DNA of 64,000 nt from positions 576,001 to 640,000 of the forward strand of contig BK006945.2 in assembly GCA_000146045.2 (NCBI GenBank), read 5' to 3'. The notes under the pieces are model-generated. The model was not told the origin of the DNA, searched no databases, and saw only the letters and a program-made list of their open reading frames with translations. The translations under genes were made by a program, and so were the position numbers. Below, one piece after another: positions 1 to 64,000 of the stretch (position 1 is the stretch's first letter; each line of letters starts with the position of its first letter). Source of the stretch: TPA_inf: Saccharomyces. Taxonomy: Eukaryota.

Positions 1-1
1 A

Positions 2-337
2 CAACAAATAGACTCGACTACTGCGTCCTCGAATGGGCAAAGTCAGGGCAATGTACCTACCTCCGCAGTAGCTTCAACAACGAGAACAAGATCACCGGAA
101 CTGCAGGATAATCTAAAGTCTTCTTCTTCGCTTTTACAGGACCAAACCCCTCAGCGTCAGGAAGACGCCACGGATCCAACAACATCATCGACGAATGAAT
201 TATCTGCCGCTGAGCCAACAATGGTCACTTCGACACATGCCACTAAGACAATACAGGCTCAAACACAAGATCCTCCCACGAAGCACAAGAAGTCCAGTTT
301 CTTCACTAAACTGTTCAAGAAAAAAAGCAGCCGTTAG
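2..337 (+). CDS. MSC3: 3'-terminal fragment (111 codons plus stop) of a Ser/Thr/Gln-rich protein. Position immediately upstream of CCC1 suggests MSC3 (YLR219W). The start lies outside the window.
   Basis: Open frame 2 runs from the window edge to TAG at 335–337 and ends ...SSFFTKLFKKKSSR*. The gene assignment is from synteny only; I do not recognise the sequence itself. Confidence 0.55.
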   Translation, partial: QQIDSTTASSNGQSQGNVPTSAVASTTRTRSPELQDNLKSSSSLLQDQTPQRQEDATDPTTSSTNELSAAEPTMVTSTHATKTIQAQTQDPPTKHKKSSFFTKLFKKKSSR

Positions 338-824
338 CAGTTGTTTACTCGAATTTTGCAATCAACCCTAATTTTTGAAGCCTGGTTTTAGATTTATTCT
401 CTTCTTTTTCTTCTTGTGAACTTCAATTACTAATGTAACTTAATTTTTAATATAACTTTTACAGTTTAATAATATTGATTTTTTTCGGTCTGGACCAATC
501 GCGCCGCATTTCTCACTAATATTACTAACATACCCTCTTCTCATTGGCTCGGTACCCCTTTCGTGACCCGCATTTTTTGTTTTCTTTGTTAGCCCGAATG
601 TCTCACAATGAAGATGTAAAATTAAGATTATATATGAAAAATTGATACAAAACAAAATAGTTCAAATAATCAAGTTAAAGCGACATCACTCTCAATTTTT
701 GCTTTTTTTAGGTTTATAGAATAGAAATATAACAGAACGAAGCCTTTAGACTCTTTTTTTTTATTGGTATATTGAACAAAGAAACTTTTTTTTTGTCCTC
801 CCATATCTCGTGCACACAAATATT

Positions 825-1793
825 ATGTCCATTGTAGCACTAAAGAACGCAGTGGTGACCCTTATACAGAAAGCGAAAGGTAGTGGTGGAACCTCAGAGT
901 TGGGGGGGTCTGAATCAACTCCCTTGTTGAGGGGTAGTAATAGCAATAGTTCAAGGCATGATAACTTATCCTCATCTAGCTCGGATATTATCTATGGTAG
1001 AAATTCAGCGCAGGATCTAGAAAACTCACCGATGTCAGTAGGGAAAGATAATAGGAATGGCGATAACGGTTCGGATAACGAAAAGGCGAACCTAGGGTTC
1101 TTCCAATCAGTAGATCCTCGCGTAATTAGCGATTTGATTATCGGGCTAAGCGACGGTTTAACCGTCCCCTTTGCTCTAACAGCTGGTCTATCTTCACTTG
1201 GTGATGCGAAATTGGTCATTACCGGTGGCTTTGCTGAGTTGATCTCAGGTGCGATTTCTATGGGCCTTGGTGGCTATTTGGGAGCGAAGAGTGAATCTGA
1301 TTATTATCATGCTGAAGTAAAGAAGGAGAAAAGGAAATTTTACGATAACTCCAACCTAATTAACAGAGAAATTGAAGACATTCTGTTAGAGATTAACCCT
1401 AATTTCTCGGACGAAACAATCGTTTCGTTCATCAAAGATTTACAAAGAACACCTGAGCTAATGGTTGACTTCATTATCAGGTACGGTAGGGGTCTAGACG
1501 AACCTGCCGAGAATAGAGAACTAATCAGTGCAGTCACTATCGGTGGCGGTTATCTACTTGGTGGGCTAGTACCACTAGTGCCATATTTTTTTGTCTCAGA
1601 TGTGGGCACAGGTCTCATTTATTCTATAATAGTCATGGTTGTAACATTATTCTGGTTTGGTTACGTAAAGACAAAACTATCCATGGGTAGTGGCAGTTCG
1701 ACTTCAAAGAAAGTTACGGAAGGTGTTGAAATGGTTGTTGTGGGTGGTGTAGCAGCAGGTGCGGCTTGGTTCTTTGTTAAGTTACTGGGTTAA
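825..1793 (+). CDS. CCC1: Vacuolar Fe2+/Mn2+ transporter, VIT1/CCC1 family (322 aa)
   Basis: The 327-aa track ORF starts at GTG 810; the first ATG is at 825. The protein has an N-terminal cytosolic tail and then conserved VIT1-family TM helices (DLIIGLSDGLTVPFALTAGLSS...LVITGGFAELISGAISMGLGGYLG). Confidence 0.85.
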   Translation: MSIVALKNAVVTLIQKAKGSGGTSELGGSESTPLLRGSNSNSSRHDNLSSSSSDIIYGRNSAQDLENSPMSVGKDNRNGDNGSDNEKANLGFFQSVDPRVISDLIIGLSDGLTVPFALTAGLSSLGDAKLVITGGFAELISGAISMGLGGYLGAKSESDYYHAEVKKEKRKFYDNSNLINREIEDILLEINPNFSDETIVSFIKDLQRTPELMVDFIIRYGRGLDEPAENRELISAVTIGGGYLLGGLVPLVPYFFVSDVGTGLIYSIIVMVVTLFWFGYVKTKLSMGSGSSTSKKVTEGVEMVVVGGVAAGAAWFFVKLLG

Positions 1794-2361
1794 GTGTAAA
1801 GTAACAACACTATACATATTTATTGTAAAGAAATTTGGGATTGAGAAGCTTTGCTATATACTTGGAACTGGGCTGGATTTTCTCGACATACATTTCTTTT
1901 ACGTTTTAATTTGTTTCTATATTCTCCTCTTTAAATTTATTTATATTAATGAATTTCAAACTAGTTTCTTTTTCTATTGCCAAGAGGCCCATCAGGTGAT
2001 CCATGATAACCTTTATTCGCATTGAATCGTTTTTCATTGGATCTAATTCGTCATTTGGTCGCCGCCTTTCTTTGCTCCTTCTGCTTTTTTCTTTTTCTCT
2101 TTGACTATCAGGTCATAAGATCTTCTCCTCCATTATGCCCAAGTGTTTTTCTTTTTTTTGCCTTTATATAAATTACAAAATACATACATATACTTCTCGT
2201 GCAGTATACTGGAATCAGCTTTATACCATATGAAGCACAACTTGGATCAGGACCGCTCTTCATTAAAAATCGAAGAATTATCTAAATAATTAATGTGCAC
2301 GTCAATATATTCTCCGCGGAAACATGACAAACTTTTAGAAAAAGATTTAAAGCAATATTTT

Positions 2362-3024
2362 TCAGTTCTCCATTTCTTTATTTTTCAAGACCAATTCTAG
2401 TTCACCAATATCAAACATTCCTATGCCTTCCTGCAGAGCATCTGCCAAAATGGATAGTGATTTATTCGTGAAATCCGGGGCAGCTCTAAGACGATTGATA
2501 TCATCACCGTAGTTTTCAAAAAGTAAATTTAAGTATTCTTCCCTTAACTTTGTCTTGTCTTTCCCTTTGGGCACAAAGTTTTCTGCCAATTCATTGTATT
2601 CTTCTCTCGCAAGCTTGATATTTTCGGCAATTTTCGATGCATTCATAAAACCCTCCTTGTTTTGAGATTTCGTAGGCTCTGGGATCTTGCTCAAAGAAAT
2701 TTTGGTTAAATCGTCTATCACTTCTTTTGAATTTAACTTCAAATCCTTGCTTTCTTCGTCTGTAAGCTCGACATCCGAAACTTCTATTGCAATGTCCTCT
2801 TGTTTGTCTTCGTCATTACCTTTTGAGAAAACATGATCACTTTTACCATTTTCTCCAACGTGTTCTTCGATGGCCCCATTTTGGATTTCCTCCTTTTCAC
2901 TTTCTGATGATGGATCCGATGATGAAGAATCTGATGATGAAACATCAGCTGTTCTTCTCTTCTTCCTCCTTCTGTTTTTTTTGACAGACTTGATATTTAT
3001 GGCTGATATATCACCTGCCGACAT
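2362..3024 (-). CDS. RSA3: Ribosome assembly protein 3 (220 aa), acidic/Ser-rich nucleolar protein
   Basis: 220-aa ORF with ATG start. Highly charged Ser/Glu/Lys-rich N-terminus (KKNRRRKKRR NLS-like). Position and length match YLR221C. Confidence 0.75.
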   Translation of the reverse strand: MSAGDISAINIKSVKKNRRRKKRRTADVSSSDSSSSDPSSESEKEEIQNGAIEEHVGENGKSDHVFSKGNDEDKQEDIAIEVSDVELTDEESKDLKLNSKEVIDDLTKISLSKIPEPTKSQNKEGFMNASKIAENIKLAREEYNELAENFVPKGKDKTKLREEYLNLLFENYGDDINRLRAAPDFTNKSLSILADALQEGIGMFDIGELELVLKNKEMEN

Positions 3025-3317
3025 CCTGTATAATATATTATGGCTAGTTCTTTCCGTGCTATTTCAAGTGGGCAGTTTAAATTCTTGTATATATTACTAC
3101 AATATATGAAAGTTTTCGCTCTTCGTTTTTTGCAAATTTTTAGTGATGAGCTCTTCGCGCAAAGAAGTTTTCAATGCCCGTAAAGGCACCTAATTATATA
3201 TCGAATTATTTTAAGCTTTCCGCTTCATCAATGCATTTTGTCTTTATATATCTAGTTTACAAAATAATATGTTGCTATTGCCTTGCTTTTAAAGGCTCAA
3301 TATCTTGGACTTACTGC

Positions 3318-5771
3318 CTAGAATAGCTTATCCATTTCCACTAGCGCGTAGTCTAATATGTAACTTTGTTCAACTAAGTTATCAACCCTTGTGAAATGCC
3401 TTTGCGTGTATGGAATTATTGCATCAACTATCTTTACCATTCCGGGTATCTCACTCAATTTTGCTATGTTATGATGCATCAAAATACATCTTATTGTTCT
3501 TTGCGCTATGGTATGTGTTTTTGCATTTGTATTCCAATCTCTGCATCGTTTCATTAACAAAATTAACTGTTCATCATTTAGGATAGAGATGGCTTGGTCC
3601 AATTCTTCATTGAAAATGACTTCAATTTTGCCCTCTTCGGTATCTTGTCTAGACCTTGATTCGCCCAAAGCTCTTTTCAAAACATTAAACAACCTCATTG
3701 GGTGATCTAAAGTCATTGCTAACAAAAATGCATTTGTCCAATCACCTTTGCTCATATAATTTTGAAGCGATTGTTCTTGTTCGACTTGTAATTTAGCTTT
3801 TTCTTGTTCTTCTTCTATTTCTTGTTCCGTACAATCTTTCCAAAACTGAAAAACACCATCTGCATCAGCACTTACGATCATATCACCATCATTCATAGTA
3901 CTTAAAGCCCATAATCTATTATTATGACCATCCAAAGTCTTCAGACATTCACCGCTAGAACAATCCCATATTTTGATCAAGCCATCAGCACCACAACTGA
4001 TCAGTTGTTTTTGCTTATTAATAAACGAACATCTTTGAACCGCATTGGTATGACCTTCCAATGTTTTCATAACGCTGAATGTATCCAATGACCATATCTT
4101 GACTGTTTTATCACCTGAAGAAGTTGCCAATAATTTATCATATTGGCAAAATGATACATCCCATAGTCCACGCTTGTGGTTGGCCAACGTGGCTTCCAAT
4201 TCACCATTTTCTAGGTTCCAGATCTTACAGGTCTTGTCGTATGATGCTGTTGCAAAAATAGAATCGTTAGGAGAAACTGACAAAGCATTGATATCCTTTT
4301 CATGGGCATGACGAGTATATTCGGATACCTTGATGATTTGAACATCCATACTAGCAGTTGGCTTTGGAATTATCCATTTCTTAATTGTTAAATCATTCGA
4401 TGCTGTCAATAAAAATTCAGGATATCCCTTTGAAACTATATTTGGCAATCCAACAGCAGTTACGGCAGCTGAATGACCAATATACTTGGCATAAATATCA
4501 AACTTGCAGCTGTTCTCATTGTATCTCCAAACAATAGCCGTATTATCTTTAGAGGCGGTTGCGATCCACAGGCCATCCTCAGTAGCATCCAATGAATTTA
4601 GCAAATCTTCATGACCTTCATAAATTTCGACATCCAAAGGCAGCGAAGCTTCTGGGCCTGATAAATCGGGGACGGGTATTATCCTAAGCGATGGAGAATT
4701 GGTAGCTAAAGCTAATTTATTCAGCTCTGGGCCAACATACCTCATGTCAGCAATAATACCATGATTACCAGCAATGCTCGAAGTGACCTGTATTGTGTCT
4801 TCATCATTCTTTAAGTCTTCTTCAACGTTAATTAGTTGTAATGTCTGGTCAGACAATACTAAAAACATCTGTGAATTGCTCAATATTGGAAGTACACCAA
4901 TAATGAATAACTCTTCTATAGGTTTATTGGTTCTTTTAAGCACGCTACCAGATTCAGAGTCAATTAACTGAAAGATAGCATCACCGCCGGCTGTATAAAT
5001 TATGCGTTTACCGTCACCATCCTTTAGGAATCCGCATGACTCTACCTGTTGATTTACTGGAAGTGTTTTCAACAATTTACATTTCTTTTTCATATTGAAA
5101 TCCCAGAGATTGATGATATCGTCTCTACCACCGGAAAGTAAATTTAGGCTTGGCTCATCATTATCTGGTACCTCAATGATATCCAACCCTCTCACAGCAG
5201 ATGTGTGCTCTTGTAATGTGTGCAAGCACTTCCTTTTAACAAGATCCCAAACCTTTACCATACCATTGGTGTCACCGGATGCTAATAACCATATTTTACT
5301 ATTCAATTGTCCATAAAACTTCAAACTGGAAATTGTACCACCATGACCTTTGAACGAATGAGTAATGTAACCATTTTCAATATCCACAACAATTATACTA
5401 CCATCTGTCCCTCCGACTGCGAGAAGCGTTGAAGTGGAATCTGCGTCGAGAATGTACGATGGAGAAGAGATTTTCATTGATCTGACAACTTTCCCGGTCT
5501 TAAGGTGAAAGATTTTTAAAAGCTGAGCTTGTGAAACATACGTGAGATATTGACCATCAGGAGTTAATTTCAGTGCAGTAATTTCTTGCTCGTCTTCATT
5601 AGAAATCTTGTGCAAAATTTTTCTGGAGCCTGGGGTTAAATCGATTATGTTGATTTCGTCAAGCACCGGAGTAGCTAGTATTTTACCATTTTCTGAAACA
5701 GTGGCAACAGCACTGCTTCCTGCATAAATAGGGTTTAACGATATACCTTTATATGAGGTTTTCAGATCCAT
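3318..5771 (-). CDS. UTP13: U3 snoRNP / SSU processome component, WD40-repeat protein (817 aa)
   Basis: 817-aa ORF with multiple WD40 repeats (GHxxxV...WD motifs such as GHTNAVQRCSF, KIWD) and a C-terminal Utp13 domain. Synteny with YLR222C. Confidence 0.85.
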   Translation of the reverse strand: MDLKTSYKGISLNPIYAGSSAVATVSENGKILATPVLDEINIIDLTPGSRKILHKISNEDEQEITALKLTPDGQYLTYVSQAQLLKIFHLKTGKVVRSMKISSPSYILDADSTSTLLAVGGTDGSIIVVDIENGYITHSFKGHGGTISSLKFYGQLNSKIWLLASGDTNGMVKVWDLVKRKCLHTLQEHTSAVRGLDIIEVPDNDEPSLNLLSGGRDDIINLWDFNMKKKCKLLKTLPVNQQVESCGFLKDGDGKRIIYTAGGDAIFQLIDSESGSVLKRTNKPIEELFIIGVLPILSNSQMFLVLSDQTLQLINVEEDLKNDEDTIQVTSSIAGNHGIIADMRYVGPELNKLALATNSPSLRIIPVPDLSGPEASLPLDVEIYEGHEDLLNSLDATEDGLWIATASKDNTAIVWRYNENSCKFDIYAKYIGHSAAVTAVGLPNIVSKGYPEFLLTASNDLTIKKWIIPKPTASMDVQIIKVSEYTRHAHEKDINALSVSPNDSIFATASYDKTCKIWNLENGELEATLANHKRGLWDVSFCQYDKLLATSSGDKTVKIWSLDTFSVMKTLEGHTNAVQRCSFINKQKQLISCGADGLIKIWDCSSGECLKTLDGHNNRLWALSTMNDGDMIVSADADGVFQFWKDCTEQEIEEEQEKAKLQVEQEQSLQNYMSKGDWTNAFLLAMTLDHPMRLFNVLKRALGESRSRQDTEEGKIEVIFNEELDQAISILNDEQLILLMKRCRDWNTNAKTHTIAQRTIRCILMHHNIAKLSEIPGMVKIVDAIIPYTQRHFTRVDNLVEQSYILDYALVEMDKLF

Positions 5772-6232
5772 ATTGTACGTAGTATGGCTTACTACCGTTG
5801 AGAGTACTATGTTGTTGGTTCACACCTTTAATGCCATACCGCTATTATATCTGAGAGCGATGAGCTGAATTTTTCAGAAAATTTTCAGTCGCTTTACACG
5901 GATATATTAAGAAGCTCCATCTTAATCGCCAGAAGAGTGGATGAGGTTATCATCTCAACTAGAGTCGAAGAGTAAGGCAATCCATCAAATGGGGTTGCTT
6001 GAGGCTTATTTACTTTTATACGTCTGATTGGACGGATTATACCAGTAAAAAAAATATTGATTGTGTTTTTCTATAAAAATATGCATATATAAGTAAAAAA
6101 ATAACATGTAATTCTTTTCAACCAACGATAAAGCAAAATTCAGAGTAGAATAAGGCAAAGTCACATACTGATGATGATATTGTAAACGAAAGGTGATTTG
6201 ATTGTAGTAACCATAAAAAAATGCAAAATAGC

Positions 6233-9200
6233 TCATTGTAAGACGTCATTGAATTCGAATGAATGGTTAACATCATTGCCCATAATTCCTTCGATATCTG
6301 CCAATGCACTCTCACTAAATAAACCATTTTTAGTGAAACGAAGATTTTCAGCCGCTGCTTCCACCATACTTTGCCTTCTTCTCCACATGGAATTACTATT
6401 TTCATGGCTTAATGTATTGTCGAATTGCACAGGAGCGGTTAACGATGCTAGGATATCGGCGTCAGTATCTTCGATCACATGACCTTCTTGTGCATCATAA
6501 CCGTTAATATCACCTACAGACAGTAAGTCATTTTCATCTTTGCCCAAAATCTCATGAATTTCATCTAAACCAACACTTTTTGTTGAATTTTTCCTTGTAT
6601 TGCTGTCCACGGCAAGATCAGAATTATGAGGTATTAATGACGCATCTTCAGGTGCGTGAGAGGGAAGTTCATTCATAGGGGTATTTTCATTGGTTGTAAA
6701 ATCGGTACCGGTATTTATGTCGCTATGGCTGTTATTGTTACCGATGATCTCATGGCCATTGATTCCCAATTGTAAATTCATAGTTTCTTGCTCCTTTATT
6801 GCCTTTTGTCTTTGCTTTCTTATTTTAAGAAGCTTCTTTTTTTTCTTTAACTGCCTTTTTTTTTCAGTTTTTTTCCGTTGTAGCTCTTTCATCTTATCAA
6901 TCTTCTTTCTTGTTCTTTCATTACCAATATAGCCAATGGGAACTTTTCTGTTAGAATTTGCTGGTATCATGTACTCATCTTCTTCATAGGCATTAATACC
7001 CTTATTTCTAAATGCAGATAATGGAACCTTAGGAACTTCATACCAATCTGCAGCATGGCCATTTGTGCTTTTGCTATTAATTGCATCATTGTAATTGTTC
7101 TCCATATCGTCTGTGTGGGATGGTGAATCATCCTCCAATTCACTCATGTTTAGCAGCTCATTGAGTGTCAATTCGTCACCGTTATTGCCATTAGAGCTTC
7201 CCTCTCTTTTAACATCTGGGGTTTGAGCCCTTTGATGTTGCTCGCGAAGCTGTTGATGTTCTTGGATTAAGGCGTATAATGATTTAGTAGACAGACCATC
7301 AATAATACTAAAAGGTTTGTTGTCCGTCTCCCAAGTACCCAATTTTGGTGGACGTAATCCAACAACATTTGAACTTACGATTTCCTTTGCTTTTGAGCCA
7401 ATGTTTTTTGACCTTGAACTTGGGGGCGGTAGGTTATCATCTTCATCTGTGGATTCGTCATCAACGTACACAACAGTCTCTAAGAGATCATGTTTGCAAT
7501 CTTTGGATCCATCAGAATTTTCTTTGTCTGAGTTAGAACTTATCAAAGAGGAAGATCCATCGCTGTCGTAATGAAAGTAAAAAGAGTCTGGATCTAAATC
7601 ATCGATGTCTATGAACACATTTGTCACGCTGGAATCATCGTCGTCGTCTTCGTAATCGTCGTCCAGTTCTGTGCCAATGTCTAAGCTATCTGAATCTAGT
7701 GCCCTCAATTCTTCATCCGTGTCAGCATCGTGGGACGTTTCAGATTCACTGCATTCATCATCTGAAGGCATATGGGCAACATCCAACAAAATGTTATCAT
7801 ATTCATCGTCAGAAGAATCATATTTCCCGGAATTCAGGACCGTACTATGAGTGGATGGTTCCAGATCATCATTGGATTTTATCAAATTCGAGCCTTTATT
7901 CTTATGTTCAATATGACTTTTGCCCGATTTATGCCTGCCTTTCTTGCTCTTATGGCCACTATTTTCATCATCTGATTGAAAAAAAACATTGAAAATATAC
8001 TCATCATTGTCCACATTGGAGGTTGTTCTCGTACTAGGTTTTTGCGTCTTTTTATAGAGCTTTCGTCTTTGTTTCCTTTCTTCCTGTTCCCGTTTTTTGG
8101 CCTCTTTCTTTTTTAGTTTAGATAGTTTTTCATCATTTAGCATTAACGGTAAAGATGTACTCAAGGATAGCTTTGGCTCTGAACCATCGCCATAATAATA
8201 AAGATTTGCAAATTTAGGATCTTCATAAAACGGCATATCAAAATCAGACATTATTTCATCTTCTTCGTCATCTTCTTCATCATATCCGTTTTCTTGATTG
8301 TATTCATTTTGCAAAAATTTATTTTCAGCATCTTCTACAGGATCAGACCCTTCTTCGTGTATACTACCATCGAATGAGAGTTCGTCGTCATTTTGTAGCT
8401 CAGAAACAATGTTTTGTTCTTCTTCTTCCAATATGGGAAGATCGTCTTCCCCCGTTTCAAGATCTGTACCAATTTCTCCATGAGAATCTTCATTGTTAAT
8501 CACGTCAAAGTACGCATCCTGGTCAATATCATATTCAGATTCATCTGACTCTGAAATATTGGGAAATCGTAACTCATCGTTGTTACCTAACATCACCTTA
8601 GAATCCAGTTTATCTTCTTCATTACCATTGTTCTCTTTGTTTTTTAAATCCAAGACTTCTTCACCTATATCCTCGTTATAGCCTTCATTACCATTACCAA
8701 AACTAATGCCGTCGTCCTCTTTTTTGAATTTAAACGATAGCGCCTGTTGTGTAGTAGTAGTGCCTGAACCGTTTACTTCTTTTTTGTTTGATTCTTGTTG
8801 TTTTTGTTGCTCTTCTTTCTCTTTTTCTTTTTCTTCTTTCTGCTCTTCTTCATTTTCTTTCTTAGGGGATAGTTTAACTGATTTATTTTTGTTACTGTTC
8901 TCACGAGAGGAATAGAGTGTATTGCTATTTGTATTCATGGCAGATAAAGCTTTCATGGCTCTTTTCTTTCTTTGGGCCGTCAGTTTGACAAAATCTATAT
9001 TCTCGTCATCAGAACTTGTTTCGCTATCACTATCACTATCACTTCCGTCATCATCATCGTCGTCGTCGTCTTCGTCATCATCTTCTTCTTCTTCTTCACT
9101 CTCTTCTTCTTCATTTTCACTCTCTTCGCCATCTGTTACAGCTTGGTAATCGGATGACTCTGTGCCCTCGTCGTCATTGTCTATTTGCCTTTGTATAAGT

Positions 9201-9490
9201 TTACTTTTTTTTCCTTGGGAATTATTTGAAATGTTCTTTGCTTTTCTTTTAATTTTATGTGGGTTTGTACTTTTGTTTTTATCAGAATCAGATACGTCAC
9301 TCAAGGATGACTCAGAAGAGTATATAAGGCTAAATCTTCTTGGCCTCGTTGTACTCAGTGTGGGTGGTGATTGCCTGGACTTTGTATCGGATTCGCCCTT
9401 TTTTATGAGCCTTTTAATATTTGCTGGCAGTTTACCAGAATGTGTACTATGATTGATCGTACTTTTTCGAGGACTTTTTTTGCCTGCCAT
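6233..9490 (-). CDS. IFH1: Ribosomal-protein gene transcriptional coactivator (Fhl1-interacting), 1085 aa, extremely acidic/Ser-rich
   Basis: 1085-aa ORF with long poly-Asp/Glu tracts (EEEESEEEEEDDDEDDDDDDDDGSDSDSDSE), K/R-rich segments and a conserved FHB-type block. Length and position match YLR223C. Confidence 0.8.
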   Translation of the reverse strand: MAGKKSPRKSTINHSTHSGKLPANIKRLIKKGESDTKSRQSPPTLSTTRPRRFSLIYSSESSLSDVSDSDKNKSTNPHKIKRKAKNISNNSQGKKSKLIQRQIDNDDEGTESSDYQAVTDGEESENEEEESEEEEEDDDEDDDDDDDDGSDSDSDSETSSDDENIDFVKLTAQRKKRAMKALSAMNTNSNTLYSSRENSNKNKSVKLSPKKENEEEQKEEKEKEKEEQQKQQESNKKEVNGSGTTTTQQALSFKFKKEDDGISFGNGNEGYNEDIGEEVLDLKNKENNGNEEDKLDSKVMLGNNDELRFPNISESDESEYDIDQDAYFDVINNEDSHGEIGTDLETGEDDLPILEEEEQNIVSELQNDDELSFDGSIHEEGSDPVEDAENKFLQNEYNQENGYDEEDDEEDEIMSDFDMPFYEDPKFANLYYYGDGSEPKLSLSTSLPLMLNDEKLSKLKKKEAKKREQEERKQRRKLYKKTQKPSTRTTSNVDNDEYIFNVFFQSDDENSGHKSKKGRHKSGKSHIEHKNKGSNLIKSNDDLEPSTHSTVLNSGKYDSSDDEYDNILLDVAHMPSDDECSESETSHDADTDEELRALDSDSLDIGTELDDDYEDDDDDSSVTNVFIDIDDLDPDSFYFHYDSDGSSSLISSNSDKENSDGSKDCKHDLLETVVYVDDESTDEDDNLPPPSSRSKNIGSKAKEIVSSNVVGLRPPKLGTWETDNKPFSIIDGLSTKSLYALIQEHQQLREQHQRAQTPDVKREGSSNGNNGDELTLNELLNMSELEDDSPSHTDDMENNYNDAINSKSTNGHAADWYEVPKVPLSAFRNKGINAYEEDEYMIPANSNRKVPIGYIGNERTRKKIDKMKELQRKKTEKKRQLKKKKKLLKIRKQRQKAIKEQETMNLQLGINGHEIIGNNNSHSDINTGTDFTTNENTPMNELPSHAPEDASLIPHNSDLAVDSNTRKNSTKSVGLDEIHEILGKDENDLLSVGDINGYDAQEGHVIEDTDADILASLTAPVQFDNTLSHENSNSMWRRRQSMVEAAAENLRFTKNGLFSESALADIEGIMGNDVNHSFEFNDVLQ

Positions 9491-9920
9491 TTCGTTCTGT
9501 TTCCAGTTTGCCGGTTGTTTTTTCCTTATTTGTTTATTTGCTTCCTTGTTGAATTTCCTTCAATTTCAACAAGCTTGAAAATGAATTTCGTAGAATGAAT
9601 ATTACTATGTTTGAAATGGTTATTGCTTATGATGCTCACCGAAGTTAAAAAAAATATTATAGGTTTGTCCTATGTTAGAATTGTGGAAAGGGAGGAATGT
9701 AATAAATAAGCAGTAATTAAATATAGCCTTTTGAAGAGTTCCTCCTTTTAATTTCTTGTAGCAAGTGTTTCGAATGTATTCAAATATTACCAATGATTAT
9801 ACAAATACTTACAGCAAGTCAATTAAAGAGCCGTAAAAGCTAAACGTCAAAACGTGTAAAGCACCTATTATCTAGTCTCTTTTCCCTAGTTGTACTTTAA
9901 ATCAATTTAGTGATGAGATG

Positions 9921-9942
9921 AAAAAAAAAAAAAAAAAAAAAA
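9921..9942. promoter_or_regulatory. 22-nt homopolymeric poly(dA:dT) tract in the divergent IFH1/UCC1 intergenic region
   Basis: An uninterrupted run of 22 A is seen directly, about 430 bp upstream of the IFH1 ATG. Such tracts act as nucleosome-excluding promoter elements in yeast (established knowledge). Confidence 0.6.
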
Positions 9943-10463
9943 GAATTCCAACGAAAAAGAAACGACGGGCAGGGCAACCTTTAGAGATTTCAATCCGTAT
10001 AAAGAGATGTAGTAGGCAGTACGGGTAACATCGTCACAATTCATAATGGAACTATCTAGCTTTTGCTTGATTGCAAAGTTCTACACCCGTTGATACTTCA
10101 AACATCTTTGCAATACGTAGGTAGGGGTCGCGTACTAGCAGCCTCCTAGTTAAGTGTATCTTTCAATCGCATTACGGAACAACTAGGCATCCCGAACCCC
10201 ACACGGAAAAATCGGAACAATAACTGAAAATTTCCTTTTTCTTTTTTTTGCTCTTCAAAGTCTCTGCCCCTCTATTGCGTACTCGATTGATTTTTTTATC
10301 AAAGGCCATCTCAGACAAGTAGATCTACATTGGAGTTTCTCATAATATTATCACTATCGGAAGGTAGCATAACCTTTAATAGAGTTTCCGCTGTTTGCTT
10401 GGCTCGTTTTTTTGTTTGTACTATGCCTATTGGCGCAAAGAAGACAGAGTGTGCAAACAAGAG

Positions 10464-11573
10464 ATGAATCAGAGCGATAGCAGCTTGATGGATTTACCAC
10501 TGGAGATACATTTATCATTACTAGAGTACGTGCCTAATGAACTTCGTGCTGTCAATAAATACTTCTACGTTTTGCATAACCACAGCTATAAGGAGAAGAG
10601 TTTGGCGTGGATAGCTGAGGACAACTATATATGGGCCGTTGTCAAACATTCATTATGTTTATATGTCAAGAGTTTGGACCCACTTCGACAGCATGCCAGA
10701 GAAATCATTCAAGAAACGAAGGAACCAGGTTTTAATGTGCCACTGTGCATGACTAAATACATCGCAGATTCTTGGTATATTGTATACAATGCGCTGCAAT
10801 ATCCTGGAAAGATAATTAATATGGGATGGGACAAATATACCAAAAGTCAAGATTCAAATGGTTCTGATTCTACCAGTAACTTTAATAGTCGGCCCAAGGA
10901 AAGAACTCTTATGCAGTCGTTGACAGCTTTACCTGTTAACTTTTGGTCCAGGAGGAAGGACGAGCCTACACCGGTAAACGTTTGGTTTTATGTAAAAAAT
11001 GCGCACGTTGCCAGATACATACCGAAAATTATTACGGAAATAGGCATATGCAACTATGGGCCGAAGCAGATCGTGGCAAGTGCAGGATATATCAACGAAT
11101 TGATAACATCTGAAGGAATATACTGTGTTAACCTAGGCCACCTTCCCAGGCTATACGATGAGCAAATTTTTGAAGGCACTGGAACGACACATCTTCCCCT
11201 GGAACTGAAAGCTATCGACAGGACAGATTCAGATGTTTGTATCAATGGTGATTTAGTTCTACTCGGTTATGACTTTATTCCATATCAGATATCGAAGCCG
11301 TGGTTACTCTTTAGAATCGAACCCGTAAATAGCATTGAAGCAATCTTCAACTATAGTGAATGTTCTTTTTCATACCAGTTTGCATGGAGTTTGGCCTGCT
11401 TACAATCTGAAGAGAAAATTTCATTTCCTAGAGACACGATAATTGGGCACGGTTTACCTTACAAGCCATCCAAATTGATAAGAATTTTCGTCTACAAGCA
11501 TCCGGAACAAAAGCAAGATCTTGGTCAAGAAATAGCATTGCCCAACTGGAATACCCCTTATCTTCGAAGATGA
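10464..11573 (+). CDS. UCC1: F-box protein, SCF ubiquitin-ligase substrate adaptor (369 aa)
   Basis: The track ORF starts at TTG 10395; the first ATG is at 10464. The N-terminus LMDLPLEIHLSLLEYVPNELRAVNKYF is an F-box. Length of 369 aa and position match YLR224W. Confidence 0.75.
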   Translation: MNQSDSSLMDLPLEIHLSLLEYVPNELRAVNKYFYVLHNHSYKEKSLAWIAEDNYIWAVVKHSLCLYVKSLDPLRQHAREIIQETKEPGFNVPLCMTKYIADSWYIVYNALQYPGKIINMGWDKYTKSQDSNGSDSTSNFNSRPKERTLMQSLTALPVNFWSRRKDEPTPVNVWFYVKNAHVARYIPKIITEIGICNYGPKQIVASAGYINELITSEGIYCVNLGHLPRLYDEQIFEGTGTTHLPLELKAIDRTDSDVCINGDLVLLGYDFIPYQISKPWLLFRIEPVNSIEAIFNYSECSFSYQFAWSLACLQSEEKISFPRDTIIGHGLPYKPSKLIRIFVYKHPEQKQDLGQEIALPNWNTPYLRR

Positions 11574-11694
11574 AAAAAAAATTTATCAATTAGTCTATAA
11601 TATATGTGTATATACGTCTATGCACCTACCTACTTATAAATGGATATAATATTCTTGCAATGATGAAAATATGTATAGTCAAATTTCATTTTTT

Positions 11695-12918
11695 TCAATT
11701 GATAAATGTACTTTCAATGATGGAAACTCCTTCATCGTCATCGAATTTAGACTTCTGGCAGAATTGGTAAATGAATGGCTTCATGTTTGCCAGATTTTCA
11801 GCAATAGACCTAATGAAAGCGGGCAGCTCACTCATTATATCGTACCTATTGACTAATCTTAAATTAGATTCTTCAAAACCACGCGGAAATGAAATGGATG
11901 TAGGATATTTCCAACCATTTTGCTTATCCTCTTTTGTAGATGGAAATTTAACAGCATGATCATTTACACTTGACCCGACCTCCAAAATTTTGTCCTTATC
12001 ACTAACCGCCCATATAGTCACTGTAGTGCTGCCATATTCTTTTGTTGTGGTGAATTCAATACACATCATCGAACGCTTCTCACCATTGAAACAAAGAAAA
12101 TTCCATTTACTAGCCGCCTTATTGGGTATTAGCCCCTGGACAGCATCCAGATACAACATAGGCGTGTCCTTCAAGTCCAGCTTCACAGGTTTATCGTTTT
12201 TCTTGTATGAGATGGTACCATTGCAAAAACCTCTAGGAACAAAAACATGTCTTATCATTTTTCTGGACGTACTAGAAGAGTCTCTTTTTGCTAACTCTTC
12301 CAAGCTGATGCTCTTGTCAAGGTAATAATTGGAACCGTCCGGGTTTATTATGAATCCTTCTTGTAAATTTACGGTAATGTCAACCTTCAAATCTTTTAGT
12401 AAACAGCTTGTACTTCCCTTCGGAATATCTATCTTAATTAATAATTGAGCAAATCCACTGGAGGAAGAATTTTCCAAAGGTACGAAGTGAAACGTAACAT
12501 TGTCCGATTCAACTTTTAACGTATCAAAATCTTTGATATTATCAATTTTAAAGCTTTCCCATATATCAATGTCTTCTTCAGAGTTTTCCTCACTGCTGGC
12601 TTTAAATATTTTGAAATTTAACTGAAAACCTTTGTATATACCGCCCATAACACTGGAATATAATAGTTGAATTAATCCACATTTGCCGTTGGTGAGATCC
12701 GTAAAATACAGAGTTTGTGTCTCTATTCTTGTTTCCGTTGGATTTCTTACTGCTTTTAATAAACTATGTGACTTGAACTTTTTGTGATTTGACGTCCTGC
12801 AAAACCATTCTAGTTTCGATGTATCCTGAAATTTAGTATAATTAGCATGATCCTTCTCGGATAAAACTTCCTTAACGGGGGCAAATTTCGTCTTCTCCTT
12901 TTTGATCGCAACCGCCAT
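11695..12918 (-). CDS. Uncharacterized 407-aa protein (position corresponds to YLR225C)
   Basis: Intact 407-aa ORF with ATG start. I recognise no catalytic motif. Identity is inferred only from position between UCC1 and BUR2. Confidence 0.6.
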   Translation of the reverse strand: MAVAIKKEKTKFAPVKEVLSEKDHANYTKFQDTSKLEWFCRTSNHKKFKSHSLLKAVRNPTETRIETQTLYFTDLTNGKCGLIQLLYSSVMGGIYKGFQLNFKIFKASSEENSEEDIDIWESFKIDNIKDFDTLKVESDNVTFHFVPLENSSSSGFAQLLIKIDIPKGSTSCLLKDLKVDITVNLQEGFIINPDGSNYYLDKSISLEELAKRDSSSTSRKMIRHVFVPRGFCNGTISYKKNDKPVKLDLKDTPMLYLDAVQGLIPNKAASKWNFLCFNGEKRSMMCIEFTTTKEYGSTTVTIWAVSDKDKILEVGSSVNDHAVKFPSTKEDKQNGWKYPTSISFPRGFEESNLRLVNRYDIMSELPAFIRSIAENLANMKPFIYQFCQKSKFDDDEGVSIIESTFIN

Positions 12919-13353
12919 TTTTTCTTTGCTCTATGATTTTTATGTTAATTAAACTGTTCGTTGCCCTAAAATTTTGAAAATTTCTCGAATATTTAGAGAG
13001 AATCCGTCACTATTTTAGTATCTATCTTGTCTATTTATATATAAAATCTCATTCCCCTGTTATGGTTTTTGCCAAGCCCTATCCCAAAAAACCAAATGAT
13101 ACATGATAAACCTATTTATCCTCTTTAACAGACCTATCGTTTAAAGCTTTTTTATTGCAAACCCTATTCATTATGGCTTTTTGACCTAGGTCTCATTGTG
13201 ACTTCTATTTTTCACTGTTCAGTAAAAAAAGAAAAGTGATTAAAAAGTATCACTATTTCTGTTAGAAAGCAAGTAGCTATTTTGATTGGTAATTATATAC
13301 ACATATTGAAGGAGGCCGTAGTATTTTCGTTTAAAATATATTACAGTAAGATA

Positions 13354-14541
13354 ATGTCTGCTACATCTTCAAGTGGTGACGTGAAAAAATTTCAAGCTGT
13401 ACCAAAACCAACGAGCAATGCATCACCACCACCAGCATCGAGTGGGTTTAACGCAAGGACCCTATGGCCGGATTTGATAGAAACACCAGAAAACCAGTGG
13501 GTTTTTGAGTGCAAAGATATTATTGAAAAGATAGGCACTAATGGACCGATAGCAGTGGAAATAAAAAAAAATATGGAAAAATGCTTAATGTACTTTTACA
13601 CACTTAAAAAAAAATTAAATCTTTTTGATCACACCTATACGGCATCATGCATTCTATTTTACAGGTATTGGTTCATATATGGAATACCTACAGCCATAAC
13701 TGAATGTATTCATATATCACAGGGAATTCTGGTCACCGCTTGCAAAACAATGGAGAATAATAGGCCTATAGAGGCCTATATTAAGGCGACTTGTGAGTTT
13801 TTGATGCAAAATATACCGTCTTTAAAAAGTCGAACAAATATTGATAAACTTAAATGGGAATTTAGAGATAAGTTAGTGACGAATGAAAAAAAAATACTAT
13901 GTTTATTTGGCTTTGACTTAAATATCAGTAATCCAAAAGAATTGATTGAAGAAGTGTTCAGTGGCTATTATAGATTCAACAGGGATCACAATCTGCCAGA
14001 AAACTTTAAAAAAGCTTTTCCAAAAATTCTTCAAGAATCAAGAAATTTTATGGTCCAAGCTGTCACCCAGCCAGTTTCTTTATTGTGCGACGGTTATACG
14101 TTCATTGTACTATCTCTCATATACTGTGGTTTAGAGTATAAAAAGCTTGTAGACAAAGATTTCAGATATCCGAAAAACTTCTTCAAGGATAGATTCCCTA
14201 TCGAAGTAACGCCGGAAAATTTTGCCAATATCTTTACCGATTACAAGTTACTGGAAGAGAATTTTTTCAACTTAAAAAGTAATAAAGGTGCTAAATTACA
14301 AATTGATTCAAGCATGATTGATTCGGTGATTGACGAAAGTGGCGATGTGGAAAATGAAGTTTCAGAAATCTCTGATCCGTTTAACTACGAGTTGATTAAA
14401 TCCGGTGAGGTGAAGGAAGAGTTTTTGAATCATATTGAAACAAGGGTTAAAGATTTACTAGATAAGGCTAAACAAGAAAGTATGAAGAGAAAGGCTAAAG
14501 ATCCTATAAGAACCCCAGATGCCAAAAAACCTAAAATATAA
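13354..14541 (+). CDS. BUR2: Cyclin partner of Bur1 kinase (395 aa)
   Basis: The track ORF starts at TTG 13282; the first ATG is at 13354 (MSATSSSGDVKKF...). Length of 395 aa and synteny match YLR226W. The cyclin-box region is not confidently visible by eye. Confidence 0.7.
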   Translation: MSATSSSGDVKKFQAVPKPTSNASPPPASSGFNARTLWPDLIETPENQWVFECKDIIEKIGTNGPIAVEIKKNMEKCLMYFYTLKKKLNLFDHTYTASCILFYRYWFIYGIPTAITECIHISQGILVTACKTMENNRPIEAYIKATCEFLMQNIPSLKSRTNIDKLKWEFRDKLVTNEKKILCLFGFDLNISNPKELIEEVFSGYYRFNRDHNLPENFKKAFPKILQESRNFMVQAVTQPVSLLCDGYTFIVLSLIYCGLEYKKLVDKDFRYPKNFFKDRFPIEVTPENFANIFTDYKLLEENFFNLKSNKGAKLQIDSSMIDSVIDESGDVENEVSEISDPFNYELIKSGEVKEEFLNHIETRVKDLLDKAKQESMKRKAKDPIRTPDAKKPKI

Positions 14542-14561
14542 AAATAGAGTACAAGTTATGT

Positions 14562-16043
14562 TTAATTGGAGGGATCAGTAAAGGTTTGATATATACGTGA
14601 CAAAATGTCCGGCAAGTTCCCTATGTTATCCTGATAGCAATATTTCCAATACTCAATCCAATGATCATCTGTTTCTGGATCTTTAGGTGAGTCAAAGCGC
14701 AGTTTCTGCTTCAATTTTGTTTTCATCTTGTCTATTATTATTCTGGGATGTCTGAATTGGTAAGTTCGGGGATGATAATCGTCCAGAGATTCTGAACAGT
14801 CATTATCTTCGGATATTTTTTCAGCAACAAGTAATTTCCCCTCCATAGCAGTCAACAGTACCTTAGGTAGTTGGTAGTCAGTTACTTCATCAGGATTGTC
14901 ACAAGCATCAATAATATTTTCGATGATACATAAGCATTCTATGGTCAATTTATCCATTTCAGATGATGCTTCGAATGTGTATTCATTATCTTGCATATAG
15001 TATAGTTTTAATACATAAAAAAACTGGATAACTTTAAATTGAACACCTGATGAAAGTAATAAGCCTTCCAGAATTTTATTCAAGCAGCATATAATCTGAG
15101 GGTCATTTTTAAGTTTGAAAGTTATTGACAGAATATTTTTTTGAATTGTTTCATTCATGTGGTTACTATCTACTAATAGTCCGATTCTGGGACCGAACAC
15201 ATCACATTCACACTCCCAAATTTTTCCTCTCAGAATGGCTAACATTTCTTCGATTTCTGCACAATACTGAAAAAACTGACTAAAAACAAAATTTTCATTG
15301 ACCTTTGAAAATTTAAGCGTTATCTTATCCATCGCATCGAAAGCGACGCAGTATAACGCCTCAATAACATCTACCTCGTCGAGTGACCAGTGCCATTGAA
15401 GTGACTTGGTCTCCTCATTTAAATCGAAGCCATGGGAATAATTAGGGTTTTGTCTTTTGATAAAATTTTTTAGATTATTGCCTACCAATGCTTCATTTTC
15501 TTTCAAATCAATTAGAAAACAGTGGCAACACAACATGGATATAAATAGTTCGCAAAGTTCATAAAAAGCTCCAATTTGCTCGTCTGCGATACTTGCAAAT
15601 AGTCTTGTCCTTTTTGAGTACGCAATGAATTGTAAGCACCAGCGAAAAGATTGAAATGCGAGGTTATAATTTTTATCTACATGACCAAATACTCCTTGAA
15701 ATAATTTTATATATAGTACCAGTTTTAATTTATTCATTGTCTCTGGATCGGCTTTATCTTTCTTCATTATCTTGATGATATGTTTTGGACCCATCGCAAG
15801 ATTAAAGTTTAAAATTTTGGCCAGCGCTTCTTTCAGAAGGTTATTGGTTTGAATCCTTAATGGTGAACCTTTTTTCATGATCGAAAGATTATAAAAAACT
15901 ACATGGTACGGAATATAAAGAGCCAAAAAGTCCCTTATCAAATCACCATTATATGCTTGTAAATTTAGGATAGTCTTCACAGCTTTTTTAAATTCTTTTC
16001 TTAAACTTTTTTTAAAAGTTTGATAGTCGACGTCTTTATTCAT
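14562..16043 (-). CDS. ADY4: Meiosis-specific spindle-pole-body outer-plaque component (493 aa)
   Basis: 493-aa ORF with ATG start, convergent with BUR2 (stops 20 bp apart). Length and position match YLR227C. The assignment is from synteny. Confidence 0.65.
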   Translation of the reverse strand: MNKDVDYQTFKKSLRKEFKKAVKTILNLQAYNGDLIRDFLALYIPYHVVFYNLSIMKKGSPLRIQTNNLLKEALAKILNFNLAMGPKHIIKIMKKDKADPETMNKLKLVLYIKLFQGVFGHVDKNYNLAFQSFRWCLQFIAYSKRTRLFASIADEQIGAFYELCELFISMLCCHCFLIDLKENEALVGNNLKNFIKRQNPNYSHGFDLNEETKSLQWHWSLDEVDVIEALYCVAFDAMDKITLKFSKVNENFVFSQFFQYCAEIEEMLAILRGKIWECECDVFGPRIGLLVDSNHMNETIQKNILSITFKLKNDPQIICCLNKILEGLLLSSGVQFKVIQFFYVLKLYYMQDNEYTFEASSEMDKLTIECLCIIENIIDACDNPDEVTDYQLPKVLLTAMEGKLLVAEKISEDNDCSESLDDYHPRTYQFRHPRIIIDKMKTKLKQKLRFDSPKDPETDDHWIEYWKYCYQDNIGNLPDILSRIYQTFTDPSN

Positions 16044-16518
16044 TATACGTGAGCCGACAATTTGTGACTATGATCAATAAATAGGGCATATATGTACAAT
16101 TTTGTTTGTATTTCCTCCTGTTGGAGATGAGTAGTAACATAATCATGGGTAAATCGTCTTCTCTGTGACAGCGCAAACCTTTACGCCCAATAAAAATTTG
16201 ACAGAAAAATTCTCTATAGTGCCGGGGCACTTCATTCAAATTTAGTAAATAGAACTTTTGTGGCAATGGACAGGTTCAGCTACTGCATTTCATATGCGAA
16301 TTCGCTGCTATACCAGTTTTGTGGCCCCAAAATCACCCGGCAGACAGGGTCTGGTAACACGTCATAATTCTTTCCCTACTTACGAACGTAAAGGAAGCTT
16401 TGCCAACTTTTAGAGAAATGGCTACATTAATTATGAACTGGAGTGAAACAACTGTGCTAAAATGATACGATCTAGTAATTTATAGGAAAAAGTAAAGATG
16501 GCAAAAAACAAAAAATAA

Positions 16519-16619
16519 TGAGAGCTAAGGGATTCGAACCCTTGCATCCGAAGATATCAGAGATTTTAGAGGTTAAACCCACCTAAATCTGACGCCTTAA
16601 ACCACTCGGCCAAACTCCC
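16519..16619 (-). tRNA. tL(UAG): tRNA-Leu (anticodon UAG) with a 19-nt intron
   Basis: The reverse complement reads GGGAGTTTGGCCGAGTGGTTTAAGGCGTCAGATTTAGG[TGGGTTTAACCTCTAAAAT]CTCTGATATCTTCGGATGCAAGGGTTCGAATCCCTTAGCTCTCA. It has class-II long-variable-arm architecture, the anticodon loop UUUAGGC gives UAG, and an A box (TGGCCGAGTGG) and B box (GGTTCGAATCC) are present. Confidence 0.85.
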
Positions 16620-16721
16620 ATTGTATGTTGAAAACGATGGATTATACAAGCCATTGGGTTAGCCATTTATTTCTAAAGTCTTTTTCTTGGCTGATTACTT
16701 ATTAATGAGAAATTGGTAAAG

Positions 16722-17035
16722 TTTGACATAATTGTTGGGATTCCATTGTTGATTAAGGCTATAATATTATGTATAAGAATAAACTAGAAGTTCTCCTCGA
16801 GGATATAGAAACTCTCAAATGGAATCGATATTTCTACACAATAATATTACGATTATTTCTCCTTCCGTTTTATATTTTTCATTATCTTATTACATTATCA
16901 ATCCTTCCATTTCAGCTTCCTTTAACTTCGGTTGCATCTTCTCATACCTTATGTCATCATCTAACTACCCGTATATGATAATATACGCGTAGTAAGACTA
17001 CTAGTTAATGACGATAGTTGATTTTTATTCCAACA
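16722..17035 (-). mobile_element. Solo LTR of Ty4 type (tau element), about 314 bp
   Basis: The minus-strand sequence begins TGTTGGAATAAAAATCAACTATCGTC (plus 17035 downward) and ends ...GGAATCCCAACAATTATGTCA near 16722. It has internal tau-like blocks (CTCGAGGAGAACTTCTAG, ATTGATAATGTAAT) and no internal coding region. Confidence 0.7.
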
Positions 17036-17139
17036 ATTAAGTTAGCAAATGTGGGAAAGCATAAATTATTTGGGAAATGCATATATCTCCGCGATTTCCC
17101 TAGCTTAGGAGCTCTTTGGGATCGATATCATTTTTGTTG

Positions 17140-17144
17140 GAATA
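17140..17144. repeat. Left copy of the Ty1 5-bp target-site duplication GAATA
   Basis: GAATA lies immediately 5' of the LTR start TGTTGG at 17145, and an identical GAATA sits at 23063–23067 immediately 3' of the right LTR. Confidence 0.85.
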
Positions 17145-17478
17145 TGTTGGAATAGAAATCAACTATCATCTACTAACTAGTATTTACATTACTAGTATAT
17201 TATCATATACGGTGTTAGAAGATGACGCAAATGATGAGAAATAGTCATCTAAATTAGTGGAAGCTGAAACGCAAGGATTGATAATGTAATAGGATCAATG
17301 AATATAAACATATAAAATGATGATAATAATATTTATAGAATTGTGTAGAATTGCAGATTCCCTTTTATGGATTCCTAAATCCTTGAGGAGAACTTCTAGT
17401 ATATTCTGTATACCTAATATTATAGCCTTTATCAACAATGGAATCCCAACAATTATCTCAACATTCACATATTTCTCA
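17145..17478 (+). repeat. Ty1 5' LTR (delta), 334 bp
   Basis: Starts TGTTGGAATAGAAATCAACTATCATC and ends ...CATATTTCTCA. It contains the TYA initiation codon at 17438. Confidence 0.9.
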
Positions 17479-18760
17479 TGGTAGCGCCTGTGCTTCGGTT
17501 ACTTCTAAGGAAGTCCACACAAATCAAGATCCGTTAGACGTTTCAGCTTCCAAAACAGAAGAATGTGAGAAGGCTTCCACTAAGGCTAACTCTCAACAGA
17601 CAACAACACCTGCTTCATCAGCTGTTCCAGAGAACCCCCATCATGCCTCTCCTCAACCTGCTTCAGTACCACCTCCACAGAATGGGCCGTACCCACAGCA
17701 GTGCATGATGACCCAAAACCAAGCCAATCCATCTGGTTGGTCATTTTACGGACACCCATCTATGATTCCGTATACACCTTATCAAATGTCGCCTATGTAC
17801 TTTCCACCTGGGCCACAATCACAGTTTCCGCAGTATCCATCATCAGTTGGAACGCCTCTGAGCACTCCATCACCTGAGTCAGGTAATACATTTACTGATT
17901 CATCCTCAGCGGACTCTGATATGACATCCACTAAAAAATATGTCAGACCACCACCAATGTTAACCTCACCTAATGACTTTCCAAATTGGGTTAAAACATA
18001 CATCAAATTTTTACAAAACTCGAATCTCGGTGGTATTATTCCGACAGTAAACGGAAAACCCGTACGTCAGATCACTGATGATGAACTCACCTTCTTGTAT
18101 AACACTTTTCAAATATTTGCTCCCTCTCAATTCCTACCTACCTGGGTCAAAGACATCCTATCCGTTGATTATACGGATATCATGAAAATTCTTTCCAAAA
18201 GTATTGAAAAAATGCAATCTGATACCCAAGAGGCAAACGACATTGTGACCCTGGCAAATTTGCAATATAATGGCAGTACACCTGCAGATGCATTTGAAAC
18301 AAAAGTCACAAACATTATCGACAGACTGAACAATAATGGCATTCATATCAATAACAAGGTCGCATGCCAATTAATTATGAGAGGTCTATCTGGCGAATAT
18401 AAATTTTTACGCTACACACGTCATCGACATCTAAATATGACAGTCGCTGAACTGTTCTTAGATATCCATGCTATTTATGAAGAACAACAGGGATCGAGAA
18501 ACAGCAAACCTAATTACAGGAGAAATCTGAGTGATGAGAAGAATGATTCTCGCAGCTATACGAATACAACCAAACCCAAAGTTATAGCTCGGAATCCTCA
18601 AAAAACAAATAATTCGAAATCGAAAACAGCCAGGGCTCACAATGTATCCACATCTAATAACTCTCCCAGCACGGACAACGATTCCATCAGTAAATCAACT
18701 ACTGAACCGATTCAATTGAACAATAAGCACGACCTTCACCTTAGGCCAGGAACTTACTGA
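17438..18760 (+). CDS. TYA: Ty1 TYA Gag capsid protein (440 aa)
   Basis: ATG lies within the 5' LTR. The 440-aa ORF ends ...[13 protein letters not shown] and has characteristic Ty1 Gag sequence throughout. Confidence 0.95.
18740..18746 (+). other. Ty1 programmed +1 ribosomal frameshift heptamer CUU-AGG-C
   Basis: CTTAGGC lies in the TYA frame (CTT at 18740, AGG at 18743) 15 nt before the TYA stop. Slipping to GGC at 18744 enters the TYB frame, which is the frame of the 18987–22706 track ORF (coordinates ≡ 0 mod 3). Confidence 0.9.
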
Positions 18761-21700
18761 ATCTACGGTAAATCACACTAATCATTCTGATGATGAACTC
18801 CCTGGACACCTCCTTCTCGATTCAGGAGCATCACGAACCCTTATAAGATCTGCTCATCACATACACTCAGCATCATCTAATCCTGACATAAACGTAGTTG
18901 ATGCTCAAAAAAGAAATATACCAATTAACGCTATTGGTGACCTACAATTTCACTTCCAGGACAACACCAAAACATCAATAAAGGTATTGCACACTCCTAA
19001 CATAGCCTATGACTTACTCAGTTTGAATGAATTGGCTGCAGTAGATATCACAGCATGCTTTACCAAAAACGTCTTAGAACGATCTGACGGCACTGTACTT
19101 GCACCTATCGTACAATATGGAGACTTTTACTGGGTATCTAAAAGGTACTTGCTTCCATCAAATATCTCCGTACCCACCATCAATAATGTCCATACAAGTG
19201 AAAGTACACGCAAATATCCTTATCCTTTCATTCATCGAATGCTTGCGCATGCCAATGCACAGACAATTCGATACTCACTTAAAAATAACACCATCACGTA
19301 TTTTAACGAATCAGATGTCGACTGGTCTAGTGCTATTGACTATCAATGTCCTGATTGTTTAATCGGCAAAAGCACCAAACACAGACATATCAAAGGTTCA
19401 CGACTAAAATACCAAAATTCATACGAACCCTTTCAATACCTACATACTGACATATTTGGTCCAGTTCACAACCTACCAAAAAGTGCACCATCCTATTTCA
19501 TCTCATTTACTGATGAGACAACAAAATTCCGTTGGGTTTATCCATTGCACGACCGTCGCGAGGACTCTATCCTCGATGTATTTACCACGATACTAGCTTT
19601 CATTAAAAACCAATTTCAGGCCAGTGTCTTGGTTATACAAATGGACCGTGGTTCTGAGTATACTAACAGAACTCTCCATAAATTCCTTGAAAAAAATGGT
19701 ATAACTCCATGCTATACAACCACAGCGGATTCCCGAGCACATGGAGTCGCTGAACGACTAAACCGTACCTTATTAGATGACTGCCGTACTCAACTGCAAT
19801 GTAGTGGTTTACCGAACCATTTATGGTTCTCTGCAATCGAATTTTCTACTATTGTGAGAAATTCACTAGCTTCACCTAAAAGCAAAAAATCTGCAAGCCA
19901 ACATGCTGGCTTGGCAGGACTTGATATCAGTACTTTGTTACCTTTCGGTCAACCTGTTATCGTCAATGATCACAACCCTAACTCCAAAATACATCCTCGT
20001 GGCATCCCAGGTTACGCTCTACATCCGTCTCGAAACTCTTATGGATATATCATCTATCTTCCATCCTTAAAGAAGACAGTAGATACAACTAACTATGTTA
20101 TTCTTCAGGGCAAGGAATCCAGATTAGATCAATTCAATTACGACGCACTCACTTTCGATGAAGACTTAAACCGTTTAACTGCTTCATATCATTCGTTCAT
20201 TGCGTCAAATGAGATCCAAGAATCCAATGATCTTAACATAGAATCTGACCATGACTTCCAATCTGACATTGAACTACATCCTGAGCAACCGAGAAATGTC
20301 CTTTCAAAAGCTGTGAGTCCAACCGATTCCACACCTCCGTCAACTCATACTGAAGATTCAAAACCTATATCTGAAATCAATCTTCGTGCACCCAGAGAAG
20401 TTGACCCCAACATATCTGAATCTAATATTCTTCCATCAAAGAAGAGATCTAGCACCCCCCAAATTTCCAATATCGAGAGTACCGGTTCGGGTGGTATGCA
20501 TAAATTAAATGTTCCTTTACTTGCTCCCATGTCCCAATCTAACACACATGAGTCGTCGCACGCCAGTAAATCTAAAGATTTCAGACACTCAGACTCGTAC
20601 AGTAACAATGAGACTAATCATACAAACGTACCAATATCCAGTACGGGTGGTACCAACAACAAAACTGTTCCGCAGATAAGCGACCAGGAGACTGAGAAAA
20701 GGATTATACACCGTTCACCTTCAATCGATGCTTCTCCACCGGAAAATAATTCATCGCACAATATTGTTCCTATCAAAACGCCAACTACTGTTTCTGAACA
20801 GAATACCGAGGAATCTATTATCGCTGATCTCCCACTTCCCGATCCGCCTCCAGAACCTCCTACCGAATTATCAGACTCCTTTAAAGAACTTCCACCGATC
20901 AATTCTCGTCAAACTAATTCCAGTTTGGGTGGTATTGGTGACTCTAATGCCTATACTACTATCAACAGTAAGAAAAGATCATTAGAAGATAATGAAACTG
21001 AAATTAAGGTATCACGAGACACATGGAATACTAAGAATATGCGTAGTTTAGAACCTCCGAGATCGAAGAAACGAATTCACCTGATTGCAGCTGCAAAAGC
21101 AGTAAAATCAATCAAACCAATACGAACAACCTTAAGATACGATGAGGCAATCACCTATAATAAAGATATTAAAGAAAAGGAAAAATATATCGAAGCATAC
21201 CACAAAGAAGTCAACCAACTATTGAAAATGAATACTTGGGACACTGACAAATATTATGACAGAAAAGAAATAGACCCTAAAAGAGTAATAAACTCAATGT
21301 TTATCTTCAACAAGAAACGTGACGGAACTCATAAAGCTAGATTTGTTGCAAGAGGTGACATTCAGCATCCTGATACGTACGATACAGGTATGCAATCCAA
21401 CACTGTACATCATTATGCGTTGATGACATCCCTGTCACTTGCATTAGACAATAACTACTATATTACACAATTAGACATATCTTCGGCATATTTGTATGCA
21501 GACATCAAAGAAGAATTATACATAAGACCTCCACCACATTTAGGAATGAATGATAAGTTGATACGTTTGAAGAAATCACATTATGGATTGAAACAAAGTG
21601 GAGCGAACTGGTACGAAACTATCAAATCATACCTGATAAAACAGTGTGGTATGGAAGAAGTTCGTGGATGGTCATGCGTATTTAAGAATAGTCAAGTAAC

Positions 21701-22706
21701 AATTTGCTTATTCGTTGATGATATGATATTGTTCAGCAAAGACTTAAATGCAAATAAGAAAATCATAACAACACTCAAGAAACAATACGATACAAAGATA
21801 ATAAATCTGGGTGAAAGTGATAACGAAATTCAGTACGACATACTTGGCTTAGAAATCAAATATCAAAGAGGTAAATACATGAAATTAGGTATGGAAAACT
21901 CATTAACTGAGAAAATACCCAAATTAAACGTACCTTTGAATCCAAAAGGAAGAAAACTTAGCGCTCCAGGTCAACCAGGTCTTTATATAGACCAGGATGA
22001 ACTAGAAATAGATGAAGATGAATACAAAGAGAAGGTACATGAAATGCAAAAGTTGATTGGTCTAGCTTCATATGTTGGATATAAATTTAGATTTGACTTA
22101 CTATACTACATCAACACACTTGCTCAACATATACTATTCCCCTCTAGGCAAGTTTTAGACATGACATATGAGTTAATACAATTCATGTGGGACACTAGAG
22201 ATAAACAACTGATATGGCACAAAAACAAACCTACCGAGCCAGATAATAAACTAGTCGCAATAAGCGATGCTTCATATGGTAACCAACCATATTACAAGTC
22301 ACAAATTGGTAACATTTTCCTACTCAACGGAAAAGTGATTGGAGGAAAGTCGACAAAGGCTTCGTTAACATGCACTTCAACTACAGAAGCAGAAATACAC
22401 GCAGTCAGTGAAGCTATTCCGCTATTGAATAACCTCAGTCACCTTGTGCAAGAACTTAACAAGAAACCAATTATTAAAGGCTTACTTACTGATAGTAGAT
22501 CAACGATCAGTATAATTAAGTCTACAAATGAAGAGAAATTTAGAAACAGATTTTTTGGCACAAAGGCAATGAGACTTAGAGATGAAGTATCAGGTAATAA
22601 TCTATACGTATACTACATCGAGACCAAGAAGAACATTGCTGATGTGATGACAAAACCTCTTCCGATAAAAACATTTAAACTATTAACTAACAAATGGATT
22701 CATTAG
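18744..22706 (+). CDS. TYB: Ty1 TYB Pol (protease, integrase, reverse transcriptase, RNase H), expressed as a Gag-Pol fusion via the +1 frameshift (1320 codons in the +1 frame; the fusion is about 1755 aa)
   Basis: The +1 frame stays open from 18744 to the stop at 22706 (I translated 18744–18990 by hand and found no stop). It has the integrase HHCC zinc motif (H..H...CPDC) and DDE region, RT YVDD-like [10 protein letters not shown], and a C-terminal RNase H. The track ORF start at 18987 is a TTG artefact. Confidence 0.9.
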
Positions 22707-22728
22707 ATCTATTACATTATGGGTGGTA

Positions 22729-23062
22729 TGTTGGAATAGAAATCAACTATCATCTACTAACTAGTATTTACATTACTAGTATATTATCATATACGGTGTT
22801 AGAAGATGACGCAAATGATGAGAAATAGTCATCTAAATTAGTGGAAGCTGAAACGCAAGGATTGATAATGTAATAGGATCAATGAATATAAACATATAAA
22901 ATGATGATAATAATATTTATAGAATTGTGTAGAATTGCAGATTCCCTTTTATGGATTCCTAAATCCTTGAGGAGAACTTCTAGTATATTCTGTATACCTA
23001 ATATTATAGCCTTTATCAACAATGGAATCCCAACAATTATCTCAACATTCACCCATTTCTCA
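22729..23062 (+). repeat. Ty1 3' LTR (delta), 334 bp
   Basis: The TGTTGGAATAGAAATCAACTATC...CCATTTCTCA copy appears by eye to match the 5' LTR, consistent with a young insertion. Confidence 0.9.
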
Positions 23063-23067
23063 GAATA
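23063..23067. repeat. Right copy of the Ty1 target-site duplication GAATA
   Basis: See the left copy at 17140–17144. Confidence 0.85.
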
Positions 23068-23249
23068 GATGTGAACTCTTTGGTTTTCGGTCAGACTAGA
23101 CGTCAGTAAATAGTTTGAAAGCGAGAATAAAAAATAATTGTAATGGATAATGAAATGCCGTTAATTGGTAGTATTAATGAAGAATGAATATCCATCTTTT
23201 CATGCAATATAAGAGAAAAATATAAAACTGCTGAGATACGGACAAAAAT

Positions 23250-23536
23250 CACCTATGTACAAGTATTTATTTTATCATATACGGCGTAAGAAGATGACGT
23301 CAAAAATTGAGGAACAGTCATCGAATTTAATGGAAGCTGAAATGCAATGATCGATAATGTAATAGGATAATGAGTAACAACAATTAAATTGAAGAAGAAA
23401 AAATAGTGATGCTCTGTAGAGATGTCATTTCCCTTCAATGTTGCTATATTCTCCTGGCACATTAACGTATGCCCACTATTAGTGCCTTTAACAATAGAAT
23501 CCCAACAATTATTCAATTATTCACCCATAAAATCCA
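23250..23536 (+). mobile_element. Solo delta-type LTR (diverged Ty1/Ty2 family), about 290 bp, 5'-truncated or diverged at its start
   Basis: Colinear homology to delta: ...TTATCATATACGGCGTAAGAAGATGACG / GAAGCTGAAATGCAATGATCGATAATGTAATAGGATAATGA / ...AATCCCAACAATTATTCAATTATTCACCCAT. There is no adjacent coding sequence. Confidence 0.7.
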
Positions 23537-23699
23537 CCTATTTTTCAAGAAAGCATTAGATTTGCTCATTATTATTTATTATTAACATAAAAGTGCCTTT
23601 GGTAGTTACTATGTATTTAGTGTGGTGACCCGTATTCCTCATATATATAAGTAGCTACCACATTATGTTCAATCAATATATCTTTAACTCAGCTCAGCA

Positions 23700-23990
23700 T
23701 TGTCTGAATTGCTCGCTTAAGTTTTTATCCTGTGATTAGTGCATTTACACATAAACGTATACCGGGTGTACCTCAATATACTATGTAAACATTTAAATTG
23801 TTACCATAACAACTCATGTTATTATTAATGATCACTTGACAACATATAAAAACGAAAGAAGAAATAATAATACTACTATGTATAAGTATCCATTTCCTTT
23901 TGTGGATTCCTCAAAATGGCCAGTATATTCGGAAGTAACATAATGTAGTTATTCATCGATGAGGTTCACATTCTGTAGCACTGACCCATC
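23700..23990 (+). mobile_element. Degenerate LTR-like remnant (delta-related, internally deleted)
   Basis: Blocks resemble the 3' half of delta in the same order: ...AACATATAAAAACG..AATAATAATACTAC..TCCATTTCCTTTTGTGGATTCCTCAAAATGG..AGTATATTCGGAAGTA... compared with delta ...AACATATAAAATGATGATAATAATATT..GATTCCCTTTTATGGATTCCTAAATCC..AGTATATTCTGTATACC. The boundaries are uncertain. Confidence 0.35.
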
Positions 23991-24018
23991 GAAAGAAAAG
24001 AGTTTATATTTTGATAAA

Positions 24019-26463
24019 TTACATAAAAGCTGAAAAGTTTGTAGTGGTCATAGAAGGTAACCCACCTCCTAAGAAATCCAGCATCATATGCATACCACCA
24101 CCTCCACTATACTCATCAACATCCTGTGGTAAAACCTGTGATACGCTATCCAAGAACCACACTTTGTCCTTTATTTCTGTGGTATAACCTCTCAATAATG
24201 TATAGTAAGACCTCATTATTCTCATGGCCCCTAGGTCGCCTGTCATTAATAATGCTAAAAAAGTCCTATCCAAAAGAGCAGGAAATGAGAAGACTCTCAA
24301 CATAAAATCTAATTGATTTTTTTCGCGATGCAGTTTGTCCAAATATGCTAAAGTTATCAAGTACGGTGAATCAATTTCTACGGGATATAAATCTGCTATA
24401 CTTTCGTCAAAGCATACGAGTTCCGATATCGTATTATTGTTATTTCCATCACCATTATTGCTATTGTCATTATCATTATTATGATTACTTTGGTTGATTA
24501 CAGCTTCACCCAAATCACTCAAGTCAACAGAAATTAAGTTATAAAACTTGGATGTCTCCGACAGGGGCCATACAGCAGTTAGTATAGTTACGGCGCCTTT
24601 AACATGGAAAATCCATGCCGTTGGTGAGCTGCTTGAAGCATTTGCCAATGAATCTAGGATTAATATTAGAGCACTAGCCACCAAAGCATCTGTGTTATCA
24701 TCTGAAATTTCGAGCACAGCCTCTCTTAACAGTCTCAACGCTTCTAAACGATGACTAGACACGTAGTTATCCAAGCCGGCTTCAGTTCTGGACAAATGAG
24801 TGGCGCTAAAAGCCAAAATTGTATGCATCAAGAAGGGAAAATGAAAAGCCAAATCCGGAATATAAGTGCTCCATACTTCAGGACCAGAAATGCCTGCTTC
24901 GGTTATGGTATGCCATACGTCAGTACAATAGTGATGAAAAAGTTTTAGATCTATCAAATTCAAATTTGATTTTCTAGACAGCCCGACTAATTCAGGGACT
25001 AGTCGTGAGGCTGATGAAGCGTTTGAATGGGGAGAAGATTGTTGTTGAGTGTGAGAATTTGATGAACGTGGAGACAATGCCTCCGAGTTGGATAACAGGT
25101 CACCCATTGGGGACGTCTTCAAAGTAGGAGAATTTCCCAAAGCGGTCCTGTTGTCCGGTATAGATAACAATGACTTTGTAGAGGTTACATTGGATACTCC
25201 CGTTGAAGGGGACGCAATGTTTTGATCTATGGAAGGTTTGGACAACGTGTGTGGGGGACTGATTGTGAGACCGGTATTGTCGATTATCAAGTTTTTGTTA
25301 TGAGATAGTATATCAGAAGCAGTAACTTTATTTTCGTTTCCGTTAAGGGGGTTATTGCCCGAATTAACAGCATCCGTCTTAGTATTATCCAATGGGTTCT
25401 TCGTAAATTGCTTGTTTTTGTCCTCCTGTTCCTGTTGCATATTTGCGAGTGCCTCCTCTGCTGTGCTAACTTTGATTGCTCTGTTATTAGATGTAGCAAA
25501 CTTTCCGAGGCCAAATAACTCTTGAAACTCAGAGGCCATTCCATTTGCAGCACCGTATGGAAATAATGTATTGAAGCTCTTCATATTGAAGTTCAAGCCC
25601 ATCTTGTTCAATTGCGCTAGCTGGTCGAAGGGAATATTGCTGAAGGGGGACTGTGTTCCTTGTTGTTGTGGAATTTGCTGATTTTGTTGTTGAAGTTGTG
25701 GCTGCTGCAATCCATTCGTCACCGAATTTAGCCTACCAGGCGAGAGTAAGCCGTTAAGGCTACTTGATAAATTCATGGCCGTTGATTGAAAACTAGGTGT
25801 TATCGGTATACTCAATGGCGAATTCCCTGGTAGGGCCATGTTTGGGTGGTTGTTGTTTATCATTGAACTGGGAGCTGTTTGTGTTATATTATTATGCGCT
25901 TCAGCTCCATTTGCACTGCTGTTGGTACTGTTACTGGTGTTATTCACTAAACTCGCTAATAGGTGCGGTAACAAAAGATTCTCCATATTATTGGATACGG
26001 ATGGAGGAACGCTATTAGGGGAATTGCTTTGTTCATCAGTACCAACATGTGGCAACAGTTGCTGCTGTAACTGAACTTGCTGTTGTTGACGAAATTGCTG
26101 TTCTTGTTGATGATGAAGTTGCTGTTGTTGTTGTTGTAACATGATGGCATTGTCACTCAGATTTTTCTTGCCTACCCTATCGTGGACCGCTGATGCAAAT
26201 TTTGACGACGAAGAATCTTTTCTTCTTCTTGGCTGAATAGGGCTGTAAACACAGTCCAATTTCATGTTTGTACATTTCTTGCAAAATGGTTTGCCTTCAT
26301 CACATTTTACTCTTCTTCTTTTACAATTGTCGCAACCGGTCTTGGACTTGTTATGAAACTTCCGTTTCCCTGTCGAAGTCTTGCTCACTTTCTTGCCCCC
26401 AACCTCAATCAGTTCAGCATCCTTCTCTCTTTCTTGTCCAGCATTCCCATCATCGGATGTCAT
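24019..26463 (-). CDS. ECM22: Zn(II)2Cys6 zinc-cluster sterol-regulatory transcription factor (814 aa)
   Basis: N-terminal [28 protein letters not shown] binuclear zinc cluster, long poly-Gln tracts and a conserved C-terminal regulatory domain. Length of 814 aa and position match YLR228C (its paralog UPC2 lies elsewhere). Confidence 0.85.
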
Positions 26464-28211
26464 GTTATGTTAGATGGAGATCTATGGATAAACGAAATAT
26501 AAACCTTAAATGAAAAAAACCGTCGACTTAACTCCTCTATATTATGTAAAGGCGAAATGTTATTTGTGCCTTTGAAAAGTGGAGGTCTTGGTTGCTTCTC
26601 CTTCGACGATAATCGATTTCGGTGACTAGTTAGTAGATGATGTAATCGTAGACGCAGGGAACCCTTGCTTTTCCCCAATCGTAACAAAAAAAAACAAGGG
26701 GAAATAAACTATTAGATAGTACGAGTTCGTTAAGTTAAAAAAAAGGCTATAAAAGTCGAAGAACGAATGATTACGACCAACATCTATTGTTCAAACTTGC
26801 CTTCGTTGAGTTTATCGAACGCGCTCGTTTAAATTTTTCCGACAAGAACGAGGAACGAGTCACCAATTACGTTTTCGGCTCTGTCGGTTGCAGGATCTGT
26901 AAAAGCGATATAGATACACACGTCAGCATGAAGCTCTTATGATTTGGCGAGTAGTGTTAGTACGTTAAATGCTACGACTCGGCATATACTGTGCTCGTTT
27001 TTATCAGTTTCATCCGAGGATTGTAGCCTTTTTTTTTCATTTGTTGATGTTTCTCTAGTATTTTCCGTCTTGTAGTGGTTTCGGGTATGTTGAACATAAA
27101 CATTAAAAAAGACGATTAAATAAACTTGAGTTTGTACAAAGGAAAGCTGTAGTCATAGAGTATTTAGAAAAAAAAGCAGCCACAGTTTACATGAAGATGT
27201 GACCAATGAGGAGGCATCGGTTTGCCTTTGAATCTCAATCGCTTGAAAATTGAGTTCTTTTCGAATGATGACACCTCCGAGAAATGGCATTTCTATGCTA
27301 GCGCCACTCTACCCTTTCAAACGTCCGTACTCATATGAAGTTTCATCCTTCACGCAGCGATCTAAAAAGTTGTAAAAAAAAATACATTTAGGCCTAGCTA
27401 TATATGCTACTATGTATCATTCAGTGAAATGGCTGAGGTTATATAAAATACTGGGAGGTCGTTTTTACGCTAAAGCAGACCTTGCGGATCTTTTCCTGTA
27501 GAATATATTTGTAGCATAAGTCCAATTTTACGGGCGCATTTTCAAAATCAAGGTGATATTGACATATTTTGAAGAGCACCCAATGGGCTAGCTGCAAGAA
27601 CAAAGAGACCAGAAAGCCTAGAATTAAATGCCAGAAAAATGGAAATTTATTCTAGACAAAAATTGTTCGGCACCTCTACAGACGTTTAACGAACCTGGTC
27701 CGGCCTTTGAGGCGATCAAAAAAAGGCCCATTTTTGTGTTCCGCGTAATTGGTTTGCGCCTTTCCATGGAGCTTGGTGGGCGACATTCTCAAACTGGTTT
27801 CCTGATACATCATGCACGCCCGTAAAGGGTTTAAGTATTGATTGCTAGCCTGAATGTTTCATATGCATACCGTGTCTATGCAACGAATATATTTCAGAAA
27901 AAAGCACGAAAGCCAAATTTTTGATGTTAAGAGGTGTTTTTGCCCGTAAACGGAGAAGACGTGGTAGGACTCGCAAATGTCGCGTTTAGCGTTGAAGAAC
28001 ATGGAAGTATTGAACGTTTGGGGCTTGACGGCTCGACTTTTTTGCACTACTCCGCCTTGAACAGACGGATGATCCTGGCGCAAGAAACAAAGAGAATCAA
28101 CTCTGAGCAAAGCGAAAAAATGAAATACAACGATAATAAAAGGATAGGAAGGTGTATATATAAGTTAATTTTAGATATAGATTAAGAAAAGATGGGCATA
28201 TACTAATATGA

Positions 28212-28787
28212 CTACAAAATTGCACATTTTTTACTTTTCTTGATAACAGGAGGCTCCAAGGCGGCCACGATAGCTTCATCGAATACATTCTTCAAACCGC
28301 GTTGTGTTAGTGCCGAACACTCGACATATTTTACTGCTTTCAGTTCTCTTGCTAACCTGGAACCTTGTTCTGATGTAATCGGACGTAATCTTTGTCTTTG
28401 CAACTTCTCGATGATTACCTTGTCATCCCTTAGATCAATCTGCGTACCGACGACCAGGCATGGTACACCTGGACAATGGTGATGTACTTCAGGGAACCAT
28501 TTTTCTTTAACGTTTTCAAAAGAGGGTGGGGAAATAACACTGAAACAAACCAAAAATACATCAGTAGAAGGATATGACAAGGGTCTCAATCGATCGTAAT
28601 CTTCTTGACCGGCCGTATCAAACAAACCTAACGTATATGGTTCATCACCAATCATCACAGTCACCGCATAGTTATCGAACACTGTTGGAACATAGTCGGC
28701 TGGAAATTGATTCGTTGTATAGGAGATTAGAAGGCACGTTTTCCCAACAGCACCATCACCGACAACAACACACTTTAGCGTTTGCAT
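28212..28787 (-). CDS. CDC42: Rho-family GTPase Cdc42 (191 aa)
   Basis: [29 protein letters not shown]...[16 protein letters not shown]...C-terminal CAIL CAAX box. This is the unmistakable Cdc42 sequence. Confidence 0.97.
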
Positions 28788-29299
28788 TTTGTGGAAGAGC
28801 TAATACGTTTATTTCTTGTTTTATAAGTTTTGCTTCTCTAATTCGTTTGTTAACCTATCTCCTCAGGAAAATAGAATAGTATAATAAATAACGAATATAA
28901 TTTTTTGCGACAAAGGAAACCTATTGCAAAAAGTGAAGAATGACAGAGAAGGATAATCAGTATATCTCGGTACACCTGGAACCTATTTATCAAAACGCTG
29001 CTCTTGCCTTTTCCAAGAATCGCGTCTATCATCGATCAATCAACCTTGTTTGCTTTTTTTTATCACTTTTTCCCGTATCTTGTTTCATTTGGAAGGGCCC
29101 AATGGAAGCAGTATTACCCGTATTGAATGACCCTTGAATCGACGGTGGAAGACATCTTTAATGCGATGTTTAGAAGACAATGTGCCGTATTTACCTGTAT
29201 ATGTGGATTATCTAACAGTCTACAATACAAAATTAGGTGTAACGTAGCTACAACAGTTGATAGAAATAATGCAACTTTTTTTAAAAAAAAAAGAGAAAG

Positions 29300-29432
29300 T
29301 GCTCGAGGTGGGGATTGAACCCACGACGGTCGCGTTGCTTTTAAAGGCCTGTTTGAAAGGTCTTTGGCACAGAAACTTCGGAAACCGAATGTTGCTATAA
29401 GCACGAAGCTCTAACCACTGAGCTACACGAGC
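29300..29432 (-). tRNA. tI(UAU): tRNA-Ile (anticodon UAU) with a roughly 60-nt intron
   Basis: The reverse complement reads GCTCGTGTAGCTCAGTGGTTAGAGCTTCGTGCTTAT[AGCAACATTCGGTTTCCGAAGTTTCTGTGCCAAAGACCTTTCAAACAGGCCTTTAAAAGC]AACGCGACCGTCGTGGGTTCAATCCCCACCTCGAGCA. It has an A box TAGCTCAGTGG and a B box GGTTCAATCC. Confidence 0.85.
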
Positions 29433-29757
29433 ATTTTCGAAAGAGACGTAAATTAAATTGTTATTTATACCGTAGATGATTGTTTTTCACGAAATTACCC
29501 TTTTGAGTTCCGGCTTGTTTCGTTCAACAGTACTACCACTGATAAGTTAGCTTCATTATTGGAAGAAGGTTGATAAATGAAAGAAGATTCACGACTATGC
29601 ACGGCAACTGGTAAGTAATACACGGGCCCAGATATTTATTTTAATTCTTGGAAAGAAAGTATAAATTTATAGGTTCGCTATCAGTAAGTATACGAATTTC
29701 AAACTACGTCATATATAATATCCAAAAGAAGATGAAGGCGATGCGGTCACTCTAGGA

Positions 29758-31119
29758 CTACAACTTATCCATCGCCTCATTTAGTGCATTCACCGCAATG
29801 TATACATCTGAAAATGTATTATATAAGGGAGCAGGAGCCAATCTAATTACGTTTGGTCTTCTTGCATCGCCAATGACACCATGGTCATGCAAATATTGGA
29901 AAACTTTGGGCATAATATCCTCTTTTCCAGTGTCAGAATCGAAGTAAAGTGACAATTGGGCGCCATGTTCTTCATCTGTGCTTGTTGGAGTTAATATTGT
30001 AAAAAAACATGGTAATTTCTCGATCCTTAAAGGGTGTTTGTAATACTTGGAGGCTTCCAACAGTTCCGTCATATAGTTCGTCAGCAACAACGATCTTTTA
30101 CGAACTTCATTAATACCATTAAACTTCGCAAATAATTCCAATGAACTTCTCAATGCCACTGTGTCAATAACGCTTGGATTAGATTGCCTGAATCCCAATG
30201 CTCCTGGAATCGGCTCGAATACTTCCAGCATTTGAAATCGCTTAGCAGGATCATTGCCCCACCAACCAGCTAATCTTGGCAAACTTTCCTTAGCAGGGTC
30301 TGGTTTAGTATGCTTCGAGTGGACAAATAAGCCACCAATTCCACCAGGCCCGGCATTCAAGTACTTGTAAGAACACCAACAGGCAAAGTCAACACCCCAA
30401 TCATGAAGTTGCAATGGGACGTTCCCTACAGCGTGTGCTAAATCCCATCCAACCAATATGTCGGGGAATTGGTGGGCAAATGAGGTGATTCGGCCAATAT
30501 CGAAATATTGCCCCGTGTAATACTGAACACCTGACAAACAGACCAGCGCCAATTCATCTTGATTTACCTCTATGGTATCCAGGATATCTTGAGTTCTGAT
30601 ATAAGTCTCTCCCTCGCGTGGCTCGATCTGAATAAAAACATTCTCAGGTTCCGAAATTCCATGAATTTTGCACTGGTTGTAGAAAGCATAATAGTCTGAT
30701 GGAAAGGAGCCCTTTTCAAAAAGGATCTTGAATCTTTTCTCAGTAGGTTTATAAAACGTAATTAACAATGAATTCAAATTTGCAGTGAGACTATTCATTA
30801 CTGCAACTTCATTTTCTTGAGCACCCACGATGGGGGCTAGTAGTGGAAGAATAGGTAAGTCAATGCTGACCCAAGGCACCTTTCCTCTGGCTTCTTCAGG
30901 ATGTTTGAAATGCGATTCCACAGCACAATCGCTCCACGCATCTAGCTCAGCATTAATTGAATTCCTAGTTGACTTCGGCATCAAACCTAAAGAATTCCCG
31001 CATAAGTACGTCACAGGCTTATCGTCGGACGATAGTCCCATGGATTTAAATGTAGGGATGTTGAATTCATCCCTCAGAGATTCCGGATATTCTCCGTCTA
31101 ATTCCAAAGCTTTCTCCAT
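29758..31119 (-). CDS. BNA5: Kynureninase (PLP-dependent; NAD biosynthesis from tryptophan), 453 aa
   Basis: The track ORF extends to GTG 31146; the first ATG is at 31119 (MEKALELDGEY...). Class-V aminotransferase/kynureninase fold with the PLP-lysine region ...CWCSYKYLNAGPGGIGG. Confidence 0.85.
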   Translation of the reverse strand: MEKALELDGEYPESLRDEFNIPTFKSMGLSSDDKPVTYLCGNSLGLMPKSTRNSINAELDAWSDCAVESHFKHPEEARGKVPWVSIDLPILPLLAPIVGAQENEVAVMNSLTANLNSLLITFYKPTEKRFKILFEKGSFPSDYYAFYNQCKIHGISEPENVFIQIEPREGETYIRTQDILDTIEVNQDELALVCLSGVQYYTGQYFDIGRITSFAHQFPDILVGWDLAHAVGNVPLQLHDWGVDFACWCSYKYLNAGPGGIGGLFVHSKHTKPDPAKESLPRLAGWWGNDPAKRFQMLEVFEPIPGALGFRQSNPSVIDTVALRSSLELFAKFNGINEVRKRSLLLTNYMTELLEASKYYKHPLRIEKLPCFFTILTPTSTDEEHGAQLSLYFDSDTGKEDIMPKVFQYLHDHGVIGDARRPNVIRLAPAPLYNTFSDVYIAVNALNEAMDKL

Positions 31120-31424
31120 AATTACCAGTTTGTTTCTTTTTTCCACAGAATATTTAGGCTTAATATGTACGTATTGACAGCATATATATTTGCTGTCTTG
31201 AATTTATTATGCTAATAAATAATTATGTTTTTCAAGCGCAGTCACCTATTTCCAAAGCGATGGGTTTGTCCGTGCCGTAGACGGCATCCCGTCGTTTTAA
31301 TAACCGTTATAAAAACCGCCCCCATATTTTCGTGGGTTGACGACGACAGGCGTGGACGACGTTAATTGACGTCGTCATAATATATTTCATATTATGATTT
31401 TTTCCCTCACCATTACTTGTTCTC

Positions 31425-33524
31425 TCAAGTAGGAGTATCTGGCACTTGGACGGTGATGTCCTCATCAGCATCAATTGCTTCGTCTGGATATGAGAGAAAA
31501 TCAGAGGATAGTGGGCCAGTGATAGTTTTTCTCCCTCGTGAAGCAGCATGTTTTACCAACTCAGAAGAAACGCCATCTTTTTCTGGGAGCGGAGACAATT
31601 TTTTTGTTCTCCGGACATTTGCAAATTGTTTTTCCAGTTCTGTCACAGCTATTTTCCCGGCTCTTTTGCGCTGTTGTTCATCTCTTTTGGCCTCAACTTT
31701 TCTCGAAGAGACTACTCTTTCCTGTTGTGTTTTTACATTTATTTTGGAGGAAATTTCCGATAATGCTATTTGGCGTTTTATTTTAATATTTGGGCTTATT
31801 AAATCAAACTTATATTTGCTGGCATTCCATATGACGCCGGTGTCATTTTTCTCTAAAAATTTCATGCCAGAAAATATTATTGATCTAATTCGCAGAACAC
31901 ATTCTTCTTTTGGAGAAAGCACTTTAGTCAATGTAGGGCATCCAATTATATTATTAATCATGTCGGGAGAATCATACACATAATCGTCATTAAAATCTGT
32001 TAGTGCAAAGTTAATGCAAGAAAATTCCCTGAAAATAATATCTTCTCTAAAAAGATAGCTTCTTTTCGGCCTGTGGCTATATATATTTCCTGAACAATTC
32101 AGTGGACTATTTATCAAGTCGTTCAGCAACAAGGCGAATGAAGTGCAAAACTTCCTGTGTCTGTGAGTGTACTGCAAAATAGATCTATATGACTTAATCC
32201 AGCACATAAGCAAACGAATAATGGCTAGATATCGAAAGTCTTCCATGTTTTTTTGCCAGGAGGGTTTGATGACGACGTCTATGATATTAGCAATAAAATC
32301 AAAGCTCAAGTCTAAAAAAAAAACCTGGCGCTCACTCAAATCTGCATATTTGAGTTTGTTCTTTTGTTCCTTACTTTTTCGAGTTGTAAACATAAGATCG
32401 AAACTTCCCATTGTGGCAGCCAAGTTTTCAAGTATAACATTAATATTACCTGAATGATACTTTAATGCAGCCATTTGTAAATGCTCTTTCAATAACCAAC
32501 AATTAGAAGCACGTGATGCGTTCCATGACTGTGGAACCAAAGTGTGTTCTACTATCGATAGAAATTGCAAAACAATTTGACCTTCAAAGAATGATTTCTC
32601 ACCTTTGAGATCTTTTGACACAAGAATTGCCAATTTTTTCATCAGACGTCTTCTTTCCGGAAAATCAGGAGTCAAAATGAAATCTTTCAAATTGTTTAAC
32701 GCACATTTAGACGGAATCCTTACCAATGCTCCTCTTACTAATTCAAAGAAATACAGTGAGAATTTCCCAGTGATCAAGTAAATTTTCGCTCGTTGAAAAT
32801 AAGTATCTCCAACGGCTGGGAGATAGAGTGAGGCAATATTCAAGTACCTAATAGACTTCTCAAAACCTTCCACACTCTTGGGTTTGTTAGACGGCTTGTT
32901 TAGTAGTGTTTTATAAAAATGTGTGGAACCTAGATTAATCACGCATCTTTGTAGTGAGATTACAATGGAAAACGTCAGTGGATTACTCGTGTTTAAGATA
33001 ATTTTCTCATGAGTTGAAAGTCCATCTGTGTATTGCATTAAATTCAACTTCGCGAAGAGAGCATTTGAAATAACGGAATTCATATCGTACTTTGCGCATA
33101 GGTGTTCGATGATGTCATAGTAATACCTGTGTGTAATTTTGAAAAATTGAATCATTTTTTTTTGAAAAATTCTAAAAACTCTGAACTTTCTTCTGTTACT
33201 TAGTCGCATGATATCATGGAACCAGTGCTCAAACCATTGGAGTGTAGGTTCGTGAATTTGAAGCCATAAAAGTTTCAGAACCAATGGTATCACGGAATCA
33301 TTTATGCGTTCGTAATTGTTATTATGGTACATATTTTCTTGTTTCAAAAGTAGCTCTTCGAGAAACCTAGTAGATTTGCGATGTATTCCATCCAGGAAGC
33401 ATCTGAACGTGATATATGCATTTTCATCGCATGTCAACCTTGATGTTAGATGTTTATCCAGATGCGCACGAGCGTTCTTGAAAAATAATCTCATACATTC
33501 TTCGTTAACTTCTTCATTATCCAT
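31425..33524 (-). CDS. EST1: Telomerase-associated protein Est1 (699 aa)
   Basis: 699-aa ORF with ATG start. Length and position (between BNA5 and TOP3) match YLR233C. It has an Est1/Ebs1 TPR-like N-terminal region. Confidence 0.75.
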   Translation of the reverse strand: MDNEEVNEECMRLFFKNARAHLDKHLTSRLTCDENAYITFRCFLDGIHRKSTRFLEELLLKQENMYHNNNYERINDSVIPLVLKLLWLQIHEPTLQWFEHWFHDIMRLSNRRKFRVFRIFQKKMIQFFKITHRYYYDIIEHLCAKYDMNSVISNALFAKLNLMQYTDGLSTHEKIILNTSNPLTFSIVISLQRCVINLGSTHFYKTLLNKPSNKPKSVEGFEKSIRYLNIASLYLPAVGDTYFQRAKIYLITGKFSLYFFELVRGALVRIPSKCALNNLKDFILTPDFPERRRLMKKLAILVSKDLKGEKSFFEGQIVLQFLSIVEHTLVPQSWNASRASNCWLLKEHLQMAALKYHSGNINVILENLAATMGSFDLMFTTRKSKEQKNKLKYADLSERQVFFLDLSFDFIANIIDVVIKPSWQKNMEDFRYLAIIRLLMCWIKSYRSILQYTHRHRKFCTSFALLLNDLINSPLNCSGNIYSHRPKRSYLFREDIIFREFSCINFALTDFNDDYVYDSPDMINNIIGCPTLTKVLSPKEECVLRIRSIIFSGMKFLEKNDTGVIWNASKYKFDLISPNIKIKRQIALSEISSKINVKTQQERVVSSRKVEAKRDEQQRKRAGKIAVTELEKQFANVRRTKKLSPLPEKDGVSSELVKHAASRGRKTITGPLSSDFLSYPDEAIDADEDITVQVPDTPT

Positions 33525-33782
33525 TATCTATGGTGGCATGTGTCATTTAATGGAATATACTTTTTCCCCTGATAAGTTTGCTAAAAACGGTCGGATCATA
33601 CAGGCATGTTAACATTTCCATTATCCTTTTTGACATTGGATAATGGCGTGAACGCGAAAATCACATTGATAAAAAAAAGCAGTTTGGCGAATTAGTAACT
33701 GTCAATAAAGAGGGCATCGCTTTTGAAAGCACCTTCGTCTGTGCGCTCGCTTCAGCTACGTAAAGGTGTATTATAGACAATA

Positions 33783-35753
33783 ATGAAAGTGCTATGTGTC
33801 GCAGAGAAAAATTCTATAGCGAAGGCAGTTTCACAGATCCTAGGAGGAGGCAGATCAACTTCAAGGGATTCCGGCTACATGTATGTAAAGAACTATGATT
33901 TCATGTTTAGTGGGTTCCCGTTTGCCAGAAATGGGGCTAACTGCGAAGTTACCATGACTAGTGTTGCAGGGCACCTAACAGGCATTGATTTCAGCCATGA
34001 TTCGCATGGGTGGGGAAAATGCGCCATCCAAGAGTTATTTGATGCGCCACTGAACGAGATTATGAATAACAACCAAAAAAAGATAGCAAGCAACATCAAG
34101 CGAGAAGCGAGGAATGCAGACTATCTGATGATATGGACAGATTGCGACCGGGAAGGAGAGTACATCGGTTGGGAGATATGGCAGGAGGCCAAGAGAGGCA
34201 ACAGGCTCATACAAAATGATCAAGTATACCGGGCAGTCTTTTCGCATCTCGAAAGACAACACATATTAAATGCAGCACGAAACCCAAGTCGATTGGATAT
34301 GAAGAGTGTGCACGCTGTAGGCACGCGGATTGAAATCGATCTTCGAGCAGGTGTTACATTCACCAGACTCTTAACAGAAACGCTACGAAATAAACTGAGA
34401 AACCAAGCCACCATGACCAAGGATGGTGCAAAACACCGCGGTGGTAACAAGAACGACTCACAAGTCGTATCGTATGGTACATGCCAGTTTCCAACGCTCG
34501 GCTTTGTAGTAGACAGGTTTGAAAGAATACGAAATTTTGTTCCCGAAGAGTTCTGGTATATCCAATTGGTAGTCGAAAACAAAGACAACGGCGGAACAAC
34601 AACGTTCCAGTGGGACAGGGGCCACTTGTTCGACCGGCTGAGCGTGTTAACGTTTTACGAGACATGCATCGAAACCGCCGGCAATGTTGCTCAAGTAGTA
34701 GACTTGAAATCAAAGCCAACAACGAAATACAGACCTTTACCTCTGACCACAGTGGAGCTACAAAAAAACTGCGCCCGGTACCTGCGTCTGAACGCCAAAC
34801 AATCACTAGACGCAGCAGAAAAGCTATACCAAAAGGGGTTCATATCGTATCCAAGAACAGAGACTGATACTTTCCCACACGCAATGGACCTAAAATCCTT
34901 GGTCGAAAAGCAAGCTCAATTGGACCAACTCGCTGCAGGCGGCAGAACCGCCTGGGCATCGTACGCGGCATCGCTGCTCCAACCCGAAAACACAAGTAAC
35001 AATAACAAGTTCAAGTTTCCACGAAGCGGCTCCCATGACGACAAAGCGCATCCACCAATCCACCCCATCGTAAGTCTGGGGCCTGAAGCAAATGTTTCGC
35101 CAGTGGAAAGAAGAGTATACGAGTACGTGGCCAGGCACTTTTTGGCATGCTGCTCAGAGGACGCCAAGGGCCAATCGATGACCCTTGTGTTGGACTGGGC
35201 CGTTGAACGTTTCTCAGCTTCAGGTCTCGTAGTCCTAGAGAGAAATTTCCTCGATGTTTACCCTTGGGCCCGATGGGAAACCACCAAGCAGTTACCGCGG
35301 CTTGAAATGAATGCCCTCGTAGACATCGCGAAGGCCGAAATGAAGGCGGGCACTACGGCGCCGCCCAAGCCGATGACTGAGAGTGAACTCATTCTCCTCA
35401 TGGATACAAACGGCATTGGCACAGACGCCACCATTGCGGAGCACATAGACAAGATCCAAGTACGTAATTACGTTAGGAGCGAGAAAGTAGGCAAGGAAAC
35501 CTACTTACAACCCACGACCCTGGGTGTCTCACTAGTGCACGGCTTCGAGGCCATCGGCCTCGAAGACTCCTTTGCAAAGCCCTTCCAGCGCAGAGAAATG
35601 GAGCAAGACCTCAAGAAAATCTGCGAAGGTCATGCCTCCAAGACTGATGTTGTAAAGGACATAGTCGAGAAGTATAGGAAGTACTGGCACAAGACGAATG
35701 CCTGCAAGAATACTCTCTTGCAAGTTTATGACCGTGTCAAGGCATCCATGTAA
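33783..35753 (+). CDS. TOP3: DNA topoisomerase III, type IA (656 aa)
   Basis: N-terminal Toprim domain (MKVLCVAEKNSIAKAV...DCDREGEYIGWEI), type IA topoisomerase core with the conserved active-site region (GFISYPRTETD). Length of 656 aa. Confidence 0.93.
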   Translation: MKVLCVAEKNSIAKAVSQILGGGRSTSRDSGYMYVKNYDFMFSGFPFARNGANCEVTMTSVAGHLTGIDFSHDSHGWGKCAIQELFDAPLNEIMNNNQKKIASNIKREARNADYLMIWTDCDREGEYIGWEIWQEAKRGNRLIQNDQVYRAVFSHLERQHILNAARNPSRLDMKSVHAVGTRIEIDLRAGVTFTRLLTETLRNKLRNQATMTKDGAKHRGGNKNDSQVVSYGTCQFPTLGFVVDRFERIRNFVPEEFWYIQLVVENKDNGGTTTFQWDRGHLFDRLSVLTFYETCIETAGNVAQVVDLKSKPTTKYRPLPLTTVELQKNCARYLRLNAKQSLDAAEKLYQKGFISYPRTETDTFPHAMDLKSLVEKQAQLDQLAAGGRTAWASYAASLLQPENTSNNNKFKFPRSGSHDDKAHPPIHPIVSLGPEANVSPVERRVYEYVARHFLACCSEDAKGQSMTLVLDWAVERFSASGLVVLERNFLDVYPWARWETTKQLPRLEMNALVDIAKAEMKAGTTAPPKPMTESELILLMDTNGIGTDATIAEHIDKIQVRNYVRSEKVGKETYLQPTTLGVSLVHGFEAIGLEDSFAKPFQRREMEQDLKKICEGHASKTDVVKDIVEKYRKYWHKTNACKNTLLQVYDRVKASM

Positions 35754-36366
35754 GGCGTTTTTGCCGCCCTTTGTCTTCAAAAAAGCTCTCCGCTTAATTG
35801 CATGATTCAGCTGACTGCATATGTGCATTTTCAGTACCAGCCGCAACTGCATCAAACCATGCAGAAGTCGCCGCCACAGAAGCTCCAGCGCGCCGCGTAA
35901 ACGCATGTTGGAAGGCGCCCCAATTAGCATATTCACGCGCGACTACCAAACGCATAGGGAAGGTTTCAGAGAGCCGATGAGCAGCGGATGCACAGAGTAC
36001 GGCCATAAGGCTGCAAAGCGCTTGGCAGGAATGGGCGTTTTCTAGAGGTTGCCTTATTGATTTATATGGAAGAGGAGAGGATTCATCGATCGGGCTTCTA
36101 AGGCAAATAGTATGCATACCTTTTTCGGGTAGTTGAAGAGAAAAGAGGAAGAGAATAGAAAAAAAAAAAAAGCGAAATTTTTACATCCTCTATTGTAATG
36201 TAATTTCTTTTTTTTTATTAGGTATATATGTGAGATACAATTCTCGAAGTCATCGGGAAGCTTTACCATTTCATTTCCTATTCCAGAACTCATATTAGCA
36301 TCTATTGTTCTGAGATTCATCGCAACATCATTTAAAGGACTGTAGAGCCAATTGCATTATATCAAT

Positions 36367-38163
36367 ATGAGTTTCGGTAGTAAAGTCTCCAGGGCTTTGA
36401 GATTTTTGGAAATTCCTGTCAAAGACAGGGCATCTGTGAGTTTCTTGAAGAACCCGGATTTGCAACCTATTAAGTCGGCTAACCAAACATGGGGGTTCTG
36501 GTCTAATTTTGCATATTGGGGTGTTATGTCCTTTTCAGTGGGTACATGGATGAGTGCCTCTTCTGCACTAGGTGTTGGATTAAGTTACCCAGAAACCATT
36601 GGTACATTTATCGTCGGTGATGTGTTGACCATTATTTTCACATTGGCAAACTCGTGTCCTGGTTACGACTGGAAGGTCGGTTTCACTTTGGCCCAAAGAT
36701 TCGTCTTTGGTATTTACGGTTCTGCCTTCGGTATCATCATCAGAATTTTGATGAGTATTGTCAACTACGGGTCCAACGCTTGGGTGGGAGGTCTTTGTAT
36801 CAATATGATCTTGGATTCATGGTCTCACCATTATTTGCACCTGCCAAACACCTTATCTTCGAAAGTTGCCATGACCACTAAAGAATTAATTGGTTTTATC
36901 ATCTTCCACGTCCTTACTGCATTCTGTTACTTAATGAAACCCTACCACATGAACTACATTTTAATTTGGTCGTGTGTTGCTACATTTTTCTCTATGTTGG
37001 GTATGGTGATCTATTTAGCTAAACAGGCTCACGGTGTTGGAGAATTGTTTACCTCCACTAAATCCACTGCCACTGGCTCCACCAAAGCTTGGGCTTGGGT
37101 TTATATGATCTCGTACTGGTTCGGTTCCGTTTCTCCAGGTTCCACCAACCAAAGTGATTACTCGAGATTTGGTTCCTCCAATTGGGCTATCTGGGCCGGT
37201 ACCATCTGTGCATTGTTAATTCCAACCACTTTAATCCCAGTTTTTGGTGTTATTGGTGCCTCCACCTGTGACAAACTATACGGTGAACAATATTGGATGC
37301 CTATGGATATCTTCAACCATTGGTTGACAACTAACTATTCTGCAGGTGCTCGTGCCGGTGCGTTCTTCTGTGGTCTTTCATTTGTCCTATCTCAAATGTC
37401 CTACACCATCTCCAACTGTGGGTTTGCCAGTGGTATGGATTTGGCCGGTTTATTACCCAAGTATGTCGACATCAAGAGGGGTGCCCTTTTTGCCGCATGT
37501 GTCTCCTGGGCTTGTTTGCCATGGAACTTCTACAACTCTTCTTCTACTTTCTTGACTGTCATGAGTTCTTTCGGTGTTGTCATGACTCCTATCATTTCTG
37601 TCATGATTTGCGATAACTTCTTGATCAGAAAAAGACAATACTCCATCACTAATGCCTTTATTCTCAAGGGTGAATACTATTTCACTAAGGGTGTTAACTG
37701 GAGAGCTATTGTTGCCTGGGTTTGTGGTATGACCCCCGGTCTACCTGGTATTGCTTGGGAAGTCAATAATGACTATTTCCACAACACTGGTATTGTCAAT
37801 TTCTTTTACGGTGACTCCTTCTTCTCGTTTTTGATCTCCTTTTTCGTCTATTGGGGACTATGCCTCCTCTTCCCATTCAAAATTACTGTCAAACATGATG
37901 ACAAAGATTATTATGGTGCCTTTACTGACGAAGAAGCAAGAAAGAAGGGCATGGTTCCATACAGTGAAATTTCTGAAGAAGAAATCCGCGCTTACACATT
38001 AGGCGAAGGTTACACTACCGGCCACGAGTACAGACCTGAAGGCTCCGACGATGAAATACCTGAGTTGGTCAAAACTAGCTCTGAAAACACCAATGAGTTT
38101 GAAATAGTTCATCATAAGAATAATGAAAAGCAATCCTCCACCGCCAGTGAAAAAGCTGCTTAG
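36367..38163 (+). CDS. THI7: Plasma-membrane thiamine transporter, NCS1 nucleobase:cation symporter-1 family (598 aa)
   Basis: The track ORF starts at TTG 36352; the first ATG is at 36367 (MSFGSKVSRALRF...). It has 12 predicted TM helices of NCS1 type. Position matches YLR237W. A call of THI7 rather than the paralogs NRT1/THI72 rests on synteny. Confidence 0.8.
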   Translation: MSFGSKVSRALRFLEIPVKDRASVSFLKNPDLQPIKSANQTWGFWSNFAYWGVMSFSVGTWMSASSALGVGLSYPETIGTFIVGDVLTIIFTLANSCPGYDWKVGFTLAQRFVFGIYGSAFGIIIRILMSIVNYGSNAWVGGLCINMILDSWSHHYLHLPNTLSSKVAMTTKELIGFIIFHVLTAFCYLMKPYHMNYILIWSCVATFFSMLGMVIYLAKQAHGVGELFTSTKSTATGSTKAWAWVYMISYWFGSVSPGSTNQSDYSRFGSSNWAIWAGTICALLIPTTLIPVFGVIGASTCDKLYGEQYWMPMDIFNHWLTTNYSAGARAGAFFCGLSFVLSQMSYTISNCGFASGMDLAGLLPKYVDIKRGALFAACVSWACLPWNFYNSSSTFLTVMSSFGVVMTPIISVMICDNFLIRKRQYSITNAFILKGEYYFTKGVNWRAIVAWVCGMTPGLPGIAWEVNNDYFHNTGIVNFFYGDSFFSFLISFFVYWGLCLLFPFKITVKHDDKDYYGAFTDEEARKKGMVPYSEISEEEIRAYTLGEGYTTGHEYRPEGSDDEIPELVKTSSENTNEFEIVHHKNNEKQSSTASEKAA

Positions 38164-38754
38164 TGGGAAATAAAATTGCAAAAAATAATTAAGAATAAAA
38201 TTTCCCTTTCATTTAATGGCTCTCTGCACTAATTTTTTTACCTACGAAATTTTCCTTCGTTCACACTTAATATTAAATAACAGCTCTTTCCTAATAATAA
38301 CATATACACTAGATATATAATACCAAATAAATTAAAAAAAAAGAAAAACAAAAAATAACGTAGCTTTGTTACAGTCGTAAAAAAAAGAACAATAAACCAA
38401 TCTTATTGCCAGCGTCTAACTAGTCCTATTATATTCCAATATATTAAGGGGTAAGGACTACTATTATTCGCCCTGAATTGAAATCTTTTAGAAAGCACCT
38501 GTTCTCTCTCTGGTGTTCTTTTTTTCTCATCTATTATCTAATTTCTTCAACCTTCGTTATTTGTTGTTATTCCGTAATCGTGGTGCTCAACTTTTGAAAT
38601 TTCACTTGTTTACCATAACGGAACATAATTAAAAATTTGTTCTTGAAAGTCACAAGCACTACGTGAACACAAAATTAAGGCAAGAGTGACAAAGTAACCC
38701 TCACAAGGAGCCTGTCGTTGGTTATATTGGAAGCTATAGATATAATCGAATCCA

Positions 38755-40191
38755 ATGACTGGTCCTGGACCTGAAATAAATAAGGAGGAGCACCCCAGTT
38801 CTCCGGGCAAGAAACAGATAACATATAATAGTATACCCAAGAATGCAAATCTAATTGATGGATCTACGAATTCATCGAAGAGGCCAATTGAAAAGTATGA
38901 CAAGAGAATAGCCGACCCAACAAAAAGCTATTTTCCACATAGCATATCAAGAACACCAAGGAGAAAATATACTTACATTCTAGTCCTCACATCACTAAAT
39001 GGAACTTTTGAGAGCAAACATGTGGTGATACCATTTAAACCAGATGGTTTGAAATTGGGAAGGCCTGTTGCTAATAGTAATAGCAGCTCCAGTTCATCGC
39101 TCAGGGGCGGTAAAAGAGTGGATTCACACACTTTTTCCCAAGTAAGGTCCGATAATGGTAATTTCGATTCAAGAGTACTCTCCAGGAATCATGCATTGTT
39201 AAGTTGCGACCCGCTCACGGGTAAGGTATATATACGAGACTTAAAATCCAGTAATGGTACGTTCATTAACGGTCAAAGAATTGGCTCAAATGACGTAGAA
39301 ATCAAAGTTGGCGATGTGATAGACTTGGGAACAGATATAGATACGAAAATTGAGCATCGAAAAATAAGTGCCACAGTTGAAGAACTATTTGTACAACCTT
39401 TATTAGAATCACCGATTTTTGAAAATGAAGATAGTGATGATTGCCATACAATTACAGAAAAAGAGGAGGCTGCTGCCATAACAAGTCACATATATGGTGA
39501 TTCCAACAACCTAGAATTGGAAGAAGTTATCCTGGGCTCTGATACAGAAATACTGAGTGGAATTTTTATTAATAATTGTATTGGTACGAGCCCGACTTTA
39601 TCTAATATCATCAAAACCCTGGCAATGGAAATTCCATTTTCCAAATGCGATAATTTTAAATTACAGTCGATGGAGAATTTCTTAATTAATTATACGACAC
39701 ATCTAGAATACACGAACAAACTTTTAGTGGAAAAAAATGATCAGCAACTGGTAAAGCTGCAAAATGGATTAAGAAGGAAACTGTCGGGGAAATACGAAAA
39801 GATTATCGAACAAAACAGAAATCAAGTAAAACAGTTGGAAAGGGACCATATGTTTTTCAAAAAGTCATTTGAAGTGAAGAAAAGAAGAAATAATGAAAAG
39901 CAAAAAAGCATGGAAAGGGAAATAGAAGACTTGAAAACTAGGTTAGAAGTGGAACGATATAAGAATTCACAAATGATGAAGAAGAACAAACAGAAAGAAC
40001 AAGAACTCTCAACTGCATCTAAAAAAAAGACTACCGAACATGACACTAGAGGCGTCCCGGGCATGAATCCTAAGGGTACTGACAAATTTAGCATCAAGAA
40101 CACGCTATGTAATCATTTCACACTATTAACATTTGGAACTATTTCCATCGGGATTATAGCTATTGTCTTCAAGATCCTTTCCCCCAACTAG
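38755..40191 (+). CDS. FAR10: FHA-domain, tail-anchored protein of the Far3-11 complex (478 aa)
   Basis: FHA domain (...[10 protein letters not shown]...NHALLSCDP...[19 protein letters not shown]), a coiled-coil and a C-terminal single TM tail anchor ([19 protein letters not shown]). Length and position match YLR238W. Confidence 0.8.
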
Positions 40192-40331
40192 CATCGTAAA
40201 TACAAGACACACACGATCCGCTTTTCACGTCAGAGATTATTATATACGTACGTATATATGTAATAGATATTCACATGTAAAAAAAGGTAAGCATCCTTTC
40301 ATTTAAGAAAGTATGGGGGGAGTCATCCGTC

Positions 40332-41318
40332 TCACGGATTCTTTTTCAAAATATTGACGTCGTCAATTTGCATTCTTTCCAAAGTTTTTATTCCTAGCAG
40401 CTTTGTCATTTCTTTGACAAAACTAATTGCTACACTTTGCACATTTACAACAGCATCGGGTCGTTGTTCCATAATTGAAGTAGTCAGTGTATTTTTCAAA
40501 CCGCACATTTCAAAACTATTCATATACGATAGATCTGTATTAACATTAATTGCTACCCCGTGCGATGTTATGGAACGTCTGACGTGTATTCCAACACTAG
40601 CAACTTTCTTCTTGCCATTTTCAACCCAAACTCCAGTGTCCTTTGTAGTCATAGCATCTAAGTTCAAAGGCTTGTCAGTGTCGTCGCACATCTTGGTATT
40701 CTTCAACGTTCTGATAGTGGCCTGCTCAATGCATGAAACCAAGCATTTAGCAGGGAAACTTTGAAATGTTTTCAAATCTAAAATAATGTAAATAACAATT
40801 TGGCCTGGACCATGAAATGTTACTTGTCCACCCCTTTCCACTTGAACAAACTTTGGTCGTGGGTTGTCCTTTTGCGTTTCTGGAATGAAACTTTCATAAG
40901 CCGCTATCTGATCTGGCGTCATAGTTTTCTTAATCCTCTTCCCACCTGTATAAGTTGGCTCAAACTCAAACGTTAATATTATCGGATTAGGTTTCATTGC
41001 CATAACCTTGTCTAATATTCTTTTTTCGTTATCATTTATTGTTGCAGTGCCCTTATATTCTTCATCCAATTGTATTAATTTTCTCTCAATCTTCGATTGA
41101 ATGTCTTTGATGTCCAAATTTGCCCTAACTAATGTCTCCTGTATTTCCAATCCTTTTTGAAAAGGTATTCTTTGAGTGAATTGTAGATGTCTGAGCGTTT
41201 GCGCTGAGGGTTTTATAGGATGTGTCATTTCCTTGAGAGCAGAGGCATAAGTGCTAAAGCATTGTCGCCTACAGACATTGAAGTTTGTGCATACGGACTG
41301 GCGAATACACCTCGACAT
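40332..41318 (-). CDS. LIP2: Mitochondrial octanoyl/lipoyl-[ACP]:protein transferase (LipB family), 328 aa
   Basis: LipB/BPL-type catalytic domain (...HGPGQIVIYIILDLK..., conserved Lys/Cys region). Length and position match YLR239C. Confidence 0.8.
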   Translation of the reverse strand: MSRCIRQSVCTNFNVCRRQCFSTYASALKEMTHPIKPSAQTLRHLQFTQRIPFQKGLEIQETLVRANLDIKDIQSKIERKLIQLDEEYKGTATINDNEKRILDKVMAMKPNPIILTFEFEPTYTGGKRIKKTMTPDQIAAYESFIPETQKDNPRPKFVQVERGGQVTFHGPGQIVIYIILDLKTFQSFPAKCLVSCIEQATIRTLKNTKMCDDTDKPLNLDAMTTKDTGVWVENGKKKVASVGIHVRRSITSHGVAINVNTDLSYMNSFEMCGLKNTLTTSIMEQRPDAVVNVQSVAISFVKEMTKLLGIKTLERMQIDDVNILKKNP

Positions 41319-41532
41319 GGGGCTGAAGCTTTCGACAAATCTTAAATTGTGACTTTGTGCATGAAATTTTTATATGAACGTTTTAAATAAGTGGACATAG
41401 TCCTTCATTCGGTATATGCAGATCCGGCATCAAACACTTTTTCAAGAAAGTTTGAGTCAAAAGGATTAAAGGATAAAGTAAAACAACAATAACATCTCCG
41501 TGAAGCATTGAGGGAAGGGTTTAACTCCAACA

Positions 41533-44160
41533 ATGTCACTGAACAACATAACATTCTGTGTCTCACAGGATCTGGATGTTCCCCTGAAAGTGAAAATCAA
41601 GTCATTGGAAGGACATAAGCCACTGTTGAAGCCATCTCAAAAAATCCTGAACCCTGAATTAATGCTGATAGGGTCAAATGTATTCCCTTCTAGTGATCTA
41701 ATTGTATCCTTACAGGTATTTGATAAAGAGAGAAACAGAAATTTAACTCTTCCGATATACACGCCGTATATTCCTTTCAGAAACTCTAGAACCTGGGATT
41801 ATTGGTTGACTTTGCCCATACGTATCAAACAGCTTACCTTTAGCAGTCATTTACGCATTATTTTGTGGGAATACAATGGATCCAAGCAAATTCCCTTTTT
41901 CAATCTAGAAACGAGCATCTTTAACTTAAAAGACTGTACTTTAAAAAGAGGGTTTGAATCCTTAAAATTTCGTTATGATGTGATTGACCACTGTGAAGTG
42001 GTCACTGATAACAAAGATCAAGAAAATTTGAATAAATATTTTCAGGGTGAATTCACGAGACTCCCTTGGCTTGACGAAATCACTATAAGCAAATTAAGGA
42101 AACAACGGGAAAATAGGACTTGGCCTCAGGGCACCTTTGTCTTAAACTTAGAATTTCCAATGTTAGAGCTTCCTGTTGTGTTCATCGAAAGGGAAATTAT
42201 GAATACTCAAATGAATATTCCAACTTTGAAGAACAATCCTGGACTAAGCACAGACTTACGAGAACCGAATAGGAATGATCCTCAAATCAAAATTTCTTTG
42301 GGGGACAAATATCACTCCACATTGAAGTTTTACGATCCTGACCAACCAAACAATGATCCAATAGAGGAAAAGTATAGGAGATTGGAAAGAGCATCTAAAA
42401 ATGCAAACTTGGACAAGCAAGTGAAGCCGGACATTAAAAAGAGGGACTACTTGAATAAAATCATCAACTACCCCCCTGGCACTAAATTAACAGCACATGA
42501 AAAGGGTTCAATATGGAAATATAGGTATTATTTGATGAACAATAAAAAAGCTCTTACAAAGTTATTACAGAGTACAAATTTGAGAGAAGAATCGGAAAGA
42601 GTAGAGGTTTTAGAACTAATGGACTCATGGGCAGAAATTGATATAGACGACGCATTAGAACTATTAGGCTCAACTTTTAAAAACCTTTCAGTGAGATCGT
42701 ACGCCGTAAATAGGCTGAAGAAGGCATCAGACAAGGAGCTGGAATTGTACTTATTACAGTTGGTAGAAGCTGTCTGTTTTGAGAACCTGTCCACTTTTTC
42801 CGACAAATCTAACAGTGAATTCACTATTGTGGATGCCGTATCTTCGCAAAAGCTTTCGGGTGATTCTATGTTACTATCTACATCGCATGCCAACCAAAAA
42901 TTATTAAAGTCCATCTCGAGTGAATCGGAAACTTCCGGGACAGAATCGCTACCAATCGTCATTTCTCCCTTGGCTGAGTTTTTGATTAGGAGAGCACTGG
43001 TCAACCCAAGGTTAGGAAGTTTTTTCTATTGGTATTTAAAGTCCGAGTCTGAGGACAAGCCATATTTAGACCAGATTTTAAGTTCCTTTTGGAGTAGACT
43101 GGATAAAAAATCTCGGAATATACTGAACGATCAAGTCAGGCTAATAAATGTGCTCAGGGAATGTTGTGAAACAATTAAGAGGCTGAAAGATACTACAGCC
43201 AAAAAGATGGAATTACTAGTGCATTTATTGGAGACGAAAGTCAGGCCTCTTGTCAAAGTACGACCAATTGCTTTACCACTAGACCCTGATGTGTTGATAT
43301 GCGACGTTTGTCCTGAAACTTCGAAGGTATTTAAAAGCTCTTTATCGCCACTAAAAATAACATTCAAAACGACCTTAAACCAACCATATCACTTAATGTT
43401 TAAGGTTGGCGATGATTTGAGACAAGATCAACTGGTAGTACAGATCATAAGTTTAATGAATGAGTTATTAAAAAATGAAAACGTGGACTTGAAATTGACA
43501 CCATACAAAATTTTGGCAACAGGACCACAAGAAGGTGCCATTGAATTTATCCCTAATGACACATTAGCTAGCATACTAAGCAAATATCACGGTATTCTTG
43601 GCTACCTTAAACTCCACTATCCTGATGAGAACGCGACATTAGGCGTACAAGGCTGGGTTTTAGATAATTTTGTCAAATCTTGTGCTGGCTATTGTGTTAT
43701 TACATACATCTTAGGTGTCGGCGATAGGCATTTAGACAACTTACTAGTCACGCCAGATGGGCACTTTTTTCACGCAGACTTTGGTTATATCTTGGGTCAG
43801 GACCCCAAACCTTTTCCGCCATTAATGAAATTGCCCCCTCAAATTATAGAGGCGTTTGGGGGTGCAGAATCATCAAATTATGATAAATTTCGCAGCTACT
43901 GTTTTGTGGCATATTCGATTTTAAGAAGGAATGCAGGCTTAATCTTAAACCTGTTTGAATTAATGAAGACTTCGAACATACCTGATATCAGAATAGATCC
44001 CAATGGTGCTATATTACGTGTAAGAGAGAGATTTAATTTGAATATGTCCGAAGAAGATGCCACAGTGCATTTTCAGAATCTAATCAATGATAGTGTAAAT
44101 GCTTTGCTGCCTATCGTGATTGATCATTTACATAATCTGGCACAATACTGGCGGACCTGA
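41533..44160 (+). CDS. VPS34: Class III phosphatidylinositol 3-kinase (875 aa)
   Basis: C2, helical and kinase domains. It has the catalytic loop GVGDRHLDNLL and the activation-loop HADFGYILG (DFG). Length of 875 aa. Confidence 0.93.
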   Translation: MSLNNITFCVSQDLDVPLKVKIKSLEGHKPLLKPSQKILNPELMLIGSNVFPSSDLIVSLQVFDKERNRNLTLPIYTPYIPFRNSRTWDYWLTLPIRIKQLTFSSHLRIILWEYNGSKQIPFFNLETSIFNLKDCTLKRGFESLKFRYDVIDHCEVVTDNKDQENLNKYFQGEFTRLPWLDEITISKLRKQRENRTWPQGTFVLNLEFPMLELPVVFIEREIMNTQMNIPTLKNNPGLSTDLREPNRNDPQIKISLGDKYHSTLKFYDPDQPNNDPIEEKYRRLERASKNANLDKQVKPDIKKRDYLNKIINYPPGTKLTAHEKGSIWKYRYYLMNNKKALTKLLQSTNLREESERVEVLELMDSWAEIDIDDALELLGSTFKNLSVRSYAVNRLKKASDKELELYLLQLVEAVCFENLSTFSDKSNSEFTIVDAVSSQKLSGDSMLLSTSHANQKLLKSISSESETSGTESLPIVISPLAEFLIRRALVNPRLGSFFYWYLKSESEDKPYLDQILSSFWSRLDKKSRNILNDQVRLINVLRECCETIKRLKDTTAKKMELLVHLLETKVRPLVKVRPIALPLDPDVLICDVCPETSKVFKSSLSPLKITFKTTLNQPYHLMFKVGDDLRQDQLVVQIISLMNELLKNENVDLKLTPYKILATGPQEGAIEFIPNDTLASILSKYHGILGYLKLHYPDENATLGVQGWVLDNFVKSCAGYCVITYILGVGDRHLDNLLVTPDGHFFHADFGYILGQDPKPFPPLMKLPPQIIEAFGGAESSNYDKFRSYCFVAYSILRRNAGLILNLFELMKTSNIPDIRIDPNGAILRVRERFNLNMSEEDATVHFQNLINDSVNALLPIVIDHLHNLAQYWRT

Positions 44161-44472
44161 TTGGTTGATAATTGGTGCTTCAAAATTTAAATTTCGTCAC
44201 TCTAATTATACTTAACATATAAATGGTACCTTCAATATATCTTCTTAGTAAAAAGTAGCATGATTTTGTGTTAATTTGCACTTTTTTTATTTAAAAATAA
44301 AAATCACAGTTAATTTTTCATGATCTTGCAAAGACACGCCTCCCCCTAATGTGGCATATATAACAATTGTGAATCAGAAAAACTCAACACTTTAACATAA
44401 TGGCGGGCACGAAGGCTAAACAAACAAGATTAGCATTGAATGCCTTTTTTGGGTACAATAGAACAGTACTGA

Positions 44473-46821
44473 ATGACATCATATATCGAAAGGCTCAAGT
44501 CGGCAGCATCGTATCTTGATACAGTTCCAGATGAGCATCATGATTTCAGAAAACCCACCGCCAAGGTTGTAACGACGCAACTGACTATTGCTACTTCACT
44601 AGGTATTTTTGCTTTGCTTTCGTTCTCAATTCTACTAAAAAAGTGGCCTAGATTATACGCAAGCAGACGATATAAAGATGACGGGAACCTTCGCTTACCG
44701 TCCTGGAATCAGTCAAGTTTATTCGGCTGGTTAACAGTGTTGTATAAGATACGGGACGAACAGATTCTGGAATATGCAGGTTTAGATGCGTATGTGTTTT
44801 TGAGTTTTTTCAAAATGTGCATCAAATTACTTTCTATTTTTTGTTTCTTCTCTGTGTGCGTTATATCTCCAGTAAGATATCATTTTACTGGAAAAATTGA
44901 TGACGGCAACGATGATGATGACAGTGAAAGTTCTTTAATACATCTGGTAAAAAGAATTGTGGAGGGAAGTGGCGATGGTGACAATCATTCAGCTCCCGAA
45001 CGTACAAATGTGTACCTCTGGATGTATGTTCTCTTCACATATTTCTTCACCTTCATAGCAATTAAAATGGCAGTTGCGGAAACAAAGCACGTCGTAAGTA
45101 CTAGGCAAGCTTATCTTGGGAAGCAAAATACGATTACTGATAGAACGATAAGGCTCTCAGGCATCCCGATAGAGCTTCGTGATTCGGAAGCCTTAAAGAC
45201 CAGAATTGAACAATTAAAAATCGGCACCGTTTCATCAATCACTATTTGTCGAGAGTGGGGTCCTTTGAACAAGCTATTTCATTGTCGGAAGAAAATACTC
45301 AAAAACCTGGAATTAAAATATTCAGAATGTCCAAGGGAGCTCCGTACTCGACAACCATATTCGGAGAACTATCATTTATTGGGAAACGAGCAATCAGGCG
45401 CAGTTACACATGGAGAAAATGTTCCATCAAGCAATAATAATGACGAGGATACTATACTATATTCTCAAATTTCTCTTGGAGAGAGACCAAAAATGAAAAT
45501 TGGATATCGTGGTATCTTTGGGAAGGAAGTAGATGCCATAGAGTACCTGGAGCAGCAATTAAAATTTATTGATGCTGAAATTATTGAAGCGAGGAAACAA
45601 CACTACTCCGCAACACCTACGGCATTCGTTACGATGGATTCTGTTGCTAATGCGCAAATGGCAGCTCAGGCGGTATTAGATCCTAGAGTACATTACTTCA
45701 TAACCAGATTGGCTCCTGCACCTCACGATATCAAGTGGGATCATGTTTGTCTTTCTAGAAAGGACCGGTTAACAAAAGTTTATTCTACTACCGTATTTAT
45801 AGGCCTTTCAAGTTTGTTTTTAGTCATTCCTGTATCATACTTAGCCACATTGCTAAATTTGAAAACACTTTCGAAATTCTGGCCAAGCGTAGGGCAGCTA
45901 CTAAAAGATCACCAGTGGGCCGCTAACATTGTAACGGGGCTATTACCAACCTATCTCTTCACATTGCTTAACTTTGGAATCCCCTATTTTTACGAGTATT
46001 TGACTTCTTATCAAGGATTGGTATCATACAGCGAAGAGGAAATCTCACTTGTTTCAAAAAATTTCTTTTATATTTTTGTCAACCTTTTCTTAGTTTTCAC
46101 ATTGGCAGGTACAGCATCTAATTACTGGGCGTACCTCAGCGATACCACCAAAATTGCTTATCAACTTGCTACATCTGTGAAGGAGTTCTCCTTATTCTAT
46201 GTCGATTTGATTATATTGCAAGGTATTGGTATGTTCCCGTTTAAGTTGTTATTAGTTGGTAGTTTGATCGGCTTTCCTCTAGTGAAAATCAAGGCTAAGA
46301 CACCTAGGCAACGGAATGAACTTTACAATCCACCGATATTTAACTTTGGACTACAATTACCACAGCCAATTCTGATTTTGATTATAACGTTGATCTACAG
46401 TGTAATGAGCACGAAAATTTTGACTTCAGGGCTGGCGTACTTTATTATTGGGTTTTACGTCTATAAATATCAATTGATTTTTGCCACAGATCATTTGCCC
46501 CATTCTACAGGAAAAGTATGGCCATTAATTTTTAGAAGAATCATCGTTGGATTGCTATTGTTTCAATTAACAATGACAGGAACACTGGCAGGATTCGAAG
46601 GAGGATGGGTTTTGTCATCTTGCCTTTTCCCGCTTCCAGTAGTGACATTATGTTTCCTATATGATTTCGAGAAGAACTATTTGCCGTTGTCAAAATATAT
46701 CGCATTGAGTTCAATTCGCGAGTACGAAAGAGACAATTCTACGGTGAATTCTGCCAATGAGGAAGAGTCGTATGCATACCCTTACGCTGTGAGTGAATTA
46801 GAGGGTCCGATGTTGGATTGA
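44473..46821 (+). CDS. CSC1: OSCA/TMEM63-family calcium-permeable cation channel (782 aa)
   Basis: Multi-TM protein with the RSN1_TM / PHM7_cyt / DUF221 (RSN1_7TM) arrangement. Position and length match YLR241W. Confidence 0.8.
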
Positions 46822-46917
46822 AATCCCAAGGTGCTATTTCTATATTTATATATTTTGTTGTGAAAATGCCAAAATAAGATTTTTGATACAAGTAATACTG
46901 GATATTTTTTTATTTGC

Positions 46918-47883
46918 TTATAACAATAAATAAGTTCCTGACTTCTGTAGTAGTAGTATAAACTCCTGATGTATTAAATTCTTAATAACTGAAAAGTTAA
47001 ACTTTGCCACGAAAACTATAAGTATTGGCTTAACCATGAAATATCGTAATAAAGACACACTTATAAAAATCTTTATGATATTCCAATAGGAAAGATTAGT
47101 TACAATCTTCAACGATTCAATAATATAGAGATTAGCTACCCACTTAATGATACTCATCGAAATTAGAGTATCATAAGGCCATATCAACATCAATATCGGA
47201 AAAATTTTGGCACCGTACGATAATAAGATCGTATATGATATGACATCCTTTGAAGAAACGGAATAGTGCTTCCAATGCAACTTTTTCAGTATGAAATACT
47301 GGGTAAAGGTGTGGAATAAAGAAACGTCAAGAATACAATAACTTGCAAAGTAAAGATATTGTATTGGTGGGCTCCAGGTAAACACTTTACTTGTAATGGT
47401 ATTGCGCATGATTGCCGAGTCCCATTTGAAGCTCTCTGGTAATTTTTTTGAAAGCATGATGAGCTTACCATCATTATTGTTACGGTTCAAATAGTAGATG
47501 TATTTACTCTCCTCAGTAACCCAAGTTAAATAAATCTCGAATGATAATAGTAGAAGCCAAAGGCGATTTAACCGGTCATATTTACAAAACCAGTTCTTTA
47601 CGTTAAATAACAAAGCTTGCGTATAGTCACGCAAACACTGGCAATCATTTAGCGCTTTTCTTTTCGGATATTTTGAGAGATGCAATTCCAAAGCATTGAA
47701 TACCAAGTGTCTATATGCACCTGCTTTTAATAGAAGCAAATCAATGAATAACAGGACATTATCTATCTCAACATATTTGTCTACTGTCTCTTGGCAATAT
47801 GGACAATCTGTCAGCTGAATGTGGTCATTCGAGTACACTGTATAAAGGGAATCTACGGGCCGCATGCACGTTATGCAAATCAT
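46918..47883 (-). CDS. ARV1: ARV1 sterol/lipid homeostasis ER membrane protein (321 aa)
   Basis: The N-terminal zinc-ribbon ARV1 homology domain CITCMRPVDSLYTVYSNDHIQLTDCPYCQ is followed by TM helices. Length of 321 aa. Confidence 0.85.
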   Translation of the reverse strand: MICITCMRPVDSLYTVYSNDHIQLTDCPYCQETVDKYVEIDNVLLFIDLLLLKAGAYRHLVFNALELHLSKYPKRKALNDCQCLRDYTQALLFNVKNWFCKYDRLNRLWLLLLSFEIYLTWVTEESKYIYYLNRNNNDGKLIMLSKKLPESFKWDSAIMRNTITSKVFTWSPPIQYLYFASYCILDVSLFHTFTQYFILKKLHWKHYSVSSKDVISYTILLSYGAKIFPILMLIWPYDTLISMSIIKWVANLYIIESLKIVTNLSYWNIIKIFISVSLLRYFMVKPILIVFVAKFNFSVIKNLIHQEFILLLQKSGTYLLL

Positions 47884-48202
47884 CGTTTATCACAGCTAAT
47901 ATCTACTTTTTGATGCGCTTCATCCGTTCACTGACGCACCAAACCTTCCTTCTATGCAATGACAAGAATTTCTCAGCTTGATTTATGCCATTGATGTTTC
48001 TGAATCATCAATTGTTCACATAGGGCTATTCAATTTGGCCCGCTGTCCCTAAACTGAAAAAATACTAAGAAAAATTTTGCAAAAAATCTAAAATGATGAG
48101 GTGAAAGATCAAAAAAGAAAGATCAATAATTAAGAGGTTGGCAAGTCATCCTGATCGTGAAAAAAACTTAACAAGTACAAATAGAGTAATCAGCATTGGA
48201 AA

Positions 48203-49021
48203 ATGTCTCGCGTTGGTGTCATGGTATTAGGACCTGCAGGTGCGGGGAAAAGCACATTTTGTAATTCCATTATATCACATATGCAAACTGTAGGACGAAG
48301 AGCTCATATTGTAAATTTAGACCCTGCCGCAGAAGCTACCAAGTATGAATTTACTATTGACATTAGAGATTTAATTTCCTTAGATGATGTCATGGAAGAA
48401 ATGGATTTGGGCCCCAATGGTGCGCTAATATATTGCTTCGAATATCTTTTGAAAAATCTAGACTGGCTTGACGAAGAGATCGGGGATTTCAACGATGAAT
48501 ATTTAATCTTTGACTGTCCCGGTCAAATTGAACTCTACACGCATATCCCTGTCTTACCGAACATAGTGCGCCATTTAACTCAACAACTGAATTTCAACCT
48601 TTGCGCCACATATCTTTTGGAAGCGCCATTTGTGATAGATAGCTCAAAATTTTTTAGCGGTGCACTATCTGCTATGTCTGCGATGATTCTATTGGAACTA
48701 CCCCATATCAATGTGTTGAGCAAACTAGACTTGATAAAAGGCGACATCAATAAGAAAAAACTGAAAAGATTTTTGAATCCCGATGCAATGTTATTAATGG
48801 AAACGGAAGGAATGAATCAAGCATCCAACCCTAAATTTCTAAGACTGAACCAGTGCATAGCCAACCTCGTCGATGATTTCGGTATGGTTCAATTTTTACC
48901 TTTGGAATCTAATAATCCTGACAGTATAGAAACCATATTATCGTATGTCGATGATATAACACAATGGGCAGAAGGACAAGAACAGAAAGAGCCTAACGAC
49001 CAAATAGATGTCGAAGAATAG
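48203..49021 (+). CDS. GPN3: GPN-loop GTPase 3 (272 aa), RNA polymerase II nuclear import/assembly
   Basis: P-loop GPAGAGKST, the GPN motif in [10 protein letters not shown] and NKxD-like LSKLD. Length and position match YLR243W. Confidence 0.85.
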
Positions 49022-49167
49022 TTATAGAGAAAATTATGTACGCTTGATTCATATAAAAAGAGGTAAAAAAAAAAAATAGCTTCTCATAATAACCAATTCG
49101 GACTCGGGAAAGTACAAGTTCAAGTTTTTTATTGGTTTCTATATGTATAAGATAAAAATACCTAGAT

Positions 49168-50331
49168 CTATTTAATTCTCTGTCTTGGGCCACCTGGTGA
49201 TTTCTTATTCCTGGCTGTTAGGATTTCAACACCATGTTCGGTAACCAACAGTGTATGTTCAAATTGAGCACTCAGTTTACCGTCTTGGGTGGTAGAAGTC
49301 CAGTCATCAGGCCAGGTCATATCCTTCCAAGTACCTTCATTAATCATAGGTTCGATGGTGAAAACCATACCTGGTTTCATAACACCAGGTGTTCTATTCT
49401 TGGCGTAGTGGGGAATATTTGGGGAACAATGGAAAAATTCACCAACACCATGTCCACAATAAGTTCTTACTACACTGCACTTATTTTCGGTAGCGTGTTT
49501 TTCAATATGATCACCTAACTCTTGGAAGGTGGTACCTGGCTTACACATTTTAATGGCTAGTTTCAAACATTCTCTTGAGGTCTCAGTAGTATTAAGAGCT
49601 TCCTTAGAAATGTTTTCGCCGACATAATATGTCTCATTCAAGTCTGCATGATAACCTTGGTAGTATAAGGAAACATCTAAATTGACAATATCACCTTCCT
49701 TCAAGACAGTTTTATCGGGCACACCGTGACAAATAACTTCATTGACAGAGGTACAAAGCGATTTAGGAAAGTTGTAATAATTAAGAGGGGAAGGGTAGGC
49801 ACCTCTCTTAATTGTTTCATTGTGGACGATTTCATCTAATTCATCTGTAGTGATGCCTGGTCTGACATGGGCAGCGGCAATATCAAGAACTTCTCTACCC
49901 AACATACATGCCTTTCTAATCTTCTTAATTTGATCTTTCTTGTATATAGGGATGTTGTTAAGTCTATCATTTCTTTGTTCACTGACTGGTAGCCCATTAG
50001 CGGCCCAGTCCGGTTTAGGAATATCTTCAGGGACATACCTTCTTGGGGTAAGTGGATATGAAGCCTTCACTTTACCAGAATATTTGAATTTTGGGAAAGG
50101 ATCATAAGCACCTTCCAAGCCGTCCTTAGCATTGTGCAAAGCTTTGTGAGCTTTGTAGTTGTTTTCATAACAGCTTGTGTCGCAGAAAATGGAAACGATG
50201 CCTTGTTTTAGACAAACAGGGCATTTCATTTGGGACGAAGTTTCTCTACCACATTGCAAACCGGAGCAATATATCTTGGTAGGATGAGAAGCCTGATCGG
50301 AGGTAGTAACTGTTGTAGTTGCAGTGCTCAT
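49168..50331 (-). CDS. MAP1: Methionine aminopeptidase type 1 with N-terminal zinc fingers (387 aa)
   Basis: N-terminal C2C2/C2H2 zinc-finger region (CSGLQCGRE...CPVCLKQ...CDTSCYENNYKAHKALH) and a MetAP-1 pita-bread catalytic domain (metal ligands in HGV..D..D, H, E, E context). Confidence 0.9.
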   Translation of the reverse strand: MSTATTTVTTSDQASHPTKIYCSGLQCGRETSSQMKCPVCLKQGIVSIFCDTSCYENNYKAHKALHNAKDGLEGAYDPFPKFKYSGKVKASYPLTPRRYVPEDIPKPDWAANGLPVSEQRNDRLNNIPIYKKDQIKKIRKACMLGREVLDIAAAHVRPGITTDELDEIVHNETIKRGAYPSPLNYYNFPKSLCTSVNEVICHGVPDKTVLKEGDIVNLDVSLYYQGYHADLNETYYVGENISKEALNTTETSRECLKLAIKMCKPGTTFQELGDHIEKHATENKCSVVRTYCGHGVGEFFHCSPNIPHYAKNRTPGVMKPGMVFTIEPMINEGTWKDMTWPDDWTSTTQDGKLSAQFEHTLLVTEHGVEILTARNKKSPGGPRQRIK

Positions 50332-50501
50332 TATACAATTTTTTTGCTTATTTTTTTCTTGCTAGGAATATACACAATAGCGTTCTTGGGATGAATAATA
50401 ATAATATCAGTTTTTCTTCTTTATATGAAAAATGAAAAAAAAAAAAAATAAGTAAAAAATTTTCGCTTTCTTTTCGGGGAGCAGCCAAATAAAGATTGCT
50501 G

Positions 50502-50930
50502 CTAGTTTAAATGAGATGGACCAAAAGCCATGGGCAGCAGTTCTCCCATTGTCATGACTTTAGAACGAGAACCTGTGGAATTAAGCATGACTATTGGAAA
50601 GTCCTTGACCACAAATTCATTGATAAACTGCCTGCAAACGCCGCAAGGGGAAACACACTGGTCCTCAGAATCGCCACAAATGACCATGCATTTCCATCCT
50701 GAGCGATGGCCTGCCATTAGAACTTGTATCATAGCAGATCGTTCTGCACATATACAATTACTGTAGCTTGCATTCTCGACATTAGCACCAGTGAAGATAA
50801 CATCGTTATTTGTTAATATGGAACAACCGACACGGAAGTGAGAATAGGGGCTATAGGAGAGTTCACACGCCTTCAGTGCCGCCCTTTTTAAGGCTTCCAG
50901 TTGTCTGTCTTCTATGCCACCTACTTTCAT
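50502..50930 (-). CDS. CDD1: Cytidine deaminase (142 aa)
   Basis: Zinc-binding CAE (CAERSA) and PCGxCRQ motifs typical of homotetrameric cytidine deaminases. Length of 142 aa. Confidence 0.9.
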
Positions 50931-51117
50931 TACCTTATTTCTCTGCTTGAGATTCTCTGTTTGGTTTTCCTAGTTTCTTGTACATAAACAGTTTGTGTTT
51001 ATTTTGTCAAACTACTCGGAAATTGGCGAGCAGCGCCTTATCAAGATTACAGTTTGCAAATATAAAAATGTAAAGGAAAGAAAGCGTAAGGTAACAAGAA
51101 GAGAAACGGGGAAGATA

Positions 51118-52197
51118 ATGGCCTTGGTCTCTAGAAGGTCGACAAGATCGGAAAGCACCTCAATAACAAAGGAAGAGCATACAGGAGAAGGTTCATTGAC
51201 GAAGTTGTTCTTCCGATGGCTTGTTACCTTGGAGGGTGATCAGGATATAAACGATGGAAAAGGTTATATATCGTTACCGAATGTCTCGAATTATATATTC
51301 TTCCTTGGTGGCAGGTTCAGGACAGTAAAGGGCGCCAAACCGTTGTGGTTAGGTGTTCTCCTTGCTATTGTATGTCCCATGGTTCTCTTCTCCATATTTG
51401 AGGCTCACAAATTGTGGCATACCCAAAATGGTTATAAAGTGCTGGTCATTTTCTTCTATTATTTTTGGGTCATAACGCTAGCATCCTTTATCAGAACAGC
51501 CACTAGTGATCCTGGCGTTCTTCCGAGAAATATTCATTTAAGTCAACTAAGAAATAATTATCAGATCCCGCAAGAATATTACAACTTGATAACACTACCA
51601 ACACATTCTTCAATTTCAAAAGACATTACTATCAAGTATTGTCCATCATGTAGGATATGGAGACCACCTCGGTCTTCTCACTGTTCCACATGTAACGTCT
51701 GCGTAATGGTTCATGACCACCATTGCATATGGGTCAATAATTGCATAGGAAAAAGGAACTACCGGTTCTTTTTAATATTCCTGTTAGGTGCAATACTTTC
51801 GTCCGTCATATTATTAACTAATTGTGCCATCCATATTGCACGGGAATCAGGGGGGCCTCGCGATTGTCCCGTTGCAATATTGTTACTTTGCTATGCAGGG
51901 CTAACCTTATGGTATCCGGCAATACTGTTTACTTATCACATATTTATGGCAGGTAATCAGCAAACAACAAGGGAATTTTTGAAAGGTATTGGATCGAAAA
52001 AAAACCCTGTATTCCATCGTGTGGTCAAGGAGGAAAACATATATAATAAGGGGTCCTTTTTGAAAAATATGGGTCACTTGATGTTAGAACCAAGGGGCCC
52101 AAGCTTTGTAAGTGCCAGAAAGCCACATGAAGCTGGAGATTGGAGATTTATGGATTTATCGCCAGCACACAGCTTTGAAAAAATACAGAAAATATAA
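51118..52197 (+). CDS. ERF2: DHHC-CRD protein S-acyltransferase (Ras palmitoyltransferase subunit), 359 aa
   Basis: The track ORF starts at GTG 50995; the first ATG is at 51118 (MALVSRRSTRS...). It has a DHHC cysteine-rich domain (CSTCNVCVMVHDHHCIWVNNCIGKRNYRFF) flanked by TM helices. Confidence 0.88.
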   Translation: MALVSRRSTRSESTSITKEEHTGEGSLTKLFFRWLVTLEGDQDINDGKGYISLPNVSNYIFFLGGRFRTVKGAKPLWLGVLLAIVCPMVLFSIFEAHKLWHTQNGYKVLVIFFYYFWVITLASFIRTATSDPGVLPRNIHLSQLRNNYQIPQEYYNLITLPTHSSISKDITIKYCPSCRIWRPPRSSHCSTCNVCVMVHDHHCIWVNNCIGKRNYRFFLIFLLGAILSSVILLTNCAIHIARESGGPRDCPVAILLLCYAGLTLWYPAILFTYHIFMAGNQQTTREFLKGIGSKKNPVFHRVVKEENIYNKGSFLKNMGHLMLEPRGPSFVSARKPHEAGDWRFMDLSPAHSFEKIQKI

Positions 52198-52382
52198 GGA
52201 AGTATAGATATAAAGAACTCAGCGACACAGTAGTACGTAAAATATAAAAAGGTTACTGAAAGGAGTGAATTCCGCCATAGTATAGGTTGAGTATACGCAA
52301 ATAAACGTTGGAAATTGGCTAGAATGTTAAAAAAAACATTCATTAAAAGGTTCTTTTCGTATAACTTTTACAACAAATAAGT

Positions 52383-52497
52383 GGTTGTTTGGCCGAGCGG
52401 TCTAAGGCGCCTGATTCAAGAAAATATCTTGACTGCAGTTAACTGTAGGAATACTCAGGTATCGTAAGATGCAAGAGTTCGAATCTCTTAGCAACCA
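52383..52497 (+). tRNA. tL(CAA): tRNA-Leu (anticodon CAA) with a roughly 32-nt intron
   Basis: GGTTGTTTGGCCGAGCGGTCTAAGGCGCCTGATTCAAG[AAAATATCTTGACTGCAGTTAACTGTAGGAATA]CTCAGGTATCGTAAGATGCAAGAGTTCGAATCTCTTAGCAACCA. Class-II tRNA with an A box TGGCCGAGCGG and a B box AGTTCGAATCT. Confidence 0.9.
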
Positions 52498-52683
52498 TTA
52501 TTTTTGCCTTCCGAAAATTTTGAAGCTACATATTAGCACTCTTCTTCAGATGTCAGACAACGTGCAGCATCTTTTTTTCCTACCATTGAATATATATATA
52601 GTAATTACGGCAACCGTTTATATAAAAATTCAAAAGATTAAATATTTTAATATATTAGTGTCTGGTTTAAAAGTCATACTTCT

Positions 52684-55600
52684 CTAATCACTACCGTGAA
52701 AAAAGCAGTTCCATAAGTGTTCATTACTGACTTCTTGGTCTACCACGCTTATCTCAAACTTCGCATCATCGCTTTCCTCATTATCCGTTTCATCTTGTGC
52801 TTCGTCGTATTTATCGCCTTTTTTTGACTTCTCCTTTCTTTTGCGCTCTTCGAGTATACATTTATATCTGAGGATGTTTTCTTCAACGGTATTTCTGATC
52901 ATGAAATTCCACACAAAAGTTTCTTCATCTTGTCCTATACGATTATTCCTTCCCATAGCTTGTAATTCATCACTATTATTAAGGATAGGATCTAGTAGGA
53001 AAATATGTTTTGCATTTATCAAATTCAGGCCGGCACCTAAAGTTTTCACATTCAAAAGTAGGCAAGTGACGGAAGGCTGGCGTTTGAAGTTATTTATAGT
53101 TTCGCCAACATTGGCTGTATTAGATAGACATGCCAAGTGTTCAATGTGATACAACTTTAATACCTTACCAATGACCTTTAAATATTCTGTCTTTTGAGAG
53201 TATAGAATAACTTGTGGCGGATCAGCGTTTTCCTGCTCACTTTTTAGCCTCAGGTAAGATATTAACTTGATGACGAAATCAATCTTAGCACCAAAACTTT
53301 CCTTTATGTGAATTTGATGGACTTCATTAATTTGATGGAATTGCTCGTATTTATTTCCGAATAATTTTTCTACTTCACTCATATTGGATATAATCGAGTT
53401 TTCATTTGAATTATCTTGAGACGAATCGGCGCCCTCTCTTCGTGGCTCTTGAATTTCTTTTTCCCTCTTCTCCGTTGAGTTCTTGAACTTAAAGTTATAG
53501 ACTTCCGATATACTACAGAAACCTTTGCATATAGGGCATTTACTATGGGCTCGTAGCCACGTAAGGATACAACTCTTGCAAAAATAATGTCCACACTTAA
53601 TGATAGCACCTATTTCAACTTCTCCCAAACAGATAGAGCAGCTCAATATTTGATTATCGTTTAATGTGTCTTTCAATCTGGACAAATTTTTTAAATATAT
53701 CAGCCGTGATTCAATGTTATTGATTTTTGCATCTAGTGTACCGCCCAATGACTTATTGATAGTTCTTATTAGATGGCTGAGTTGTGGAGCACTCAAAGAG
53801 TGCAAGGACACCAATGAATCGGAAATCCTCTGTAATTGACTATAATATTCCGTCTTGGCATTATAAATCGATCCCAGGATTTTCAAAGATTCTCTTACCT
53901 GTTTATTGTACTTAAACAGGCTTTTACTTTCAACTTCGTACTGAAGTAAGTAGTCCTCAAAATTTTGAATGGTAGATTCACTTTCATTGCTTGAGGATAT
54001 CCGTCTTACTATCCTGCTGTTCTTCAGTTCATCAAAAACAGTTCGTAGAGGTGTTCCTGAAATCAAGCGCAAGCTGTTCAATAACTGCTTTTGATATTTT
54101 GAAATTATTGAACCTTCCGGTACCAAATGCTTCGGAATTTTAACTTCTGATTCTGAAGTTAAAATATTGTCCCTATTCTGTAAAATTATCTCCAAGCAAC
54201 CAAGAAGACTGAATATCTTATCTTGACTGTCAATCGATGTTGAATATTCTTCATTACCGATAATTTTATTAGTGCTATCATCGTCCTCTGTCCTGTGGAC
54301 AGGTTCATAGATAATAATGAGTAACTCATCCAATAACTCGTTGAAGTTTTTAGTTTGTTCATTCAACCCTTCTATCAACTTACTCAAAGACTTGAAACAA
54401 CGAGATACTGCTAAATTAGATGAGTAGTCATTTTTGTGGTCAAATTCAATATTGATTAATCGCAAAGGTATATTGCTCGTCATAGGAGCAAACTTAGTTC
54501 TGGCCATTTTAATAGTCATATCAACTTTTCTAGCCTCAGAGGAGAGGATTGACTTCCTCAAAATTTCTGCATTCGCATAATTTTCTTGTTCTAAAAGTCT
54601 ATTCTCTTCAATTTCCTCTAACTCATTTTTTGGAAAAACATCAGAATACACCACTTCTTCAGTCTTCTCTTTTCGATGCTTGTCGTCCGCCTCTTCTAGC
54701 TTACGAGTGCCCAAGTTATAGTAAACAGAACCGAGGAAGAAGTAGCAATCATGCAGTAAATTCATCATAGCACGTAATCCTTTCTTCTTCAGGTGGTTGG
54801 ATAACATTCCGTCATTGTTGTGATTATCATGGTTTTTAGCACCATTTATTTCTCTATCGCTTTCGTCGCCTGAAGATGTTTCCTTCTCACCAAACCTCTC
54901 GTCCATATGTTCGTCCTCATCTTCACTGAGGTTTAACGACTTATCAAACGGATCCTCAACGTTGAATTTTTGGCGTATGTGTATCATCAAATCATCTCTG
55001 ATTTTGATAAATGATTCAAGGGCTTTGGCCGGAGTATTGGAAATTTCAAGTTCATACTGTGCCTGCTTGATCGATAAATGGAATCTCTCTCTGTAATAGC
55101 CAATTAAACTGTCAAATGCATCCATTCGCATGGATATTAAGATATCGTCTATATTTGAAATTCTTGACAAGTGCCCGTGAAGGCGCTTCTGTCGGGTACT
55201 TAAAATTTCTGGAAATAATGCATGGCAACATATATATCGCAGCCTAGACAACCATTCGTTTAAAAAGGCATTGCTTACACGGGGTGATCCACTGCCATCC
55301 GAATTATAGCCACTCAACTCTAAAAAATTGTTCCAAAGATTTAAATAGTTGTCCCACTCGATAGGCGCAAACTCCAGGGGAATGATGAAGTTGTGTTGCC
55401 GCGGAATATGAATCTGAGACGCAACATTGGCTTTCGAATGCCTTATGCAAAGATCATACCTGTAAAAAATGTTCATACAATCCTTGATAGAAAACCGAAC
55501 GCCCTTTAATTGGCATACAAAATCATTACTAGTGTAATCTTTAGCCTCATTTCTTAGTTTAATTTCTTCTTGAAGTGTCCGAATAAAGTCTACCTCATCA

Positions 55601-57354
55601 CAAAATGGATGCAGCTTTAAATAAGACATGATCATCCTAAAGTTGTAAATGTTCTGTATTGGAGTCCCGGAAACACCCCAAGTGTGTATTCTATGAAGTA
55701 AACTCGTGCATTTTGCAGAATATGTTGATGAACTACGTAGCATTTGAACTTCATCCAGAATGATTCTATAAAACTGCATCAAAGCTAACGGTGAAGAATA
55801 GTCATACTTTGGGCTTTTCAACCTTCTCGATCTGATACTACGGTTAAACTCAGCATGATGGACCTCCGTGGCAATAATGTTATATGATGTAACTATAATA
55901 TCGTATTGGCACAATTGTTGAACAGCTTCGTCCACAGTTTTGCAATCTTTCATTATCTCATTATATCCTCTATAGGTATACCATTTTAAGGAATTTGCGT
56001 GTAATTCGATTTCTTCGAGCCATTGTTTTAAGATAGCATTGGGACAGATAATCAAAGTCGTCTTTGTCTTCGTGATTGTTCTATTTTCATCGTCAATAAA
56101 TGTTGCCTCTGAGTCCTTCAATTTCCTTCTATTTAAGAGTATTAGTGATAAAATTTCAATAGTTTTGCCCAACCCCATCTCTTCTGCTAACACCCCCTTT
56201 GCACAAACTGGGTAGTCGCCGCTTAACCTTTCCTTCCTATATTGGTTGTACAAATGTGCAGCATCTTCTGTAGTTAGAATATATCCTGTTAATTTGTTCC
56301 ATAACAATGATGGCCCTACCTCGTCAGGGCTGCGTGCAATGAGCTCGTAACCGTATGCATAGTACTCGTTCATAAAATCTATAAGCCCTACTTCGTCGAT
56401 GACTGTAGGTGTATCACTAAGAGAATTACCATGCCCTTCTTTAATTAGCATCCACTCAACGCTCTCTCTTTGAAATGGTAAGAGGTTAACTTTTAGGTCT
56501 GGTATAGATTGGGGTAAGAACGGTTTGATCTTTGATAGCCTATCTTTACTATATTCCAAGATTTGAGAAATAAATTGTTTTTGAATGAAGTTTGAATGGA
56601 TATGGCTGTGCTTGTGATATCGCTCAAATTCGTTCTCGTCCCTATTAGAGAACGTCAAGTCCAGTATTTGGTTAGCCTCCACGGAAAACCGGTTGAATTT
56701 ATTATTTAAAAACTTCAACTTCAAATTAAAAGATAAAACCCATGTTAAAGAGGAATCATTGTATCGGAATACGACTGGAGAGCATTCAAAATCTTTGTAG
56801 GACAAAGATAATTCGTGTATACGACTTTTTAGTAATTTTTCAGGATCGTTAACATTTGAATTTTTTTTTCTTCTCTTTCTTGATGGTTTGCGTTCTAAAG
56901 ATTTACGATTTTCTAACTGATTTCGTAGGGCCCTTTCTTGGTTTTTATGAGCACATATATCCAAGATCAGCGGAAGTTGTTTGTCAACAGCGATTTTTGA
57001 ATTGTTCTCCATTTTAAATCCAATTTGAAATAAGGATACGGAATCTGACGACACAACAAGTGTTGCCTCGTTATCATTTTCACAAGGTAAGATCTCTATA
57101 TCAACAATAAATTTAAATAACTGCCTACCGTTGTTGGAAAGACTTATTCGCTCTGGTATTTCGATATTTACCGAGGCAACGTTGATTAATTCTTTTCCGT
57201 TCTTGCTAACTTTTTGAGTTACAGTCTCTTGTTCCTGATTTAGCGCTGGCAATGCTGCTATCACTGAATCAAAAGAACCATTTTCTAGGAAAAAGTCGCA
57301 TTTTTCGGCAGTCACGTTGTACTCCCTTGCTAATAGCGCACCTACTGCAGACAT
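52684..57354 (-). CDS. IRC20: SNF2-family ATPase with an embedded C3HC4 RING finger (E3 ubiquitin ligase), 1556 aa
   Basis: SNF2 N-terminal helicase motifs (LAEEMGLGKTIE, DEVQMLRS) and a RING CSICLGEVEIGAIIKCGHYFCKSCILTWLRAHSKCPICK inserted before the helicase C-terminal lobe (motifs around LNLINAKHIFLLDPILN, QAMGRNNRIGQ). Length matches YLR247C. Confidence 0.88.
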   Translation of the reverse strand: MSAVGALLAREYNVTAEKCDFFLENGSFDSVIAALPALNQEQETVTQKVSKNGKELINVASVNIEIPERISLSNNGRQLFKFIVDIEILPCENDNEATLVVSSDSVSLFQIGFKMENNSKIAVDKQLPLILDICAHKNQERALRNQLENRKSLERKPSRKRRKKNSNVNDPEKLLKSRIHELSLSYKDFECSPVVFRYNDSSLTWVLSFNLKLKFLNNKFNRFSVEANQILDLTFSNRDENEFERYHKHSHIHSNFIQKQFISQILEYSKDRLSKIKPFLPQSIPDLKVNLLPFQRESVEWMLIKEGHGNSLSDTPTVIDEVGLIDFMNEYYAYGYELIARSPDEVGPSLLWNKLTGYILTTEDAAHLYNQYRKERLSGDYPVCAKGVLAEEMGLGKTIEILSLILLNRRKLKDSEATFIDDENRTITKTKTTLIICPNAILKQWLEEIELHANSLKWYTYRGYNEIMKDCKTVDEAVQQLCQYDIIVTSYNIIATEVHHAEFNRSIRSRRLKSPKYDYSSPLALMQFYRIILDEVQMLRSSSTYSAKCTSLLHRIHTWGVSGTPIQNIYNFRMIMSYLKLHPFCDEVDFIRTLQEEIKLRNEAKDYTSNDFVCQLKGVRFSIKDCMNIFYRYDLCIRHSKANVASQIHIPRQHNFIIPLEFAPIEWDNYLNLWNNFLELSGYNSDGSGSPRVSNAFLNEWLSRLRYICCHALFPEILSTRQKRLHGHLSRISNIDDILISMRMDAFDSLIGYYRERFHLSIKQAQYELEISNTPAKALESFIKIRDDLMIHIRQKFNVEDPFDKSLNLSEDEDEHMDERFGEKETSSGDESDREINGAKNHDNHNNDGMLSNHLKKKGLRAMMNLLHDCYFFLGSVYYNLGTRKLEEADDKHRKEKTEEVVYSDVFPKNELEEIEENRLLEQENYANAEILRKSILSSEARKVDMTIKMARTKFAPMTSNIPLRLINIEFDHKNDYSSNLAVSRCFKSLSKLIEGLNEQTKNFNELLDELLIIIYEPVHRTEDDDSTNKIIGNEEYSTSIDSQDKIFSLLGCLEIILQNRDNILTSESEVKIPKHLVPEGSIISKYQKQLLNSLRLISGTPLRTVFDELKNSRIVRRISSSNESESTIQNFEDYLLQYEVESKSLFKYNKQVRESLKILGSIYNAKTEYYSQLQRISDSLVSLHSLSAPQLSHLIRTINKSLGGTLDAKINNIESRLIYLKNLSRLKDTLNDNQILSCSICLGEVEIGAIIKCGHYFCKSCILTWLRAHSKCPICKGFCSISEVYNFKFKNSTEKREKEIQEPRREGADSSQDNSNENSIISNMSEVEKLFGNKYEQFHQINEVHQIHIKESFGAKIDFVIKLISYLRLKSEQENADPPQVILYSQKTEYLKVIGKVLKLYHIEHLACLSNTANVGETINNFKRQPSVTCLLLNVKTLGAGLNLINAKHIFLLDPILNNSDELQAMGRNNRIGQDEETFVWNFMIRNTVEENILRYKCILEERKRKEKSKKGDKYDEAQDETDNEESDDAKFEISVVDQEVSNEHLWNCFFHGSD

Positions 57355-58251
57355 TTACCGTCGAATAAGTTGGCCTTTCCTGGAGTTCATTCCTTTAGAC
57401 AGCGCCTAGAAAGTGGCAAATCAATACATTCATCAGCCACATTTCATCAGCTGTAGATCTGGAAAAGACGGGTAGCAGTTCGAGTGTTCCGAAAAAGGAA
57501 AAAACGAGCCTTATCCTTGGTCAGAGATGCGAGCAGGTAATTCCTTGAGCTCTCATAGGAGTGAAGCTATCCCAGACTCCTTGGATGTCCCTGTATTTGC
57601 GGTCAAGTTTGTTCTTTGACTGGTTCGTCATTTCGAGCTCACTTAAAAACAGGAGTTATTCAGCTACATCTTCAAGCTAATAAAACATCCGTTGCGCAGG
57701 CACTCTTTTTAGTAGTTGCCATTTCCTTTATTCTTGAAAGTACGAAGGCTGAAAAAGAGCCACTACGATCCAAAAAATCACCGTTAGTTTTAGTCGTCCA
57801 CGAGTACGTTGGCATAAAGTCTAGTAATCTTTTTACTTTATAGCAATCAAGAGAAAAAAGGAGGATAAAGGGACATTTATTTGTTATTGTTTTTTGTTCT
57901 TTTTAAACTTTTTTACTGGCTAGGTTTAAGGTTATAATTATAAATCCAGTGATTAAGAGGAAACCTCGTCAAGAATCCTAGATAATAGTAATCAGCGACA
58001 GTTATTTCAACGAAGTCAAACTCTATCTCTGGGGCTTTATCTCTCCTATTGACATCTAACTTTTTACAAACGCTTACTAGAAAAGACGGATCGGCCAAAG
58101 AAAAAAAAAGAGTGACATCGAAAAAATTAAAGAAAATAAAATCCCAGATAGTTCATACGTTATTTGAAGTACAAACATTTAACGATTGGAAAAGACGAAA
58201 GTATTGTTAAGAGTACTGCTTATTTAGAGAGGATCAAACAAAATCTCTTCG

Positions 58252-60084
58252 ATGCTTAAAATAAAGGCCCTTTTCTCGAAAAAGAAACCGGATCAGGCAG
58301 ATTTGTCTCAGGAATCTAAAAAACCATTCAAGGGTAAGACCAGGTCAAGCGGTACAAATAACAAAGATGTTTCCCAGATTACTTCTTCCCCTAAGAAAAG
58401 CTTTCAGGACAAAAATATAGTTCAGTACCCGAGTGTTGTCGCAGATGACCATCATATGAAGTCTTTAACCGATGAATTAGTAACCACGATAGACTCGGAC
58501 TCTTCACCGAGTGATAATATTACCACGGAAAATGTGGAAACAGTTACTTCCGTGCCAGCTATCGATGTCCATGAAAGTAGTGAAGGTCAATTAAGTTCCG
58601 ACCCCTTAATATCTGACGAATCTCTTTCGGAACAAAGCGAGATTATCAGTGATATCCAGGATGACAGTACTGATGATGACAATATGGAAGATGAAATTCC
58701 GGAAAAATCCTTCCTCGAACAAAAGGAATTGATAGGTTACAAGCTGATCAATAAAATCGGTGAAGGTGCTTTTTCAAAAGTCTTTAGAGCCATACCTGCT
58801 AAAAATAGTTCTAATGAATTTTTAACTAAAAACTATAAAGCTGTTGCCATTAAAGTTATCAAAAAGGCAGATTTATCCTCGATTAATGGTGATCATCGTA
58901 AGAAGGACAAAGGGAAGGACAGCACTAAAACTTCTTCCAGAGATCAAGTCTTGAAGGAAGTTGCACTACATAAGACGGTTTCCGCTGGTTGTTCACAAAT
59001 TGTCGCGTTCATAGACTTCCAAGAAACAGATAGCTATTATTATATTATTCAAGAGTTACTAACCGGTGGGGAAATCTTCGGCGAAATTGTTAGGTTGACC
59101 TATTTCAGTGAAGATTTATCAAGGCATGTAATCAAACAATTAGCACTGGCTGTTAAACATATGCATTCACTAGGTGTAGTGCATCGTGATATAAAACCTG
59201 AGAATCTTCTTTTTGAACCGATTGAATTCACACGCTCTATAAAACCAAAATTGAGGAAATCGGATGATCCGCAAACAAAGGCAGACGAGGGAATTTTCAC
59301 ACCAGGAGTTGGTGGTGGTGGAATTGGTATAGTAAAACTAGCTGATTTTGGTTTGTCTAAACAAATATTTTCCAAGAACACCAAGACTCCTTGTGGTACA
59401 GTCGGTTACACTGCCCCTGAAGTTGTCAAAGATGAGCATTATTCTATGAAAGTGGATATGTGGGGGATTGGTTGCGTTTTGTACACAATGTTATGTGGGT
59501 TCCCGCCATTCTATGATGAGAAAATTGACACTTTAACTGAAAAAATATCAAGGGGTGAGTATACCTTTCTGAAACCTTGGTGGGATGAAATCAGCGCCGG
59601 TGCCAAGAATGCCGTGGCTAAGCTATTAGAACTAGAGCCGTCTAAAAGATACGACATTGACCAGTTTTTGGACGACCCATGGTTAAATACATTCGATTGT
59701 TTACCAAAGGAGGGCGAATCTTCACAAAAGAAAGCAGGTACTTCCGAAAGACGCCATCCGCATAAGAAACAATTCCAACTATTTCAAAGAGACTCCTCGC
59801 TACTGTTTTCACCAGCTGCTGTTGCTATGCGTGACGCCTTTGATATTGGTAATGCTGTGAAACGTACCGAAGAAGACCGTATGGGAACACGTGGAGGATT
59901 AGGCTCGCTTGCTGAGGACGAAGAATTGGAAGATAGTTACAGTGGCGCCCAAGGCGATGAACAGCTGGAACAAAATATGTTCCAATTAACGCTGGATACG
60001 TCCACGATTCTGCAAAGAAGAAAAAAAGTTCAAGAAAATGACGTAGGGCCTACAATTCCAATAAGCGCCACTATCAGGGAATAG
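58252..60084 (+). CDS. RCK2: CaMK-like Ser/Thr protein kinase, MAPKAP-kinase homologue and Hog1 substrate (610 aa)
   Basis: Kinase subdomains [25 protein letters not shown] (LADFGLSK) and GTVGYTAPE, with a glycine-rich insert ([10 protein letters not shown]) typical of Rck1/2. Length of 610 aa. Confidence 0.9.
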
Positions 60085-60488
60085 CAACTTTCCCTTCTGT
60101 TTCAATCTTTTTACCTATTCCTTTTTAAAAGATATATATACATTAAACTCCTTCTACAAGTATATATTTTATACATATCTACAGGGCGTATATATACATA
60201 ACATTTTAAGATAAGCAAGTGAATGTTGATTCCCGTTTCTTAGTCAACACTTCTTTCTATTTTACCCGGTCGTTACCCTATTAAAAAAACAACTTACAAT
60301 CATTGTTCGCCCCTTCCATACTTACTGCCACTCGCAAAAGGGCCCAACCAGGGCAATTACGTATCAAAAAATCATGACAGGCTGGGTAATAAATATTCGT
60401 GAAGAAAGAAGAAATTAAAAAAAGAAACGAAGAAGCAAAAAAAAGAAAAGACTCCGTTTAATCACTTTCAACCGCGGTTTATCCGGCC

Positions 60489-60581
60489 CCACCCATGCAT
60501 AACCCTAAATTATTAGATCACTTAGCACGTGAAAAAGAAACGTTTTTAATGTTTTTTTTTTTTTTTTCTTTTTCTTTTTTT
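60489..60581 (+). promoter_or_regulatory. YEF3 upstream region: Rap1-like site, CACGTG E-box and 30-nt T-rich tract
   Basis: CCACCCATGCATAA (60489–60502) resembles the Rap1 consensus ACACCCATACATTT with one G-for-A difference. CACGTG lies at 60526–60531. An almost pure T tract runs 60552–60581, about 200–290 bp upstream of the YEF3 ATG. This is motif-level only. Confidence 0.4.
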
Positions 60582-60779
60582 GCGTTGGTGAAAATTTTTT
60601 CGCTTCCTCGAGTATAATTATCTCATCTCATCTTTCATATAAGATAAGAAGTTTTATAAAAACCTTTTGCATCAAAATTTTGTAGAATATCTCTTTTTCT
60701 TACGCTCTCTTTCTTTCCTTAATTGTTTTCTAAAGAACCGTGTATTTTTCTAGTTCGAATCCATCGATAACATTAAAAG

Positions 60780-63700
60780 ATGTCTGATTCCCAGCAATCC
60801 ATTAAGGTTCTAGAAGAACTATTCCAGAAGTTATCTGTTGCCACTGCTGACAACAGACACGAAATCGCTTCTGAAGTCGCTTCTTTCTTGAATGGTAACA
60901 TCATTGAACATGATGTTCCAGAACACTTCTTCGGTGAATTGGCCAAGGGTATCAAGGACAAGAAGACCGCTGCTAACGCCATGCAAGCTGTTGCTCACAT
61001 TGCTAACCAATCTAACTTGTCTCCATCTGTTGAACCATACATCGTCCAATTGGTTCCAGCTATCTGTACCAACGCAGGTAACAAGGACAAAGAAATTCAA
61101 TCTGTTGCTTCCGAAACTTTGATTTCCATCGTTAACGCTGTTAACCCAGTTGCCATCAAAGCTTTGTTGCCACATTTGACTAACGCTATTGTCGAAACTA
61201 ACAAATGGCAAGAAAAGATTGCTATTTTGGCAGCTATCTCTGCTATGGTCGATGCTGCTAAGGATCAAGTTGCCCTAAGAATGCCAGAATTGATTCCAGT
61301 CTTGTCTGAAACCATGTGGGACACCAAGAAGGAAGTCAAGGCTGCTGCTACTGCCGCCATGACCAAGGCTACCGAAACTGTTGACAACAAGGATATTGAA
61401 CGTTTCATTCCAAGTTTGATTCAATGTATTGCTGACCCAACTGAAGTTCCAGAAACCGTTCATTTGTTAGGTGCTACTACTTTCGTTGCTGAAGTTACTC
61501 CAGCTACTTTGTCCATCATGGTCCCATTGTTGTCCAGAGGTTTGAACGAAAGAGAAACCGGTATCAAGCGTAAGTCTGCTGTTATTATTGACAACATGTG
61601 TAAGTTGGTCGAAGACCCACAAGTTATTGCTCCTTTCTTGGGTAAATTGTTGCCAGGTTTGAAGAGTAACTTTGCTACCATTGCTGACCCAGAAGCCAGA
61701 GAAGTTACTTTGAGAGCTTTGAAGACTTTGAGAAGAGTTGGTAACGTTGGTGAAGACGATGCTATTCCAGAAGTTTCTCACGCTGGTGACGTTTCTACTA
61801 CTTTGCAAGTCGTTAACGAATTGTTGAAGGACGAAACCGTTGCTCCAAGATTTAAGATTGTCGTCGAGTACATTGCCGCCATTGGTGCTGATTTGATCGA
61901 TGAAAGAATCATTGACCAACAAGCTTGGTTCACCCACATCACCCCATACATGACTATCTTCTTGCACGAAAAGAAGGCCAAGGACATCTTGGACGAATTC
62001 AGAAAGAGAGCTGTCGACAACATTCCAGTTGGTCCAAACTTCGACGACGAAGAAGACGAAGGTGAAGACTTATGTAACTGTGAATTCTCTTTGGCTTATG
62101 GTGCTAAAATCTTGTTGAACAAGACCCAATTAAGATTGAAGAGAGCCAGAAGATATGGTATCTGTGGTCCAAACGGTTGTGGTAAGTCCACTTTAATGAG
62201 AGCTATTGCCAACGGTCAAGTTGATGGTTTCCCAACCCAAGAAGAATGTAGAACCGTCTACGTCGAACACGACATTGATGGTACTCACTCTGACACTTCC
62301 GTCTTGGATTTCGTTTTCGAATCTGGTGTTGGTACTAAAGAAGCTATCAAGGACAAATTGATTGAATTCGGTTTCACCGATGAAATGATTGCTATGCCAA
62401 TCTCTGCTTTGTCTGGTGGTTGGAAGATGAAGTTGGCTCTAGCTAGAGCTGTGTTGAGAAATGCTGATATCTTGTTGTTAGATGAACCAACTAACCATTT
62501 GGATACCGTCAACGTTGCTTGGTTAGTTAACTACTTGAACACCTGTGGTATCACTTCTATCACTATTTCTCACGACTCCGTTTTCTTAGATAACGTCTGT
62601 GAATATATTATTAACTACGAAGGTTTGAAGTTGAGAAAGTACAAGGGTAACTTTACCGAATTCGTTAAGAAGTGTCCAGCTGCTAAGGCTTACGAAGAAT
62701 TATCCAACACTGATTTGGAATTCAAGTTCCCAGAACCAGGTTACTTGGAAGGTGTTAAGACTAAGCAAAAGGCTATTGTCAAGGTTACCAACATGGAATT
62801 CCAATATCCAGGTACCTCTAAGCCACAAATCACTGACATTAACTTCCAATGTTCTTTGTCTTCCAGAATTGCTGTCATTGGTCCAAATGGTGCTGGTAAG
62901 TCTACTTTGATTAACGTCTTGACTGGTGAACTATTACCAACCTCTGGTGAAGTCTACACCCACGAAAATTGTCGTATCGCTTACATTAAGCAACACGCTT
63001 TTGCTCATATCGAATCTCATTTGGACAAGACTCCATCTGAATATATCCAATGGAGATTCCAAACCGGTGAAGATAGAGAAACCATGGACAGAGCTAACAG
63101 ACAAATCAACGAAAACGATGCTGAAGCTATGAACAAGATCTTCAAGATTGAAGGTACCCCTAGAAGAATTGCCGGTATCCACTCCAGAAGAAAGTTCAAG
63201 AACACTTACGAATATGAATGTTCTTTCTTATTGGGTGAAAACATTGGTATGAAATCTGAAAGATGGGTTCCAATGATGTCCGTCGACAACGCTTGGATTC
63301 CAAGAGGTGAATTGGTTGAATCTCACTCTAAGATGGTTGCTGAAGTTGATATGAAGGAAGCTTTGGCTTCTGGTCAATTCCGTCCATTAACCAGAAAAGA
63401 AATTGAAGAACATTGTTCCATGTTGGGTTTGGACCCAGAAATTGTTTCTCACTCCAGAATTAGAGGTTTGTCTGGTGGTCAAAAGGTTAAGTTGGTCTTA
63501 GCTGCCGGTACATGGCAAAGACCTCACTTGATTGTCTTAGATGAACCTACCAACTATCTGGACAGAGATTCTTTGGGTGCTTTGTCTAAGGCTTTGAAGG
63601 AATTTGAAGGTGGTGTTATTATCATTACTCACTCTGCTGAATTCACAAAGAACTTGACTGAAGAAGTCTGGGCCGTCAAGGACGGTAGAATGACTCCATC

Positions 63701-63914
63701 TGGTCACAACTGGGTTAGTGGTCAAGGTGCTGGTCCAAGAATCGAAAAGAAGGAAGACGAAGAAGATAAATTCGATGCTATGGGTAACAAGATTGCCGGT
63801 GGTAAGAAGAAGAAGAAGTTGTCTTCTGCGGAATTGAGAAAGAAGAAGAAGGAAAGAATGAAGAAGAAGAAGGAATTGGGTGATGCTTACGTTTCTTCTG
63901 ACGAAGAATTCTAA
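60780..63914 (+). CDS. YEF3: Translation elongation factor 3, ABC-F ATPase (1044 aa)
   Basis: N-terminal HEAT repeats, two ABC cassettes (Walker [10 protein letters not shown] / GPNGAGKST; signatures LSGGWKMKL / LSGGQKVKL) and a C-terminal Lys-rich tail. Strong yeast codon bias. Length of 1044 aa. Confidence 0.95.
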
Positions 63915-64000
63915 TCTTTTTGATCACTGCTTTCACAGTTTTCTTTAAGATTTTTATTGATCAATAATTTATGTATATTTTAATTTCTATGTTTTTGTAA

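Follow-up and report, generated by a model that had tools for sequence, protein, structure and literature searches.

Introduction

Integration of Ty1, Ty2 and Ty4 directed by Pol III has been described for a targeting window of about 1 kb upstream of tRNA genes, together with the Pol III host factors that take part in it (PMC5911963, Table 1). For one such gene, tL(UAG)L1, Carr, Bensasson & Bergman annotated in 2012 the gene itself, YLRCdelta9, YLRWTy1-2, YLRCtau1, YLRWdelta12 and an unnamed Ty1-LTR fragment (PMC3511429). Gross chromosomal rearrangements repeatedly have a breakpoint in the YLRCdelta9/YLRWTy1-2/YLRWdelta12 "multiple Ty locus", which has served at least three times as a Ty912 translocation partner (PMC3102749). 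Moreover, Ty1 elements carrying hybrid Ty1/2 LTRs are a known class, cited in the 2012 annotation (PMC3511429).

Here, we analyzed this cluster in a 64,000-nucleotide stretch of DNA (the window), which corresponds to chromosome XII of S. cerevisiae S288C; its ADY4, ECM22 and YLR225C genes all match S288C exactly. The Ty/LTR cluster is real, already catalogued and ordinary. It was reportedly deleted on purpose in the design of synthetic chromosome XII.

Results

The cluster lies on the 5' side of a minus-strand tRNA-Leu(UAG) gene, as a previous sequence-only reading of the window had proposed. This gene (16519-16619) was recovered with the Rfam model RF00005 at 49.8 bits over the full model (1-71); it contains an intron of about 19 nt, and its anticodon was taken from the Rfam alignment. 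ARAGORN returned no tRNA genes over the whole window and missed tRNA-Leu(UAG) because the gene carries an intron, while Rfam recovered three tRNA genes in the window, each with an intron. The gene sits in the gap between ADY4 and ECM22 with its 5' side pointing toward rising coordinates, and both S. paradoxus and S. kudriavzevii carry it in the same place at 99% conservation. The cluster is an accessory filling of the ADY4-ECM22 gap, as had been proposed; stripped of Ty material, the gap would measure only about 0.8 kb.

LTRs were assigned to families by a search against the six Ty LTR references of Carr et al. 2012 (File S1, PMC3511429), in which the Ty4 LTR measures 371 bp, using a word size of 7 and E ≤ 0.01. 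All Ty sequences on the resulting map are upstream (5') of tRNA-Leu(UAG), and at least two Ty families are represented, namely, delta (Ty1/Ty2-type) and tau (Ty4); both points had been anticipated. The sigma (Ty3), Ty3p and Ty5 LTR references had no match anywhere in 16000-24100, and no LTR match was obtained in the 475 bp on the 3' side of the gene (16044-16518). The rest of the 64 kb outside the cluster contained no LTR beyond one Ty3p match of chance level (7996-8052, E = 0.003). No LTR was recognizable upstream of the remaining two tRNA genes of the window, and so targeting may be uneven or the debris may have been lost there. Delta and tau LTRs begin with identical first eight bases, TGTTGGAA, and visual inspection does not distinguish them. 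The identity between LTRs must likewise be counted rather than estimated.

The element closest to the tRNA gene is YLRCdelta9 (16706-17035, minus strand), a full-length Ty1-type delta solo LTR that aligns to TY1_LTR 1-338 at 85% identity, compared with 77% to TY2_LTR and 79% to the LTR of the resident Ty1. It is flanked by a 5-bp target-site duplication, ATTAA, at 16701-16705 and 17036-17040, and stands 82 to 86 bp upstream of tRNA-Leu(UAG). The full-length alignment, the TG...CA ends, the duplication and the lack of internal Ty sequence are those of a delta solo LTR. The segment 16722-17035 had been read as a Ty4 tau, which it is not; it gave no match to the Ty4 LTR reference at E ≤ 0.01 with a word size of 7, and the element of which it is part aligns end to end with TY1_LTR. 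YLRCdelta9 has been recorded as a solo LTR fixed in 24/24 strains (Carr et al. 2012, File S2, PMC3511429). A clean empty site is found in S. paradoxus where YLRCdelta9 stands in S. cerevisiae, and YLRCdelta9 postdates the split of the two species.

Further upstream, the proposed complete plus-strand Ty1 was confirmed as YLRWTy1-2, an intact full-length element of 5918 bp (17145-23062, YLR227W-A/B), by its LTR pair, its target-site duplication, its domains and an open Gag-Pol frame. The duplication is the 5-bp sequence GAATA at 17140-17144 and 23063-23067. Both LTRs are on the plus strand and measure 334 bp; the 5' LTR (17145-17478) has TG...CA ends and includes the start codon of TYA (17438), and the 3' LTR spans 22729-23062. 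The two are identical at 332 of 334 positions, and the only mismatches are at the adjacent positions 325 and 326, which read CC in the 3' LTR and AT in the 5' LTR. Two independent assemblies, L011 and L014, show the same two differences. The LTR of YLRWTy1-2 is a Ty1/2 hybrid that joins a Ty2-like U3 (1 to ~243; ~98%) to a Ty1-like R-U5.

The internal region is of Ty1 type. A primer-binding site, TGGTAGCGCC (17479-17488, plus strand), adjoins the 5' LTR and is complementary to the 3' end of the initiator tRNA-Met, which we take to be the primer from what is established for Ty1. A polypurine tract, TGGGTGGTA (22720-22728, plus strand), abuts the 3' LTR. An initiator tRNA-Met primer-binding site and a polypurine tract are expected at these two places in Ty1. 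The TYA (Gag) open reading frame (17438-18760, plus strand) encodes 440 aa with a PF01021 match at E = 1e-233; the identity of this Gag to S288C Ty1 Gag entries indicates a Ty1-type and not a Ty2-type gag. The +1 ribosomal frameshift heptamer CTTAGGC (18740-18746, plus strand) lies within the TYA/TYB overlap. The TYB (Pol) frame (18720-22706, plus strand) is open throughout and contains rve, SH3_retrovirus and RVT_2 domains. They follow the copia order of protease, integrase and reverse transcriptase/RNase H, with rve (residues 147-247) preceding RVT_2 (765-971). The Gag-Pol fusion comprises 1755 aa without an internal stop. Every feature of a full-length Ty1 (Ty1-copia/Pseudoviridae) that was looked for is present in YLRWTy1-2.

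YLRWTy1-2 has been listed as full, active and present in 2 of 26 strains (Carr et al. 2012, PMC3511429). The name YLRWTy1-3 was considered for this element and rejected, since the table of the same study places YLRWTy1-3 about 57 kb away (PMC3511429). In our strain comparison, YLRWTy1-2 was present in L011 and L014. In 8 of 10 strains, and likewise in L012 and L013, the site was exactly empty (2052 to 2053 bp) and contained a single GAATA, and the Ty1 was absent also from the other two of the 10 strains; a precise empty site was thus found at 10 of 12 natural-strain loci. The Ty1 had been called young on the grounds that its LTRs appear identical. Its youth is supported by the presence/absence polymorphism, but the pairwise alignment, with 2 mismatches in 334 positions, contradicts the grounds given.

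Beyond the Ty1, a Ty4 solo LTR on the minus strand, YLRCtau1, is split by a delta. Its 3' part (23139-23231) aligns TY4_LTR 287-356 to 23228-23160 at 76% identity, and its 5' part (23548-23844) aligns TY4_LTR 1-277 to 23844-23562 at 75% (E = 1e-49), with a TGTTG terminus at 23844-23840. Excision of the intervening delta gives 72.5% identity over TY4 positions 1-367. This reconstituted alignment reaches TY4 position 367 at 23146, and the outer boundary was placed between 23139 and 23160. The tau fragment 599171-599230 of Carr et al. 2012 corresponds to 23169-23228 of the window, and YLRCtau1 is fixed in 29/29 strains (PMC3511429). The nested element is YLRWdelta12 (23232-23547, plus strand), a diverged delta solo LTR with 67 to 72% identity to the TY1 and TY2 LTRs. 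A diverged plus-strand delta had been claimed at 23250-23536, and the alignment upholds this with limits of about 23232 to 23547. YLRWdelta12 is described as a "1-nested LTR" fixed in 27/27 strains (Carr et al. 2012, PMC3511429). A search for target-site duplications around YLRCtau1 and YLRWdelta12 yielded none that was recognizable, and simple integration of these two elements is accordingly a reading from family membership.

An ancient delta-like fragment on the plus strand, unnamed in SGD, abuts the tau at 23845-23961 and corresponds approximately to Ty1 LTR positions 164-300. Positions 164-236 of TY1_LTR are matched at 77% (E = 4e-10), and the extended alignment scored 40 compared to 16.8±2.8 for the null. 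It is the unnamed Ty1-LTR fragment, fixed in 25/25 strains, of Carr et al. 2012 (PMC3511429). A single degenerate delta-like fragment had been proposed at 23700-23990; only 23845-23961 is of this kind, and the first half belongs to the Ty4 tau, whose true place and interruption by a nested delta had gone unnoticed.

Comparison with other genomes provided relative ages. S. paradoxus shares the tau/old-delta junction, and the old fragment is orthologous there, as are the first ~66-74 nt of the 5' part of YLRCtau1. The picture of a young Ty1 surrounded by old debris holds. The label "old tau" fits the true YLRCtau1 but not the element to which it had been attached, YLRCdelta9, which postdates the S. 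paradoxus split. S. paradoxus lacks the delta12 stretch and has a species-specific delta in its place. L008 and L009 contain three further Ty2-type solo LTRs, each with its own perfect 5-bp duplication. At least three or four independent insertions had been postulated, and we count at least five in S288C and at least three more, with duplications of their own, in other strains. LTRs also occur upstream of the same tRNA gene in S. kudriavzevii and S. eubayanus. A Ty4 fragment was seen in S. eubayanus and is a candidate ortholog only.

The target into which YLRWTy1-2 was inserted itself resembles an LTR end. The pre-existing sequence TGTTGGAATA (17135-17144, plus strand) was read from the sequence and is the same in the empty-site strains; joined to 23068-23069 it gives TGTTGGAATAGA, identical to the first 12 nt of the YLRWTy1-2 LTR. 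S. paradoxus has conserved the TGTTGGAA portion of the target and has an independent delta of its own that begins 2 nt away; relative to the Ty1 insertion point of S288C, the distance is no more than 2 nt. It is very unlikely that the LTR-terminus-like TGTTGGAATAGA acts as a base-precise micro-hotspot of integration. In a duller reading, TGTTGGAATAGA could be a vestige of an ancient delta that lacks annotation, namely of its 5' end. When 17120-17144 joined to 23068-23169 was aligned as the 5' half of such a delta, the score fell within the shuffle null, and delta alignment of the 71 to 93 nt following TGTTGGAATAGA was not significant. If the vestigial delta is true, the Ty1, the tau and delta12 lie inside it as a three-level nest.

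Discussion

The interval is almost certainly a Pol III-targeted landing pad upstream of tRNA-Leu(UAG) that has been hit repeatedly by Ty1, Ty2 and Ty4 over millions of years. The landing-pad zone is taken here as the ~1-kb nucleosomal region upstream of this chromosome XII gene. Measured on the locus as it was at the time of each insertion, the insertions lie 82 to ~700 bp upstream of 16619. The general reading made beforehand, of repeated Pol III-directed integration followed by LTR-LTR recombination to solo LTRs, is supported.

The identities and boundaries of the elements, their duplications, their nesting and their presence or absence in strains and species are observed directly, and the nesting, combined with the occurrence of each element in other genomes, gives an order of events. 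An ancient delta would have arrived first, leaving 23845-23961 as its remnant. A Ty4 would then have entered beside or into it and collapsed to the solo tau, and both of these steps predate the split of S. cerevisiae and S. paradoxus. In a third step, a Ty1/Ty2-type element would have entered the tau and collapsed to delta12. After the split, a Ty1-type insertion 82 to 86 bp from the tRNA gene gave rise by collapse to delta9, which then went to fixation. Finally, and very recently, a Ty1 with hybrid Ty1/2 LTRs integrated in the S288C lineage 521 to 525 bp upstream, duplicating GAATA, and this element, YLRWTy1-2, has stayed intact and coding since then. As suggested by the literature, Ty1 integrase would be targeted by binding the Pol III subunits Rpc40/AC40, Rpc53, Rpc34 and Rpc31 at upstream nucleosomes, and the solo LTRs would be products of LTR-LTR recombination.

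Passive build-up of LTRs in a tolerant gene-free gap, without direction by Pol III, is very unlikely. It would fit the two LTR-free tRNA genes of the window and the fixed, neutral-looking state of most old LTRs. However, at least eight independent S. cerevisiae insertions all fell within ~700 bp on the 5' side of the tRNA gene as the locus stood at insertion, and LTRs occur on the same side in three other species. In addition, neither the 3' side nor the other intergenic regions of the 64 kb contain an LTR, the gap freed of Ty material is only ~0.8 kb long, and targeting is experimentally well established (PMC5911963).

We consider it equally improbable that YLRWTy1-2 entered at the LTR-end-like TGTTGGAATAGA by Ty1 cDNA recombination or gene conversion and not by integrase. 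The 12 nt shared by the empty site and the start of its LTR could point in that direction, and the pair of adjacent LTR differences hints at a past conversion of this copy. Such an entry is, however, at odds with the perfect 5-bp duplication, with the precise empty site and its single GAATA and with a 3' junction that lacks LTR-like homology; furthermore, 12 nt is far below the homology usual for cDNA recombination. Lastly, the earlier map, with a tau at 16722-17035 and a single degenerate delta at 23700-23990, is almost certainly wrong: the shared LTR start TGTTGGAA could mislead an unaided reader, but 16706-17035 is a full-length TY1_LTR match with none to Ty4, 23562-23844 matches the Ty4 LTR, and the published annotation names YLRCdelta9 and YLRCtau1 (PMC3511429).

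Apart from its correct annotation the locus is of little consequence, although it illustrates cleanly how Ty elements integrate near a tRNA gene that they target. It offers a datable series, in which some insertions predate the separation from S. paradoxus, others came later and are fixed, and others again are specific to strains.

Among known systems, Pol III-directed integration of Ty1, Ty2 and Ty4 (PMC5911963) shares with this locus the upstream side, both orientations and the 5-bp duplications. Positions -1 to -4 of tRNA-Leu(UAG) are free of Ty3/sigma. YLRWTy1-2 has the Ty2-like U3, the Ty1-like R-U5 and the Ty1 internal region and Gag of the hybrid-LTR class and adds nothing new to it; its recombination point is near LTR position 243. 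The locus of the rearrangement study (PMC3102749) is identical to ours, and that work treats the consequence of the cluster and not its origin. SGD and Carr et al. 2012 (Files S2/S3) give the same five elements, with the same order, strands, nesting and fixation status, and the sacCer2 coordinates of Carr et al. match those of the window once 576002 is subtracted throughout. Compared with theirs, our limits are slightly wider (tau, ~23139 and 23844; old fragment, 23961), and the present analysis adds the cross-species dating and the target-site duplications of the elements.

The tRNA-Leu(UAG) gene and its upstream interval

The flanking open reading frames were identical to S288C proteins, namely Ady4p (14562-16043, minus strand), Ecm22p (24019-26463, minus strand) and YLR225C, and window coordinates differed from those of Carr et al. 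2012 (PMC3511429, Files S2/S3, sacCer2) by a constant offset of 576002; the protein matches place the window on S. cerevisiae chromosome XII. The tRNA-Leu(UAG) gene was recovered on the minus strand at 16519-16619, as expected from the sequence-only reading, by a match to the full Rfam tRNA model (49.8 bits). The Rfam alignment gave the anticodon UAG and a 22-position insertion after the anticodon loop, indicating that the gene bears an intron; ARAGORN called zero tRNAs across the whole window. Since the 5' side of the gene points to rising coordinates, all DNA up to ECM22 lies upstream of it. This ADY4-ECM22 interval measures 7975 bp; tRNA and Ty sequences make up 7172 bp of it and leave about 800 bp of unique DNA, in agreement with the proposal that accessory DNA fills the gap.

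Two further tRNA genes in the window, tRNA-Ile(UAU) (29300-29432, minus strand, intron of about 60 nt) and the intron-bearing tRNA-Leu(CAA) (52383-52497, plus strand), were likewise found by Rfam and missed by ARAGORN. In contrast to tRNA-Leu(UAG), neither has a recognisable Ty LTR upstream.

Element map of the cluster

The whole window was searched by sensitive blastn with six LTR references (Ty1, Ty2, Ty3, Ty3p, Ty4 and Ty5; File S1 of Carr et al.). Two families, delta and tau, were present in the interval, as had been claimed, and none of the Ty3, Ty3p and Ty5 reference LTRs was found there. Outside the interval, no LTR of any of these families was detectable in the 64 kb; a faint Ty3p match at 7996-8052 (71% over 59 nt, E = 0.003) is most likely due to chance.

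The LTR adjoining the tRNA gene had been read as a Ty4 tau. By its alignments, this sequence (YLRCdelta9, 16706-17035, minus strand) is instead a delta solo LTR: it matched Ty1 LTR positions 1-338 at 85% and the Ty2 LTR at 77%, and sensitive blastn with the Ty4 LTR gave no match at 16706-17035. It is flanked by ATTAA on either side and shows 79% identity over its full length to the LTR of the resident Ty1.

The tau solo LTR (YLRCtau1, minus strand) lies further upstream, in two pieces, at 23844-23562 (Ty4 positions 1-277, 75%, E = 1e-49) and 23228-23160 (Ty4 positions 287-356). Its TGTTG terminus is at 23844-23840, and its outer 3' boundary falls somewhere within 23139-23160. The pieces are separated by a diverged delta on the plus strand (YLRWdelta12, 23232-23547), which had been recognised from the sequence and which aligned to the Ty1 and Ty2 LTR references at 67-72%. 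When 23232-23547 was taken out, the tau pieces fused into a single alignment covering Ty4 positions 1-367 at 72.5%, with YLRWdelta12 nested in it. The additional plus-strand delta fragment proposed near ECM22 does exist, at 23841-23911 (Ty1 LTR positions 164-236, 77%, E = 4e-10), but 23700-23844 belongs to tau and not to delta. This old fragment can be followed in alignment as far as 23961, near LTR position 300 (score 40; shuffle null 16.8±2.8).

An intact Ty1 with hybrid LTRs

A complete Ty1 (YLRWTy1-2) occupies 17145-23062 on the plus strand, as previously read, with 334-bp LTRs, a GAATA duplication, a PBS (TGGTAGCGCC) and a polypurine tract (TGGGTGGTA). TYA encodes 440 aa matching PF01021, CTTAGGC at 18740 provides the frameshift heptamer, and the Gag-Pol fusion of 1755 aa is uninterrupted, with integrase preceding reverse transcriptase. 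Its Gag is an exact match to S288C entries that carry the name Ty1 Gag. The LTRs showed 95.4% identity to the Ty2 reference (positions 1-324) and only 87% to the Ty1 reference; in a three-way alignment they were Ty2-like to about position 243 and Ty1-like beyond, placing them in the known Ty1/2 hybrid-LTR class cited in Carr et al. (PMC3511429).

The two LTRs had been taken as identical, and this was the reason given for the element's youth. They differ only at adjacent positions 325-326, which read AT in the 5' LTR (17469-17470) and CC in the 3' LTR (23053-23054). These positions lie in U5, inside TYA codon 11, which encodes His from the 5' LTR and would encode Pro in the 3' LTR state. The identical pair of differences was found in two independent assemblies (L011 and L014), and thus is not a sequencing error. 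Both AT and CC are common among Ty1 LTRs (the reference sequence; chrVII_s211 in the data of Carr et al.), so that a short tract of gene conversion seems likelier than a pair of point mutations. The age of this copy would therefore be poorly estimated from the divergence of its LTRs.

Presence and absence of the elements

The age of the elements was addressed with ECM22-ADY4 intervals from other genomes, including ten strains with the same Ecm22p. In eight of these ten, the intergenic length was 2052-2053 bp, which matches the window once the Ty1 and a single GAATA copy are subtracted (0-10 mismatches); in L012 and L013, both flanks were 100% identical and overlapped by one GAATA. The Ty1 was present in L011 and L014, and Carr et al. 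scored it in 2/26 strains (PMC3511429). The Ty1 is thus recent and restricted to S288C relatives.

The older elements were found in every natural strain examined and were scored as fixed by Carr et al. (PMC3511429). The S. paradoxus sequence runs continuously across the YLRCdelta9 site, and this clean empty site indicates that YLRCdelta9 is younger than the species split. Three parts align colinearly with S. paradoxus at 71%: the initial 66-74 nt or so of tau, the point where tau meets the old delta fragment, and the flank to the ECM22 stop codon. Tau and the old fragment thus predate the split. S. paradoxus lacks the stretch where YLRWdelta12 would sit, and this element can thus be dated only as younger than tau. 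The claim of at least three to four insertion events was borne out.

The empty site at the Ty1 target (17135-17144 plus 23068-23069) reads TGTTGGAATA^GA, the first 12 nt of the Ty1's own LTR (TGTTGGAATAGA). TGTTGGAA is conserved in S. paradoxus (L020, intergenic 771-781), where an independent minus-strand delta starts 2 nt off. Since the 12 nt share the strand of the old delta fragment and are colinear with it, they may be the vestigial 5' end of that delta, in which case both Ty1 and tau would be nested in it. The sequence between the 12 nt and the fragment gave no significant alignment to delta.

Repeated insertion upstream of the tRNA gene

We observed three further solo LTRs of Ty2 type, each on the minus strand and with a perfect 5-bp duplication: two in L008 (GCA_030036395.1), at about 16715-16719 (GTTTG) and 23182-23186 (GAATG), both 98% identical to the Ty2 reference, and one in L009 (GCA_000978285.2), at about 23246-23250 (AAATC). 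They occupy different sites in one common zone and are independent insertions on one landing pad. With their duplications intact, they and YLRCdelta9 are the expected residue of LTR-LTR recombination within single elements. The independent minus-strand delta of S. paradoxus begins at most 2 nt from the S288C Ty1 site, and delta-like LTRs lie upstream of the orthologous tRNA gene in S. kudriavzevii and S. eubayanus. The S. eubayanus intervals (L023/L024) also carry a 3' fragment of a Ty4 LTR just upstream of tRNA-Leu(UAG), and the gene itself in tandem duplicate (intergenic 450-550 and 621-721, 97-98% to the window's copy).

All insertions lay 82 to about 700 bp upstream of the tRNA gene, measured on the locus as it stood at each event, and no insertion was found on its 3' side. 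This spacing fits the zone of about 1 kb on the upstream side of Pol III genes that is published as the target of Ty1, Ty2 and Ty4 (PMC5911963). Targeting would operate through contact between integrase and Pol III, as proposed in the literature; Rpc40, Rpc53, Rpc34 and Rpc31 are the contacts reported for Ty1 integrase (PMC5911963).

Comparison with published annotation

The feature is real, and its sequence-only reading was right in outline, apart from one misassigned family and one incorrect reason. Everything of substance is already annotated or published (Carr et al. 2012, PMC3511429; SGD names; PMC3102749), and the cluster, a known rearrangement hotspot (PMC3102749), is of minor interest. 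A Sc2.0-type synthetic chromosome XII (L015; GCA_033956085.1, CP135955.1), with six loxPsym sites placed after stop codons, carries a clean designer deletion (locus 9318-10000) of exactly 16520-23843, that is, the tRNA gene, YLRCdelta9, the Ty1 and tau with YLRWdelta12. The deletion independently mirrors the standard annotation; the old delta fragment, which has no SGD name, was kept. That fragment is nevertheless listed by Carr et al., whose annotation holds these exact five elements on the same strands and with the same nesting (PMC3511429).
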